Of a stretch of DNA of 64,000 nucleotides, positions 1 to 64,000 are shown piece by piece (the stretch's first letter is position 1; every line of letters starts with the position of its first letter). The translations under genes and the position numbers were made by a program. This stretch comes from Diplonema japonicum (taxonomy: Eukaryota; Protista; Euglenozoa: Diplonemea): assembly GCA_964019335.1 (NCBI GenBank), contig OZ025668.1, positions 248,001 through 312,000 on the forward strand. The letters are read 5' to 3'. The notes beneath the pieces are model-generated. The model was not told where the DNA came from. It saw only the letters and a program-made list of their open reading frames with translations, and did not search any database.

Positions 1-1283
1 CAGCTTCTTTATGTACTGAGCTCCTTCAACAGACTTCGGCAGCACCAGCTCCCTGTTCTCAGACGACATAAACGTACGAAACTGCAAATCGAGCACACGC
101 TCTTCGGTCTCCATGTCAGGCTCCTCGTCAGGAAGCGGGACATAAGTCGTAGGTTGCGGGGGAGGGGACTTCCCTTCAGGCGGTGCCTCTAGAGAGATAC
201 CCCTTGCTGGACCGTCGGTTTTGGCTTGCTTGTGCTTGAATTCCACACGGACCTTTTTTTTTTTTTTTTTTTCCCCTTATTTTATACTTTTCTCCCATGC
301 ATCACAAGCTGGTCCAACTGGTACCGTCCCTTCTCAGCTTCGGTTCGGGATGGGAACTTCACGAAGGCGATCCCCTTGAACATCCCCTTCTCATCATGGT
401 AGTATCTGATGTACGTGGGACGGCAAGCCATGCGTGTCTTTTTTTTTTTTTTTTTTTTTTTTTAATAGTTTTGTCCATTACCATTTCGTCCATTAAGGTC
501 TCGTGTTTGAGCTGGAACGGGAGGTTCTTCAGAACCAGCGTGGAGTGCGCTGTGGTCTTCGGTGCGTCTAGGGAGTGCACGGTGTGGGCAAAGTTGAAAG
601 CTCTCGTCTTCAAGGCACCCCTTCCGGAGTCCGCGTCACCCCATGTCTTCGTGTGCAGCACGACAGTCACCCTTAGGTCCTCAGTGCCGCTGGGTTTTTT
701 TTTGTTCCTCTTTTTTTTTTTTCCCCTCTAACATACATGGTAACCGGGTGAGAGTTAAAACTCCCAAGGCCAAAGCTGTCGTTTTCTAACTCCTTCTGGA
801 CAGGCTGGTGCGGGGGGATGTAGAAGTGGTGAAGCACCCGGACTTTTTCCTTTTTTTTTTTTCTTTCTTTTTTTTTTTACCCAAACCTCCTGCAGCGCCT
901 GCAGAATAGGGCCTACGACGCCTTGTTCGGTCCCAGGGTTGCGGATGGGCACCGTGAAGTGGACAACAACACCAGGCTGAGCTTCCACTCGGTCATCTCT
1001 CTTAGACATTCCACTGCTGCTGTTTGGAGTTGGCCGCTTCTGCTTCATGAAACTGTCAATAGGCGGAGTGCCCCTGTCAGGAGTGCCTCTTCGAAAGCTA
1101 CGGGGTGTTGTGAAGAAAGTGTGGGAAAAAAAAAAAAAAAAAACCATACTCGCCATTACTCCTCCACGAGGAAACTTCCATGTGCGGCCTAGCCGACCCC
1201 CCGCTGCCTGGTATCGCGACAGGCGCACTGCCGTTGTCTACCCCGTTGCTAGGGGGTGTCTTCTTTACAAGTTCTGTAAGCAT
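1..1283 (-). CDS. RRM + putative R3H RNA-binding protein (Pin4/Cip2-like), 5 introns, 3' end outside window
   Basis: Splicing GT-AG introns 1098-1149, 850-886, 690-736, 438-481 and 253-287 gives one open frame from MLTELVKK. It contains RNP2 LVLKNLPF and RNP1 KGIAFVKF, then LQFRTFMSSENRELVLP (R3H-like start). Confidence 0.8.
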
Positions 1284-1745
1284 CTTTTGTTTTTTCTCTC
1301 CGTTTTTCTTTTTTTTTTCAATAATAACCTCCTGCTTCCTTTTTTTTTTTTTGCGATAGATTCTTCTTTTTTTTTTTTTCTTCTAAGGAAAAGAAAACAA
1401 ACTAAAGAATAAAGAGAGAGGAAGAAAAATATATATGGAGATGTTCAGGTTTTTTTTTTTTTCTTTTTGTTGTTCCATGGTTTTAAATCTTTTATTTTCT
1501 TTTATTTGCTGCTTTTTCTGTTCAATTCAAAGGGAAAAAAAAAAACAGCAAAAACATAAAAGGGGGGGGTAGAGAAAGAAAAGAAATACGAGTCAAACAC
1601 GCTCTATTTTGAAACGAGAGGAAGGAGTCACGCCTTCTTTTTCTTTCAACATGGGTTGTTGAAAGTCAAGCCACGTGACGATAAAGGGGCATTAGCTTTT
1701 TTATTTTTATTTTTTTTTGATTTCCCATCTCTGACACCTGGGATC

Positions 1746-2750
1746 TCAAAGCAACAGGACAGCGCAGAGAAGGCAGAGGATGGCCAGGGCAGACACAGGG
1801 TGTGCGGCGGGGGCCGAGTTCATACGCGAGTTGAAGTCGTCCCAGGAGAGGAAGCCGGTGACACTCTTGTTGGCGTTGAGCTCCACGTACTGGCAGTGGA
1901 TGTCGATGGTGAGGGGTGCCACGAACTCAAGGATGGTGGAGAGGGTGGTGCTCCCAGAGGTGCCTGTCGCGCAGGTTCCGAATCGCTGCACGAGCCTCGA
2001 GGTGATGGCGGTGTTGTCCTCTGTCTTGCAGGTGGCGTCGCTGAAGCCGTTCTCCGCAAGGGCCCCGACCCAGCCACCGCCGGTAACCTTGTTGCAAGCC
2101 GCCAGCGACTCCTCGTAGCTCGGGCCCGTCGATGCCTTGCAGGTCGTCTTGTCGTAAGCCTGGCAGCACCCGGTGCATTCGGGCTCCGCTCCACACTGCT
2201 TCTCTGCCATGTTCGCCAGTGTGTTCACGGTCTGTGTGCCGGTCGAGCACTTGTCACCAGCCCAGCCCAGTGTCCTCACCCCTCCTGTTTTCACAGCTGC
2301 GATGTAGTCGGTCACCGTGCACAGCTCGTCTGCTGTCAGCGTTGTATCGAACTTCGCTGACCCGAGAGGCGTTTTCACGCATGTCCCCTCCTTCAGCGCA
2401 GTGACCTCCGCCGTGCCCTCGCATGTCTTGGAGTCCTTCCAGTACGATAGCTGCAGGGCCTCGTCACCCTTGGCGGGGCACGCTGCGTCGTCGATCGTCA
2501 GCTTCACGGAGTACGTCAATGTGGTGTCTGTCAGGCACGTGTCCACGGTGTACCCGGACAGCACAGCCCCCGCCTTCGCGAAGGGTTTCACTGCGACCTT
2601 GTCCTTAGCCGCGTAGCTCCACAATGCTGCCTTCGGGTCCGCGTTCCCCGTGCAGTCCGCGGAAGTGAAGAACGACGGGCTCGTCAGCGGGTTCGCTGCA
2701 GCAGAGGCGAGCGACACCCCCATCGAGAGCAGAATCATGGCGGATTTCAT
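1746..2750 (-). CDS. Cys-rich secreted, probably GPI-anchored surface protein (334 aa)
   Basis: N-terminal signal peptide, many Cys, hydrophobic C-terminal tail after NSAPAAH, GC3-rich codon usage. Confidence 0.75.
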   Translation of the reverse strand: MKSAMILLSMGVSLASAAANPLTSPSFFTSADCTGNADPKAALWSYAAKDKVAVKPFAKAGAVLSGYTVDTCLTDTTLTYSVKLTIDDAACPAKGDEALQLSYWKDSKTCEGTAEVTALKEGTCVKTPLGSAKFDTTLTADELCTVTDYIAAVKTGGVRTLGWAGDKCSTGTQTVNTLANMAEKQCGAEPECTGCCQAYDKTTCKASTGPSYEESLAACNKVTGGGWVGALAENGFSDATCKTEDNTAITSRLVQRFGTCATGTSGSTTLSTILEFVAPLTIDIHCQYVELNANKSVTGFLSWDDFNSRMNSAPAAHPVSALAILCLLCAVLLL

Positions 2751-2921
2751 TTTGTTTTTGTTTTGAAGGATTTGTAAGAAATCTGTTGAATGGTGAGAAG
2801 GTCCCTCAGACTGGTCAAAGCAAAAGACAACCGCTTCTTGAGGACAATGAGAACAGCCTCTTTGTGTGAGTTTCTATCTATTAACACATTAGTACACCAA
2901 GTAACACGAAACAAACTGTCG

Positions 2922-3431
2922 TCAATAATCTAAATCGGAAAGATCAACAGGTGGACGTGCTGACTCCCGTATCGCAAGGAGCTTGCACAACAAAACTTGT
3001 ATCTCAGATTTCTTTTGCACAACCAAATCCAGGGTGGCCAAGGCTGTATCACAACGGGACTTGCACTGGCTGTACAAATCGGAGGGTACAGCGGTGGCGG
3101 GGTTGGCCGTGCATTTCTTCTGATACCTTGCCACGAGGGATCTGGCTTCTATTTCGGTCACCTCAGCTCGCCAAGCGAGAGAAGGGTCTATACGCACCAC
3201 CTCGTCGATGAGGCTCTGGCACAATAGGCAGGCTGCCCTGCAGTCTGCTTCCATTTGTGCTCCGTCAGCTTCTGTCTTTCCAGCCTTTTCCTTTAGCTCC
3301 AATAGCTCAGCCATTCCCCCGTTCCCTTCCTCCGGGACAATCCCGAGGCTTTCACCTGTCCAACAGTCGTAACACCGTCCCTCCACGACTAACACTGGGA
3401 TGCCTTCTAGCATCATAGTACGCCGTGCCAT
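2922..3431 (-). CDS. hypothetical protein (~169 aa)
   Basis: Open frame from the ATG of MARRTMML with natural composition; same strand as neighbours. Confidence 0.55.
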   Translation of the reverse strand: MARRTMMLEGIPVLVVEGRCYDCWTGESLGIVPEEGNGGMAELLELKEKAGKTEADGAQMEADCRAACLLCQSLIDEVVRIDPSLAWRAEVTEIEARSLVARYQKKCTANPATAVPSDLYSQCKSRCDTALATLDLVVQKKSEIQVLLCKLLAIRESARPPVDLSDLDY

Positions 3432-3744
3432 GCCGTCTGTGTTAGAACTATTTACAAGTAACAAACAAAAAAGAAATCGAAACTACTTCGAGAAAATCAA
3501 ATCGAAGTGCCAAAGGTACGATCAGAAGAAAAGGGAGGAAGGACGTGTTTACGCGAGAGGAATAGTGGGGGGGGAGGTCGGGTTCTTCGCAGCAGAGGGT
3601 GGAACGTGGCGAGTGGAGAGACAAGCTGAACAGCTTTCTTAAGATTCATCTCCCTTTTGCTTCTGCTCAAAAAGGTTAAAGAAACCCCCTCTGGAGAAAA
3701 AAAAACTGCTGAAGCGTTAAATGTTGGGAAAAAAAATAGGAGTT

Positions 3745-5139
3745 CTATTGGAAAACCTGAACTGTTACAGTGCCTTTCGAAGATGGCCAGTCACCCGTCA
3801 CAGTGACAGTGGTGCCAGAGACCACGCTCATAGGGTTACTGTAGTGGGAAGCAGACACCACAGCGTGTCGGATCCAAGGGAAGAGGAGCTGCTTGGAGAA
3901 GTCAAAGGTAACAGAAGGGGGGGTGAGGGGCTTGGTCATCACGAGGGTCGTCTGCAAGGAAGGCTGTATGCCCGTAACAACCACATCGCTCACACTGTTC
4001 TCTGTGAAGGTCCCATTGAGCACTACTGTCTGCGGAGTCGTGAACGAGTTCATCGTGACCCTCAACCCGCTCATCTTGCTGCCGTGGATCACGATATGTG
4101 TCACAAGGAAGAAGGTATCAGTCACCACTACTTCTGAAGGGTCGTAAAGGTTGAGAGTGTTGTAGTCCAAGTAGCAGTACTCGATCCTGTTCTGGAATGC
4201 CCCGTAGCTGCTCCTCGGGTTCCCAAGGGAGATCCCAACACCGCCTTGGTTCCAAGTGTGCACCCCTGACATGATGTTGGCAGCACCGTTCACAACAACA
4301 CCCGTTCGCGTGTAGTTAAAAACAATAACGTTAACGATGTAGTTGTCGTTCCCATTGAGCTCGATCCCCACACTGTCTGTCGTGGGGTGGCTGTCCGACC
4401 AGTAGTACTCGCAGAACCATGAGTACGACACCATCAGCTCGTGGCCTGCCGTCACCTGGATCCCGTATCCCGTGAAGCCTGTGAAGAACGAATCGGTCAC
4501 AACACACCCCATCGTGTGAGACACATACAGCCCACCGAGTGCCACATGGGAAGCATCGAGCATCACAGACGTCACACTGATCTCTTCGTTGCAAGATCCT
4601 TGGCTGTCCGTCTTGCAGTTGTCAGCCCCGATGTTCAGGAGGAAAGCTGATTTCGGAAAGGTGGGAGATGCCCTCAAGGTTCCTCCTGTGATCCTCATGT
4701 TCCCGACAAAGGTGGGGATGTGCAGGGGTTGCGAAATGAGATAGTTGCCCCCCCTCAGGTCAAGGGTCGCACCTCCCATGTCTGTGATGTTTGCCGCCAT
4801 TTTCTTCGTCGAGTTAAGGGCAAGAAGTGCCTTCAGAGCATCAACCACTCCTTGTGTGGCATCGGTCGCTCCTGTGGGGTCAGCCCCGAAGTCGACAGGG
4901 GACACGCTCCTCCCTGGGTTGAAGGTTCCAACCATCTGCTGGTGTCTCAGTTCAGCAGAACCGTCCGGCCGCATGTGGTGCCCATGGGACTTTGCGTTCA
5001 GCCTTGCGTTGCGCATCCCGACTCTGTGCCAGCGCTTTGCTTCATTGATTGAGGTCGGTGCCCTGAGGAGCGCCTTCCCGTCCTTGCTGACGAATGCAGA
5101 CGCAGAGGCCACCAAGGCCAGCAGAACGATGCGAGACAT
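3745..5139 (-). CDS. secreted pectate-lyase-fold (QRT3-like polygalacturonase) protein, copy 1
   Basis: Signal peptide MSRIVLLALVASASAF; motifs SPVDFGADPTGATDAT, GGATLDLRGGNYLISQPL, GNMRITGGTLRAS typical of Pectate_lyase_3/QRT3 beta-helix proteins. Confidence 0.8.
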   Translation of the reverse strand: MSRIVLLALVASASAFVSKDGKALLRAPTSINEAKRWHRVGMRNARLNAKSHGHHMRPDGSAELRHQQMVGTFNPGRSVSPVDFGADPTGATDATQGVVDALKALLALNSTKKMAANITDMGGATLDLRGGNYLISQPLHIPTFVGNMRITGGTLRASPTFPKSAFLLNIGADNCKTDSQGSCNEEISVTSVMLDASHVALGGLYVSHTMGCVVTDSFFTGFTGYGIQVTAGHELMVSYSWFCEYYWSDSHPTTDSVGIELNGNDNYIVNVIVFNYTRTGVVVNGAANIMSGVHTWNQGGVGISLGNPRSSYGAFQNRIEYCYLDYNTLNLYDPSEVVVTDTFFLVTHIVIHGSKMSGLRVTMNSFTTPQTVVLNGTFTENSVSDVVVTGIQPSLQTTLVMTKPLTPPSVTFDFSKQLLFPWIRHAVVSASHYSNPMSVVSGTTVTVTGDWPSSKGTVTVQVFQ

Positions 5140-5676
5140 GTTGCAGGCACCTGAGGATTGTGTCAACGGCCAAAGGAGCTCATTATAATAGAAGCCAAGC
5201 AGCTTACGATTTGAAACCAATAAGCTTAGATCCTTAAAGAAAAGGGAGACGCGTTGCTGCGGCTTAGCTTGGTTTATCTTTGTAGGTTGAGCACCCACTA
5301 GATACTGAGCACCCACTAGATACCTCTGCGCCACAAAAAGAAAGAAAAAGACGTTGAAGAATTGCCGCCAGAGGCAAAACACTGTTTTGGTATACCGCAT
5401 GCCCCACCTCGCTCCAGTTTCTCCAGATATATTGATATTTGAAGTGGTCAGAGAAGTGAATAGTAAGGACGACCCGGTGGTCGATTAGGTTCCCTTTCTT
5501 TTGTCTCGTTCTCTCTGACGTATCGATTTCAACACAAAAAAAAAATGTGAGCACGTTCGTTTGGTTCCCGTTCATCTTTCAAATTAAAAAAGAAAGAGAT
5601 TGGAAGTTTCTGGACAAAACATAAAAGAAGAAAAAAAGGAGCAGGGAGGGGAGCATTAGCACGCACGATATGCTTC

Positions 5677-7077
5677 CTATTGGTGTACTTCTACGGTAAT
5701 TGTCCCATCGTCGTAGGACCAGTCACCCCCCGTCACAGTGACAGTGGTGCCAGAGACTGTTGTTTGGGCTCCAATCCACTTCGAAGCTGTGGAGACCACA
5801 GTGTGTCGGATCCAAGGGAAGAGGAGCTGCTTGGAGAAGTCAAAGGTAACAGAAGGAAGGGCGAGAGGCTTGGTCATTATGGCAGTCGTCTGCAAGGAAG
5901 GCTGTATGCCCGTAACAACCACATCGCTCACACTGTTCTCTGTGAAGGTCCCGTTGAGCACAATAGTCTGCGCTTGTGTGAAAGAGTTCATCGATAGTCT
6001 CAACCCGCTCATCTTGCTGCCGTGGATCACCATGTGCGTCACAAGGAAGAAGGTGTCAGTCACCACCAAGTCGGAAGGGTCGTAAGCATCGAGAGTGTTG
6101 TAGTCCAAGTAGCAGTACTCGATCCTGTTCTGGTGTGCCCCGTAGCTGCTCCTCGGGTTCCCAAGGGAGATCCCAACACCACCACCGTTCCAAGTGTGCA
6201 CCGACGACATGATGTTGGCAGCACCGTTCACAACAACACCCGTTCGCGTGTAGTCAAAAACAATAACGTTAACGATGTAGTTGTCGTTCCCATTGAGCTC
6301 GATCCCCACACTGTCTGTCGTGGGGTGGCTGTCCGACCAGTAGTACTCGCAGAACCATGAGTACGACACCATCAGCTCGTGGCCTGCCGTCACCTGGATC
6401 CCGTATCCCGTGAAGCCTGTGAAGAACGAATCGGTCACAACACACCCCATCGTGTGAGACACATACAGCCCACCGAGTGCCACATGGGAAGCATCGAGCA
6501 TCACAGACGTCACACTGATCTCTTCGTTGCAAGATCCTTGGCTGTCCGTCTTGCAGTTGTCAGCCCCGATGTTCAGGAGGAAAGCTGATTTCGGAAAGGT
6601 GGGAGATGCCCTCAAGGTTCCTCCTGTGATCCTCATGTTCCCGACAAAGGTGGGGATGTGCAGGGGTTGCGAAATGAGATAGTTGCCCCCCCTCAGGTCA
6701 AGGGTCGCACCTCCCATGTCTGTGATGTTTGCCGCCATTTTCTTCGTCGAGTTAAGGGCAAGAAGTGCCTTCAGAGCATCAACCACTCCTTGTGTGGCAT
6801 CGGTCGCTCCTGTGGGGTCAGCCCCGAAGTCGACAGGGGACACGCTCCTCCCTGGGTTGAAGGTTCCAACCATCTGCTGGTGTCTCAGTTCAGCAGAACC
6901 GTCCGGCCGCATGTGGTGCCCATGGGACTTTGCGTTCAGCCTTGCGTTGCGCATCCCGACTCTGTGCCAGCGCTTTGCTTCATTGATTGAGGTCGGTGCC
7001 CTGAGGAGCGCCTTCCCGTCCTTGCTGACGAATGCAGACGCAGAGGCCACCAAGGCCAGCAGAACGATGCGAGACAT
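5677..7077 (-). CDS. secreted pectate-lyase-fold (QRT3-like polygalacturonase) protein, copy 2
   Basis: Tandem paralog of 3745-5139 (offset 1938 bp) with the same motifs. Confidence 0.8.
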   Translation of the reverse strand: MSRIVLLALVASASAFVSKDGKALLRAPTSINEAKRWHRVGMRNARLNAKSHGHHMRPDGSAELRHQQMVGTFNPGRSVSPVDFGADPTGATDATQGVVDALKALLALNSTKKMAANITDMGGATLDLRGGNYLISQPLHIPTFVGNMRITGGTLRASPTFPKSAFLLNIGADNCKTDSQGSCNEEISVTSVMLDASHVALGGLYVSHTMGCVVTDSFFTGFTGYGIQVTAGHELMVSYSWFCEYYWSDSHPTTDSVGIELNGNDNYIVNVIVFDYTRTGVVVNGAANIMSSVHTWNGGGVGISLGNPRSSYGAHQNRIEYCYLDYNTLDAYDPSDLVVTDTFFLVTHMVIHGSKMSGLRLSMNSFTQAQTIVLNGTFTENSVSDVVVTGIQPSLQTTAIMTKPLALPSVTFDFSKQLLFPWIRHTVVSTASKWIGAQTTVSGTTVTVTGGDWSYDDGTITVEVHQ

Positions 7078-7157
7078 GTTGCAGGCACCTGAGGATTGTG
7101 TCAACGGAACGCTGTAAGAATAATAAGTCTATCTGATGCACTACACTTAATTACCAC

Positions 7158-9217
7158 CTATTTCTTTGACAAGGCATCACCAGTCTTCACCGAAACGGCC
7201 TGCGATGGAAGTAACCACAAAGTCGCATGCATACCTTAGTGATGTACTTCGCTTTGATAACACCCTTCTTCCCTGCTGAACAGACGGCGGTGGGTGTGGA
7301 CAGAAAGGCGATTCCATCTGCGTGTGCCTTCGCTGCGTCGAGGTAGATGTAGACCTCCGCCGCCTTGCTCAGGCCCTCGATCCTGCCTGGCTCAGAGGGG
7401 AGCTCTGCTGCGAAGTACAAGTAGGTGCGCTTGATGGGGGTAAGCCCCTGCTTTTGGATAGCTTTCCACGCCTTGAGAGTAGTGCCGTGGATGAGAGGGC
7501 CCGTTGGTGTAAAGGGAGATGTCTGGACTGCATTGTCGTAGTACTGCTTGGTGTCCGAAGACTGCAGGTAGTACACACCACAGAGCTTTTTGATCCGGAA
7601 CCTATGGTGCGCATCGTACTCAGCGAACTCTTTCAAATGTTGTATAGTAATACCACTCTGGAGTTCCTGTAGCAGGTGCTCGGCCTTGACCCATCCCTCT
7701 TCTGCACCCCACGCAGCATCGGGCTTCAGCAGCAGAGATGCAAGCTTCTTGCTCACACGCTGCTCCTCAAGCACGTCAAGCTTCTCCTTAATATCTTCGA
7801 TGTCACTCACCTCATTGTCCTCTGCAGCCGTCTCTCGTTGCTTTTTCTCTTCTTCTTCCCTCGAAGCGCGCTCCCTGGCCTCCTGTTCTTTCGTTTCTCT
7901 CTCTACTTTAGCCAGTTGCAGCTCCTTTTCTAAATTCCTCTTTCTTTCCATGAGAACGTTTTCCTGTTCCTTGTTCTTCTTTTCTTGTGCCGCAGTGTTT
8001 TCCACAGCTTTTGTCTTCCTCTCGGCTTCGAGCTCTTCTGACAGTCGGACTTTCTCCGCTGCTGCCTTCTTAGCTTCACGTTCTGCTTGAAGCTGCTGCG
8101 CTAAGGCCGCTTCGCGTTCCTTTGCCTCCGCACGGACAGCAGCCTCGTCTCGCTTCGGCCCTGCTGACGCTAGAACGGCTTCCATGGCTTGCTTCTTACG
8201 AAGTGCGTCTTCTTTTTTGCGCAGTTTCTTCTCGCTGATAGGCTTCGGCAGGTCCAGGTGGTACATCCTACCTGACTGTGCAAGGTGAAAAGTTGATGAG
8301 GGCCCCAAGAGGTACGGCTCCATGGGTGCGAGCTTCGTCTTGTTGACATAGGTGCCGTGCGTGGAGGAGAGGTCCATGAGATTGATTTTGTTGCCCTCCT
8401 CGAAGTACAGCACGCAGTGCACCCGCGAGATGGTGGGATGCTCACAAGCAATCTCCGCCACATTGGCATCTTTCCCCATCAGGTAGTACGGCGACCCGTC
8501 CAAGCTGACGGTGTCGACAACGGTGTCACCCTTGCGCACCACAACCTTCGTCCCCTCCTGCGCCATGAACAGCTCCTCAGGAGGCATGAACCAGTTCCTC
8601 TGCAGCTTCATCTTCTTCAGCAGCTTGATCTCATGCTCGTCAATGTCGCCCGTGTCGTGTCTCTCAAGAAGGTCTTTGAACATCCCAGAGGGCTCCTTCT
8701 TGGGCACTGCTCGGGGGACTGGGTTCTGGATCGGAGCGGCTTTGGGATCAGCATCCTTCCTGTCTCTATCTTTCTTACCTTCACTGCTGTCCCTGCTGCT
8801 GTCTCTGCTTTTCCGCCTGTCCCTACTTCTGTCCCTGTCCCTGTCTGTGTTTCGATCCCTGCTTCTGTCCCTGTCCTTGTCCCTGTTTCTATCTCTGTCC
8901 CTACTTCTGTCCCTGTCCCTGTTTCTGCTTCTATCTCTGTCCCTGCTTCTATCCCTACTTCTGTCCCTGTCCTTGTCTCTGTCTCTGCTTCTATCTCTGT
9001 CTCTACTTCTGTCCCTGTCCTTGTCTCTGTTTCTATCTCTGTCCCTACTTCTGTCCCTGCTTCTGTTTCTGCTTCTGTCCCTGTCTCTGTCTCTGCTTCT
9101 ATCTCTGTCCCTACTTCTGTCCCTGTCCTTTGCTCCATCTCTTTCCCTTGCCCTCCGTTTCCTGTCACGCTCGTTGCTGTCCCAGCTCCTCTTCCTCACC
9201 TCCCTGTCACGTCCCAT
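7158..9217 (-). CDS. RD-repeat + FHA + coiled-coil + Tpt1/KptA-like domain protein (1 intron, 7200-7234)
   Basis: FHA motifs HPTISRVHC and DLSSTHGTYVN. C-terminal LIHGTT..W..I...GL...R and YIYLD....ADGIAF match the Tpt1 NAD-binding lobe. Splicing the 35-nt intron gives the end YITKAVSVKTGDALSKK*. Confidence 0.8.
8805..9130. repeat. coding minisatellite encoding (RD)n/RSRD repeats
   Basis: Reiterated ctgtcc/ctactt/ctatct 6-18 bp units. Confidence 0.9.
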
Positions 9218-9336
9218 CTGTGTCCTGTGTGAGGGATATATGTGCATTACCACGTGTTTCAAAATACCACTTCGGACCCTTGAAGGGATAAGTCACACAG
9301 AAAAGCATCGGCCGGTCGGTTGTGGGTGCAAGTCGC

Positions 9337-10418
9337 TTAGTCGCTTAGGAGGATGCTGTACTTCGTCTCGCGGGGTACTTGGTGGACCATGACCTTGCCG
9401 TTGTAAGAGACGGAGGCGAAGAGCCAGGGTGAAGCAGCGGACCAGGTGACCGAGTAGACCGAGTCGTCGAAGTCTGAGATGGGGCGGAGGAGGTTGTCTG
9501 TGGGGTGCTTAGGGGCGGTGTGGGAGGCGAGGGTGGGAAGGTTCCAGAGCTTGACAGTGGCATCGCGGTCGGTGGACGCAGTGAGGATGAGTTGCTCGTG
9601 AAAAGGATTGTGCTTGACACAGGTGGACCAATGGTCGTGTGCTTGAATCACACGGAGCGACTCCGATGCACGACGCACATCCCAGAACTTCACAGCCCCA
9701 TCATCGCCTGAGGTGGCAACGTGGTACTGTTTGTTGGGATTGTACTCGATGTCAAGAACAGTGGGGTGGGCGGATGTCACAAGGCTTTCAACTTCCTTTG
9801 TTCGAAGGTCTGCCTTCACGATCTCTCCGCCACATGCAACGGCCGTGACGTCAGAGTGGTGAGGGTCCCACGCAACCCTCGTTGGCTGGGAAGGCGTTGG
9901 TATGCTGGTCTCAACAGCGCCTTCTGCGTCTAGCTTCATTGTTTTTACGGAATCTCCTGACACGCCGACCACTGTGTTGAGATTGTACCCTTGCGGCTCC
10001 CACGTCACGCAGTCAAGGGGCTCGGGGAGAGTCATTATCTTCTCCAACCCTGCAGAGGTGCCTTGCTCCTTTGTCCATAAGGTTGCTGCTTTGCTTTTGA
10101 AGTCCGTCGTCGTGTGCAGCGTGAAAAACAAATCCTTCTGCGCCGATGAAGGGCAGCATGCAATCTGCCAGATCTCTTGCGGGTGCGACCATCTTGCTAA
10201 GCAGCCGCAGAACGCTGAATCCTATTGCGGGTTTTTTTTTTTTTTTTTTTTTTGTATAGATGACACACCTCCTTGTATTCCAACAAATAAATCTGATTCA
10301 CGCCTTTCAACGTCAGCGTTCCCACTAGAAACAAATGCTGGGACGGGTCCACAGCCGCCGCCAACGCTCTGCATTTCGCATCCACACCGTACACAGCACT
10401 GTCTTGGTGTATATTCAT
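9337..10418 (-). CDS. EIPR1: WD40 protein EIPR1/TSSC1 (1 intron, 10222-10268)
   Basis: N-terminal VYGVDAKCRAL...FLVGTLTLKGVNQI and C-terminal DSVYSVTWSAASPWLFASVSYNGKV...VPRETKYSIL are typical of TSSC1; the frame is restored by a 47-nt GT-AG intron. Confidence 0.85.
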
Positions 10419-11358
10419 ATTTCTCTCTTTTTTTTTTCTCTCTTTTCTCGCCTCCTTATTGTTTTGTTTCCCTCGTCTTTTCTTTTCTTGATGACGAACA
10501 AAAAAGCAGGGGAGGGGGGGGGGGGGGGGGGAGGAAAATAATACCAAAACGGCCTGCCCCTCTTAAGTTACATTGTTTTCTTTCTTTCCGTTGCCAACTT
10601 TTAAAAAGAAAAAAAAAGATTCTCCTCTTTTTTTAAAAGCCCCTTTGCAATTTATTTATGTGTGCAGTCCTTTTGAGATCCTGATCTTAAACTACACGTT
10701 AAGGGAGGGTTTTTTTTTTTTTTTTTTTTGCTTTGAAAGGACTAAAAAAAAAAAGAGAAGAGGGGGGGGGGGGGGGGGGGGGGGGGGGCGTTGGCGATAT
10801 ATGTAAAAAAAAAACAAGGGGGGAGGGAGCTTTGGTCTACAAAAAGGAAAGTCAACTAAACATCCAAATATCTTCTTTTTCTTTTCGTTATTTCGCTACC
10901 CCACTCCCCCTCCCCCCCACGCAGGCCATATACTGGAAAACAAGAGAAAACTCCCCCAGTTTGGGGGCTGAGATCTGGGGCGCGTTGCCATCTGTTTTTT
11001 TTTTCTCATATTTTTCAAGCAGGCTTGCCATTCTCGTCTGCAACGTTGGCCAAGTACCGGCTCCTCAAGCCATCGAGGTTGTGAATCGTCAGCTCTATTG
11101 TAACAGGCCGGCAATTATTCACATTTCCACAGCGAACTTATTCCTTACCACGGAGTTCGTCTGCCGGAAAGGCCCTCCCTCGTTAAAAAAAACATGAGCA
11201 ATACCAGTGTAAAAATAATGGGGCGCGGGGAAACAAAATAAAACAGAGACACTGATGAAGGGGGGGGAGAATTAAAAATAAAACCCCTCCTCCCACCCCC
11301 CTTTTTTTTAAAAAAGCCGTTTTTTTTTCTTTTTTTTTTTTCTTCGTTTCTTTTTTCT

Positions 11359-12742
11359 TTACCTCGCCATTATTTCCTTTCTCGATTTGTGTCGGTTCAT
11401 TGCGTTAACATGGCAGTGAACCATGTCGCACCCGTCGGTGATACACCCCTTTATTTTTTTATATTTTTTTTTATATTCTTTTTTTTTCGAAACACACCTT
11501 TTTCAACTGGCACCCAATGATGGCGTCCCCCTCACGGCACACCTTGTCCAAAGGAAGCAATCGTTCCGAAATCTGCCCCTTGAGCTTGAAGAGCGCTTCA
11601 CGGAAAGCAGGCTGTTCGTGGAAGTACTTCTTACAATTGAACAAATCCCCCACATCCTTCACATAAATGTCCAACCAGTCTCGAATCAACTGCTTCACAA
11701 CCGGCTTCTTCGTACGGAGGATCATGATACCAACATTGCGTTCCTGGAACTGAAAGAACGCTTGGCGGGTACCAGGATCATCGGGTAGAGTAGAGTTCGC
11801 ATAAGGGTCGCTCTTGGAGCCACCCCACCTGGCGAACGGTGCCACCGCAGAGGCAACGTCGTAGTTCCGCTGTGGTGTGGGGTATAAATGTTGGAAATCG
11901 TTGCAAATATTGATGTCATTGTCCATCACTATTGTGGTGTCGTAAGGAGAATGAGTCAACGCAACAATCTTCGCCAAGAACATCGGAGGCGGTGCTTGGA
12001 ATTTAGGACATTTCGGGACAACATAAGGTATGCTGACATCCTCATAATATCTCGGTTTGATGTACGGTTTCTCCTGTGCGATCTCGTCAAGAAAAGGTTT
12101 GTTGGCACTGTGCGCCCAGATCGTTATCGACTTGATCATGGGCATGACTGCTTGGAGGTTTCTCGCAACAGCCAACGCATCTTTCACATACTTCTCGTCA
12201 CCGTACGCGTTCAGAATGACTCCTATGGAACCCAATGGCGTCCATGGAGTTTGTGGTTGCATTGCAAGACGTTTTTCAGACGCTTCTGCGACTTGTTTTG
12301 TAATCAACGCTTCCTTTTTCGCCGCTTCTCGTTTTAAAGCCCGAACACCGCCCCATTCTGGAGGTGGGACATATAGGGAATACCCTTCAGGGGTGAGAAC
12401 GGTAGGGACAGGAACTTTGTTTACTGGGTCAACGGGTGGTGGTGGTGGTGGTGGTGGTAGTGGTGGTGGTGGTCGGTGTTTGTTTTCATCTTGTAGCTCC
12501 CGGATCACCTGTTGATGTGCTTCTGCTAGGCGCCTTTCCTTTAGAACCTCCTTGTCGAGTATTTCTATCCTTTTTTCGAGGTTTCTTAGATGGTCTCCAA
12601 ACACTACCGTTTCTTGTTCCTTTTCTTTCTCGATCGTCCGGATGTGGTCCTCCTGCGACCTATTCGAAGATATGGCACCCCACAACAATACCAACATCAA
12701 CGCCATGGTCATCATCAGCATCATCTTGGCGAAGCCGCCCAT
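11359..12742 (-). CDS. type II membrane glycosyltransferase (GT-A fold, DxD), 1 intron 11449-11497
   Basis: N-terminal TM, coiled-coil/Pro stem, KIVALTHSPYDTTIVMDND, ERNVGIMI, HEQPAFREAL; a spliced last exon gives GCITDGCDMVHCH. Confidence 0.75.
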
Positions 12743-13435
12743 CGTTTCACCCCCCCTCTCCCCTCTCTCTGGTTTTTTTTTTTTTTTTTTTTTTTTAAGG
12801 GGAAAAATGTAATGGAAAAAAAAAAAAAAAGAGGGGGTGCGAGGATTCGTGTAATTTTTTTTTTTGTTTCCCCCGTTCTCAGGACACCGTGCATTCTTTG
12901 TGTTTTTCTTTTTCTTTTTTTCTGTGCAGGACACATGTGCCCGGTACTTGTTCCTTTATGGATCCTAATCGTGCTGGCCCGCTCCCTGGGATCCATGTGC
13001 ATTTTGGGCAGTGTTTTGATGGCATCTCAGCAGACCCTTCACAATCTATTCTATTTGACAAATCACCGCACTGTATAGGGCGCATGCCAGACCCGTACAT
13101 TAGTGTGTCCGGCATGTCGCTCGCTCTCTCTATCTCTCTGAAGCTAAATCTTATAAAAATGGGAACAAAAAAAAAATACAATGGAAAATACGAAGAAGAA
13201 AAAGACAGATAAAAAAAAAAAGAGGGTAGGGATTAAAAAAAGGGGGAAAGAAAGGGAAGACAGGGGAGGGGATTCGGCAATAAAAGGAAGATTTTCAGAG
13301 GGAGTGTCACAACGGTGTCGTGCCCCCTCTTTTTTTTTTTTCTCCTCTTCTTATTTACATTTCTTTCTTTTTTATTTTATTTTTTTCCCCTCCCCCTCCT
13401 TTCCTCCGTTCCCTCTCCCCCTCCAAAAAAAAAAA

Positions 13436-13517
13436 AAAGAGTCGGTTGATTGTTGTTTGTGCACAGCCGGGGTTAACCTGTAGAAGGACAAGCCCAACAG
13501 TGCTACCACTACTCTTT
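13436..13517. repeat. 82-bp dispersed hairpin-forming repeat, copy 1
   Basis: Differs from 40790-40871 at 2 positions; terminal inverted repeat AAAGAGT/ACTCTTT. Confidence 0.9.
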
Positions 13518-13980
13518 TAGCAAATAAAAATCCATTCAAAAGATTGTTTTTCTTTGTTCAAAACAAAAAAAAAGAAGAAGAAATCCAATGTAAATGCAAT
13601 CCAAACATATATCTGTGATTTTCCTTCCCCCCCCCCCCCCCCTTCATTCTCCCTTTTTTTTCTCTTGTTCTCCGTCTCCCTTTTTCGTTTTTTTTTTCTC
13701 TCTCTTTTTCTTTTTCACTTCAAAAAAAAAATGCTGGCGTTTGTATGCTCATTGAAGAAAAAAAAAGAAAAAAAAAGAAAACTACGAAAAAATGGGGCGA
13801 GGGGAAGAAAAAAATACTGGTGTCACTCAGAAAAAAAAAAAAAAAAAAAAGAAAAAAAAAAGGGGGAGAGAGAGAAAAAAATTGAGTTTCTGAAACAGTT
13901 TCCTTTTTTTTTTTATGATACAGTTCTTCTCATTTAATAATTTTCATTTTTTTTTTTTTTTTTCCCTTCCACTTTTCTTT

Positions 13981-14652
13981 CTAAACGCTTTCATAAGTGT
14001 CCTCCTTAATCTGCTTGGAGTAATGACGCATAAAGTAAGCAGCAATAAGAAACAGCCCAACAGCGATAAGCAAATTGGCGACAAGCTGGCCCTTCGAGAG
14101 CCCGGTGCAGGTTTCATCCTCATCATGACACCACTGCTCCCATTGGGTGCCTTTCAGGTGGGGAAGAGTGACCTCCGGTTGGTTCGGGGCATATGCGAGA
14201 GAGTACCCATCTGGACAAGCACCGAAACAGGCGCCCTCAGTTGCGTTCCAGTTTCCTTTGATGTCTGAGCACTCCTTTTGCGAAATTTCGTCAGGGTACA
14301 TGTTCTTTGAACAGTCAATGGCTCCACCAACAACAAGCATTAGGATGACAAACACTGCCACTGCCCTCCAAGCGTTGAACCACGCAAATCCGCTGGATGA
14401 CCCCATCTTCCCCCAGCTTGTGGGGCAGCAGATCAAGGTCCCTGCTATCCCGAAGCACCCGAACAGCGCTGTTCCAAAGCACGCTGGGAAATAGTCGGCT
14501 TTGTGATCTTCTGCAGGCGGTACCTGCGGTGGCATGCTAGTGTCGTAGGTCTGCACCACCACCCCTGCCACAGGGACAGTCTCTTGTGAACCGCAGGACA
14601 CGCCAGCAGGAACTGTTGCAGAGGCAGACTGCTGTTCAGTTTGGAAGCCCAT
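13981..14652 (-). CDS. multi-pass membrane protein with Cys-rich extracellular loop (223 aa)
   Basis: About three hydrophobic segments, Cys-rich loop, ATG preceded by an A-run like other genes here. Confidence 0.7.
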   Translation of the reverse strand: MGFQTEQQSASATVPAGVSCGSQETVPVAGVVVQTYDTSMPPQVPPAEDHKADYFPACFGTALFGCFGIAGTLICCPTSWGKMGSSSGFAWFNAWRAVAVFVILMLVVGGAIDCSKNMYPDEISQKECSDIKGNWNATEGACFGACPDGYSLAYAPNQPEVTLPHLKGTQWEQWCHDEDETCTGLSKGQLVANLLIAVGLFLIAAYFMRHYSKQIKEDTYESV

Positions 14653-15149
14653 CTTTTTTTCTTTTCTTTTGTTTTCTTTAATTTTGAATGTTCATGCAAT
14701 AGCCCCCCCGTTGTTACCAAATCAAAGGGATAAGAGGAAACTGGGCGAAGGGAGACATGAAGTAGGACACAATGCCCGTTCTTGCAAGAATCCTCACTAC
14801 TCAACTGCTGCTTCACAGCCGCAGACCCTCCTCGAAATGAAATTGGGGTTTTCCGGTTGGTGGATGGTGGAAAATGAAATTCAGATTGGCTTTTGAACGG
14901 TGTAAAATTTTTCATTTGGTTGCCGTGTTTGTGGTTTTTCTCTTAATTTATTTTCTTCTTTTTTTATTAAATTGATGAGGAGAGGTAGCAAAAAAAAAAA
15001 AAAAAAAAGAAAAAAAAAAGAAAAGAGCCCCCGGCGAAAAAAAAATAAGGAGTCAACCTTTTTTTTTTTTTTTTTTTTTTTTTTTGCTTGAATTTTGAAT
15101 TTGTAAAAATCCGCATTTTTTTCTCGTTCCCCCCCCCCCCCCCCCCTTT

Positions 15150-15635
15150 TCATGAGTCCTTCATGAGTCCCCTTGTTAAGGTTATCGGTGCCAGTTTGTT
15201 CTTTGCCTGGTTCAAGCGCAATTTTTGAAGAACCTCTCTGTCAGATGAGGTCAGGGTCGCGTGCAGTTTTGCGAGGTTGAGCTTGAGCTCTTCTACCTTA
15301 TTCCGGGGGAGGGTAGGTAGCCTTCGACTCGGACGTTGGCTGATGCGTACCAAGGTGGCAGTGGCGTCAGTTTCCACGTGGAGCTTCGCACTTAGCACGT
15401 CATCAAGTAAATTGTTGGTTCGATACTCGAGGTCTACATTCAGCATGGCATTCGAGCGCACCACGTTGATTTCCTTTGAAAACACCATCCTCCTGTCCAT
15501 GGCCTGCTTCTTCGCCCAATTCTTGTAAGTCACCTGGTTTCTTGCGTACTTCATCTTGCTCTCGCTTCCTAGCTGCATCACCACCTTACGCCACCGTTTC
15601 TCGACCTCGTTCAACGTTTTTCGTTTGTTTTGCAT
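15150..15635 (-). CDS. hypothetical basic protein (~161 aa)
   Basis: Homopolymer-free open frame from MQNKRKTL; start uncertain. Confidence 0.6.
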   Translation of the reverse strand: MQNKRKTLNEVEKRWRKVVMQLGSESKMKYARNQVTYKNWAKKQAMDRRMVFSKEINVVRSNAMLNVDLEYRTNNLLDDVLSAKLHVETDATATLVRISQRPSRRLPTLPRNKVEELKLNLAKLHATLTSSDREVLQKLRLNQAKNKLAPITLTRGLMKDS

Positions 15636-16001
15636 TTCTTTCTCTTTTTCTTCTCCCCCCCCCCCCCACCCTCCCCAGGCCAAAAGGGTCTTTCTGTCCC
15701 ATTTGTAATAAATAAAAAAGAAAAAAAAATGAAGGTTCGACATCACTTTTTTCTTTTTTTTCTTCCTTCTTATTTTCAATAGAGAGATTTTTATTACCAA
15801 AAAAAAGGGGGGTTAGGAAAAGAAAACTCTTAAAGGTGGGGATGGGGGGGACAGTGGATATAATAAAATTGATCTCTGCATTTCGTGTGCCCGCTGGGGG
15901 AGGGAACAGAGGACGGTGGGGGGGGGGGGGGGGGGGGGGGGTAGTAATTAAGGGGAAGCTGTGGGAAAGGGGAAATATCTCGTCCATTCACCTTTTCACA
16001 C

Positions 16002-17699
16002 CTACACAGGAAACATGTAAACCACAAAGTAGAGCGCGGCCATGAAAGAAACCGCACCCGACGCCAAGGCAAGAGCCAGCGAAGCACCCAACCCGTACAC
16101 GAGGCAAAGAATCATCGCAGGAGGGGAAAGGGAAAGCCCTGTCAGATAAACATAAACAACGGTGAACACCAGCACGAAGGTGACAAAGAAAGGCACCAAG
16201 AACGCCCGCCACCACCACCGATGCTGCTCGTAGTGGATATACCTAAACGTGAAAAAAACTGTCACGGAGCATGTTGTCACAGTGCCGGCTGCAAACCCCA
16301 TGACCTGGAAGCCTGGCAGATAATTCACACCGGCTTTGAAAAACGTCTCGAGCCAGCAATACCGCACGACACCCAAGACGCTGGGTATCATCGAAAGAAA
16401 AAGGAAAACTGTGAACATCGTTGTTTGCTTGATACCAATCTCCGGTTCAGGTCTGGGCTTCTCTGCGGTTGTTCTAGGGTACAATTTGTGTTTGTTTCTC
16501 GCGAACACCCCTGCGAAGCATAGTGGAACTGCCATGAACACCCACAACCGGCCGATACCTGACACGACATCTGGTGTGAAGGAAGCAGTGGACCGCATTA
16601 CACTGTGGATGGACGAGGTTATGGTATAGAAAAAAACGATGAGAAGCGGGACCACGGTGGACAGCAAAAACGGAGCGAAGTGCGGCAAAGTCCGGCTTGC
16701 AAGCTGCGCCACTGCCGTCGACGTGTACCCCGCGAAGAACACCCCGAAAACGGAGGAAAAAAAGACAAATCCGGTGAGAACGGAACCTTCCTCAGAAACA
16801 TCAAGCAACCCGATCAACACGCACACCGACGTCATTGCTAGCGTGGCGTACAACTGGCAACCAGAACCGACCAGCAGAAGCAGAAAGGATAAACAGTTCG
16901 GTGACCTGAACGCATCTCCTTGAGCATTCCACCATCCGTTGCTCGGGGCTTCGTCAATATTAAAGGCAAGCACATCTTTTTCCCGTCTACGAACAGACCA
17001 TAGAAACATAAGCATGGCAGCGAAAGCTGTGACCATGTAGTTTATCGCAATCACAAAGTGTCGGGAGGCAGGGGCTTCCATGTACTTTCGCAGCTCTCTT
17101 CTTTCGTGTGTTTTGACGTAAGAAAAGGAATACGTGAGGTTTCCGTCCGAGGCACCATAGCCTGGTTTGACCTCGAAACCGGTTACCGCAAGATACCGTT
17201 CGTTTAAAGGGGGTTTACGAGTATTCTCCTCCCACTCATAATATGTTACCACAAAGTTTAATGATGTCAACAGACCTGGGTCTCCTGATATTGAAACGCC
17301 TAACTGCCCGTTTTGGTCGGTCAAGGGCAGGCCTAGCATGGAAAAATGTGCCCTGTAACCGTTTCTTGCTAAGTCGGTGAGTTTTTCTGTATCGGCGTCG
17401 GATAGCTTTCCTGAGGTTCGCTTGCACATTAAGGCGGTGAATGAAGCGGGTTCTATTTTTTTACCTTTGATGGCTTCTCCTATGTTTTGTGGTGAGGTGA
17501 AGCCCGACCAGTAATCATTGCCTTTGAAGAGCCCTGTGTAAGGGAACACATTTTTGGTGCTGGTCACCGGCCCTGTCATGACTAGCAGCGCGTCGCCTTC
17601 GGCCCTGAGCTTCCAAGTTCCCTCGCATAGGAACACAGCGTTGGACAGAAGTAGAAAAAATCGAAGTGGTGTCCGGAAATGCTGCATGTTTCCTTTCAT
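16002..17699 (-). CDS. divergent nonaspanin (TM9SF/EMP70) protein
   Basis: Signal peptide, GWWNAQGDAFRSP (cf. GWKLVHGDVFRPP), EQHRWWWRAF, about 9 TM helices; no C-terminal KxD/E visible. Confidence 0.85.
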   Translation of the reverse strand: MKGNMQHFRTPLRFFLLLSNAVFLCEGTWKLRAEGDALLVMTGPVTSTKNVFPYTGLFKGNDYWSGFTSPQNIGEAIKGKKIEPASFTALMCKRTSGKLSDADTEKLTDLARNGYRAHFSMLGLPLTDQNGQLGVSISGDPGLLTSLNFVVTYYEWEENTRKPPLNERYLAVTGFEVKPGYGASDGNLTYSFSYVKTHERRELRKYMEAPASRHFVIAINYMVTAFAAMLMFLWSVRRREKDVLAFNIDEAPSNGWWNAQGDAFRSPNCLSFLLLLVGSGCQLYATLAMTSVCVLIGLLDVSEEGSVLTGFVFFSSVFGVFFAGYTSTAVAQLASRTLPHFAPFLLSTVVPLLIVFFYTITSSIHSVMRSTASFTPDVVSGIGRLWVFMAVPLCFAGVFARNKHKLYPRTTAEKPRPEPEIGIKQTTMFTVFLFLSMIPSVLGVVRYCWLETFFKAGVNYLPGFQVMGFAAGTVTTCSVTVFFTFRYIHYEQHRWWWRAFLVPFFVTFVLVFTVVYVYLTGLSLSPPAMILCLVYGLGASLALALASGAVSFMAALYFVVYMFPV

Positions 17700-18083
17700 A
17701 TTATCCCTCCCCCTTCCCTCCTCTTTTTTTTTTTTTTTTTAATTCTTCTTCAAATAAAATCTTTAGAATGAGACAAAAGAAATAACAGAAGAAGAAGAAA
17801 AAAAAACCCTTTTTTTTTTTTGAAAACTCTTTTTTTTTTTTTCCTTCCCCGTTTTTTTTTAAATCCGAGAAAGAAAAAAAAACACAAAAAAAAATGTACA
17901 AAAAGAGAGAACTTTTTTTGGGGGGGGAAGGGGGTATTTTTTTGTTTGCGTGTGTTTTCTTTTTTTTTTTTCTTCAGCCGTGATTCAGGCCATCCACAAA
18001 AAAAAAAGTGGGGGAGTGGGGGATAAAAGTGTCGGATACTTAGCTTTAAGATAAATTCCGGAACTACTCTTCCCGTGCCCCCC

Positions 18084-18368
18084 TTTTTTTTTTCTGGGGG
18101 GGTGGGGATAACTTGGAAATATAAAGAAGTACATCAGATGTGTTGTGCGCTGTTGACCTCCCCGTCGGTCATCCGCCCAAGTGGAAGAAGCAGATGCTCT
18201 GGGTGGCGAACAGGCAGCAAACTACACGAGGGTACACCAGGGCTCAGAATCTTGGTTACCCGGGGCGCCCCGGCTGGGGTTGAGCTGCACACCGCACGCA
18301 TTAAGGACACGACGCGGAACGCAGAAGAAGCTACAGCTAGGCCGAGGTGCGCCCCTTGTAATCAAGTA
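18084..18368 (-). mobile_element. ~280-bp SINE-like dispersed repeat with A-tail, copy 1
   Basis: Reverse-complement homolog of 54927-55211; shared blocks such as AAGAAGTACATCAGATGTGTTG and CACACCGCACGCATTAAGGACACGACGCGGAACGCAGAAGAAGCTACA. Confidence 0.7.
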
Positions 18369-18471
18369 AATGGTGCTTGTGCAGGGTGCCCCCACCGGCT
18401 TCCTTTAAATCATCGAGTCTTCTTTCTTCCCTTTAAGAACTGAGCAGTGCTTGTTAAATACAAATAATAAA

Positions 18472-18561
18472 AAAAACTAGTTTGGTGCTCCATTTGTTTG
18501 TGCGCACGAGCGGAATTTTACCTAATAAAATAGCTCATTACGCTGCCATCAACTAGTTTTT
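18472..18561. repeat. 90-bp element with AAAAACTAGTT inverted ends; 70 bp shared (inverted) with 37157-37226
   Basis: Direct sequence comparison. Confidence 0.75.
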
Positions 18562-18876
18562 AGTCTCGACAATAATATTGTTAAAACAAAAAAAGAGGAG
18601 AAATGATGTTTTCTCTTTGTCAATTCTCTGGTACAAATATTCGAGCATTGATTTTGGTGGGGGAGGCGGCGGCAATACCCAAAAGAAAAGCAAAGGAACG
18701 ATTTTTTTTTTTTTTTTTTGTTGACAGCAGCGAAAAGGTTAAGATCAATGCCCCTTCTCGGGCGCTGCACTTGTCCTCCAAGACAATGGGTGGGGGAGGG
18801 GGAAGAGGAGAAAGATGGAATTAATATAGGGAAGCAGCAAGATCGATGTGCAGGCCAAGTTTTTCTTTTTAATTAA

Positions 18877-19572
18877 CCATTAAGCCCACAGGCAAAAAAC
18901 CGAAAAAAGCCCATTTTTGAGGCGATTCCAAAAAATTCAAAAAAAAATGGCAGCATTTAACCATACAAAGTGTTCTTTTTATGGAGAAATGACCTCTGGA
19001 GACATTCAGGTATCAGGGTTCCCCTGAACTGGCTTTTGAACTTATGATTTTTGACCCAACACCCTTTTTGGTAAGGGGGGGAAGAGGAGCAGAAAAAAGT
19101 GCAAAATAAATAATAAAATGCACTAAAAACCCCTTGTAACACTATTCTAGCCCAGATTTAGCTTGCGTTTCACACCTCTCTGGCCAGTGGAGGGGTCCGG
19201 GGGTCCATCAGTGAGTTTCTGGTACTTGTCGGTGTTTCGGGCTCCTGAAGATCATCCTCGGTGATGTCTTCGTTCAGGTGGTAAAGCCAAAAGCAAGGTG
19301 TGGAATAGAGGCACTTGCCACAGGTGGAATCTCATCTCGATCAGGGTCCCAGGATGGGTCCTTGCACAGATATATGTTTCCAAAGAACAGCTCAAACCGG
19401 TTTCCGGACATGACGCGCGCAAACCCCTGAGTATGCATAATGGAGTCAGGATCGGTTTTCCAGTAGTCACGGAAGTTGGGACGGGTGGTGAGGTCATAAT
19501 TTGACCAAAAGGCCTATAGATTTTTTCTTTTTTTTTTTTATGTCATATATATATGACATGTGGGTTTAATGG
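18877..19572. mobile_element. non-autonomous piggyBac-like element
   Basis: TTAA on both sides (18873-76, 19573-76), TIR CCATTAAGCCCACA / TGTGGGTTTAATGG, subterminal palindrome ATGTCATATATATATGACAT. Confidence 0.8.
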
Positions 19573-20982
19573 TTAAAAGAAAATATTATTTTTCTTCTTT
19601 TTTTTCTCGTCCTTTTCCCTTTTTTTAAGGGGTTTTTGTTTTGTTTAGTTTTATCTATGAAAACCTCATACAAGCCACAGCAAGGAGAGAAGATAGAAAA
19701 GATTGAGGTCACACGAGGGGGTTCTTTTTTTTAGCTTCAAAAAAAAAGTTTTTTTTTTCTCTTAATTCCCGATAAGGTGCTCAACAGCACGTGTTAAAGA
19801 AAAAGAACAACTTCAAAACAGATGCAAAGGGCGAGGAAAAGGGTTTTCCCCAAGTGGCAGATGTTACATTGTGGGTGGGAAAGGTTCTCACTTCAGTGCA
19901 CATCAATCGTCTATATAAACATAGCAATGGATGGCCATCAGTACTGGTGAAGGCTCCCATTGAAAGGAAATCTCTTGTGCCAGGAAAGGAGGAAAAAAAA
20001 ACCTTGTGGGGTAACTTTTGCATCAAAAAAAACCCCCATCGCCGGTTTGTCGAAGGATACTTTTTTTTTTTTTTTTTGAAACCCGGGGTACTTCACCTTT
20101 TTTAGGGGGGGAAAAAAAACTTACGGCAGTGAATGAGGGGGGGGGGGGGGGGGGGGGAGCAGGAAAGACAATAAGGAAAAAAAAAGTAAGAGAAGGGAGA
20201 GGGGAGGAGATCGAAGTGAACCCATGCAAGGGCACATTATTCATTTCCTTTTATTTTTTAAATGCCTTTTTACCGCTTATAAGAATCCTTGAAAAAAAAA
20301 AAAAAAAAGTGAGGCTAAGACAAAAAAAAGGGGGGGGGGAACACCCTCTCCTCCTTCTCACGGGTTACCTTTCTTTTTTTCTTTTTCTTTTTCCTTCGAA
20401 AATAGAAACCCATCAGACATTCGGACAGGAGAACTTTCCCCCACACGCGTTCATTCCCGAGAGGAGTCCTCACGGCCCCCAAAATTCGTTTCTTTTGTTC
20501 CCTCCATTCTTTAAAAGAATAAAGTAGAAAAAGCTAAAGGAGGCCTTTGCAAGGCACCCCTTGTTCCCATCCACCACCTGCCATAACCCCCTCTTTTTTT
20601 TTTTAAAACGGTTTGTCTCCTCTCTTTCGGTGGTCTTACCTCATCCCCAGCTTTGCCTGTTAAAAAAAAAAGGAAAAAAAAAATGGGAAAGATAATAGAT
20701 TTAAAAAAAAAAAAAAAAAAACGAAAACGAAACTAAACACAAATAGAAAATTTAAAAAGAAAAACCAAACTTCTTCTATATAAAAAAAAAAAAAAACGGG
20801 GAGGGGAAGGTGTAATAATAAAAATAAAAAAAAACTATTCTCCATCTCTTTTTTTTTTCTTTCTTTTTGTTCTTCTTTTTTTTAATTACCTTCAGCTGAG
20901 TGCATGTTAAGCAACAGGAGACGGAGAGGGGGGGAATAGGTCTCAAACAACAACAAAAAAAATATATGAAAAAAAAAAAAAA

Positions 20983-22728
20983 TCACCCACTTCTCCTCAA
21001 TTCATCAATAAAGGAAGGGATACCAGCGGGTGAAACAGTTCTGTCAGATATTGACCGCACCTTGTCTGACACAACTCCACCAGGCGTCAAGCACACCACC
21101 AGGGGTCTGTTCGGCTTATTTCTCAGACTTCCGAGCGTTGCGATAACAGATGACGACGCCATCTGCGTGACTGAGATAAACAACAAATGAGCAGTGTGCA
21201 AGAGAGGAAGCGCATCAGCCATTGTAACACAGGCCTGCGCCATTATGCCTTTAGATCGACATCCAGACACAACATTCTTTTGTTCCGTAAAATTTTCAGT
21301 AAGCACCAAAGCGGTGTGAAATGAATGGTGCTCACGTTGCCTAGGACTCGACGGAAAACTCCCCGCTCGCTTGAGCAAAGGAGATGAAATGTATACGTAA
21401 CCAGAACCATGAACAGGAATAGGGGCTACGGGTGACGACACGGGGGAGTACATCACAGGTGTCGGCGAGGAACATTCCGTAGCACTGGCAAAGGTAGCAT
21501 CGCTTTTCGTGCTGTTGCTTCTTGCTTCTTTCAGTTCCTTCTCCAAACGGTCTACTTTCTTGCTTAACGCGTCGTTTGAGGAATCATTGGGAGACAGGCT
21601 GTGCGATCTGACCTCTTTGATCTCTTGTTGAAGCTCTTCAAGCTTTTTTGACAATTCTTCCTCAAACACAGATTTCCCTTTCCGAGGGGACTTCTGCGGG
21701 GTCTCCGAGAATATACTAACGTGCAACGGTGCGGCGAACTCCTTCACAATTCTTTGCAAGATCTTGTATGTTACTCCCGTCTCAAACGCAACACCGATTT
21801 TTTTTAAAATGGACTGGAAATATTCGTCGGTGTTTCTTGGAGGCGGCACGACCCCAGGAGGAAGGGGTGAACGGTACGCATTGAAAAGATCCTTGGCAGA
21901 TACCACACCCATGTCTTCGATGTCGATGGCGTTGAAAAATCGTTGTAAAGGTGCTGGTGATGATGTTGTTGTTGTTGTTGAGGAAGGTTCGATTTCTTCT
22001 ATGGAGTCCTGGCAGCTTGTCGATGTGAGGTCTTCTTCAGTTGGGCTGAACGAATCTTCTCTGGGGTTGTCTTTGAACAGCAAGCTCGCTCTTTTTTTCA
22101 CGTCGAAATGCAGCCTTGACATACTCCTTTCCCGTTCCTCTTCTGGGCTGAAGAACGGCGACGACGGTGCTTCCAATTCCTCGCTGAAATTCCGCACCTC
22201 CACTTTTTTCAAAACCGTTTTGTAACCCTTCGGCTTTTTAATGTCCAGAAGGGTTTTGATGTGGACCTCATTGGATTGTATTGTCCGAACAGATATCGGG
22301 ACCCTCGGCGGTTTTGCTGCTTTCAGGTTCACGATCACCTCGGTGAAGTCCCTGCTGTCCTTAGGCGATATTGGCTTCACAAGAATGTCATGGTGTGCAG
22401 GGATTTTAAGCCCCACCCAGAAATCGTTAGATTGTATAATCTCTTTAATATCATCCAATGGTATGCATTTGTTCAGCACCCCTTCCTTCGACGCCCTGTA
22501 CAGGCAGCTTGGAGTGATGACCATAAACACATCAACCGGGAGCAAAGAGTTTGTGACCTGTGTGCACCTCGCGCAGAAATATATGACCGGTGATCCAAAA
22601 TCTGATTCGAACAAAGTTCTCAATGACCTGTAAAGCTTTGGGTACGCGCTCTCTATGTCTAATATCGGAAGGCCTGGTTTATCATCGTAGCCAAGTACGC
22701 AAACCTTGCTGCTGTCAAATTCTTTCAT
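20983..22728 (-). CDS. hypothetical protein with N-terminal PH/TH1-like domain, EF-hand-like segment and coiled coil (581 aa)
   Basis: Long ORF; VFMVITPSCLY...IPLDDIKEI resembles PH-like folds; RFFNAIDIEDMGVVSAKDL is EF-hand-like. Confidence 0.7.
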   Translation of the reverse strand: MKEFDSSKVCVLGYDDKPGLPILDIESAYPKLYRSLRTLFESDFGSPVIYFCARCTQVTNSLLPVDVFMVITPSCLYRASKEGVLNKCIPLDDIKEIIQSNDFWVGLKIPAHHDILVKPISPKDSRDFTEVIVNLKAAKPPRVPISVRTIQSNEVHIKTLLDIKKPKGYKTVLKKVEVRNFSEELEAPSSPFFSPEEERERSMSRLHFDVKKRASLLFKDNPREDSFSPTEEDLTSTSCQDSIEEIEPSSTTTTTSSPAPLQRFFNAIDIEDMGVVSAKDLFNAYRSPLPPGVVPPPRNTDEYFQSILKKIGVAFETGVTYKILQRIVKEFAAPLHVSIFSETPQKSPRKGKSVFEEELSKKLEELQQEIKEVRSHSLSPNDSSNDALSKKVDRLEKELKEARSNSTKSDATFASATECSSPTPVMYSPVSSPVAPIPVHGSGYVYISSPLLKRAGSFPSSPRQREHHSFHTALVLTENFTEQKNVVSGCRSKGIMAQACVTMADALPLLHTAHLLFISVTQMASSSVIATLGSLRNKPNRPLVVCLTPGGVVSDKVRSISDRTVSPAGIPSFIDELRRSG

Positions 22729-23214
22729 TTTTCACCTTTTTGTGTTGTTGCGTGTTTTTGTTTAAAAGTGAAATGAAGAAAGAAAGGGCTACACTTCGCC
22801 GAAAAAGAAAAGAGGGGGAAGGGGGGGGGGGGGGGGGGAAGACACTCTTTTTGTGATGAAATTCATTAATATAAAGAAAGAAAGAAAGAAAGGAAGAAAG
22901 AAAAGAAAAAACCCCCTTTTTTTCTCTTCTATTACCGTGAAACAAGCGAACGTGCGAAGTGAAAAGCGCGGGCAGGGGAAGGAAGGGAAGTTAAAACCCA
23001 GTTGGGGAACAAAAAATAAAAATAAAAATCAGATCATTTACTGGGTTACAGTGCCGCTTTAAAAAAAAAAAGGCAAGGTTTTTTTTTTTTTTTTTTTTTT
23101 TTTTCTTTTTCCCTACAGAATATTCCTCTTCTTGCAGACGTTCGCGTTTGTTTGCATTCGTTTTCCTTTCAAATCCAAAAAAAAAAGAGGGAAAAAAAAG
23201 GGGGGGGGAAGAAC

Positions 23215-26200
23215 CTACTGGGTCCACTTGAGAGCAGCTTCAAGCACCTTCTTCTCGTCCGCAGGGAGGAAGCCAGTCTGGGCTTTCTCGGTGTTGCCGC
23301 CGCCCTTCCCGCAAGCAGTCTTGATCCATTCAACAGCAGACTTGCCCTGTTGTTGTTTTTTTATTTATTTATTTCTCCATACCGCAGCCTTAGGAATGAC
23401 TGTCAGAGCAAGGCCCTTGCCCTTGGAGGCGTCGACGGCAACGACGAAGAGCTCCGCCTCAGGGTACTCCTTCGACACACCAGTGCAGACCTCGTTAAGA
23501 GCATCTCTGTCGGCGCCCCAGTTGCTGGCGGACCTGATGACAACCTTCTCACCCTTTGCTTTGCACTCGCTTCCGAGCTTCTTCCCGAACTCCAGGGCCT
23601 CTGCCTTGATCTTCTGCACGAGAGTCTTCTTCTCAGCGTGAAGCGCCTTCACCTCCGTCTCAATGGTCTTCTGGATCTTCGCCTTGGCCACGATCGGCAG
23701 TGTCGCGTCACCAATCTTCTTGCTGTGCACCTGCAGCGCTTTGATCTTGTCATCGATCGACCCTGCCGTGTGAGGCACAGAGTAGATCTTGTCGTGCTGC
23801 TCAGTCAACGTCTTCATCAGTTCTACAGCCTGTTTTTTTTTTCTTCTTTTTTTTCCTTTTTTTTTCGTACCTTCTTTGCGGCATCTCTCGTCAGCACTGT
23901 CATACGCCTCACGCCCTTCATCAACGCCTCCTCGCCCACAATGCACGCGCTTTGGATTTTGTCCAGCTTCTCCAAGTGGGTTCCACCGCAGAACTCGATG
24001 GAGTACTTCTTCCACTCCTCGTTCTCAGGGTCGGCAAGCACCTCCTCAACAGGCTTCCCGATGGACACCACCCTCACAGGGTCCGGGTACTTCTCCCCGA
24101 ACATTGCCCTCAACCCCTTGATCTTCATGGCGGCATCCAAGGGCACCACCTTTGCGTACACGGGCCTCGCCTCATTGATGTGCTTGTTCAGAAGCTCCTC
24201 CGATGCGAGGATCTCCTCCTGCGACAGCTTCTCGTTCCACGAGAAATCGAAGCGCATGAACTCCGACTCCACGAAGGACCCCTTCTGGTTCACTTGCGTG
24301 TGGCTCTTCTTCTGGACCTCCAGCACGTCCCTCAGCACGAAGTTCAGCTGGTGGGTCACGGTGTGGTTGGACCCCACGTTCAGCCTCCTCTCGTAGTCAA
24401 CCTCCAGGGTCACCTCCGCACCCTTCTTCACAACACCAGACTCAACCTTCCCAATGTGACAGATGTAGCCGCCCATGCTCAGCACCTTGTTCACCTTCAC
24501 CACGAATGAGCCGTCCTTCGCCTTGATGTAACCCGTGTCCCAGATCTGACCACCGGACTCGTAGTAGAAGGAAGTCTCCTTCACAATGACACACATGTGC
24601 TCTTCAGATATGTCAACCTTCTTGTCTTTCTTGTCCTTCGGCTTCTCCGGGGTGTAGGTCTGCAGGCTGCTCACCAGCTCGTCAGCCGCCTTGTCTACAA
24701 GGCCCACCACGACGGAAGAAGAGCTCTCCCAGACATACTTCTTCTCGTCCAGGGTTGGCGCGACGCCCTCCTTCTGCAAAATGTCGATGTTGTTCACGCT
24801 GAGGAACTGCTTCAGCTTCATGTTCCCCCCGACAACCTTGGCTGCCTTCATGAGCTCGTCGAACTTGTTCACATCCACGAAGGGCTCCGTGCAGCCTGCC
24901 TTCTCTGCCATGATCATGGTCAAGTCACGCGGGAAGCCGTACCTATCGTGCAGAATGAACGTGTCATCACCGGAGATCAGGTTCTTCTTCGCCTTCTTCA
25001 TGTTCTGCAGCGCTTCGTTGAAGTGCTTCAGGCCCACCGTCCACGTCTTGTCGAAGGCGACCTCCTCGTCGTAGATGATGGCTGTCACGCGTTCAATGTT
25101 CGCGGGCACCGAGAGCTCCTTGAAGAACACGGACAGCTCCTCCACAACGTGCTTCACAAGCTTCGAGAAGAAGCCCAAAGGCGCCTTCAGGAACTCCTTC
25201 CCGTACCTCACTGCCCTGCGGATGATGCGCCTGAGGACGTACCCCCTCCCGTTGTTGTCGGGAACACCGCCGTCGGACAGTGCAATGGTGACAGTCCTGA
25301 TGTGGTCCGCAACAACACGGTAGGCAACAATGGCGTCCTCTGGGCACTGCGTCGTGTGGTACGCGTGCTCGTAGCCGGAGATGTCCTTGATAGCAGCGAA
25401 GAGCTTCCACCAAGCGTCGGTGTCGTAGTTGGAGTACACTTCCTGCAGCACAGAGGTGATCCTCTCCAGACCCATACCCGTGTCCACGTGCTTGTTGGGC
25501 AACTCCATCAGTCCCTTCTCCGTCCTCATGTGCGTCATAAACACCAGGTTCCACAGCTCCAGCACCATCGGGTCGTCCATGTTCACAAGAGACGCAGCGT
25601 TCCTCCCACCGATACGGTCGTAGTGGATCTCACTGCACGGACCGCACGGACCAATGTCACCCATCTCCCAGAAGTTGTCGGTCATGTTGCCAGGCAGGAT
25701 GTGGTCGTCCGGCAGGTACTTTTGCCAGAGCTTCTTCGACTCGTAGTCAGGCTCCAGACCGAGCTCCTTCTTGCCCTCGAAGTAAGTAGCGTACAGCCTG
25801 TCCGCAGGCAGACCGTACACCTTAGTGAGCAGGCCCCACGCCCAGTCGATGGCCTCTGCCTTGAAGTAGTCCCCGAAGGACCAGTTCCCAAGCATCTCAA
25901 AGAAGGTGTGGTGGTAGGTGTCCCTGCCGACGTCGTCAAGGTCGTTGTGCTTGCCACCCGCACGGATGCACTTCTGAGAGTTGCAGGCACCCTTCAGCTT
26001 TGAGAAGTCAGAGCCGGGCTTCACGGTGCCAAGGAAGATGGTCTTGAACTGGTTCATACCGGCGTTGGCGAAGAGAAGGGTCGGGTCGTCCAGAGGAACG
26101 GAGGGAGAGGAGGGTACGAAGGGCTGCTTCTTCTCCTTCATCATGTAGTCGACGAAGGTCTGCCTGACCTTGGCGGCGGGCCACTTGATCTCCCTCTTAG

Positions 26201-26516
26201 TAACGTTCTCGATGGCGGACCCATCAATGCACCCCTCACCGCCACCGTACGCCCTCACGGCGTTGCCGGCAGTGGGCTTCAAAGCAGGGGGGGCATCGCT
26301 CTTCTTCGCGTCCTTGGGCGCGGTAGCAACAGCGCCAGACGACATCGCCTTTCTCTCAGAACCATACAGCGAGGCCATCCTTGCAGCCCAGTTGAATGCC
26401 TTCATGTTATCCCCAAAAATCTCCTTCACGGCCTCAGCGTCCTGCACAGTAGGTGTAGCACCTTTTACGTACGCAGACTGACCAAGCTCTTTATTCAGCT
26501 CTTCAAGCTTTCCCAT
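23215..26516 (-). CDS. AARS1: alanyl-tRNA synthetase (2 introns: 23830-23870, 23347-23382)
   Basis: DDPTLLFANAGMNQFK, QKCIRAGGKHNDLDDVGRDTYHHTFFEMLGNWSFGDYFK, editing HTVTH and EFCGGTH, spliced C-terminal GKGGG of DHHA1. Confidence 0.97.
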
Positions 26517-26527
26517 ATTGATAGCGC

Positions 26528-26575
26528 CTGTAGCAAGGAGGTTAAAGGAGTGAAAATGAAGGGAAAGACGAGAAA
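26528..26575 (-). promoter_or_regulatory. putative trans-splice acceptor (polypyrimidine tract + CAG) 11 nt upstream of the AlaRS ATG
   Basis: Minus strand ttctcgtctttcccttcattttcactcctttaacctccttgctacag|gcgctatcaatATG. Confidence 0.55.
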
Positions 26576-26720
26576 TAGCCATATGTTTAAACATTGTGTA
26601 AATGTAGGGGGGGGGGGGGGATCCTTCAAATTACAGAAATAATCCCTTTTTTCAATAATTATGCCCAATTTGCTCAATTGGGACACCTTTTGTTAGCTCG
26701 TTTTTTCTTTTTATGTGATC

Positions 26721-28808
26721 TTAAGTTATTGACGGAAAGAGGCCTTGCCCGTAGTTTTGCTCAAGAGGTCGGATTGTCTTCGGTGTTGAAGTGACGGCAA
26801 GACTATCTTTGAAGAGGGGAGAGGACGGTGATTGTTCGAAGGGTGCTGCAGCCTCTTGCGCCACAGGTTCATCCTGCTGCCGTTGGTGAAGGGGTGCCAC
26901 AGTGCGAGCATCGACGCTGTGCGACATAAAGGGCGCAGCGAAGTCGACCACGACGGCACCAGACGCCTGCTGCTCGTCTTGCTCTTCGTCTGCTTCCCTG
27001 ATGTGTCCCACCTGCTGCCGCAGCTTTAAGGCAGATTTGCCTTCTTTTTTCTGTTTGCGCCCTCTCTCCTCGGCTGCTCTGCTCGTCATCGCTGTGATCT
27101 CCTCTTTCTCGTCGAGGATCTTGTTCTCTGCGCTGTACTGCATCTCCTCTCGCATGTTGAGCAGGTCGTCCCGTCTGTTCAGAAGGTCGCACTCGATGTC
27201 CATGTCCGGGACTTGAATAAGATGCGATGGCAGTTCCTCTTTTACTTTTCGGAAATACGTGCCTTTCACGAAATCGATCTTTTTTAGCAGGCTTTTTCGT
27301 GTTGCGTGCAGCTCCTCCGCTTTTTGCTGCTCGGCTCTCGTTGCCATCACGTGCCGCTTGGCCTCCGCGTTGAGGGTCTCCCTGCAGCACTCCGCCAGCA
27401 TCTCTTGCCGCGATGCCTCTGTTTCCACATTGCGGATCTTCATGTCAAGATGCCTGACGACCTTCATAACACGCGTGCAGTAGTCCACGTAGCAGATGTT
27501 GAGCTGTTGGAGCGTCTTCAGCTTCGTGTCCCGCAAGAGTTTCGTTGTTTGGTGGAAGTCGTGCTCATCGTAATCCTGCTCGTTCATGAGGAACCTCTGC
27601 AGGCTGTTGATGAGCCGCGTGCTCTCCTCTGCCATGTTCTGCGTGTTCTTCACGTAGTTCCCGTGTTTCGCAGCGAACCTCACGAACTCCTGGTAGTCAG
27701 CCACCCGCTGCGCTTCTGCTTCCACGATCTCGACGCTTGCCTGCACAGCCTCCATGCGCTGCGATGACAGATTCGTCAGCTTCTCTTCGACCTCCTTGAA
27801 CTTCTCGCTGAGCGATTCCAGATCGCCCATTAGTTCGTCCTGCGTTCTGTTCAGGAACTCCAGCTTCTCGTCAAACTGCTTCTTCCTCCTTCGGAAGTCC
27901 TTCCGCATCTCTTCGTGTTTATTCGCCTCGTGTGCGAGTCCTCGGTGCAACCGGCCCTCGTCTCTGATGCACTCTTTTTGACGTTCCATTTTCTGTTCTT
28001 TGAGGGTTTCAAGCTGTGCTGCAGCGAGTTTCCATTGCGACACATTGTTCCGGCGTTTGAGGGTGTTCTCTGCTTGGCTGGACTCCGTGGTTTGAAGTTT
28101 GAAGAGCAGCAGCTGCATGAGCGCCTCGCACACATCGATGTCCTCCTGTGTGTGTTGCATGAAGAGGTCGACTTCGCCGTCTTGCTCGGATTGCTTTGCC
28201 TTCCGTCGTATTTCTTCCTTTTTAGCTTCGTGGATGGAGCACGACCAGCCGATCTCTTGGAGGCTCTTGGTGAGATCGGAGACCTCGAGGAGGAGTTTCT
28301 CCTTTGCTTTGAGGGCTTCGGTTAGGCGGGCGATGTCGTTGGCCGACCAATCCAGTTTTTCAAACCGGGACACCAACTCATTGACAACCTCAGGCGCTGC
28401 TACAAGATCATCACTTGACGACACTAGCATTGCAAGATCACGAATGCGGGTGATGAGGGCTGACGCTTCCTTTGTCGCAGAAGTCTTGGGCTTTTCATAC
28501 CATTCGCAGCCTACTAGTGAACGCAGGTTTACCTCCACATTGAAGGCCTGTACTATTCGTACATCGTTCCAGACCCCGCGCATTTTTCCTGATACGCTCT
28601 CTTCTAGTCTGTTGACCCGGACCATGCACTCGTTTTTGCATTCTGCTCTTACGAACTTCTTTTCTTGTACCCAATGCACCATCTCCGGATGCAAGCTGCT
28701 GTCCAGAAGCAGTGCGAGCCTCCTCTCAGTGAAGAATAGATTTTCCTTCAGCTCTGCGAACGTTGGTCCCCCTTCATCCAGTACGTGCGCTGCTTGTTTA
28801 GTTTCCAT
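26721..28808 (-). CDS. paraflagellar-rod-like coiled-coil protein (695 aa)
   Basis: All-helical coiled coil; segments such as EAEAQRVADYQEFVRFAAKH and CCRETLNAEAKRH resemble the PFR family. Confidence 0.6.
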   Translation of the reverse strand: METKQAAHVLDEGGPTFAELKENLFFTERRLALLLDSSLHPEMVHWVQEKKFVRAECKNECMVRVNRLEESVSGKMRGVWNDVRIVQAFNVEVNLRSLVGCEWYEKPKTSATKEASALITRIRDLAMLVSSSDDLVAAPEVVNELVSRFEKLDWSANDIARLTEALKAKEKLLLEVSDLTKSLQEIGWSCSIHEAKKEEIRRKAKQSEQDGEVDLFMQHTQEDIDVCEALMQLLLFKLQTTESSQAENTLKRRNNVSQWKLAAAQLETLKEQKMERQKECIRDEGRLHRGLAHEANKHEEMRKDFRRRKKQFDEKLEFLNRTQDELMGDLESLSEKFKEVEEKLTNLSSQRMEAVQASVEIVEAEAQRVADYQEFVRFAAKHGNYVKNTQNMAEESTRLINSLQRFLMNEQDYDEHDFHQTTKLLRDTKLKTLQQLNICYVDYCTRVMKVVRHLDMKIRNVETEASRQEMLAECCRETLNAEAKRHVMATRAEQQKAEELHATRKSLLKKIDFVKGTYFRKVKEELPSHLIQVPDMDIECDLLNRRDDLLNMREEMQYSAENKILDEKEEITAMTSRAAEERGRKQKKEGKSALKLRQQVGHIREADEEQDEQQASGAVVVDFAAPFMSHSVDARTVAPLHQRQQDEPVAQEAAAPFEQSPSSPLFKDSLAVTSTPKTIRPLEQNYGQGLFPSIT

Positions 28809-29480
28809 GGTTGGTGTAATACGAATGAAAAAGAAAAAAAAACCTTTTTTTTACTTGGAAAAAGATTTCTTTTTTTATACGACACGCCGTAAACAGAATT
28901 CCGCCAAACTATCAAAAAAAACAGGGGGGAAAAAAAAAAGGTAAAAAGGATGAGGGAGGAGACTGTGTCTACTGTTCTTTTTCTTTTTTTTTTTCTTGTA
29001 TTCTTCTTCTTTTTTTTTTTCTCCCTCTATTTCTTTTTTTGAGAATTCTCTTTTCTTCTTCAAAGGAAACCTGTAAATCGAAAGAAAGAAAGGAAAAAAA
29101 AAGAGCAACTGGCTGTTGTTTTGTACGTGCCGGGTAGAAACCTGGAGAAGTTTGTAAAACCCGTTTAAACACGTTTACAACGTTCCCCTTTGTTTGGACA
29201 AGTCAAAGACTCGTTCCTGCAACAAAACAAAAAAAAGAATGGATGTGTGAATGGGGGAGTTGAGAAACAAAAAAAAGAATTTTATAAATTATAGTACCTA
29301 GGATTTGCGCTCTGGAAAAAAAAATAAAAATAGAACTATGTTGTCAACGCGCTTGAAGACGAAAAGGTTTAAAAAAAAAAAAAAAAAAAAAAAAAAGTGT
29401 GATGGTATTCTTTTTTTTTTCTCTTTTTCTTTTCTTCTTCTTTTTTTTTTTTTTTCTTCTTCAAACTCCCATACACTTTT

Positions 29481-30752
29481 TCAAAACTCCTCAACAGGTT
29501 CCTTTGAAGGCAGTAGATGCTCGATGGACTGAACCTGACTGAGGTTGCAATACACAGCCGCACCCACAAAGTTAAGCATAGAAGCGATCATGAAAACAGG
29601 ATGCCAATTGTTGCCATGTGAAATCAAATACGCAGTAAAAGGCCCAATAACAAGACCAGGTATCGTAGCGATCGTGTTGCCAAGACCGAAGGCCATCCCG
29701 GCATGCGTGGGGAGAATATCTGCATGATTCGAAAAAACACCAGCTGTAAGGCAACCATGCAGCACATATATCAAACTGACGAGAAGTATAGCAACCCATT
29801 GTTCCTTCGCATATGGGAGAAGAAGAAACCCGACCCCGGGACCAACAAGCCCAACAAAGCTCAACATTCTTCTTACGGTGAGCAAATCTACCCCTTTGCT
29901 GTGGTGTAGATAATCCGCAAAGGCACCATACAGTGGTGAAACCAACGCACATAAACCCAAAGGGAGCGCGACAATACCCAACCCTTCCTTCTCAACCCCA
30001 AGGACATTGTGAAGATACGTGGGCAGCCAATTCACAAGAAGCGTGTGCCCCCAATTATGCGAGAAATGAGCAGTAAGTATCGCCCATACAGGTTTAGCTC
30101 TGAGCATATACAAATATATTCCAATACTGTTCAGCGGTTTTGTATCGGGGTTTCCTTTCGTGTGGACAGAGGACATCATGAACAATGATACCCATAAAAA
30201 CCCAGCAAGGCCGAAGACGAGGAACATAACAGGCCAGGATAACGACGGGCAGATTAAAAGCGCGACCAGCTGCCCCGCATTGCCGCCCGCGATGAGAAGC
30301 GCAAAAGAACGAGACCTGCGTGACGATGAAACACTATGCGAGATCCAAGTGTATGTTGCCGGCCAGCAAAACCCCTCGCATATTCCCATACACACCCGAG
30401 CTGCAAGAAGAAACACCATCCCCTGCATAGCGAAAGAAGGTGTCAACAATGTTAACGTGCACCACCCCGTTAAGGCAATGACAAGTACTTTCCCAGGGCC
30501 GTATTTTTCAGACAAGGGTCCAGCAGCCACCTGTGTTAAGATGTACCCGTAAGCAAAACTTGACAGTATCCACCCTTGCATGTAGTGCCCCAAGCCTAGC
30601 TCCGCCGACATGGGTACTATCGCCACTGACATTACTATCCTGTCGGCTTGATTCACGCAGTTTGCAAAGGCCGATAGGATCACCACCATCCACTGTTCTC
30701 GGACGCTTAGCAGTTTCATGCTTAGCGTTTTCTTCATTGGTGCTTCGTCCAT
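29481..30752 (-). CDS. MFS anion:cation symporter (SLC17/PHT4-like)
   Basis: NQADRIVMSVAIVPM, ILSSFAYGYILTQV, ARVCMGICEG, NWLPTYL, GNTIATIPG; about 12 TM. Confidence 0.92.
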   Translation of the reverse strand: MDEAPMKKTLSMKLLSVREQWMVVILSAFANCVNQADRIVMSVAIVPMSAELGLGHYMQGWILSSFAYGYILTQVAAGPLSEKYGPGKVLVIALTGWCTLTLLTPSFAMQGMVFLLAARVCMGICEGFCWPATYTWISHSVSSSRRSRSFALLIAGGNAGQLVALLICPSLSWPVMFLVFGLAGFLWVSLFMMSSVHTKGNPDTKPLNSIGIYLYMLRAKPVWAILTAHFSHNWGHTLLVNWLPTYLHNVLGVEKEGLGIVALPLGLCALVSPLYGAFADYLHHSKGVDLLTVRRMLSFVGLVGPGVGFLLLPYAKEQWVAILLVSLIYVLHGCLTAGVFSNHADILPTHAGMAFGLGNTIATIPGLVIGPFTAYLISHGNNWHPVFMIASMLNFVGAAVYCNLSQVQSIEHLLPSKEPVEEF

Positions 30753-31605
30753 TTTTTTTTTTTATGAAGGGGAAAGCGCGCTCTCCCTCCCCCCCCCCCC
30801 CTCTTCCTTTTTTGTTGTATTATTGAGCATGGTTTGAAAACACATGGTCTTTTTTTTTCGTTTCATTTGTTGCACACCCCCCCAAGAAGATCTCTTTTTT
30901 TGTATTGGGAAGAAAAAAAAGGGGGGAGGAAACAAAAAAAAAAAAACGTTGGCCTTTCTTTTTTTTTTTTTTAATGAGCGGGGCTAAAAAGGGAGAGGTG
31001 ATAGGGCTTTGTTTATGATATATCGGGAAGAGAAAGGCCCCAACAACAAGGAACAAAAGCATTTTACAACGCTATTGTTCATTCTTAACTCTTTTTTTTT
31101 TCATCTCTTTCCTTTTATAATTCTGCAAAGAAAACTTAAAAAAAAAAACCTGCTAAAAATAATGGGAGACAGTGAGACATTGCGCATTTTGAGGGGAAAA
31201 AAAAGAAAAGTACGGTGTAAAAGGGGTATACGCCCCTCCCCCAATAAAGGAAGCTGCGGTCGCACCTTGCCATATTGTTTTTTTTTTCTTTTTTCTCAGG
31301 GGAGGGGAGAGGGAACCTTTCAGAAATAAAGGCAGAGGTATGAAACCCCCACCAGGCAAAGAGTTAACATCTTTCCATGCTAAAAAATAAAAAAGAAAGG
31401 GCAGGGTGAGGGAGGGGCAACGCTATTTCTTTCACTGTTCTTTGCATAGTAAACCACCAGGGAATTCACATATCAGGTAAGTGAGAAGGAGGGGGGAAAA
31501 AAAAAGGGGGGGGATAACACCATTTTTGTAAGAATTCCCTCCCCTCAAAAAAAAATTGGTTCCACGGGGTTTACGGGGAAAAAAAAAAAAAAAAAGAAAA
31601 AAAAA

Positions 31606-33246
31606 TCACTCCTGTTTCTTCTCTTTCCTCGAACGAAGGTAAACCAACAGCTGGTCCTTCTTGGCGTCCTTGTCATACACAGACATGGTGATCTTGTGCC
31701 CATAAGTGACGTTTTTGCTGACCAGTTCGGGGACGTAGTTCTGGAGCAGCTGAATGGCGAGAATGGAGCCTTCATAGAGTGCCATATCCCTGCCAAGGCA
31801 AATACGTCTCCCGGACTTAAAGACAGGGAACTCATACTGGTTTGGCTGGGTGAAGGGAATCCAGCGGTTGGGGTCAAAAACCAAAGGGTTCTCGTACCTC
31901 CTTGGGTCCCGTCCCATCGCGTAAGAACTGATTGTGACCCTTGACCCAACAGGGAGTTCGGTACCGTCTGGAAGGGTGTCGGGAGCTTTGCTGTGAGCGT
32001 TCGTGAGCGGCACAATGGGGTGCAGTCTTAACGTCTCCCAAATGACGCCTCTGAGGTACGGAAGGTCGTTCAATGATTCATATGTTGGGATCTCGCCGCC
32101 CAGGACAGTGTCGATCTCCTCGAGAAGGGCCTGCAAGACGTGCTTGTTCTCCTCCAAGCCCAGTTGGTACCACATCCAGCTCAGCGTGGCCGCAGTGGTG
32201 TCCCTCCCCGCTATCATAAACGACAGGATCATGTCCCGCAACATCTTGTCGCTGAACATCGGCTCCCCGTCGTCGTCTGTCGTCTGCATAAACAACGCCA
32301 GCAGATCCGTTGCATTCTTCGTCTCGTCCTGCCCCTTGCGCTGCTTGATTATAGAATACGTGTAATCGTCAAGAGCCTTGATGTGATCACGAAGCTCTTT
32401 ATGCACCGGCGAGCACATCTCTAAAAGAGATTCAGCCTTTGTCCCGAGGAAGTCGGGGAGCAGCTCGCGGACGAGAAGCCACCCAATGTTCTTCCTAATG
32501 AACTTGAGGAAACTGGTGTGCGCGCCGTCGAATGCACGGCCGAAGCCGACGTCCTTTCCGTCCAAGTTTCCGAGGTGCGACCCGAAGGCGATCATGCCAA
32601 AGGCGTCCATGGTGTAGGCGTGCATATAAAACTCAAGGTCGATGAGGTTCTCACCGTTGGGGCCGCGTTTCTTCTCCAGCTCTTCGACAAGGCGGTTGCC
32701 GTGATCAATGAAAACCTTCTGGTAGTAGTCCTTGAAAAGGCTGCGTGTGAAGATGTTCAAGGCGATCCTCCGCTGAAGCATCCATGACTTCCCACCGTCA
32801 GGAGCATGTGGGCCATGGTCCACCGTGAAGATCCCCATTCCCAACCAATCCGTGAACGGCTTTGCCGAACGCCCGCTGTAGTTGCTTTTTGTGTAGATGT
32901 CGAACTTGTCCTGCATGATATGCTTCACGATGACTGGGTCCGCTGTTACCAGTTCATTCCGCCCTCCCGCCAGGCCGTTGAAGAACATTGGCCCCAGTAG
33001 CTTGTACAATACCTTGTCGCTGCTGGTATACTTCCCCAGATAGTCCATATGCATGCAGTTTATTCTGTTCAAGTTCTTCGACCTCTCCTTTGCGTTCCCC
33101 CAAGGCCACAGCAACGGCGGGCCTTCCAGATGTTCAAGCATTCTGTACGCATCCTTCTGGTACTTGTACACCCCAATGGCCTTCACGATCACTGACACAA
33201 ACAGTGACAGTGTCAGTAGCAGCGGTACAGCTAATATGAGATACAT
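31606..33246 (-). CDS. cytochrome P450 (CYP86/94/704-like)
   Basis: I-helix AGRDTT, ETLRLHP, PNRW, heme motif FKSGRRICLG, N-terminal TM anchor. Confidence 0.95.
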   Translation of the reverse strand: MYLILAVPLLLTLSLFVSVIVKAIGVYKYQKDAYRMLEHLEGPPLLWPWGNAKERSKNLNRINCMHMDYLGKYTSSDKVLYKLLGPMFFNGLAGGRNELVTADPVIVKHIMQDKFDIYTKSNYSGRSAKPFTDWLGMGIFTVDHGPHAPDGGKSWMLQRRIALNIFTRSLFKDYYQKVFIDHGNRLVEELEKKRGPNGENLIDLEFYMHAYTMDAFGMIAFGSHLGNLDGKDVGFGRAFDGAHTSFLKFIRKNIGWLLVRELLPDFLGTKAESLLEMCSPVHKELRDHIKALDDYTYSIIKQRKGQDETKNATDLLALFMQTTDDDGEPMFSDKMLRDMILSFMIAGRDTTAATLSWMWYQLGLEENKHVLQALLEEIDTVLGGEIPTYESLNDLPYLRGVIWETLRLHPIVPLTNAHSKAPDTLPDGTELPVGSRVTISSYAMGRDPRRYENPLVFDPNRWIPFTQPNQYEFPVFKSGRRICLGRDMALYEGSILAIQLLQNYVPELVSKNVTYGHKITMSVYDKDAKKDQLLVYLRSRKEKKQE

Positions 33247-33456
33247 GGTTTTGCTGTCTGTTGTGGTGTGAGGATGGAGCGGTGGACGGTGTATGGGAGG
33301 AGGGGGAAAATAAAAGAAGATGGAGAAAAATAAAAGGTGGGAAGGAAATAAAAAGAAAGAAAAAATAAAAATAAAAGGGGGCGGCGAAATAGAACACTAA
33401 CATAAGAGTTCTATTTTCATCACATCACGCTGGAGATGACAGCAATGTCATGTGGT

Positions 33457-34455
33457 CTAGAGGACCTGGGCAAGGGGCACACGGTTGTGCGAGGGGTCAA
33501 CGTTGTTGCCGACGCAGTTCTCGCCACCCTCGTTGCACGGGAAGTTGTGCTCAGTGAAGGTCTTGGGGGTGGCCCACTGGCAAGACTGCTCAACGCAGAG
33601 GTCCATACCGCTGCCCTTCGACACCCTGAAGTAGCCCATCTCGCCCCAGAACTCACCCCAAGAGTTCCTCACGATCCAGTACTTCTCGCCGTTCTCCACA
33701 CCCCAGCCCACAACTGAGATGGCGTGGTCAGCACCACCGCAGTGGCCCTTTGCGATACCACCGTGGTAGTTCAGGATCTGGGTGGCGTCAACACCGCACC
33801 CGATGGGGCCACGGGCGTAGATCTCAGCCATCATGTCGGCCTCACCAGCAACGTTGCCGAACTCGGCGACGGTTGCGTTGGGGAACTTGTCGATACCAAC
33901 GCACTTACCACCGTTGGCACTGAAGGTGGAGCAGGTCCTGCAGATGTTCATCTGGTTGCACTTGGTGTCGACATCAGAGCAGAAACCTTCGGTGGACTCG
34001 GACGAGCAGGCGATGTACGGGTTGCAGGTGTCGAACACAACACCGTCCTTGTTGCCGTGGATCCACTCGAAAGCGGCACCAATGTCACCACCGTGGCACG
34101 ACCCGGCGTTACCACAGTTCAGAATGTGCTGCACGGCGAGGTTCACGTCGATGCCCTTACCCTTCCTAGCCATCTTGATACGGTCACCAAGGGAGGACAC
34201 GGCAGCGTGGGCCCAGCAAGAGCCGCAGTACTGGGGGATGTGCTGGTTCAGGTTCTTGGTGAGGTAGTTGGTACCGTTCACGTTGCCCCAGGTGAAGGCA
34301 GCAGGAAGGGCGGCAACATCCACGTAGGTGGAGGGAAGGGGGCTCACCACGTGGGAACCCTTGAAGCCCCTGGAGGCCTTCTCCTCAGCAGTCCAGAGGG
34401 ACGTAGGCTTGGCAGCAACACTGCATGCCAGGGTGAGAATGAGAGCGGAGCGCAT
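33457..34455 (-). CDS. CTSZ: cathepsin Z/X-like cysteine peptidase, copy 1
   Basis: NQHIPQYCGSCWAH mini-loop motif, DHAISVVGWG, RNSWG, short prodomain, signal peptide. Confidence 0.93.
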   Translation of the reverse strand: MRSALILTLACSVAAKPTSLWTAEEKASRGFKGSHVVSPLPSTYVDVAALPAAFTWGNVNGTNYLTKNLNQHIPQYCGSCWAHAAVSSLGDRIKMARKGKGIDVNLAVQHILNCGNAGSCHGGDIGAAFEWIHGNKDGVVFDTCNPYIACSSESTEGFCSDVDTKCNQMNICRTCSTFSANGGKCVGIDKFPNATVAEFGNVAGEADMMAEIYARGPIGCGVDATQILNYHGGIAKGHCGGADHAISVVGWGVENGEKYWIVRNSWGEFWGEMGYFRVSKGSGMDLCVEQSCQWATPKTFTEHNFPCNEGGENCVGNNVDPSHNRVPLAQVL

Positions 34456-34729
34456 CTTTAAGAGATTTACCTATGGAAAGGGGGAATGGTTGGACAAAAG
34501 GCCAACGAATAAGGGGAGCGAAAAAGTGGGGAATATGAAAAGTAACGAAAGAAAACTAGACAGGGTCGCCTAAAAAGTAAGGTGGGAGGTTGGGATGGAT
34601 GGCATTTGGACAGTTGCAAAACACCAAAAAGGTGAATAAGATAAAAAGATGAAAGGAAAAAAAAGTTGGGGGACGTTTCAAAAAAGTTCACAACAAATCA
34701 CGCTGGACGACATCATAATGTCATGTGGT

Positions 34730-35728
34730 CTAGAGGACCTGGGCAAGGGGCACACGGTTGTGCGAGGGGTCAACGTTGTTGCCGACGCAGTTCTCGCCAC
34801 CCTCGTTGCACGGGAAGTTGTGCTCAGTGAAGGTCTTGGGGGTGGCCCACTGGCAAGACTGCTCAACGCAGAGGTCCATACCGCTGCCCTTCGACACCCT
34901 GAAGTAGCCCATCTCGCCCCAGAACTCACCCCAAGAGTTCCTCACGATCCAGTACTTCTCGCCGTTCTCCACACCCCAGCCCACAACTGAGATGGCGTGG
35001 TCAGCACCACCGCAGTGGCCCTTTGCGATACCACCGTGGTAGTTCAGGATCTGGGTGGCGTCAACACCGCACCCGATGGGGCCACGGGCGTAGATCTCAG
35101 CCATCATGTCGGCCTCACCAGCAACGTTGCCGAACTCGGCGACGGTTGCGTTGGGGAACTTGTCGATACCAACGCACTTACCACCGTTGGCACTGAAGGT
35201 GGAGCAGGTCCTGCAGATGTTCATCTGGTTGCACTTGGTGTCGACATCAGAGCAGAAACCTTCGGTGGACTCGGACGAGCAGGCGATGTACGGGTTGCAG
35301 GTGTCGAACACAACACCGTCCTTGTTGCCGTGGATCCACTCGAAAGCGGCACCAATGTCACCACCGTGGCACGACCCGGCGTTACCACAGTTCAGAATGT
35401 GCTGCACGGCGAGGTTCACGTCGATGCCCTTACCCTTCCTAGCCATCTTGATACGGTCACCAAGGGAGGACACGGCAGCGTGGGCCCAGCAAGAGCCGCA
35501 GTACTGGGGGATGTGCTGGTTCAGGTTCTTGGTGAGGTAGTTGGTACCGTTCACGTTGCCCCAGGTGAAGGCAGCAGGAAGGGCGGCAACATCCACGTAG
35601 GTGGAGGGAAGGGGGCTCACCACGTGGGAACCCTTGAAGCCCCTGGAGGCCTTCTCCTCAGCAGTCCAGAGGGACGTAGGCTTGGCGGCAACACTGCATG
35701 CCAGGGTGAGAATGAGAGCGGAGCGCAT
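34730..35728 (-). CDS. CTSZ: cathepsin Z/X-like cysteine peptidase, copy 2
   Basis: Same protein as copy 1 (offset 1273 bp). Confidence 0.93.
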   Translation of the reverse strand: MRSALILTLACSVAAKPTSLWTAEEKASRGFKGSHVVSPLPSTYVDVAALPAAFTWGNVNGTNYLTKNLNQHIPQYCGSCWAHAAVSSLGDRIKMARKGKGIDVNLAVQHILNCGNAGSCHGGDIGAAFEWIHGNKDGVVFDTCNPYIACSSESTEGFCSDVDTKCNQMNICRTCSTFSANGGKCVGIDKFPNATVAEFGNVAGEADMMAEIYARGPIGCGVDATQILNYHGGIAKGHCGGADHAISVVGWGVENGEKYWIVRNSWGEFWGEMGYFRVSKGSGMDLCVEQSCQWATPKTFTEHNFPCNEGGENCVGNNVDPSHNRVPLAQVL

Positions 35729-35886
35729 CTTAATTGGTTTTCTGTTATGAATAATAAACAAGATCACACAGCCGTGGGGGAGGGGGGAGGGGAAATGGTG
35801 TAAACCTCTTTTCTTTTTTTTTTCTTTTCTATCTTTTGTCCCAGATAGGGTTTACACGGGGATGCGAAATATCTAGTACTGTAATG

Positions 35887-36348
35887 TCATGCTTCTTTTT
35901 TTGAAACCTTTCGTCTCTTGGCGCTACCAATGTCACAAGAGAACTCATAAGCGTCTTTGTCGGCGAGCCTACGGTAATAGTCGGGGACGAGACGGCTTTT
36001 AGTAAAACCGTTTCGTTGGTAGAAGCTGTGGAGGTCCGAGCTTTGCGACTGGGCGTGAAGGGTGAGGAAAGAGACGCGGCCCGAGAGGTGGCGCTTGTAG
36101 TGTTGCAGAAGCTCGCTGCCATGACCCTGAGACCTCATGAACGGCTTCACCGCGATGCAAAAAATGTATCCAGCATCGTCACCAACCAGCGCCCCGCACA
36201 CCATCTCGTCTTCTGTTAGCACAAAACTACACTTCAAGCACTTTGTCTTCACCAATTTCATCATATTCGGTTGATACCCCGGCAACGCGCTCCTCAGCAA
36301 TACCTGAACACCAGCCATGTGTGCATCTTCCAACGGTGTGATTGACAT
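35887..36348 (-). CDS. GNAT N-acetyltransferase (NAA50/RimI-like)
   Basis: YIFCIAVKPFMRSQGHGSELL, LTLHAQ, FYQRNGF, VPDYY. Confidence 0.88.
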   Translation of the reverse strand: MSITPLEDAHMAGVQVLLRSALPGYQPNMMKLVKTKCLKCSFVLTEDEMVCGALVGDDAGYIFCIAVKPFMRSQGHGSELLQHYKRHLSGRVSFLTLHAQSQSSDLHSFYQRNGFTKSRLVPDYYRRLADKDAYEFSCDIGSAKRRKVSKKEA

Positions 36349-36403
36349 ACAGTGCTATGTCCCTTTTCTATTCTACTTATTGTTTCTTTTTTTTTTTTTT
36401 TTT

Positions 36404-37494
36404 CATAGTATCCAGGGTTAACCGATCACCCGCGGGTTTTTAATTACAATCGGGTTTTAAATTGACGTCAAATGAAAGGCGAGCATGCAACCATGCTTAA
36501 AACCCTTATATTCGTATCCCGGCCCCCCCAGATACACAAAGCCGACCAGGGAGCATCAAAACGACTTAGAAAAGGATTATTTTCCCGAAAAGCTGTTTTT
36601 TCGCTTTTTTTGGCGGGTTTTTTAATTAAAAGCGAAAAAACAAAAAAAATCGAAAATCAAAAATTAAAACAGGAGGAGAGCATGCAACCATGCCTAAAAC
36701 CCTTCGTTTCGTCCCTCGGGGCCCCCAGATACACAAAGCCGACCCCAGGGGCATCCAAATGACATAGAAAAGGATTATTTTCCTGAAAAGCTGGGTTTTC
36801 CCTTTTTTTGGCGGTTTTTCTTCTTTTTTCTGTTTAAATAGGAGCGAAATCAAAAATCAATAATTAGAACGGGAGGAGAGCGTGCAACCATACTTATAAC
36901 CCTTGTATTCGTCTCCCAGACCTCCCAGATACACAAAGCCTGCATCGAAACGACTTAGAAAAGGATTATTTTCCCGAAAATCGGGATTTTCCCTGTTTTT
37001 GGCGGGTTTTTAACTAGGCGCGAAAGTCAATAGAGAGCAGCTTTCTGAGCCAGCCACGTCGTCTCAAGGCTGTGGTCCATTTGGGCTATGGCCGAGTAGG
37101 ACCTCTCACACGTCTGCAGAGGTAGGCTGTCGCGTACCGTTGCGAAGCCGCGCTAGAAAAACTAGTTGATGGCAGCGTAATGAGCTATTTTTATTAGGTA
37201 AAATTCCGCTCGTGCGCATAAACAAACCCTTTTTCAAAACTGCATTTAAAGCCTTAAATAAGGCTCTATTTTGGGTTTTGGGCTCAGATCGTCAAAATAG
37301 GGTTTCTGAAAAAAAAAATTTTGAGCATGGTCTTGGTATTTTTTTGCCAGAAATATGGGTTTTGGATCAATCAAACCGATCCGAAATTAAAAAAAAACCC
37401 ATCATTAACCCGACGGTGATCGAAAATCTAAAAAAAAAATTGCTCGGGTTGGGTTTTAAAACCCGAAGGTGATCGGTTAACCCTGGATACTATG
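36404..37494. mobile_element. non-autonomous TIR element (CATAG...CTATG ends, P-element-like) with internal ~200-bp tandem repeats
   Basis: Perfect 27-bp TIR CATAGTATCCAGGGTTAACCGATCACC (36404-30 / 37468-94); repeat units start at about 36481, 36678, 36878; inserted in a T-run. Confidence 0.85.
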
Positions 37495-37679
37495 TTTTTT
37501 ATAGAGAAAATAAAAATAAAAATAAAAATGAAAAAAAAAAAAAAATATATATATATGGAAGAAATAAGAAAGAAGGAAAAGGGAAGGAAGCGCGTTCTGC
37601 CTCGTGTTGAGTGAAACCCGTAAAACAAAAAAAAAAAAAATTACACTTTCTTGCCCCAAAAACTTTTTTTGTGAAAAAA

Positions 37680-38435
37680 TTACGGAGCATAGAGAGGGGC
37701 GAAGTTGCAGTAAGACCAGCTTGAGGCCACCACAAGATGGAATAGCGAGTGGTGGATGTGGTGTGTCGGTAGGCCATGATGTCTCCTGGCGATCATACTG
37801 AAATAAATGCAACTAGACGCAACGGCAGCATAGCTGCTCACAGAGTCGAGAAGCGTAAGATCAGGACGGATAGAGGGCTTGATGAAGCCGTAGGTAGTGA
37901 GTGCCAGTGCAGACCAGCGGTCGGCCGGGTGCCATATCGACGCGTTTGGCACCATGACATGATCGGCCATGAAGGAAAAGCAGCATTGAGACAGCAGCAT
38001 AGCCACCTCGTGCTGGTTTAAATCGTACATTTCACCATTGAAGAAGAATAGGATATCGATGGCTGGTACCGCGAAAAACCAGCAGCTCAGGCCTTTCAGG
38101 GCTGTCTTCTCTGGTTTGTGTCTGTCAGTCCCGCACTTTGTGCTGAAGGCGAAGTTCCACATAGCTTGCCCTACACCCCCAGATTTTACGGGTGTTCCCA
38201 TTTTCTTTTCCTCCAGGGCCCGTTCTTTTCTCAGAGCGTCGCCGGTCCCTCTTGTTTTCTCTCTTATCGCGAGCATGATTACCAGTGATAGCTGCGCTAT
38301 GCAGATGTACTCTGGCTGCATCCAGTCCGCTTCCCAGTACCTTCCTGCCCAGAACAGGAACGGGCAACATACGATTAACCATTCCAGCAGCTCTAGGGTG
38401 TTCAAAATCGTAGCAGCGCTTTGCCGTTTTGCCAT
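37680..38435 (-). CDS. multi-pass membrane protein with conserved-looking His motifs (251 aa)
   Basis: Several TM segments; SFMADH, WHPADR, HHIHHSLFH. Confidence 0.7.
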   Translation of the reverse strand: MAKRQSAATILNTLELLEWLIVCCPFLFWAGRYWEADWMQPEYICIAQLSLVIMLAIREKTRGTGDALRKERALEEKKMGTPVKSGGVGQAMWNFAFSTKCGTDRHKPEKTALKGLSCWFFAVPAIDILFFFNGEMYDLNQHEVAMLLSQCCFSFMADHVMVPNASIWHPADRWSALALTTYGFIKPSIRPDLTLLDSVSSYAAVASSCIYFSMIARRHHGLPTHHIHHSLFHLVVASSWSYCNFAPLYAP

Positions 38436-38522
38436 GTTTTTTCCCCCCCCCCTTTTTTTCCTGTCATGATAATGCCGATTGTGACAAGGGGAAGGGGGGG
38501 GGGGAGAAGAAGAAAGAAGATA

Positions 38523-38558
<36 letters not shown>

Positions 38559-38871
38559 GTGGCCAGGTGGAGAGGAAGGAGAAAGAAGAAAGAAAGAAGG
38601 AAAAAAAAAAAAGAAAAATCCAACAACAACAATAAATAAACAATAAGATATGGATCGTCAGCTTAAAGATCACTGCTCTGTTTCAGTACACTGTAACGAT
38701 AAAAAAAAAAAAAAAAAAGGATCACGTTTAGTTCCTACCTGATGATGTTCCCTTTCTGAGGGGCTCCAAGAGCATTCTATCAAACCGAGGCAAAAAGAAG
38801 AAGAACAAAATTCTTTATCCAAATAAAATCACATTTCTGGTTTCACGCGTATGCCCCCCATATTTTTATTT

Positions 38872-39235
38872 TTATTTTCACCCTTCTGAAATTACTTCAC
38901 GTTCTCGGGGCTCATTACTTCACAGCGAACTATAGCCTGCCGCGGTTTAGTTCCCAGTGGGGCAACTTTCGTTCCAAGCTATTAGTTTTCATCCCAATTT
39001 GTCCACTTTTGGTTAGGCTTAGTTCCCAGTTGGGCAACTTTTCTACCCAGTCAGCTTACCAAGCTCCCCAAAAGACTTCAAAATGCCGTAGCGGCAGAAA
39101 GTGAGGAGCGATAGCTTATCTGATGGTGCCAGTGGCAATGTGGAAAAACAGCTTGAAGTGCCCCTCTCTTGTTGTGCTCCTTGTCACCTCTTTTGCTGCC
39201 TCGTGGTGAAGTAATTTCAGAGAGTCGTGAAATAA
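38872..39235. mobile_element. MITE-like element
   Basis: Inverted repeat TCTGAAATTACTTCAC (38885-900) / GTGAAGTAATTTCAGA (39206-21) with imperfect outward extension; internal direct repeat TTAGTTCCCAGT(G/T)GGGCAACTTT. Confidence 0.65.
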
Positions 39236-40261
39236 TACCATAATACCACTTACCTACTCGATGGTAAAATGCGGAACCTCAAGGTAAAGTCATTACTAAT
39301 ATAGCTATTATTATTTTCTTTTTTTTTTATTGGAGAAAACTGGACACTTTTAGTATTTTTGTGCGCCGCCCAACTCATTTCTGTTCTATCCCCTTATTGG
39401 GGGTTTTGTCACCTAAAAAATTCAAATTAACATGCAAACTCCCTGAGACGAAAGCAGCATGCCCTAAAAAGGGGGAAGGGATGGTCAGTACTGGGTGTCT
39501 CTCAGTTTCGGACATATCTCGCGACTCCTCCAGGTGCTGTCCTCTTCAGGCGAGAGGCACCCTTCAATGGCTCCTACTAGCGTCCCAGCAGGTTGGAGAG
39601 TACTTTTCCCGACCGAAAAAAAAGAAAAAGAAAAAAAAAAGAGGAAAAAAAAAAGTTGTTCCCCAAGAAAGTGGATCCGGGAAAAATACATTGACTTTTT
39701 ATAAAACAAGGTAGCAAAGCTTGTCCGAGTGGAGATGGTTTAGAGTAAAGGTCGGTCCGAGGGAGGGAGGGGGAGCAGGGGTTCTTTTTTTTTTTTTTTT
39801 TTTTTTTTTTCTTCCTTTGCCGTTTTGCGTACAACTGGCAGCGCTTTTTCTTTTTCCCCCCTCCTTCTTCTTTTACCCTCATTGCCTACTTTATTCTCTT
39901 AGCAACAAAACATAACGAATGAAGAAAAAAAAAACAAGACGAAGAAATAAAAACAACTGCAAAAACGAAAAATCTTCGTCAAGAAAAAGTGGGTACCAGT
40001 GATGCTCCCCTTCTGGGGTCGTTCCCCGCTCATCTTCCACTTCTTGGCTGACCACAGCGGCCCGCACAGTGACGTGACCCTGCTCAGCCCTGCAGCGACC
40101 TACCGCCCTAAGAAACTTTCTTTTTTTTTTCTGACGAACTATCGAATTTACAGTATAAAGGGAGAAGAAAAAAAATAAAAAAAAAATAAAAATACCCTCT
40201 TCATTGAAAGCGCCATGCCCTTCTCCCCTCAAGGGGGCGGACAAACCGATCTTTGGAGGGG

Positions 40262-40302
<41 letters not shown>

Positions 40303-40789
40303 GGGTTCCTTTTTTTTTTTGAGCAAAGAGAAAATCACTTCATCATCAAAAAAAAAAAGGTGGGGGTAGGGAAAGTAAATATGCTTTAGGGATTGTCGGG
40401 GTTGTGTACACCCAAAGTGTCACCTAAAGGGTAGAGCAACTAAATAAAAATGGTCGATTATACGGTTGTCATCATCTGTGAATTCGTCCTCACTCTTACT
40501 AAAATAACCACTGAGGTGAATAAAAAAAAAAAAAAACTGGCCTTCCTTGAAAACCGAATAATTAACCTTGATATATTCACTAAATAAAAGCAAAAAGAAA
40601 TAAAAACGGGGGGGAGGGTGGCAATTCGGCATGGCATTGCCTCACTTGAACACCTTATGTGCATTGGCTCAGCGCACTGGCCTAGTACCTGTAAGCGACC
40701 CCCCTCGCTGTTGAATGAAGTAAAATTGAGGAGAGTCCTCAAGTCACACGCAATGATATCTAATGTCATTCTCTTGAAATATTTAAAAT

Positions 40790-40871
40790 AAAGAGTCGGT
40801 TGATTGTTGTTGGTACACAGCCGGGGTTAACCTGTAGAAGGACAAGCCCAACAGTGCTACCACTACTCTTT
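40790..40871. repeat. 82-bp dispersed hairpin-forming repeat, copy 2
   Basis: Near-identical to 13436-13517; followed by a long A-run. Confidence 0.9.
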
Positions 40872-40874
40872 CAT

Positions 40875-40915
<41 letters not shown>

Positions 40916-42232
40916 GCTGGAGACATGTAATATCCCAATGGGTTGGAAACGAAGAAAAAAAAAATAAAATAAATAAATAAAAAACTAAAGTCGGTATTGT
41001 TGTTTGGTTAAACTCATCTCGTTTCTTTTAACAAGGACAATTCAGCCAATCAAAGTATAGTAATTTAAAAAAAAAGAAAAAAAAAAAAAAGGGTGGAAAG
41101 AGAAACAAGAACATACATAGTTCTGTGATGGAATGTTTGTAGTGAAGCTTTTTTAGAAAAGGGCAAAAAAAAGAAAATTTTAAAAAAAAAAAAGAGGGCA
41201 AGGAGACGTTCAGTCAAAAGATGAATGCTAAAGCCCGGGGGTTAAACAAAGGTGGGTGGAATTCTGTGTAAAACACTCCCCCCCCCCCCCCCCCCTCCCT
41301 TTTTTTCTTTCTTATTCTGTATTAGTTTTGGAATGAAGGAAAAACAAGATACTCGCAAAAAAAAAAAAAAAAAAAGAAAAAAAAATCGATCTTTAACGTC
41401 AAGGGACAAATCGAACAACGCTCCAAGTGCACAAGGGGTGGGGGTGTTTGTAGTCAAAAACGACACATTGTGCGGCACCACCTCTCAGACATGGCGTGCC
41501 TAGTCCCCGTTTCCTCGCGGTAGGGTGGGGGGGGGGGCATCTTTTTCTATTGCCGAAAAGCCAAATGCGATCCATGTTACCCTGTTTTGAAAGGTCCGGT
41601 ATGCCTGGGTGACAGTTGCTCGCATGGATTCTCACCGCCGAGCACCGTCACCCGAAGAACGCTTGAGGGGAGGTGTCGTTACGCACCTAGACCCGGCCAA
41701 AGGTCTTGCTGCCCCTTGGAAAAAAAGAAATCTGGCAGGGCGCCTTTTAAAAAAAGAAGTAAACGACGAAGAAATGGCCGTATTTCTCTCCCTTGAAGGA
41801 TTTCACAAATTTCACTGAAAAGCCGCCTTGATTGCGCAGTGCTGCTGCCCATGGGCTCAGGTGGAGAAATAGGTTGCAAGAAAGGGGGGAGGGAGGGGAG
41901 AGAAGAAATAGTTTGTGACTTATGACTTGTATGTTCGCGCTAAAAGCGAAAAAAAAAAAAAGAAAGAAAAAAGAGAGGAAAAAAAAAAAACCTTAAAAAG
42001 CTGCTAAAGTTCTTTTTTCGACACAAGCAGCATAAGATAATATATGAGCCAGGAAGTCTTAGTGAGACGCCCCTTTGTTCCTCATCTAACATAAGACCAT
42101 AATTCTTTCTTTTGAACAAAAACGGAGCCGTCCAGAAGAAGAAGAAGAAGAAAGAAGAAAAAACCTGTTATGTCAAAAGTGCTCTGCGCAAGCAACAGCC
42201 GTCTGAAGCAATAAAAGAAGAAAAAAAAAATA

Positions 42233-42785
42233 CTGTAAAACAAAAAATGCCGGACGGACAAACGTCCGGTATTAAAAATCTCTCTATAGCTTTTCAGTCA
42301 GAAACCAATGGGAGGAGACAGAGGGGGGCCACCCTGCCAACTTATAATTCGCCATGCCTTTCTAGAATGGAGGGAACAACTCCTGGTGAAGCCGTGAGGC
42401 TCCATTCTTTGGTTCCAGAAAGGGAGAGCGAACTCGCCGGTTATCGCTCTTATCGCCAAGCCCACCTTCACAACTTGGGTACCACGCTTCTCTTTAGTAC
42501 TGTCCCTAACGGCATCATTTGAAGTGCCGTTTGGTCCGTATTCCAGGTGAGTTGGGGCTTAATGGTAAAAAGTCGGGCAACTTCCTTGTCCCCCTGGTTC
42601 CCCAATTTCAGCAATTGTCACCCAGAAGCTTTGCCGGGCTAAAAAATACAACAAAAAAACTTCCTCTTAGGATCCTACGTAAGGTAACAATCCTACCAGC
42701 CCCCATGGAAAAAAAATGCCGGGGAGCTTGTCCGCAGGCATTTTTCCGTTCGGCTTTTGTCCGCCCGGCATTTTTTGTTTTACAG
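42233..42785 (-). mobile_element. internally deleted pogo/Tc1-mariner-like DNA transposon
   Basis: TA flanks, ~30-bp TIR CTGTAAAACAAAAAATGCCGG(A/G)CGGACAAA, degenerate transposase remnant IKPQLTWNTDQTALQMMP...TKEKRGTQVV on the minus strand. Confidence 0.82.
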
Positions 42786-42817
42786 TAAACAGCGATCGAA
42801 TCGTGTTGGTGCATGTA

Positions 42818-43222
42818 TCACCTCATAGGTGGAAGAACAGATTTCTTAGATATCTTTTTAAAGTTCAAGAAGGTCCGAGGAAGGGGGGACAGGCTGTTGT
42901 GCCGCTTCACCTCAGGTAAAGAAAAAGGGAGGTCATTGGTAGTGTTACGGGCTTCTAAGGGTGACAGATGCCTGTGCTGCGTGCGCAGTGTCGCCTCCAA
43001 GGCAGCCGCGTTGATCACGTCAATGCTTTTGTATATGCTGTCCAGCTTCTCAGCCTCCTTCTCAACAACAGTGCATAACCGGTTGATCCTCCCTGCCAAC
43101 TCCAAAGGGTTCGCCGCCCTGCTGTCTTCCAAAGATACTATCTTCCTCCCTAAAACTTCTATTAAGATCTCAGTCTCAGCCGCTTCAGCTTCGAGACGCG
43201 CAACATATATACACACAGTCAT
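42818..43222 (-). CDS. small helical hypothetical protein (134 aa)
   Basis: Open frame MTVCIYVARLEAE...; could instead be a 3' exon of the 43344-43544 gene, but no in-phase canonical intron was found. Confidence 0.55.
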   Translation of the reverse strand: MTVCIYVARLEAEAAETEILIEVLGRKIVSLEDSRAANPLELAGRINRLCTVVEKEAEKLDSIYKSIDVINAAALEATLRTQHRHLSPLEARNTTNDLPFSLPEVKRHNSLSPLPRTFLNFKKISKKSVLPPMR

Positions 43223-43247
43223 GAGGGTACGCTGTGCGGCCTTTGAG

Positions 43248-43281
<34 letters not shown>

Positions 43282-43343
43282 AAAAGAATACGTAAAAAAT
43301 ATATATAAAAAAAAAAAAATGTAAAAAAAAAAAAATAATATCA

Positions 43344-43544
43344 TCACTTCTCGCTTTTTGGTACATAAGGTGGGACCCCAGTTGGTGTTTGCACACCTTT
43401 AAAATGGCACAGGAACGCGATAAGCCCCAGAGACGGCTCGTCTGGCTGCCGATCAATCAGGTAAGTCATCATCGTGTTAACCAACTCTGGCAGATCATGG
43501 TTGCGCATATACTGCGCTTCAGAGGTGTCCATATCTGCCGACAT
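43344..43544 (-). CDS. small RIIa/Dpy-30-like docking-domain protein (66 aa)
   Basis: AQYMRNHDLPELVNTMMTYLIDRQPDEPSLGLIAFL matches the D/D domain pattern. Confidence 0.7.
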   Translation of the reverse strand: MSADMDTSEAQYMRNHDLPELVNTMMTYLIDRQPDEPSLGLIAFLCHFKGVQTPTGVPPYVPKSEK

Positions 43545-43665
43545 TCTTCCACTCCTGATGGCGGGGGGAGTAACATAGAAGAAACAGGAAAGAAGCGTAT
43601 GGAAGGAGGGGAAAGAGGGGGTGGGAGAAAATCTATCTAAAAAGAAAAAAAATTTTTTTTTCTGA

Positions 43666-46045
43666 CTAATGTACAAGTTTCGAAGGAAGCAATGCTGTTG
43701 CCTTGTGCCTCGATATATCTTTTGAAGCTAATTTGTGGAAGTCTCCCCGTAGCATGTTGCTGTGGGTGTTTTTCTTTTCTTCTTTTTTTTCTTTTTTTCT
43801 TCGTTCCACCATACTTTATCTCAAGGAGGCTTTCTTTCTCAGACACCAACCGTTTGAAGTCTTGCTTCGCTTGCGCCATTCTGGACTTGAGGTCCTTGTT
43901 CTCTTTGGCGAGCTGGTGGCTCACGATTTTGAGCTTTTCGTACTTCCTCTTGTAACGCACCTGGGCGGCTGGGTCAAGCTCTTCCTTAGCGACGCTCTCC
44001 TCGCGTGAAAGGAGGGCTTCGTACATTTTCAACTTCCTCTTATCAGCCTCTGAGTTTCTCTTCAGCACAGCTATCTCCTCTGCTTGCCCGTTGTGGTTGT
44101 GGTGCGAGGGTATTGCTTGTACTTCCATCTCGCGGTGCAAGTCCAGTACTTCGGCTTGATTCGCCGCAAGTTCTTTCTTCTTTTCGCTAAGCTCCCTCCT
44201 TAACATCCCAACCTCCTCCTGAAGCTGTTTGGTCTTTTTCATGATCGGCTCTGCTGCCATCGCCTCCGCAAAGGACCTCACCTCTGCGCGTATTTTGCCG
44301 TTTTGTTCGACAAGCTCCTTGTTCTTCTCCTTCAAGTCCACCACCTGCGCCACCAGCTCGTCTTGCAACCCGGTAGAAACCGGCTTCTGAACCTTCTGGT
44401 GATACTGGTGATGATGATGATGATGATGGTGATGGTGATGTGACTGGTACCCCATCAGTGGCGACACAGGCGGGTACTCTGAGCTGGTGGACAAGTCGTG
44501 ATGTGAGTAGTAAGAGTGGTGGCTATGGTGGTTGTGATGGTCTTTCAGCTTCCTCTCCATGTCCCTCAGTGCCTCGTCCTTCTGCGTCATCTCCTGACGA
44601 CGTAGCGCCTCGCTTGCTTTTAGTTGTTCCTGCGTCGTCGTTTTCTCGACTTCCCTCTCCCGCTGCATCTCTTCTCTCCGCCTTCGCATCTCTTCGTCCA
44701 GCTCCCTATACCGTGTTTTTTCCTTTTCCAACACTTCTTTGTGTTCTTCTTTTAGAAGTGACGCTGCACGGGTGGCTGCTTCTATCTCTGTTTTCCGTGT
44801 TTGGAGCTCTGCGTGAAGGGATGCGATGAGGTCTTTCTTTGACTGGTTGTCTGTCTGGACACTCTGCAGTTCCATCTTTGTTTTGTGTAGATCGATTGTC
44901 ATTGTGCTGATCTCCTGCGAGCGTGCCTCGACCTCCTTCTTAGATGCGTCTGCTGACGACTCCTTCAGCCGCATGAGCTCCTCGCGTGCTCTCTCGATTC
45001 CGCTCTGCTCCTCTCGTAGTTGTTGTTTGAGATCTGAGTTTGCAGCACGCAAATCGTCGACTTCTTTGGTGTAGTGCTCGACCTTGATGTCGTTGCTGTC
45101 CTTCACCCGTGACAGCTCTGCCTCTTGTTCCATACGCTGATGGCGTATCTTGTCGAGATCGACTTGCAAGGTGGTCTTTGCTGTGTCGTCGTGTGTGACC
45201 TTGTCCTCGAGGGCTTTCTTTGTCGCAAGCGCGTCACGTTGTAAATCTTTGATACGTGTCTCGAAGTCGGCGGCTTGTGAGGCAAGGCGTTCCTTGCACT
45301 CCTTCAGCTGTTCTTTGAGAAATTCCTCGCGGTGTTTAGATTGTGAGGTTTGTTCTTCGAGGACCTGGAGTTGGAGGGTGGATGCGGTGAGGCTATCTTG
45401 CTTAGCTTGGAACTGTTCGAGGAGCTTCTCCTCACGGGTACGCCAGGCGTCTTCTTTTTGTTGTTGGGCGGTGTTGGTCTGGGTTATCTGTGCTTGGAGT
45501 TGAGTGTTGGCTTCTTCGAAAAGTTCGTTTCGCTGTCGTGCGATGGATGAGTTTAACTCGCGGATCTCGTTGTCTTTTGTGTGGGTGTCGGATTCGAATT
45601 TTCTGCGAGCGGTTTCTAGTTCTGTGCGTGAAGTGAGTAGCTGGGCTTGGTAGTGGGATTCCATTTCATTGAACCGCCGCTGCTCTTCGCGTACCTTCCC
45701 CTGCAGTGTCTCGGAGTGGATTTTTAGTTCTGCGATTTCTTGGTCACGCTCGATGACTGCGAGCTTCATGTTCTCCACAGCCTCCTCGTACCTCTCTATC
45801 TCTTCGTCCCGTTCTTTAATCAGTCCCAAGTTGTACTCAAAGTCCACAGCTAGCGTCTTGAGCGACTCTTTTTCGTGAGCTAGTTCCATTTCTTTCTGTC
45901 TGACGGTGGCCTCCAACGTCCTCACCCGTATATCCGTCATATCCCGGAGTTCTTGATGTTTTTGTAAAATGGACGTGTCGCTTGGTAAGAACGTGCTCTC
46001 CGATTCGTCGCCATTCGTGAAATCCGGATGAGCCTTAAATGCCAT
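43666..46045 (-). CDS. CCDC57: CCDC57-like centriolar coiled-coil protein (1 intron 43760-43814)
   Basis: DFEYNLGLIKERDEEIERYE and the spliced C-terminal EKESLLEINNMLRGD match CCDC57 signatures; internal poly-His tract. Confidence 0.7.
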
Positions 46046-46100
46046 TATGCATGCTTTTTTTTTTTTTTTTTTTGCTCCCCTCTTTTTTTTTTTTTGTTGC

Positions 46101-46134
<34 letters not shown>

Positions 46135-46225
46135 CTTTTCTTAAGAAAAAAAAAAAAAAGAAAGAAAAGCATTTTGTTAAAAAAAAATATATGAGAAAAA
46201 AAAAATGCTGTAAAAAGTGAAAACG

Positions 46226-46257
<32 letters not shown>

Positions 46258-47970
46258 TCGGACTGAACAAAAAAAAAAAAAAAAAAAAAAAAAAACACCC
46301 CTCACACTCACATTTGGTCTCACACATAAGTGAGCAGAGTGCTGGGTAAATGAATTCTAGAATCCAGTGACTTTGGTGGCCAGCGGGTTGAGCCAAACGG
46401 CCATTCAAGAAAAATACCTGGCCTGAAAAAACTACAGACGCAGAACGGCCCAAACATTTTCAGTCGGGGGGGGGGGGGGGGGGTTTCACTTTACAGTAAT
46501 AAAAAAAATGGGGCGGCGGGGAAAGTGAGTGACAAACAGGTGAAGAAATAAAAACAATGGGAAGAAAAGAGAAAAAAAAAAAAAAAAGAGAGGTGAAAAA
46601 AAAAAAATGGGTGGAAAGAATGGGGAGAAAATGAGAAGGGAATGAATGGGAAAGAATGTCATCTTTTCTTTAGGCGTTGGGCAGATCGAGGGGGGGGGGG
46701 GAAAGAAAACATGTTTTATTTTCTTTCTTTGAAAGTTCTCTCCGTACTGTAACCAAAAAGTTGTACTAAAAATACACAAAAGAAAAAGGAGCTATTATTA
46801 TTAAATAAGGCATTTGATGGGATAAATCAGGAACAACCCACTAGGAATACTGTAATATAAAAATACCGTGGTGCAGGTGGAGTTTCATTCATTTTCTCTT
46901 CTTTTTTTTTTTTTTTTTGCCTTCGAAATAGGTTTTCTTTTTTTTTTTCTTTCCTCCCACAACAGAAATCAATAAATTAAAAAATAAAAAACAACAAGAA
47001 TTAGACAAGAAAGATATAATAATAATAATAATAAAAATACTTTAAAAAAAAATGGCCAACGGAAAAAAAGAAGAAACATTTGTTTTGGAATTTAAAAAAA
47101 AAAAAATAATAATATTTGTGTGTGTGTTTGTGTAGCAGTTGGCACAGACAGGAAAGAAAAAGGTTTGAGAAGGGGAAAGAAAAAGAAGAAGAAAAAAAAA
47201 ACAGGGAAAATACCAATTCTGACGACTATTTTTTCAAATATTGTAATATGACAGTGTCAAGTCGACAAATCCAAGTCTTCACGGCGTCGGTTAATTTGTC
47301 AGGCCAGACCTTCTAAAAGCCACTAGAGGGAGCTTTTTTCTTTTTTTTTTTTTTTTTTGTTTTGAGTGGACGCCCTGGGAAATTTTGGCCCAGGAATTAT
47401 TCCGTCCGACATTTTTCATCTATCGGTATCGCCAAAACAAATTGTCCCTTTTTTTTTTTCCCCTCTTTTTTTTTTTTTTTTTAGAAAAAAAATAAAACAC
47501 AAAAATTGTGTAACTAAGAAGAATAGAGCCGTTTTTAAATTCTGGTCGGAGGGGGGGGGGGGTAATTTAATAAAAACACGCCAGGGGTTGGGGGTGGTCA
47601 TATTTTAATAGCTACAGTAACAAGTGTTTTCTAGGAATCCGTTTCGGGTGTAAAGAAATTATAAATATTACACAAACATTGACCGCATCTAAGCCATAGA
47701 AAGCGAATCCTGCTATGAATTTGCACTATGGGAAATTCATCAGGAGGGGGGCAGAAGAGGCAAAATACACTAAGCATGTAGGCAATATGACTCATTATTC
47801 GTGCAGTGTAAAGAGGAGGGGAAAAAAAAGAAGAAAAAAATTGTCCTCATAGCATGACTAGTGCGGGTTTGCGGGTAGCCTTTTGGTTTGTTTGTTTCTT
47901 CTTCTTTTTTTTTTTTCCAATTCTTTTTTTCTTCATCTATACATAACAAAGGGAAAAGAACGATTTTTTC

Positions 47971-48005
<35 letters not shown>

Positions 48006-48089
48006 CAAATTTCTCATCGTATACATTGGGCTCTAGAAAAATAAAAGAAATAAAGGTACATTTAAATATGCCACAGTCTTTGGGGCTCG

Positions 48090-48130
<41 letters not shown>

Positions 48131-48315
48131 TCCCCCCAGGGGGTCTTAACGGAAAATAAACTTTTGCAGCCCGATACCCTCCCCTGCTGGATATTAGGAT
48201 TTGGAGTCATATCATCTTGTTCTCGGGGGTTCTGCATTTTCATCAGGGCTTTTAAATCTTCCCCCCCACCCCACCCTCCATTTTTTTTTCTTGTTACAAT
48301 TTGGGGGGATAAAGA

Positions 48316-48567
48316 CGACTATGAAGGGACCTGCATACTTTGATCCCTCTGCCGTGGTAGTTTACTGCCTTAGGTGAACCAACTAGCGAGTTGTTGAGGA
48401 TGCAATGTGCTCAGTTGCTCCACTAGTATCGATACAGTACTGGGTCTGTGATACAACGGCTCTTTGCCGTCACCTCGTGAGCGCGAGCTGGGGCTGATGG
48501 TTCCTTTTATTGGCACGGTCGATACCAATAAAGTACAGAAACTGTAGCTTTAGAATCGTTGGTGGAA
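48316..48567 (-). mobile_element. short SL-headed retroposon-like element
   Basis: SL + hairpin head shared with 57000-57061, 44-codon ATG-less frame ending LHPQQLASWFT*, 3' stem-loop 48323-48349, possible 7-bp TSD ATAAAGA (48309-15 / 48568-74). Confidence 0.65.
48526..48563 (-). other. genomic copy of the spliced-leader exon followed by a GT donor
   Basis: ACCAACGATTCTAAAGCTACAGTTTCTGTACTTTATTG|GTATCG; contains the euglenozoan SL core CAGTTTCTGTACTTTATTG. Confidence 0.92.
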
Positions 48568-48617
48568 ATAAAGATAATAAAAAAAAAAAGAGCACACACG
48601 CAGAACCACCAAAAAGC

Positions 48618-48650
<33 letters not shown>

Positions 48651-48677
48651 GAAAGAGAGATTAAAAAAGAAAAGTTT

Positions 48678-48720
<43 letters not shown>

Positions 48721-50338
48721 TTTTTTTTTCCCCACCTCGCTCCCTGACTCCAGCCTCCTCAAGAAATTAACCTTAGCTCCTTAGGTTTTTTATTTCTAGA
48801 GGGAGGAGAGGAGCAAAAAAAAAAAAAAAAAGAAGGGGGAAACAAAAAACGATAAGTGTGACGAAAACAGCTAGCCAGCAATGTCTCTTGTTTATTTTTT
48901 AAAAGGATTCTTTTTTTTTTTTTTTCATCTTCTTTATTTTTAGACGAAGCCGGCGGAGTGTTACAAATGAGGGAGAAGGGTGAAATGAGAAGGGGAAGAA
49001 AAAAAAAAAAGTTTGTGTGTTAAAAAAAAAAAAAGGAAAAATAAAAAAAGTTACCCGGGTTAAAAATAATAAAAAAAGAAAATACAGTCCCACCGTTATT
49101 AATTTTTTTTTTCTTTCGAAAATGACATCTTGCAGGAAGTTGTCGGTTTTTTTTTTTTTTTTTTTTTTTTTCTTGTGCATTCTGTGTTTGTGTGTGTAAA
49201 AGCAGAAATAGAGGGGGGAAGAGGGAAAAAAGGGCTTTTTTTTTTTTTTTTTTTTTTCCTTTTGCCCTTGTGGTCTCCGTAATTTGATTTTTTTTTTTTA
49301 ACTGAAGACTTTTATAGATTCAAAAAAAAAAAAAAAAGACATTTAAGGGTGCCTGCGGTATGTGGCAGGACGCAATAAATCAGAAACGTCAGGCACCTCT
49401 CACTTCAGGAAAATGCACCTGGCAGTGACACATCCCGCACCAGAACATAAAGGGGGAGGAAAGTGTAAAAGAAAAAGAAAAGGAAGGGAAAATAAACATT
49501 CTTTTTTTTTTTTTTTCCCCTCCCGAAACTTTCCATATTCAAGGGTCGGAACCTAATTGTTAACAAGTAATCCCCGCCAGAGAAAAATAAAAAATGTGCT
49601 CTGATTTACAAAAAAAAAAAAAAAAAAAAAAAAATGATGTTTTAAAGTCTCTCCGCAGTACTTACACAAAGAAGCAAACATGCCTCTGTTTTCTGCAACA
49701 GGCAGTACACCTTTTTTTTTTCTTTTTTTTTTCTCTTTCTTTTTTTCATAGGAAAAAAAAAAGTTTTTTCTTTGAGGGTATTAACGAGTTTCTCGTGTGA
49801 CGTTGCGTCTATTGAGGCTCCTCTGTTATTTAATTTTACCCTGTTTTTTTTTTTTTTTTTATAATTATTCTTTTTCATAGCAAGCAGTGCGAAATCCTCA
49901 TTGATCAAAGGGGCAGGGGGGAAAAAAGTGGCAAAAAAAAGACGGGAGGGGAGAGACGACGGGGGAAGGAGGGAACAAAGGGGAGACAAAACAAAAAAAA
50001 GGCTTGGAGAAAGCAACAGAATAGGTAACTTTAAAGTACCCCCCCCCCCCACCCCCTGTTGTTTTCACTATCTTTTTAAAAACTAGCAAGAACTTTGACT
50101 AAGGAGAATACCCGAGAGAGTGACCTAGGGAAGAAATCACTACACCACCACGAAGAAGAGACTTTTTTTTTCATTTACAAGAATTATATAAAAAAAAAAG
50201 TGTTGTGTAAATCATTACCTATTAAAACACAAAAGAAAAATGATTAAAAAAAAGAAAGGGGGGGGGGATTCGAAAAAAAGAATTTCCTTTTTTAAGAGGG
50301 AATGATGGTGGCTTTTTCTCTTCTTTTCTTTTTCTTTC

Positions 50339-50370
<32 letters not shown>

Positions 50371-51194
50371 CCTTTTTGCATTTCTCGGGAAAACATACTT
50401 AACTATCAAAGCATCAAGCTTGTTTGCTTACTTTTCTTTGAAATTTAATTTTTTAAAGGAAGCAAAGAGAGAAGGGGCAGAGTGGGCAAAGGGGGGAGAC
50501 AAAAAAAATACTGAAAGTCTTTTTAAAAAAATACAGGAGGGGAAGGGATTGAGTGTTATGTGTGTTTTGTGAAAACGAGTTTTCCTTTTTTTTTTTTTTT
50601 TTTTTTTTTTTTCTCCTTTTTTTTTTTCTTCCTCCCATTCTTCTCCATTTTTTTTTCTTTTAAGACCATGTACTAGACGAGGGCATGAAAATAGAAAATA
50701 AAAAAAAAAATAAAAATAAAAAAACCGGGTGGTAATTTTTTTTTTCCCTTCTTTTTCATTTTAAATTTTCTTTTTTCATAAAAATAGCTACGAATTTCTT
50801 TTCTTTTTTTTTTTTCTTCTTCTTTTTTAAAGCTCCCCACGTCAGACACGTAAAGGGGTAAACAATAAAAGAAAATCGAGAGAGAAATGAAAAGGAGGAA
50901 AAAAAAAAACAGTATAAAGCACAAAGACGTTTGCCAGTATCTCTTTTTTTTCTCTCTTTTTTTTTTTTCCTTCTTCCCCAAGGAGGGACAAAAAAAAAAC
51001 AGGGAGGGGAAGGGTAAAGACCAGGGCAGCAAAGAAGGGGAAGGGAGAAAAAAAAAATTTTTTTTTGACATTAGTTTGGAAAATATACTCAGAAAAATGC
51101 CCTGAAGGTCTAAAGTAAGAGAGCAGAGAGAGACGAAAACACCGAAAGGAAAAAATGGCTACTTTTCAGAAAACTAGACGTAGACTCCTTTGTT

Positions 51195-51248
<54 letters not shown>

Positions 51249-52052
51249 CTAGGGGAGGGGAGGGGAGGGGAGGAGAGGAGACGATAGAAGCAGTAGGGAA
51301 GGGGGAAACATCTAGACTTCTTTTTTTTTTTTCTTTTTTTTTTTCTTCCAAGAAAATACAACTGAATCTCTTTCCTTTTACACGATCTAACACAGTTTAT
51401 TTATTTTATTTTATTTTTTTCAGAATTAGTTCATGTAAATCCGATAAAATTTAATCAGGAAAGCGTTGCCAGGATTAAGTATTCGGGCTGCACCAGGATG
51501 TGGTCCTCTAGCCTCCAGACACATGGGGTGCTCAGGTGCTGAGAAACACGGTATTCGGGATTTAACTTTTTATCGGTTTTACAGTACTCTTTTTTTTTTT
51601 TTTTTTGTTCTCCCCGTTCACCCCAAAAAAAATATTCTCCTATTTTTTTTTTTTTTTTTTTTTTTTAAAAGGTGGGTACAACACCATCACCGTTTCTTTT
51701 TTTTTTTTTTGTCACTTTACTTTTTCTTTTTTTTTTCCCAGGAGAAGTCGTAAAAAAATAAGGAGGGGACGGGAGGTGGGGTACAGCCTAGGGGAGGGGA
51801 AACTTTTTTTTGGAATTAAAGGGAAAAGGGATAATCGAGGGAGGGAGGGAGGGGGGATCAGCACGATGTTTAACCTCAAAAAAGAAAATTTTGCGTTTTT
51901 TTTTTTTTTTTTTTTTTTTTGCGCTCACCGGCTTACTTGGGTTTAGCCCCCCCCAGAAATTCACAGTTACACACGAAATACCATATTCTTTTTTTTTTTT
52001 TTTCCTTCCTTCTTAATTTTGCGTTTCTTTTCTTTTCTTTTCTTTTCTTTTC

Positions 52053-52103
<51 letters not shown>

Positions 52104-52125
52104 ATCTGATTTTCCCCCCCTTCCC

Positions 52126-52758
52126 CTAGTTGAACCAAACACACCCGGATGTGTCAACGAAAGGGTCAGCTACCTCCACAGGTACCGGGTTTGGGTGGTT
52201 CTCATGGCTCAGAGCGTCGGACCACGGCAGCGCAGCCGGAGGGGGCGGGGTGGGGGTCGTCGTCGCAGGACGGTGAATCGTTGTAGGGGGTGCTTGCTTT
52301 GGTGCAGTGCGTGCGCCCTGCTGGCTGTAAACATCAAAGAAAGGGTTGTGCTGAGCGGATGTACGTACTTGGTGCGACCCATGGGCAAAGGCACACCTGT
52401 CCCCAAACTGGCAGTGAATACCAGCAGCCCAGTTCCTGCACACCTTTGTACGAAACTTTGTTGCCTCCACGGCAGGTGCGCCCTTTGGCCTTGCGACAGG
52501 GCTGCTCTGCCCACTGCTTTCAGTCAACCCTTCAGATCCCTCATCACAGCTGGTTTCTTTCCTAATCTCCTCTCCCCATAGGTAGGATACCTCTTTCTCG
52601 TTGCTCTCCTTTCCTACTGCCAAAGGCGGAGGCGACAAATCCCACTCCCGAGCCTCACACACAGCCTCGTCACCCATAGTGGCAGGCTGGTAAGTAAGGC
52701 ACCCAATGTCCTTAAGAAGGCAGTCCAGCTGGCTCTCAGAGAACGCGTCGGAGTTCAT
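52126..52758 (-). CDS. CCCH zinc-finger RNA-binding protein
   Basis: KFRTKVCRNWAAGIHCQFGDRCAFAHG. Confidence 0.88.
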   Translation of the reverse strand: MNSDAFSESQLDCLLKDIGCLTYQPATMGDEAVCEAREWDLSPPPLAVGKESNEKEVSYLWGEEIRKETSCDEGSEGLTESSGQSSPVARPKGAPAVEATKFRTKVCRNWAAGIHCQFGDRCAFAHGSHQVRTSAQHNPFFDVYSQQGARTAPKQAPPTTIHRPATTTPTPPPPAALPWSDALSHENHPNPVPVEVADPFVDTSGCVWFN

Positions 52759-52767
52759 CGTGGAAAC

Positions 52768-52806
<39 letters not shown>

Positions 52807-53027
52807 TGTGTGTAGAAAAAGAAGAAAAAAACGGGGGGGGGAAACGGAAGCGGAGGGGGGATTTAGGAATAAAAAAAAACCCTGACTTTTTTTTTTTTTT
52901 TTTTTTTTTACAAGAAAAAAGAATAGAAAAGAAAAAAACAAAAACAAAAAAACTTACTTACTTACAATAACAGGTACATTTTTTTTCCCCCTTTCCCCCC
53001 CCCTTTTTTTTTCCTTCCCCTCCCAAT

Positions 53028-54047
53028 CTAAGCAAACATAGTATCTGTGTTCCCCACATCAGTCACAAGGTAAGGCAGTACGTAGATTACAAAAAGACAA
53101 ACCATAATGTGCGCCAGTCCTAGCACGGAGTACGAGAGCAGCCAGTGCGAAGAAGGAGACGGATCAGGCATAGGCATGGGGGGTACAGCTGAGGGAAGGG
53201 CGGGAAGGGGCTCGGGGCAAGGCGGGGGCACCTTGTGAAACTTCTCCCGTGCGATAACTTCAAGAACCTCTTTTTTATGCGCTTTAAGTTGCTGTTGAAA
53301 CTCAGACACAACTTTTTTGGTTAACTCAGGTGTGGAACTAACAGCCCCAACAGGAGGAGGCACGGTAGCTATCGAGACAACACTTCTCGCCCGGTTAGAC
53401 GCCGTTCCCCCAGGAAGCTTAAAATCTGTCAACAATTTATACGCACTGGGCTTCCTGGTACTGTGGTGTCTAGGAAGGGTTTCGATAGAGGGAGTTGTCA
53501 TTGTACCACCCTCCACAGCGGTGTCTACAGTCATAGTTACTGCACCAACAGGCATTGGGTCTTGGCCGTTGGGCTTAGTTGATGGTGTTGCCTGTACTTC
53601 TATTGATACGCCTTTTGGTTGGCATTGTGAAGCTACTTCGTCGGTCAACACTGGGATTGTTTGTGTAAAGGTGTTTGATATCTCTGCCTGCGGTTCCTCG
53701 GGGAGCGGGGGTAGTTTCACTTTTTTCTTTCCTGTAAAGGTTCTGCCCAGTTCTTTGAAATATTTGTCTAATGGGTGTTCCCAGCTGCTTTCCCCGCTTC
53801 GTATGTTGAAGTAATAATGGCCGCCTCTCCGCCCACCTTCCACTCCGCTATGGACGGCGCCCGACCGTTGCCCGTCGGAGCTGCACTCCTTCCAGAATTT
53901 TGGCAGCGGTGCTGTGTAGCCTTTCTCTGCAATCCACATGACATCCCCTCTGGACTCGTCCAGCCCGAGCCACCTTGCGTATTCGAGCAGATCCTCTTTT
54001 GTGACCTCTGCGTCTTCCAGTACTGGTGGCGGGAAAATGTTTGTCAT
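53028..54047 (-). CDS. CEP164-like N-terminal WW-domain protein with C-terminal TM anchor
   Basis: EYARWLGLD...WIAEKGYTAPLPKFWKEC...YYFNIRSGESSWEHPLD; hydrophobic tail. Confidence 0.75.
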   Translation of the reverse strand: MTNIFPPPVLEDAEVTKEDLLEYARWLGLDESRGDVMWIAEKGYTAPLPKFWKECSSDGQRSGAVHSGVEGGRRGGHYYFNIRSGESSWEHPLDKYFKELGRTFTGKKKVKLPPLPEEPQAEISNTFTQTIPVLTDEVASQCQPKGVSIEVQATPSTKPNGQDPMPVGAVTMTVDTAVEGGTMTTPSIETLPRHHSTRKPSAYKLLTDFKLPGGTASNRARSVVSIATVPPPVGAVSSTPELTKKVVSEFQQQLKAHKKEVLEVIAREKFHKVPPPCPEPLPALPSAVPPMPMPDPSPSSHWLLSYSVLGLAHIMVCLFVIYVLPYLVTDVGNTDTMFA

Positions 54048-54387
54048 ATTCCCTTTTTTTTTTTGATTATTTTGACGGTAATGTTTCTTTTGGTAAAAAA
54101 AGTTGTTAACACAAAAAAGAAGGGGGGGGGGAGAAATAAACGGTTTCAAGGGAATAAAAAAATCGGGCTTTTTTTTTTGTGGCAAACAAAAGGGCTAGTA
54201 AGATACCAGAGAAAAAAAAAAGGGGGGAAGGAAGGGAGGGGGAAAAACACTGGGAGTCATAGTATGTAAAACCCTCCCCCCCCCCTCGTCCCTGTTTCCT
54301 TTTTTTTTTTGTTTTTTTTTTTTCTTTTTAGACATGGGAATATCCCACCCCCTCCCCCCCCCCACAGCCTGCCCCATTTAATTTACC

Positions 54388-57300
54388 TCACTGCAGCCGC
54401 GAGCCAATCGTTTTGTGTAATGTAGTAATTTGTGCAGCCCACCTCTGCAAGGCGCGGTACCGTTCTTGACCGGTTGTATTGCACCCAAGGTGCAACATGC
54501 CGTTCACCTGAGAAGTTATTTCTCCCCCCTTTCCCTTTTCCATACCTGATCGATGCCGCCTTCTAAGTCACCGTCTTGAAGCATGGACACCAACAACCCC
54601 TCAACTTCTTCTTCCTCTATGTTCAGATCGTTGGCAAGGTAGGAGAGATGGATGGTGGTGTATGCCTTAGTTTTGAGCTGAAGAACCTTTTTTTTTTTAA
54701 TTTTTCTTTTTTAATTTTTTTTTTTTTTTTTTATAAATCCGTAAAAAAAAAAAATACCTGAGTGCGAACCGTGACCAGCAAAGGTGCGACGTACTTCTTA
54801 ATCAACGGGTCGGAGTCGATATCGCTGTAATAAAAAAATCACAAATTAAAAAAAAAAAAAAAAAAAAAATGGGGCTTTGATTGCAACACTAGGTGGCGTT
54901 AAGCGTGCAATGAAGCACGAACTACCTACTTGATTACAGGGGGCGCTCCTCGGCCGAGTTGTAGCTTCTTCTGCGTTCCGCGTCGTGTCCTTAATGCGTG
55001 CGGTGTGCTCAACCCTAGCCGGTGCGTCCCGGGTAACCAATATTCTGCGCTCGTGCAGTTTGCTGCCTGTTCGTCACCCTGAGCATCTGCGTTACGTTCT
55101 TCCACACTCAGGCGCTACCGGTGATGACCGACGAGGAGGTCAACAGCGAACAACACATCTGATGTACTTCTTTTATTTTCATGTTATCCCCACCACCCGG
55201 AAAAAAAAAAATAAAACTCAAAGTGCAGGACAAACCCCCTCATGGAGGGCCGCCCTTGGGTGGGTTGGGGGGGCTATCTATTTATACTCCCCTTCTGGAG
55301 CATTGCTTTCGTTCCAATCGAGGCCTTGAGCGTCTTGCGGAGTCGCGTGATGCGGTCTCGCTTGTAAGCGGCTTTCAGTTCCATCAGCTTGTCGTGCGTG
55401 GAGTGGGTGGCGAAGATGGGCCTCCTGGCGAAACCCATAGTCGTTTTCCCACCTATTGCGATGAGGGACTTCACTCTCTTCTGTTCATCCGCCGGGAAGG
55501 GGCGTGGCTTCTTCCGTGCTCTGCATGCCGCGTTCAGCTTTCTTATCAGTGCTTTGATCTTGCGAGCCCTATCTTCCAGCAGACCTCCCAGTAACTTGCC
55601 TGTCGTCCATTCGAAGTCGATGGCCAATTCCACCGCTGACACTTCAGAGCTGGTGTCCTCCTTCACCCATCGTAGCTGTGACAACCACTGCAGCAGCGGG
55701 TTCAAGATCCCACTCCTTCGAGCTCCCCCGCCGTCGGCACGAGGCATCTCCTTCCCTCCACATCGCGTACCCACGGCAGCGGCTGTGTGCTGGCGTTGTC
55801 TATTTGCATGAGCTCCACATCCCGTTTCCCGACCACCACAGCCATGTATCGCTGCAGCTTCTCCAGGTGTGCGAAGACATGCCCCCTCGGCAGTATCGCG
55901 TGCAGCTCCAGACATAGGGGCCATCCTGATCTGTTGCGCAACGGCTCCATTCCGTCTAGTGCCAGTTCCTCTTGTGCACAGGCGCACTCATACAGCTGAT
56001 GGCGGAGTAAGGTCACCGTGTCCGGGTGTGGTGACTTGCACAGGTCGCATCTGAATCCTTGCGTGTGCGATACCTCAGTCGTTGGTGCCTGGCCCATGTT
56101 CTCCTCGTCGTCACCGTTGTCGTCACCTTCAGGCGCCAGTGGGACGCTCTTTCGGTTCGCATTTGCGTGCGGGTTTAGGTAGGGAACCCCTCCTGCGATC
56201 ACTCGTCTCAGGCTGTAGGACATGAGCGGGTCCTTGGCCGTCCTCCATAGTCGGTTCGTCTTGGGGTCCGCCCCCGGCTCTATCCCGCTTATCGTGCTCC
56301 TCTCGACCGCCAGCGTCCTACTTCGGGCCTTCCTCACCACCTCTCTAAAGATGTGTCCGCGTTCGGCCCAAGATGTGTTGCAACCTAGTAGCTGCGCCCA
56401 ACTCCATCCTATTCGGGGAAGCCACCGGCAGACCAGGTTGCCAACCGGCCCCATGTGAATGGGCTGCTTCTTGGACTTGGACTCTCCCACGATAGGGGAG
56501 ACGATGAGGGCGCCGCCGTCGGCCGTAATCAGGTGGATGTCGGTCTTCAGTGCGCGGGCGGTGGCTTGGATGGTAACCGGGTCCGCGGCGGTCCCCTCCC
56601 TGGCGTGCTGGGAGCAGTACAAGTCGTAGTCTCCGATGACATTCACCCGGTACTCCTCGCTTCCTCGCAGCTCTTGTATCATGCGACGCCTAACGTCGCT
56701 CCCCTTTCCCGTCTTCTCTCCGACCACTCCGTAGAAGGAGTTTCCGTTTCCAATCCCGTACCCCTTCCCGCGGGCCGTCATCCCGTACCCCTTCAAAGCT
56801 TTGTGAACGTCCATCTTAGACTGACGCGGTTGCTTAGATTGTCAATGTGTTTGCTGTGATCTGATATGATCTGATATGATCTGATATGACTCGATTTTCT
56901 TCTCTTCTCTTCTCTTCTCTTCTCCTTTACGTTGCTGATCTGTGTCGCGCTTCAACTTCCAATATTTGTATTTTCTTTTCAAACCGTTGCTGAGTGATAC
57001 TTTATTGGCACGGTCGGACACCAATAAAGTACAGAAACTGTAGCTTTAGAATCGTTGGTGGAATAAAAAAATAAAAAAACCATACCTTTTATTCTTTTTC
57101 AAAATCGACTCGAAAGTTGTTATGTCCTTCTGCGTGACCGCCTCTATCAGCCCTGTCATTACCTCGATCTCGGGGTCGGTTTTGTAAGGGCTCGCCTCTT
57201 GGCAGTCGAAAGGGTTGATACTGCTTCTGGACATCTAAAAAAAAAAAAAAAAAAATCTTAAAAAAAAAACTTTTCCCATCCATACCATATTTGCCAAAAC

Positions 57301-58131
57301 AAGGTACTTCAAGCATTGTATGCGCCGTGGGTGGCCTGCCTCATCGTAGTGCTTGAAGGCTTGAAAAAATGCTTCGTTGGCTTGCTCGTAATCGTCTTGT
57401 TGCATGAACATCTTACCGCCGGCTTCTCTGATGATGCCGGTGATACGAGGAGGCGGGATAGCTCCTTCGACAGACATCGCAGCTTCATAAAGGTTTTTGA
57501 GTTTTTTGAGATCGTTGAGTTGCTGGTATAGTTGAATCTCGGCGGCGAAGATGGTCATGAGCTGTGTGCCTTTTTTCCTGTCCCATCCAGGACCATCAGG
57601 AGCGTGACATGAGGTTTTAAGTTCCGTTAGTGTTGTTTCGCATTTGACGTATTCCTTGGCGTCTAAGAGTGCTTGGGCAGACTTCATTTTTATGGTGAAC
57701 CATAGCTTCTCGTTGCGAACTCCTGTACTCACAAACTCTGTGGTGGCGCCGTACATCTCTGTCACTATGCCCGCGGGTGTAGCTTGTGAAGATGTTAGAT
57801 CGAGGAGTTTGTTGATTGCTTTTTCCGCGTCGTTTCTTGTTTTCCCTTCGAACTCGAAGTTTAGTAGTTCCTTGTACACGCCCACCATCTCGTCGTACCG
57901 TTTCAAGCCGAAGTACACCCTCACCAGCCTCTTCATCGCCTTCCAGCTCCACTTCGCGTTCCCCTCGTCCGTCTCCAGCACCAGCTTAAACCCCTCCACC
58001 GCCTCGCTCGGTTCTTCATCCATCTTATCCTTTGCATCATAATACAACCCTTCCAGTGTGTCGTTACCCTCGTCATCGCCGTCGCTCATGTACTCCTCGT
58101 CCTCCTCGTACACATACTCGTCGTCGCTCAT
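54388..58131 (-). CDS. COPS2: COP9 signalosome subunit 2 (4 introns: 57235-57285, 54825-57085, 54687-54757, 54508-54545)
   Basis: [62 protein letters not shown]; spliced downstream exons complete the PCI domain ([22 protein letters not shown]...GGIDQVNG). Confidence 0.93.
54871..55200 (+). mobile_element. SINE-like repeat copy 2, apparently nested antisense in the tail of the SL-headed element
   Basis: Homologous to 18084-18368; flanked by A11T on both sides (possible TSD). Confidence 0.65.
55274..56814 (-). pseudogene. frameshifted retroelement ORF: degenerate OTU domain fused to a post-RT region with a CCHC-type zinc knuckle
   Basis: GNGNSFY...VRRRM...[24 protein letters not shown] (OTU-like); [18 protein letters not shown]; CDLC...HQLYEC; after a frameshift near 55710-55790, WLSQLRW...[14 protein letters not shown]. 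Confidence 0.7.
57022..57059 (-). other. genomic copy of the spliced-leader exon followed by a GT donor
   Basis: Identical 38 nt to 48526-48563, followed by GTGTCCGACCGTGCCAATAAAGTA. Confidence 0.92.
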
Positions 58132-58389
58132 TGTGCTGGTGTGGTGGTTGGTGATTTGGATGCTTTTTTATAGTCGAAAAAATGAAAGTGGTATACATAG
58201 TCTAAGGGGGAGAGGATGCGGGAGGGGCAAAACTTAAATAAAAAAAAATCTACATTTCTTTTTGTGTTGTTGTTTTCTCTATTTCGCACAAAAAAAAGCA
58301 AGGGAAGGTCAAAAAAGGACTAAATTAAGACGAAATTACTTTTTTATTCGCGGATGGATCCTCAGTGAGGAGTAAGGTTTGGCAAGCCT

Positions 58390-60505
58390 CTAAGGGCTCG
58401 AAGGCCATGCGGAGGGCGGATGCTTCTGCGGTGGCTCTGGAAGAGGCGGGAGGGTACCGGTGGGTACTAACGTGCCTTGTGGTACCCCTGTAGGAGAAGG
58501 GGCACTTGCATCTGTTCTGGTTGTCACAGACTGGACGGTAGGAGTTGCCGATTGGTAAAGGTGAGGGTGGCGTATGAGGGGGCGAGTGTGTGGTACAGAA
58601 GCAGCAGGGGCAGGTGCTTGCTGGGCTGTCATTTGAGATTGGAACACAGATATTTGTGACGCGGCAGGTGATAGTGGTTGGAGCTGATGTTGGTGTTGGT
58701 TCTGATGCTGGTGTTGATTCTGGTGCTGATGTTGGTGCTGATGCTGATGCTGGTGGTGATGGTGTTGATGTTGGTGCTGATGGTGTTGATGCTGGTGCTG
58801 GTGTTGATGCTGGTGTTGGTGTTGATGTAGATGCTGGTGTTGGTGGTGTTGATGTTGGTGCTGATGCTGCTGATGCTGGTGTTGGTGCTGATGTTGGTGC
58901 TGATGCTGGTGTTGGTGCTGATGTTGGTGCTGGTGCTGATGTTGGTGTTGGTGGTGTTGATGTTGGTGGTGGTGCTGATGCTGGTGTTGGTGCTGTACTG
59001 GTGATCGCGGTTGATGCTGATGTTGTTGGAACTGGTACTGGAGATGGTGGAGCACTTGATTTGATGCAGTAGGTGATTGTGGCTGATGCTTGTGGTGGTG
59101 GTGTTGTTGCGGCACTTGATGGTGCAGCACTTGTGATGCAGCACGCGAGTGTGGTAGATGCTGGTGTTGGTGCTGTACTGGTGACTGCGGTTGATACTGC
59201 TGCTGTTGTTGTTGTTGTTGTTGTTGTTGTTGAAGCTGCTGCCGCTGCAATGCATGCGGGCCGAAGGGAGGAGAGATTAATGAGCCATTTTGTGACATGT
59301 CCACATGGTGTGGCGCTTGTACTTGCTGCTGTTGAGGTAACTGCACAGAAAGGCTCTGGTGGTGTCGAGATGCGGGAGAGCTGGGCTGCACAAGAGCACC
59401 CTGGCGGGCTTGTGACGGTGAAGCAGTATTAACAGTGGTGCGCTGGAAGCTCCTTTTGGGGGACAGGCGCACCTCTTGGATACCGCCTGGCGGGGGTATC
59501 TCTTCGGGGTTCGAGACGGAGGGCTGCGTGTGGTTGTCCACCTTGTGCGGTGAATGGATTTTACTTCGTGAGCAGGAAGCCAGAACGTCCTCGTGGGGGA
59601 GTGCGTTCCGCACCCTGCCGCACTGCTTGTGTGTCAGGATGGAGTTCAGCACTTGCATTAGCTTATCACCTTCCTTGGCTACTTCAAGTACGATGTCAGT
59701 CTCCTCGCTGGGGAGCACGACAAGAACCCTCTGCTTCCCCCCCGGTAGCTTCTGGCATATCGCCTCTGAGATGTTCGAGGTGAGCGATATCCTGCTGGTT
59801 GCTTCTTTGCACAGCATAAGCTGGTCATAGCTGATGACAACGATTTGTGGAAGCCACTTCCCGTTGACGCACCACAGCACGCTGCTGCAGAACAAGGCGG
59901 TGGGGGGCATCACGAACCGCGAGTTTTGCGGTGGCGAGACCTGAAGGGGGTATTTTTGTTTTCGACGTGCAGAACATACGCCGACGTAAGCAAGCCCTGT
60001 GAAGGGGCAGAGGTTGGGGGGCTTTGTTGACTCCTTGCTTTTGAGGAAGGCGTGGGCCTTTTGAGCTTCTTCCTGTTAAGGGGAATGTAAACATGTGTAA
60101 CACGCATACCTCACGGGTTTTCAGGAGTTTTTCAAGTTCAGCAATCTTTTGCAGGGGATTGGGTGACGTGGGGGCACGTGCAGGAGGTGCATGTGTCTCA
60201 GCAGCAGGAGTGGCGGTCTCAGCAGCATTAATCGGATGACCTCCTAGGTAGAACATTGGTGCAGAAGACAGAGGGCCTACAGGCGGGGCACCTTTTGCAT
60301 CGCCCAAGTACCCCATCACTCTGTCCGCGCGTTGTTTCAGTACATTCTCCACAGGCCTTTGTGAGTCTGGCCATCGTATCATGCTGCTGTTCACAATCTG
60401 CGTTCTGGCCTTTTCCTGCTCCTTTGCCTTCGAAATCTTCTCATGCAGCTTCGACCGGCTTGCCTCCAACTGCGCGAGCTCTTCTTCGAGTTCCCTCACC
60501 GACAT
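58390..60505 (-). CDS. PH-like domain protein with long (HQ)n / poly-Q low-complexity region (1 intron 60073-60109)
   Basis: A 37-nt GTATGC...AACAG intron joins ORFs 59825-60505 and 58390-59913 in frame. Confidence 0.72.
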
Positions 60506-60654
60506 TTTCTTTTTGCCCCCACCCCCCTAGCGATCTTGAATGTGGCAAGAGAAAAAAAAAGACCGGTAAATGCGATATATGGCATCCTGATCAATGCACC
60601 TTCTGACCACCATATTCTCTGGAGAACAAAGCTAGAAAGGAAGGAGAAGGCTGC

Positions 60655-61632
60655 CTACGAGCTTTTGAAGATGAGTTCGTAGATGTCACCGCTGCCTGGA
60701 AGGCGCTTCGTGCCACCTTGGATGAGGTAGCTCCCCCATGGAGAGAGCGCGGCAGCAGGGAGGTAGCGACCTATAGGGTGGGTGCCTGTAGTGGTTTGAG
60801 ATGAAACGGAGCCGGAGGAAAGGTCGATGAGGAGGGGCATGTCGTCGTACGAACCTGTAGAACCGCCGCCGGATGCGGCGCCTGCCGCACCTGAAAGGAT
60901 GAGGAGGGTGGAGGTGTTGGGGAGTAAGGTGGCGACATGGCCGTTGCGGGGGCTGCAAGAGATGTTAATAGGTCTCCACATTGCAGATGGGATATCATGC
61001 ACCCAGAGATCCGCCAGGGAACGTTGGTCAGCTCCGTCCAAGTAGGCCCCGCCAAACAGGACGAGAGAGGAATCCCAGTGTGCCATGGTACTGCTGTACC
61101 TAGCAGGAGGGGTTACATCGCATTGCACAGCCTCCCATGCACCGTCAACTGACATCTTATTCAAGTCCCCATGAACGCTTGCATCGTGCATCCCTCCGAA
61201 CACGTACAGAGTAGTGTCAACGCAGCACCCTGCATGGCGGCCTCTTGCAGGAGGCTCCCCGCTGTCGGCCACCTTGGTGATCCGCAATGGGTTGGCCTTG
61301 ACCTCGTACACATCAGAGCGCATCTCGTAGTCTTGATCGATGCCCCCATGCAGAAGGGCCGTCCCAGCGTCACGCAGCACAGCCACGCAGCCTTCCACAT
61401 GCGGGACGTCGGCGAAGACCTTTTTGCTCCACATTTTCTTGTCGTTGTTGTATTCGTAAGTAATAAGTCCCTCTTCGTCGTCATCATCATCATCGCACTC
61501 TTGATACCCACCTACAACCACCACCACCCCCTCAACACACACCACGCTTGCAGATTCCACCTCTGGTATCAGCTCGCTATTTGTGGATTCCCATTTCTTC
61601 CATTCCCAGGAGGGGGTATTCCCGTCGGTCAT
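60655..61632 (-). CDS. Kelch-repeat beta-propeller protein
   Basis: Repeated PPARGRH...LYVFGG, PPARYSS...LVLFGG, SPRNGH motifs. Confidence 0.88.
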   Translation of the reverse strand: MTDGNTPSWEWKKWESTNSELIPEVESASVVCVEGVVVVVGGYQECDDDDDDEEGLITYEYNNDKKMWSKKVFADVPHVEGCVAVLRDAGTALLHGGIDQDYEMRSDVYEVKANPLRITKVADSGEPPARGRHAGCCVDTTLYVFGGMHDASVHGDLNKMSVDGAWEAVQCDVTPPARYSSTMAHWDSSLVLFGGAYLDGADQRSLADLWVHDIPSAMWRPINISCSPRNGHVATLLPNTSTLLILSGAAGAASGGGSTGSYDDMPLLIDLSSGSVSSQTTTGTHPIGRYLPAAALSPWGSYLIQGGTKRLPGSGDIYELIFKSS

Positions 61633-61846
61633 TCTATTTTTCTTTTTTATATTTTCTTTCTTAGTAGTGAAATGGGGGATTAAAGAAGAAAAGAAATTTG
61701 GTGGAGAACAACAACAACAACAACAACAACAAAAAAAAGCTGTCTCGGTCTTAGTTATTAAAAAAAAAAGTCTCTTTAACACTCTCTTCTTCTCTCATTA
61801 AATAGTGGACCCAAACCCTGTCTCCCCCCCCCCCCCCCCCCCCGTC

Positions 61847-63178
61847 TCACCACATGAACCTCCCCACGGTCCCGTCGGGTGCTGTAAATGTCTTGAATAG
61901 AAACAGAGAAACAGTAGCAACGTTAATGAAGGTGTGAAGGGCTATGTGGAGCATGGAAGAAGGGAACGAGATGGAGCGGGATACAGAGGCAACAAGGATC
62001 AGAAGCACAATAGGAGTGAGGTAGTATCGAGGCTCGAACAGCGGAGAAGGCACGAGAGAGGCACAGGTTGCAAGGAAGAGCGTGAGCAGCAGAACCTTGG
62101 GAGTGTTAGCGAATGCTTGAAGAACCCCGAGAACCCCACCACACGACGGGACGATGAAGAGGAACCGCAACAAGGACTCTTCGTTCTGCATTTGAAGTCT
62201 TTTCCAAATGTAAAACGTGAAGTGGCGGTTGTCGGCGAGAGTGAATGGGTGCGTGATGCAAAACCATTTCAAACAAACGTATGAAGCCACACCCCAACAG
62301 ACAACGAAGAACAGCTTCCCTGCAGAACGGTGCTTCACGATACCGACAACTCCTTCAAAGCAGAGAAACGGAAAGAAGACCGCCACTAATGCTGTCAGAT
62401 ACACCATCTGCGTCGGGTGGAACACAGCTTCATGGTTTGACTTATCGCCCAACACGATGCCCCCGTTCACATACGCGGCTGAAGCAAACCCTAAGACTAC
62501 GGCAACGACACCCACACGGCGTGTGAAGAATATCTTTTTGAAAAGGCTTGCTACCTTGTCGATTTGAAACAGCTGCAGCACATCCTCCACCCCCGCATCG
62601 TGGAGAATAACAGTGCAGTAGCACAGAGCAACCCACACAATGTTGGTCTGCCGCAGACTGACCGCCCAAATGGATGTTACAAGAGGTAGTAACGCGTGGT
62701 TGTGGCAGAGTTGAAGCATGAGGACCAGAATTGAAAATATAGACGCAAGGTCTGTGTAGTAAAAAGCCGAGTAGAAAAAGAGAAATGGGAATGTTAGTAT
62801 CTGTGCTGCTACATGAGGCTGTTGTGCGGCGATGGGTTTTTTTTTCGTTAAAACCTTTGCGACTTTTTCGCTGTTGGCGAGGCGGGAGATGGTGATCGCA
62901 GTCAGTGCGTAAAACACAGTGTTCAGAGCTCGAAGAACTGGCACGTCGCGGGATTCACCGAAGCCCGCCGCCTCGCAAAGCCTTGCCCAGCCAACCCCTA
63001 CTATGTAAAGACCAGGTGGTGTTGTAATCTTTTCGTCCCACTGCGACCAGTTCCCTGCTAGGTATGATCTTGTTTGCCCAACATGAAACGGCTCATCCAT
63101 ATACGGTTCCGCAACTTCTTTATTCATTAAACCCAGCCATATTGCCGACGTGAGCACCAGTAGGTTGTTTATAAGCAT
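61847..63178 (-). CDS. ALG10: ALG10/DIE2 alpha-1,2-glucosyltransferase (probable in-frame 36-nt intron 62819-62854)
   Basis: PYMDEPFHVGQT...WDEKITTPPGLY, FYYTD, RQTNIVW, NGGIVLGDKSNH, HPFTLADNRHFTFYIW, EPRYY, C-terminal RFMW. Confidence 0.94.
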   Translation of the reverse strand: MLINNLLVLTSAIWLGLMNKEVAEPYMDEPFHVGQTRSYLAGNWSQWDEKITTPPGLYIVGVGWARLCEAAGFGESRDVPVLRALNTVFYALTAITISRLANSEKVAKVLTKKKPIAAQQPHVAAQILTFPFLFFYSAFYYTDLASIFSILVLMLQLCHNHALLPLVTSIWAVSLRQTNIVWVALCYCTVILHDAGVEDVLQLFQIDKVASLFKKIFFTRRVGVVAVVLGFASAAYVNGGIVLGDKSNHEAVFHPTQMVYLTALVAVFFPFLCFEGVVGIVKHRSAGKLFFVVCWGVASYVCLKWFCITHPFTLADNRHFTFYIWKRLQMQNEESLLRFLFIVPSCGGVLGVLQAFANTPKVLLLTLFLATCASLVPSPLFEPRYYLTPIVLLILVASVSRSISFPSSMLHIALHTFINVATVSLFLFKTFTAPDGTVGRFMW

Positions 63179-64000
63179 TTTTATCGCAATATATTTTCTT
63201 TTTTTATTTTTCGTCGTTTTTTTTTTTTTTCCTGGGAACTTGGTTTTGCAATATCAAATTAAAAAAAAAAAAACAGAAGAAAAATAGGAAAAAAAATGCT
63301 TGCACCCCCCCTTTTAAATTTCTTTTTTCACCGTCAAAAGAAAGGGGAGAAAAAAAAAAGAGAGAGGAGGATGGGAAATGGAGCTGAACCCTCTGCCAGT
63401 GTTCTGGAGAATTTTTTGAAATAGTAAAAGAAAGAAAATAAAGATTTCTCCAAGATGCGGTGAAGGTGGCTCAAGTCCTCTCTCTCCTTTTTTCTTTCTC
63501 CTTTCCTCAATACATCTGTTCATCCGGTCTCTAAAACTCAGGAAATAGAAGTAAATCAAAATTGCGGCGAAGAAAAGAGAAAAGGCGTTTCTTGGGGTCA
63601 AAGCTAGTTAATAATAGAGAGGGAAGGAAAGAGAGAGAAACAAACAATACAAAAAATAAAGGGGGAGAGGAAGAATGAAGGAAATCTCAACTTCTTTTTC
63701 TTCCCCGCCCCGTTTTTTTTATTTCGTTTGTTCTCCCTTATGTGGATCTTGCTGATCGAATTTCTTTTTGAAAACTTCCAGTAAAAACGGCAAATCATTT
63801 CAATACAGATAGCCTGAAAACTTGCCGTTTCAAAAAAAAAAAAAAAGGAAGTATTACAAAAAGACAGGATCCTTATCGAAAAGAAAAAGGGAATAAAACA
63901 AAAAGGGGAGAGAAAAAAAACAGAAAATGAGGTAGCCCTTGAGTTTCTGCTGGAGGGCAAAAATACCACATATTATGAAATTTCGAAGCGATGAAAAAAT

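Follow-up and report, generated by a model that had tools for sequence, protein, structure and literature searches.

Retrotransposons physically linked to spliced-leader (SL) sequence are known from Euglenozoa in the form of CRE1, CRE2, SLACS and CZAR, which carry a restriction-like endonuclease and insert in SL RNA genes, within the exon. A functional link to the SL machinery has been described for the trypanosomatid ingi/L1Tc elements, whose Pr77 is reported to give rise to translatable RNA that is not spliced and to be bound by the SL RNA promoter factors TBP and SNAP50 (PMC8190864; PMC1874656). In dinoflagellates, retrogenes bear a DNA-encoded DinoSL at the 5' end of the retrocopy, and relict SLs record a further round of trans-splicing, onto an AG of the encoded SL, and a new integration (PMC5585692, PMC6050394, PMC7245778). 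U6/L1 chimeras, as described in a recent preprint, are sporadic by-products that contain the whole snRNA and have variable junctions (bioRxiv 10.1101/2025.02.02.635956). A literature search returned no published description of a LINE 5' end made of the host SL and a conserved hairpin.

The window analysed here, the whole 64,000-nt stretch of Diplonema japonicum contig OZ025668.1, holds two insertions that are almost certainly dead, internally deleted copies of two related APE-type LINE families, C1 and C2, in a euglenozoan host with a diplonemid-type SL. Like ingi/L1Tc and their relatives (RIME, NARTc, SIDER, DIRE), these are APE-type LINEs of a euglenozoan, with a conserved 5' module of ~80-90 nt on autonomous elements and deletion derivatives alike (Pr77 being compared by its description), short derivatives built from 5' and 3' ends, as RIME is relative to ingi, and an enzyme ORF with a 2A-like motif at its N-terminus. 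They differ from ingi/L1Tc in that the signature is an SL exon with an anti-SL hairpin, in having two ORFs rather than one and a T-rich rather than a poly(A) tail, and in that no HDV-like ribozyme was found in the head (Rfam scan of 56780-57100, E up to 10). Unlike CRE1/CRE2/SLACS/CZAR, they are dispersed in T-rich sites, themselves begin with SL nt 2-39, have flanks that are not SL RNA genes, and encode an APE domain N-terminal to the reverse transcriptase (RT) instead of a restriction-like endonuclease C-terminal to it. With the dinoflagellate retrogenes they share a DNA-encoded 5' SL and relicts cut at an internal AG; the tagged units there are ordinary genes, whereas here they are LINEs and a SINE-like element with T-rich tails, relicts accumulate there but number 8 of ~215 here, an exact single SL being the rule, and additional conserved sequence follows the SL here. 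The likeness to the U6/L1 chimeras lies in the fusion of a small spliceosomal-type RNA sequence 5' of LINE-derived cDNA, and the difference in the presence here of the exon alone, a constant junction and a head that is a conserved family trait.

Anatomy of the two window insertions

The larger insertion (57061-54848, minus strand) lies in a host intron. The 5' part of this intron (57062-57085, minus strand) consists of a GTATGG donor and a T-rich stretch, the insertion target, and the exon piece of an RNA contig (X3 record 25) ends immediately before it, at 57086; the 3' part (54825-54847, minus strand), ending in TTATTACAG, precedes an exon at 54758-54824, for which the spliced contig leaves 73 unlisted letters. 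In this independent RNA data set the host mRNA splices the insertion out, X3 record 25 running into the downstream exons. Given this splicing and the recurrence of the same architecture at dozens of loci, an assembly or cDNA chimera, which the first-pass annotation had named as a danger, is very unlikely. Logan contigs, consulted for independent bridging of the flank-to-SL junction, break at repeats, the best piece going no further than 10 nt into the SL. A further RNA contig (X3 record 29, depth 13) covers the 5' UTR and the start of ORF1.

Read along the minus strand, a CC dinucleotide (57060-57061) stands between the T-rich flank and a DNA copy of SL exon nt 2-39 (57022-57059), which matches exactly the exon of the promoter-bearing SL RNA genes. 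It is followed by GT and an anti-SL arm, GTGTCCGACCGTGCCAATAAAG (57000-57021), forming a 12-14-bp hairpin with SL nt 29-39 (fold z -2.9 relative to shuffles), and by the motif CGGTTTGAAAAGAA (56973-56986), which in the head alignment closes a module of ~90 nt common to C1 and C2. The remaining 5' UTR, including a GAGAA microsatellite (56815-56972), is 97.6% identical to a full-length copy, L077, and the N-terminal fragment of ORF1 (~aa 1-120; 56455-56814) is 95% identical to ORF1 of another copy, L071, over aa 1-122; this fragment is weakly OTU-like, with matches at E 0.0013-0.028 that do not reach the Pfam cut-off. It is joined in frame, across the deletion breakpoint 56455/56454, to the C-terminal, post-RT remnant of ORF2 (55274-56454), which contains a Cys/His motif, shows one frame change further on and aligns to residues 1067-1413 of a 1454-aa relative, P0001. 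Homology to L077 ends at 56455 and restarts ~4.3 kb later in that copy, and contigs of other runs likewise break at 56454/56455. The window C1 copy thus retains the first 620 nt, the C-terminal portion of ORF2 and the 3' terminus, the RT part having been lost. Its 3' UTR (55201-55273) ends in CACTTTGAG and a T-rich tail, T4AT11, the position at which 40 scored copies of 495 candidates end.

Inserted at this T tail is unit Y (54848-55197, minus strand), a 328-bp SINE-like retroposon (55197-54870) with a T22 tail. What the first-pass annotation had described as one element (54840-57061) therefore resolves into an internally deleted LINE (57061 to ~55201) and an independent unit Y. Unit Y has at least 1,400 candidate copies in the genome, the best-scoring 40 of 1434 candidates being full length at 97-100% identity, and its depth is very high in DNA as well as RNA contigs. 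Seven copies elsewhere have an SL head (e.g., L001 and L005), with the SL joined exactly at the first nucleotide of Y with a G overlap.

The smaller insertion (48567-48309, minus strand) has the same layout: CC at 48564-48565, a second DNA copy of SL nt 2-39 (48526-48563), and GT with a C2-type anti-SL arm, GTATCGACCGTGCCAATAAAA (48505-48525; fold z -3.1). Its body (48309-48504) corresponds to the 3'-terminal part of a C2-related LINE, which makes the insertion a mini deletion derivative, and ends in CCCTTCATAGTCGTC followed by TTTAT. A 55-nt segment of this body matches, at 88-89%, sites ~6.1 kb downstream of three C2 heads (C72, C83, C48), and its terminal motif is common to L013 and the flank of L065. 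The insertions lie between T runs. Two candidate target-site duplications, ATTTTTTTATT (57072-57062 and 54839-54829) and TCTTTAT (around 48316-48567), are of low complexity and carry little conviction.

Full-length relatives and the spliced-leader head

Judged by the distance from head to 3' end, the full-length element measures ~6.8 kb and consists of ORF1 followed by ORF2, the latter coding, in this order, for a 2A-like motif, an APE endonuclease and an RT. Full-length copies with endonuclease and RT, for which the first-pass annotation had suggested a search, were found: RVT_1 is present in ORF2 of L071 (E 1e-19) and L073 (6e-23), both of which have the same head, and Exo_endo_phos lies N-terminal to it at E 1.5e-9 and 3.9e-10. 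The putative 2A-like motif, recognised from its sequence within the first 30 residues of ORF2, reads GDVHPNPGP in C2 and GIEPHPGP in C1, and its likely counterparts in relatives read GDIHPNPGP (P0001) and GDVHPNPGP (P0003). The close relatives of ORF2 are exclusively unnamed transcriptome proteins (35-46% identity), all other matches being partial alignments at <=30%, with no named trypanosomatid protein among the ORF2 matches.

At the 3' side, 495 candidate LINE ends (40 scored, 95-100% identity) stand against ~40 C1 heads, a disproportion that indicates 5' truncation. The tail is T-rich on the sense strand, an unusual orientation, and sense poly(A) is absent, as had been noticed at the outset; T4AT11 is inherited, many LINE copies carrying the same tail at 99% identity. 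The 3' stem-loops reported earlier do exist, but those of the window are no more stable than shuffles (z +1.0, -0.9, -0.1) and were dropped as a signal. Selection against internal T runs, considered as a sign of T-tract termination, proved uninformative, with 0 sense-strand runs of T5 or longer observed against 0.4-1.0 expected, a depletion not significant beyond base composition.

The reference for the leader is the SL exon as read from promoter-bearing SL RNA genes that adjoin a 5S rRNA gene. Across the genome, 215 SL-exon copies were counted, and 6 of them are SL RNA genes as defined by an upstream promoter, the SL RNA intron and a T-run terminator ~100 nt past the exon; the promoter is confined to these six, so that ~97% of the SL-exon copies are something other than SL RNA genes. 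True SL RNA genes have GGGAGGTTA upstream and GTACCCAATC... downstream, neither of which occurs at the window heads, and their intron reads GTACCCAATCTGATCCATGATCAATAAACC, from which the 22 nt past the SL, singled out earlier for this comparison, differ. One further copy, L003, is a retro-pseudogene of SL RNA and also begins at SL nt 2.

The 38-mer occurs exactly twice in the window, on the minus strand in both cases, with zero occurrences expected from 100 window shuffles. The first-pass annotation was right in matching it to the SL exon, but the approximately two internal differences it allowed for are not there: the 38-mer is nt 2-39 of the host exon with 0 differences. Both copies are preceded by CC and followed by GT(AT|GTC)CGACCGTGCCAATAAA(A|G), in an arm of 21-22 nt which base-pairs with the SL 3' end. 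The earlier proposal of a retroelement family with a DNA copy of the SL as its common 5' signature is upheld by 53-57 such heads genome-wide, many more than the two first seen, and they are attached to two related LINE families rather than to random mRNAs. The 17-mer core following the SL is exact in 47 copies and has 1 mismatch in 10 more, and in 57/57 of these the SL or its 3' part lies upstream, with a constant SL/arm junction and only exon nt 2-39 present. Every copy whose 5' end is intact opens with the host SL exon, and the complete head continues with GT, an arm whose sequence is complementary to the 3' end of the SL and, beyond a short spacer, the motif CGGTTTGAAAAGA (GGTTTGAAAAG). CGTG stands in the loop of the hairpin, and both window hairpins fold better than shuffles. 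Over its ~90 nt it is ~87% identical between C1 and C2, whose ORF2 products share 36.5% identity and whose ORF1s are unrelated, conservation between these deeply diverged families extending over ~50 nt past the SL; in a third relative, L012, the stem is kept through G-U pairs. The C2 head type is present in L034, L038, L050, L073 and others.

The encoded SL is the same in all families and equal to the current host SL, with only ~4 variants among ~54 heads. Copies with diagnostic SL mutations are L081 (C1:268.4 kb), L082 (C4:473.7 kb) and L084 (C48:225.7 kb). Among 44 unique heads the encoded SL starts at nt 2 in 20, at nt 3 in 6, at nt 1 in 2 and at nt 4 in 1; the remaining 15 are truncated inside the SL, in 14 cases at ~nt 23-28. 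The 20 nt upstream of heads are 68% T (26% in the background), and the junction dinucleotide CC recurs before many heads of different subfamilies, as well as before the SL-less unit Y of the window (55199-55200). Subfamily C1b spreads with a shortened SL, of which just the 3'-most 13-16 nt remain, preceded by a T run; this implies that the full SL is not strictly required for copying and tells against the reading of the head as a reused leader. The SL-headed families (A, C and Y, plus single units) are unrelated to one another, and GT directly follows the SL in 4/6 independent SL-headed families versus 8/118 ordinary SL-bearing transcripts from marine metatranscriptomes. No known RNA family was found in the head or in unit Y. 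Furthermore, in the fold predicted for the genuine SL RNA its own CAATAAA complement is left unused, for which reason the claim that the head copies SL RNA structure was dropped and "SL-RNA-like architecture" is used here for sequence logic only.

Copying route and origin of the head

The explanation that we hold to be somewhat on the probable side is that SL-headed LINE copies are made via SL-bearing RNA and that the head is heritable and reused as a leader. As regards the copying route, the anatomy of the copies makes it very probable that SL-capped element RNA is copied up to SL nt 2, with integration into dA:dT tracts and priming on a U-rich tail. The template would be an element RNA with the SL at its capped 5' end, on which the RT would reach SL nt 2 and fail at nt 1, as expected if nt 1 is hypermodified as in a cap-4 structure; this presumed cap block would be followed by integration with the T strand as the sense strand, the priming tail presumably being the element-encoded, non-poly(A) 3' end. 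In a side path, read-through from upstream and trans-splicing onto AGs inside the encoded SL generate rare copies with a partial second SL. Such copies carry the SL plus its last 16 nt (7 copies) or its last 22 nt (1 copy). The SL contains no more than two AGs, and each type of partial SL starts directly behind one of them, which shows trans-splicing, and then reverse transcription, of element RNA.

Whether the head is in addition a selected part of the element is a matter on which the odds appear even: it may be inherited, transcribed along with the rest and employed as a ready-made leader, yielding RNA that does not need trans-splicing (SL mimicry). The promoter or leader function thereby presumed would be functionally analogous to that of Pr77 in trypanosomatid ingi/L1Tc. 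The SL RNA promoters known so far are located upstream of, and not inside, the gene, which counts against a promoter role of the head. A bolder version, which we regard as possible but rather less than probable, is that the LINEs impersonate SL RNA, in that the SL, donor GT, anti-SL stem and downstream motif would together bring Pol II to initiate at SL nt 1 as on an SL RNA gene, and the transcript would end at the element's own T tract, receive the SL-specific cap, and be translated and copied without trans-splicing. Two simpler sources of the SL were rejected: a master LINE under an SL RNA gene promoter, the promoter being found at the 6 true SL RNA genes only, and an SL-less master with an AG acceptor, of which there was none among 57 copies.

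The SL in the DNA might alternatively be a functionless footprint, as in dinoflagellate retrogenes, left by element pre-RNA that is read through from upstream and trans-spliced anew in each cycle. The partial second SLs prove that trans-spliced element RNAs are reverse transcribed, T-run flanks followed by an AG are good acceptor sites, and both the invariance of an encoded SL equal to that of the host and the occurrence of SL heads on several unrelated families (A, C, Y and single units) agree with such a passive origin. It is nevertheless unlikely, considering that no acceptor AG precedes GTGTCC or GTATCG, where the SL or its 3' part is found in 57/57 copies, and that canonical copies should yield only progeny with duplicated partial SLs, which are seen in 3/57 family C heads; it is also at odds with the conservation of ~50 nt past the SL between deeply diverged families, the inherited U-rich tail in place of poly(A) and the enrichment of GT after the SL relative to ordinary mRNAs. 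A jump of the RT from the 5' region of element RNA to an authentic SL-bearing RNA (SL RNA, free exon or any mRNA), resembling U6-L1 but guided by homology through GT/G microhomology, the encoded SL or the anti-SL arm, is less probable still. Such template switching would account for the GT enrichment, the invariant, host-identical SL and the arm complementary to the SL, and it suits the junctions at which the SL is joined with a G overlap, namely the first nucleotide of unit Y and, in family A, the variants L027 and the third head of L008, where the known parents are without AG. Against this, the SL RNA intron is never carried over, the junction being always at exon nt 39, unlike that of a jump to the SL RNA 3' end; the post-AG junctions of the partial second SLs are a signature of splicing and not of switching; and 2 nt of microhomology alone cannot specify a site.

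That the insertions might be ordinary processed pseudogenes of trans-spliced host mRNAs, or chimeras of assembly or cDNA, is scarcely conceivable. A few single SL-headed units, such as L006 and L025, have ORFs without transposon domains and would fit a pseudogene origin, but both window insertions belong to multi-copy LINE families with endonuclease and RT, the head stands at 57 loci with different flanks, and the larger insertion lies inside a spliced host intron; for the two window insertions this origin is refuted by the recurrent heads, the endonuclease and RT domains, the multi-copy 3' ends and the C2-related matches. Among the three mechanisms offered by the first-pass annotation, SL mimicry or an SL-RNA-like head is favoured, and a chimera of the U6-L1 kind is the weakest, given the constant junction and the lack of SL RNA intron sequence. 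The non-AG junctions of L027 and L008 are predicted neither by trans-splicing nor by simple inheritance, and an invariant, host-identical SL is easier to obtain by fresh uptake from the host pool in each cycle than by inheritance, barring very strong selection on all 38 nt; as to the renewal of the exact SL in each cycle, our leaning is nonetheless towards the heritable, reused leader.

Significance and accompanying observations

SL-headed LINEs link retrotransposition to trans-splicing. In a host whose mRNAs all depend on a trans-spliced leader, a retrotransposon has to obtain the leader together with its special cap; trypanosomatid LINEs rely on Pr77 for this, whereas here the leader is written into the element. 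The elements therefore constitute a natural test system for the role of the SL and its cap in translation and for the function of a cis-encoded SL, and the start of copies at nt 2 raises the question of how the RT handles a hypermodified cap. Recycling of SL-bearing cDNA in the manner of dinoflagellates operates in Euglenozoa too, a case of parallel evolution. If the impersonation of SL RNA were true, this would be the first retroelement with the host's universal mRNA leader as an internal 5' module, and the AlkB-like ORF carried by a subtelomeric SL-headed family might possibly act on cap methylations.

For annotation, SL-based prediction of gene starts or SL genes in diplonemid genomes and metagenomes must allow for non-gene SL copies. 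The SL with its anti-SL hairpin had 0 exact matches in marine metagenomes, and the LINE ORFs were absent by tblastn from the 120 stretches listed in an environmental scan for the SL 3' half. These stretches are mostly SL-tipped transcripts, together with a few foreign SL RNA genes.

Host identity of the encoded spliced leader

The 38-mer shared by the two insertions that the first-pass annotation had singled out has just two exact matches in the window (48526-48563 and 57022-57059), both on the minus strand, where chance predicts none; CC stands directly before both copies, and the sequence right after them is GTATCGACCGTGCCAATAAAA in one and GTGTCCGACCGTGCCAATAAAG in the other. Across the assembly (62.5 Mb, 132 contigs), 215 matches with at most two mismatches were recovered, compared with zero for the reversed 38-mer used as a control pattern.

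One class of these copies has the look of a true spliced leader (SL) RNA gene: a conserved upstream block ending in GGGAGGTTA, a 39-nt exon (AACCAACG...TTTATTG), an intron beginning GTACCCAATCTGATCCATGATCAATAAACC, and a 3' part with a stem-loop and T run, set in a 352-bp tandem (pairs) adjoining a 5S rRNA gene (L022:1009-1127 and 1402-1920), with good folding of the RNA (z -4.1). Read against this exon, the window head is nt 2-39 of the genome's own SL without a single difference, so that its recognition as an SL copy holds and the roughly two internal differences initially counted for it disappear; the 22 nt behind the SL, proposed for comparison with the true gene, do not correspond to the current SL RNA intron. 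That intron occurs in only nine SL copies, and the promoter block in only six of those; the three without promoter are retro-pseudogenes, one of which (L003) begins at nt 2. These six promoter-bearing genes (contigs C4, C15, C51 and C59) are the only ones in the assembly, against about 200 dispersed SL exon copies, and SL RNA gene arrays may have been collapsed during assembly.

SL RNA genes were also seen in four marine metagenome contigs (L118, L128, L150, L151), in which the 3' part of the SL matches the searched 23-mer exactly. The exon start AACCAACGATTCTAAA of L118, L150 and L151 is that of the Diplonema japonicum genome, that of L128 deviates (AACAAACGCTAAAAAA and AACCAACTCAATTAAA), and the environmental introns (GTATGGAAACTATCC..., GTACACTAAC...) are unlike the intron here. 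Hundreds of SL-tipped metatranscriptome contigs were additionally found.

Two LINE families under a common head

In a sample of 30 loci, several classes of SL-headed units were distinguished. The head of the window insertions recurs genome-wide in 53-57 dispersed copies (family C), well beyond the two initially noticed; an SL head is also present in seven copies of a SINE-like element (unit Y), and a few further SL-headed units are each single-copy. Family A (106 copies) begins SL|GTCGT, lies almost entirely within ~10 kb of contig ends, pointing outward (e.g., L009:1610-3037, L015, L014), and encodes in its first ORF an AlkB-like 2OG-Fe(II) oxygenase domain (E 1e-10 to 4e-14); a tandem array of it, 10.66 kb, is located at 7-46 kb of contig C24.

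Long 8-mer arrays were observed at contig ends (L004, right end of contig C2; L019, C11 right; L011, C5 left; L069, C63 left), reading CCCGCAAA 5' to 3' toward the end, with the 5' end of the G-rich strand TTTGCGGG at the terminus, a polarity opposite to that usual for telomeres; no paper with this repeat was found in the literature. SL-headed units there (family A, and one C1 LINE in L069) face the contig end and are truncated by the repeat, and partial SL pieces directly abut it in L019, L015 and L030.

The 6-kb stretches downstream of family C heads contain two LINE families. In C1, the heads (GTGTCCGACC...) are followed by a 5' UTR of ~250 nt, an ORF1 of ~740 aa and an ORF2 opening with the 2A-like motif GIEPHPGP; in C2, the heads (GTATCGACC...) lead into a 540-aa ORF1, unrelated to that of C1, and an ORF2 opening ...GDVHPNPGP. 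In both, the motif closes a short ORF2 leader just before the endonuclease (L071:3566-3660, L073:3098-3190), and ORF2 matches Exo_endo_phos and RVT_1 above Pfam cut-offs, which supplies the full-length copies with endonuclease and reverse transcriptase that had been sought. ORF2 is closest to three unnamed transcriptome ORFs (35-46% identity), two of which carry the 2A-like motif, the remaining database matches being partial and at most 30% identical; the ORF1 N-terminus gave repeated OTU and otubain matches, all below threshold. Measured from head to shared 3' end, full length is ~6.8 kb for C1 and ~6.2 kb for C2, and the 495 candidate copies of the C1 3' end against ~40 heads represent the usual pattern of 5' truncation.

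The SL had been proposed as the shared 5' signature of dispersed elements, and the comparison of the two families extends this proposal to a larger module. Their ORF2s are 36.5% identical and their ORF1s show no detectable similarity, whereas the first ~90 nt agree at ~87%; the head is thus a module conserved between C1 and C2. It comprises, in order, the SL, GT(G/A)T(C)CGACCGTGCCAATAAAG, 12-13 variable nt, and CGGTTTGAAAAGA. SL nt 29-39 and the complementary arm form a hairpin that is stabler than shuffled sequences (z -2.9 and -3.1) and whose stem a third relative (L012) maintains by two G-U pairs. Every arm copy in the genome (57/57) is preceded by the SL or by its 3' part. A conserved 5' signature in LINEs, RIME-type deletion derivatives and SL-tagged retrocopies with relict SLs are already known; a LINE family with an SL exon and anti-SL hairpin as its signature was not found in the literature searched, nor is one mentioned in the Diplonema papillatum genome paper.

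Anatomy of the window insertions

The interval 54840-57061, taken at first as one insertion, is a composite of two minus-strand elements. From 57061 to ~55201 runs a C1 element with an internal deletion: over 57061-56455 it shares 97.6% identity with a full-length C1 element, of which ~4.3 kb are then skipped, and the breakpoint (56454/56455) also interrupts the contigs of other runs. Its 370-aa ORF is hence a fusion: ORF1 supplies residues 1-122, and the remainder aligns with positions 1067-1285 of a 1454-aa relative, along which a second frame continues to residue 1413. The element ends ...CACTTTGAG + T4AT11. The separate unit Y follows (55197-54870, 328 bp; 55197-54848 with its tail of T22), with at least 1,434 candidate copies genome-wide, for the most part at 97-98% identity, the best 40 of 1434 matches being full length at 97-100% identity, by far the highest summed depth in DNA and RNA contigs alike, and no match to Rfam or tRNA-like sequences. 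The small element (48567 to ~48309, minus strand) joins the SL and ~30 nt of C2 head to the terminal ~200 nt of a C2-related element; at other loci, the single segment that matches well follows C2 heads at a distance of ~6.1 kb. The two SL-headed elements, described as otherwise dissimilar insertions of one candidate new family, are LINE derivatives that belong to different families, C1 and C2-related.

The composite interrupts a short, T-rich intron and has the same orientation as the host gene, which is on the minus strand. In an RNA contig of an independent study, exon 57086-57227 is linked to downstream exons, so that the insertion-bearing intron is removed. A 38-nt GT-AG intron of the same gene (GTATGG...CTCAG; 54506-54545, minus strand) is absent from an RNA contig (run X3) and present in a DNA contig (run X1); given host introns of such a length, it is plausible that the intron at 57085-54825 measured ~60-70 nt before the insertion.

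Probable RNA passage and renewal of the leader

Over 44 unique family C heads, the first SL nucleotide present was nt 1 in two, nt 2 in 20, nt 3 in six, nt 4 and nt 17 in one each, and approximately nt 23-28, preceded by a T run, in 14; the position-1 base is variable in every family. In kinetoplastids, the first nucleotide of cap-4 is hypermodified, and a copy ending one nucleotide short of the SL start would fit a similarly blocked first nucleotide. Furthermore, eight copies carry a full SL plus a partial second one (16 nt in seven, 22 nt in one), both types starting directly after the SL's only two AG dinucleotides. Such junctions are the mark of RNAs that were trans-spliced onto an encoded SL and then reverse-transcribed, the process reported for the relict DinoSL of dinoflagellate retrogenes (PMC7245778, PMC5585692).

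How the SL is renewed can be read in several ways, and we give about an even chance to a heritable leader that is reused from cycle to cycle. This reading is favored by the absence from every copy of an acceptor AG where SL and body meet, the rarity of duplicated heads, head conservation beyond the SL, the absence of a poly(A) tail, and the inheritance of a cut-down head by the C1 subfamily C1b; in addition, GT follows the SL in 4/6 independent families, compared with 8/118 ordinary SL-bearing transcripts. A precedent is offered by Pr77, the 5' signature of trypanosomatid ingi/L1Tc, an internal promoter that binds SL RNA promoter factors (PMC8190864).

Against reuse stands the encoded SL itself, invariant and host-identical in all families; fresh trans-splicing in each cycle, from masters that remain unseen, is nonetheless rather unlikely in the light of the features just listed. 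In two family A variants, moreover, the SL is joined at non-AG positions with a 1-nt overlap, which also weighs against a reused leader and points to template switching onto the SL, a route of renewal that we consider improbable.

As regards the flanks, the 20 nt upstream of family C heads are 68% T, compared with 26% in the background and 34% in family A. The reported lack of a sense poly(A) tail was borne out, the 3' tail being instead T-rich on the sense strand and letter-identical in many C1 copies, hence encoded by the element; an A-rich nicked strand could prime on such a U-rich RNA end. In many independent insertions (L055, L063, L069, L075-L077; 57060-57061, 48564-48565 and 55199-55200 in the window), CC recurs where the upstream T run meets the inserted element. 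It precedes SL heads of several subfamilies as well as the SL-less unit Y, and may represent a target motif or an untemplated addition.
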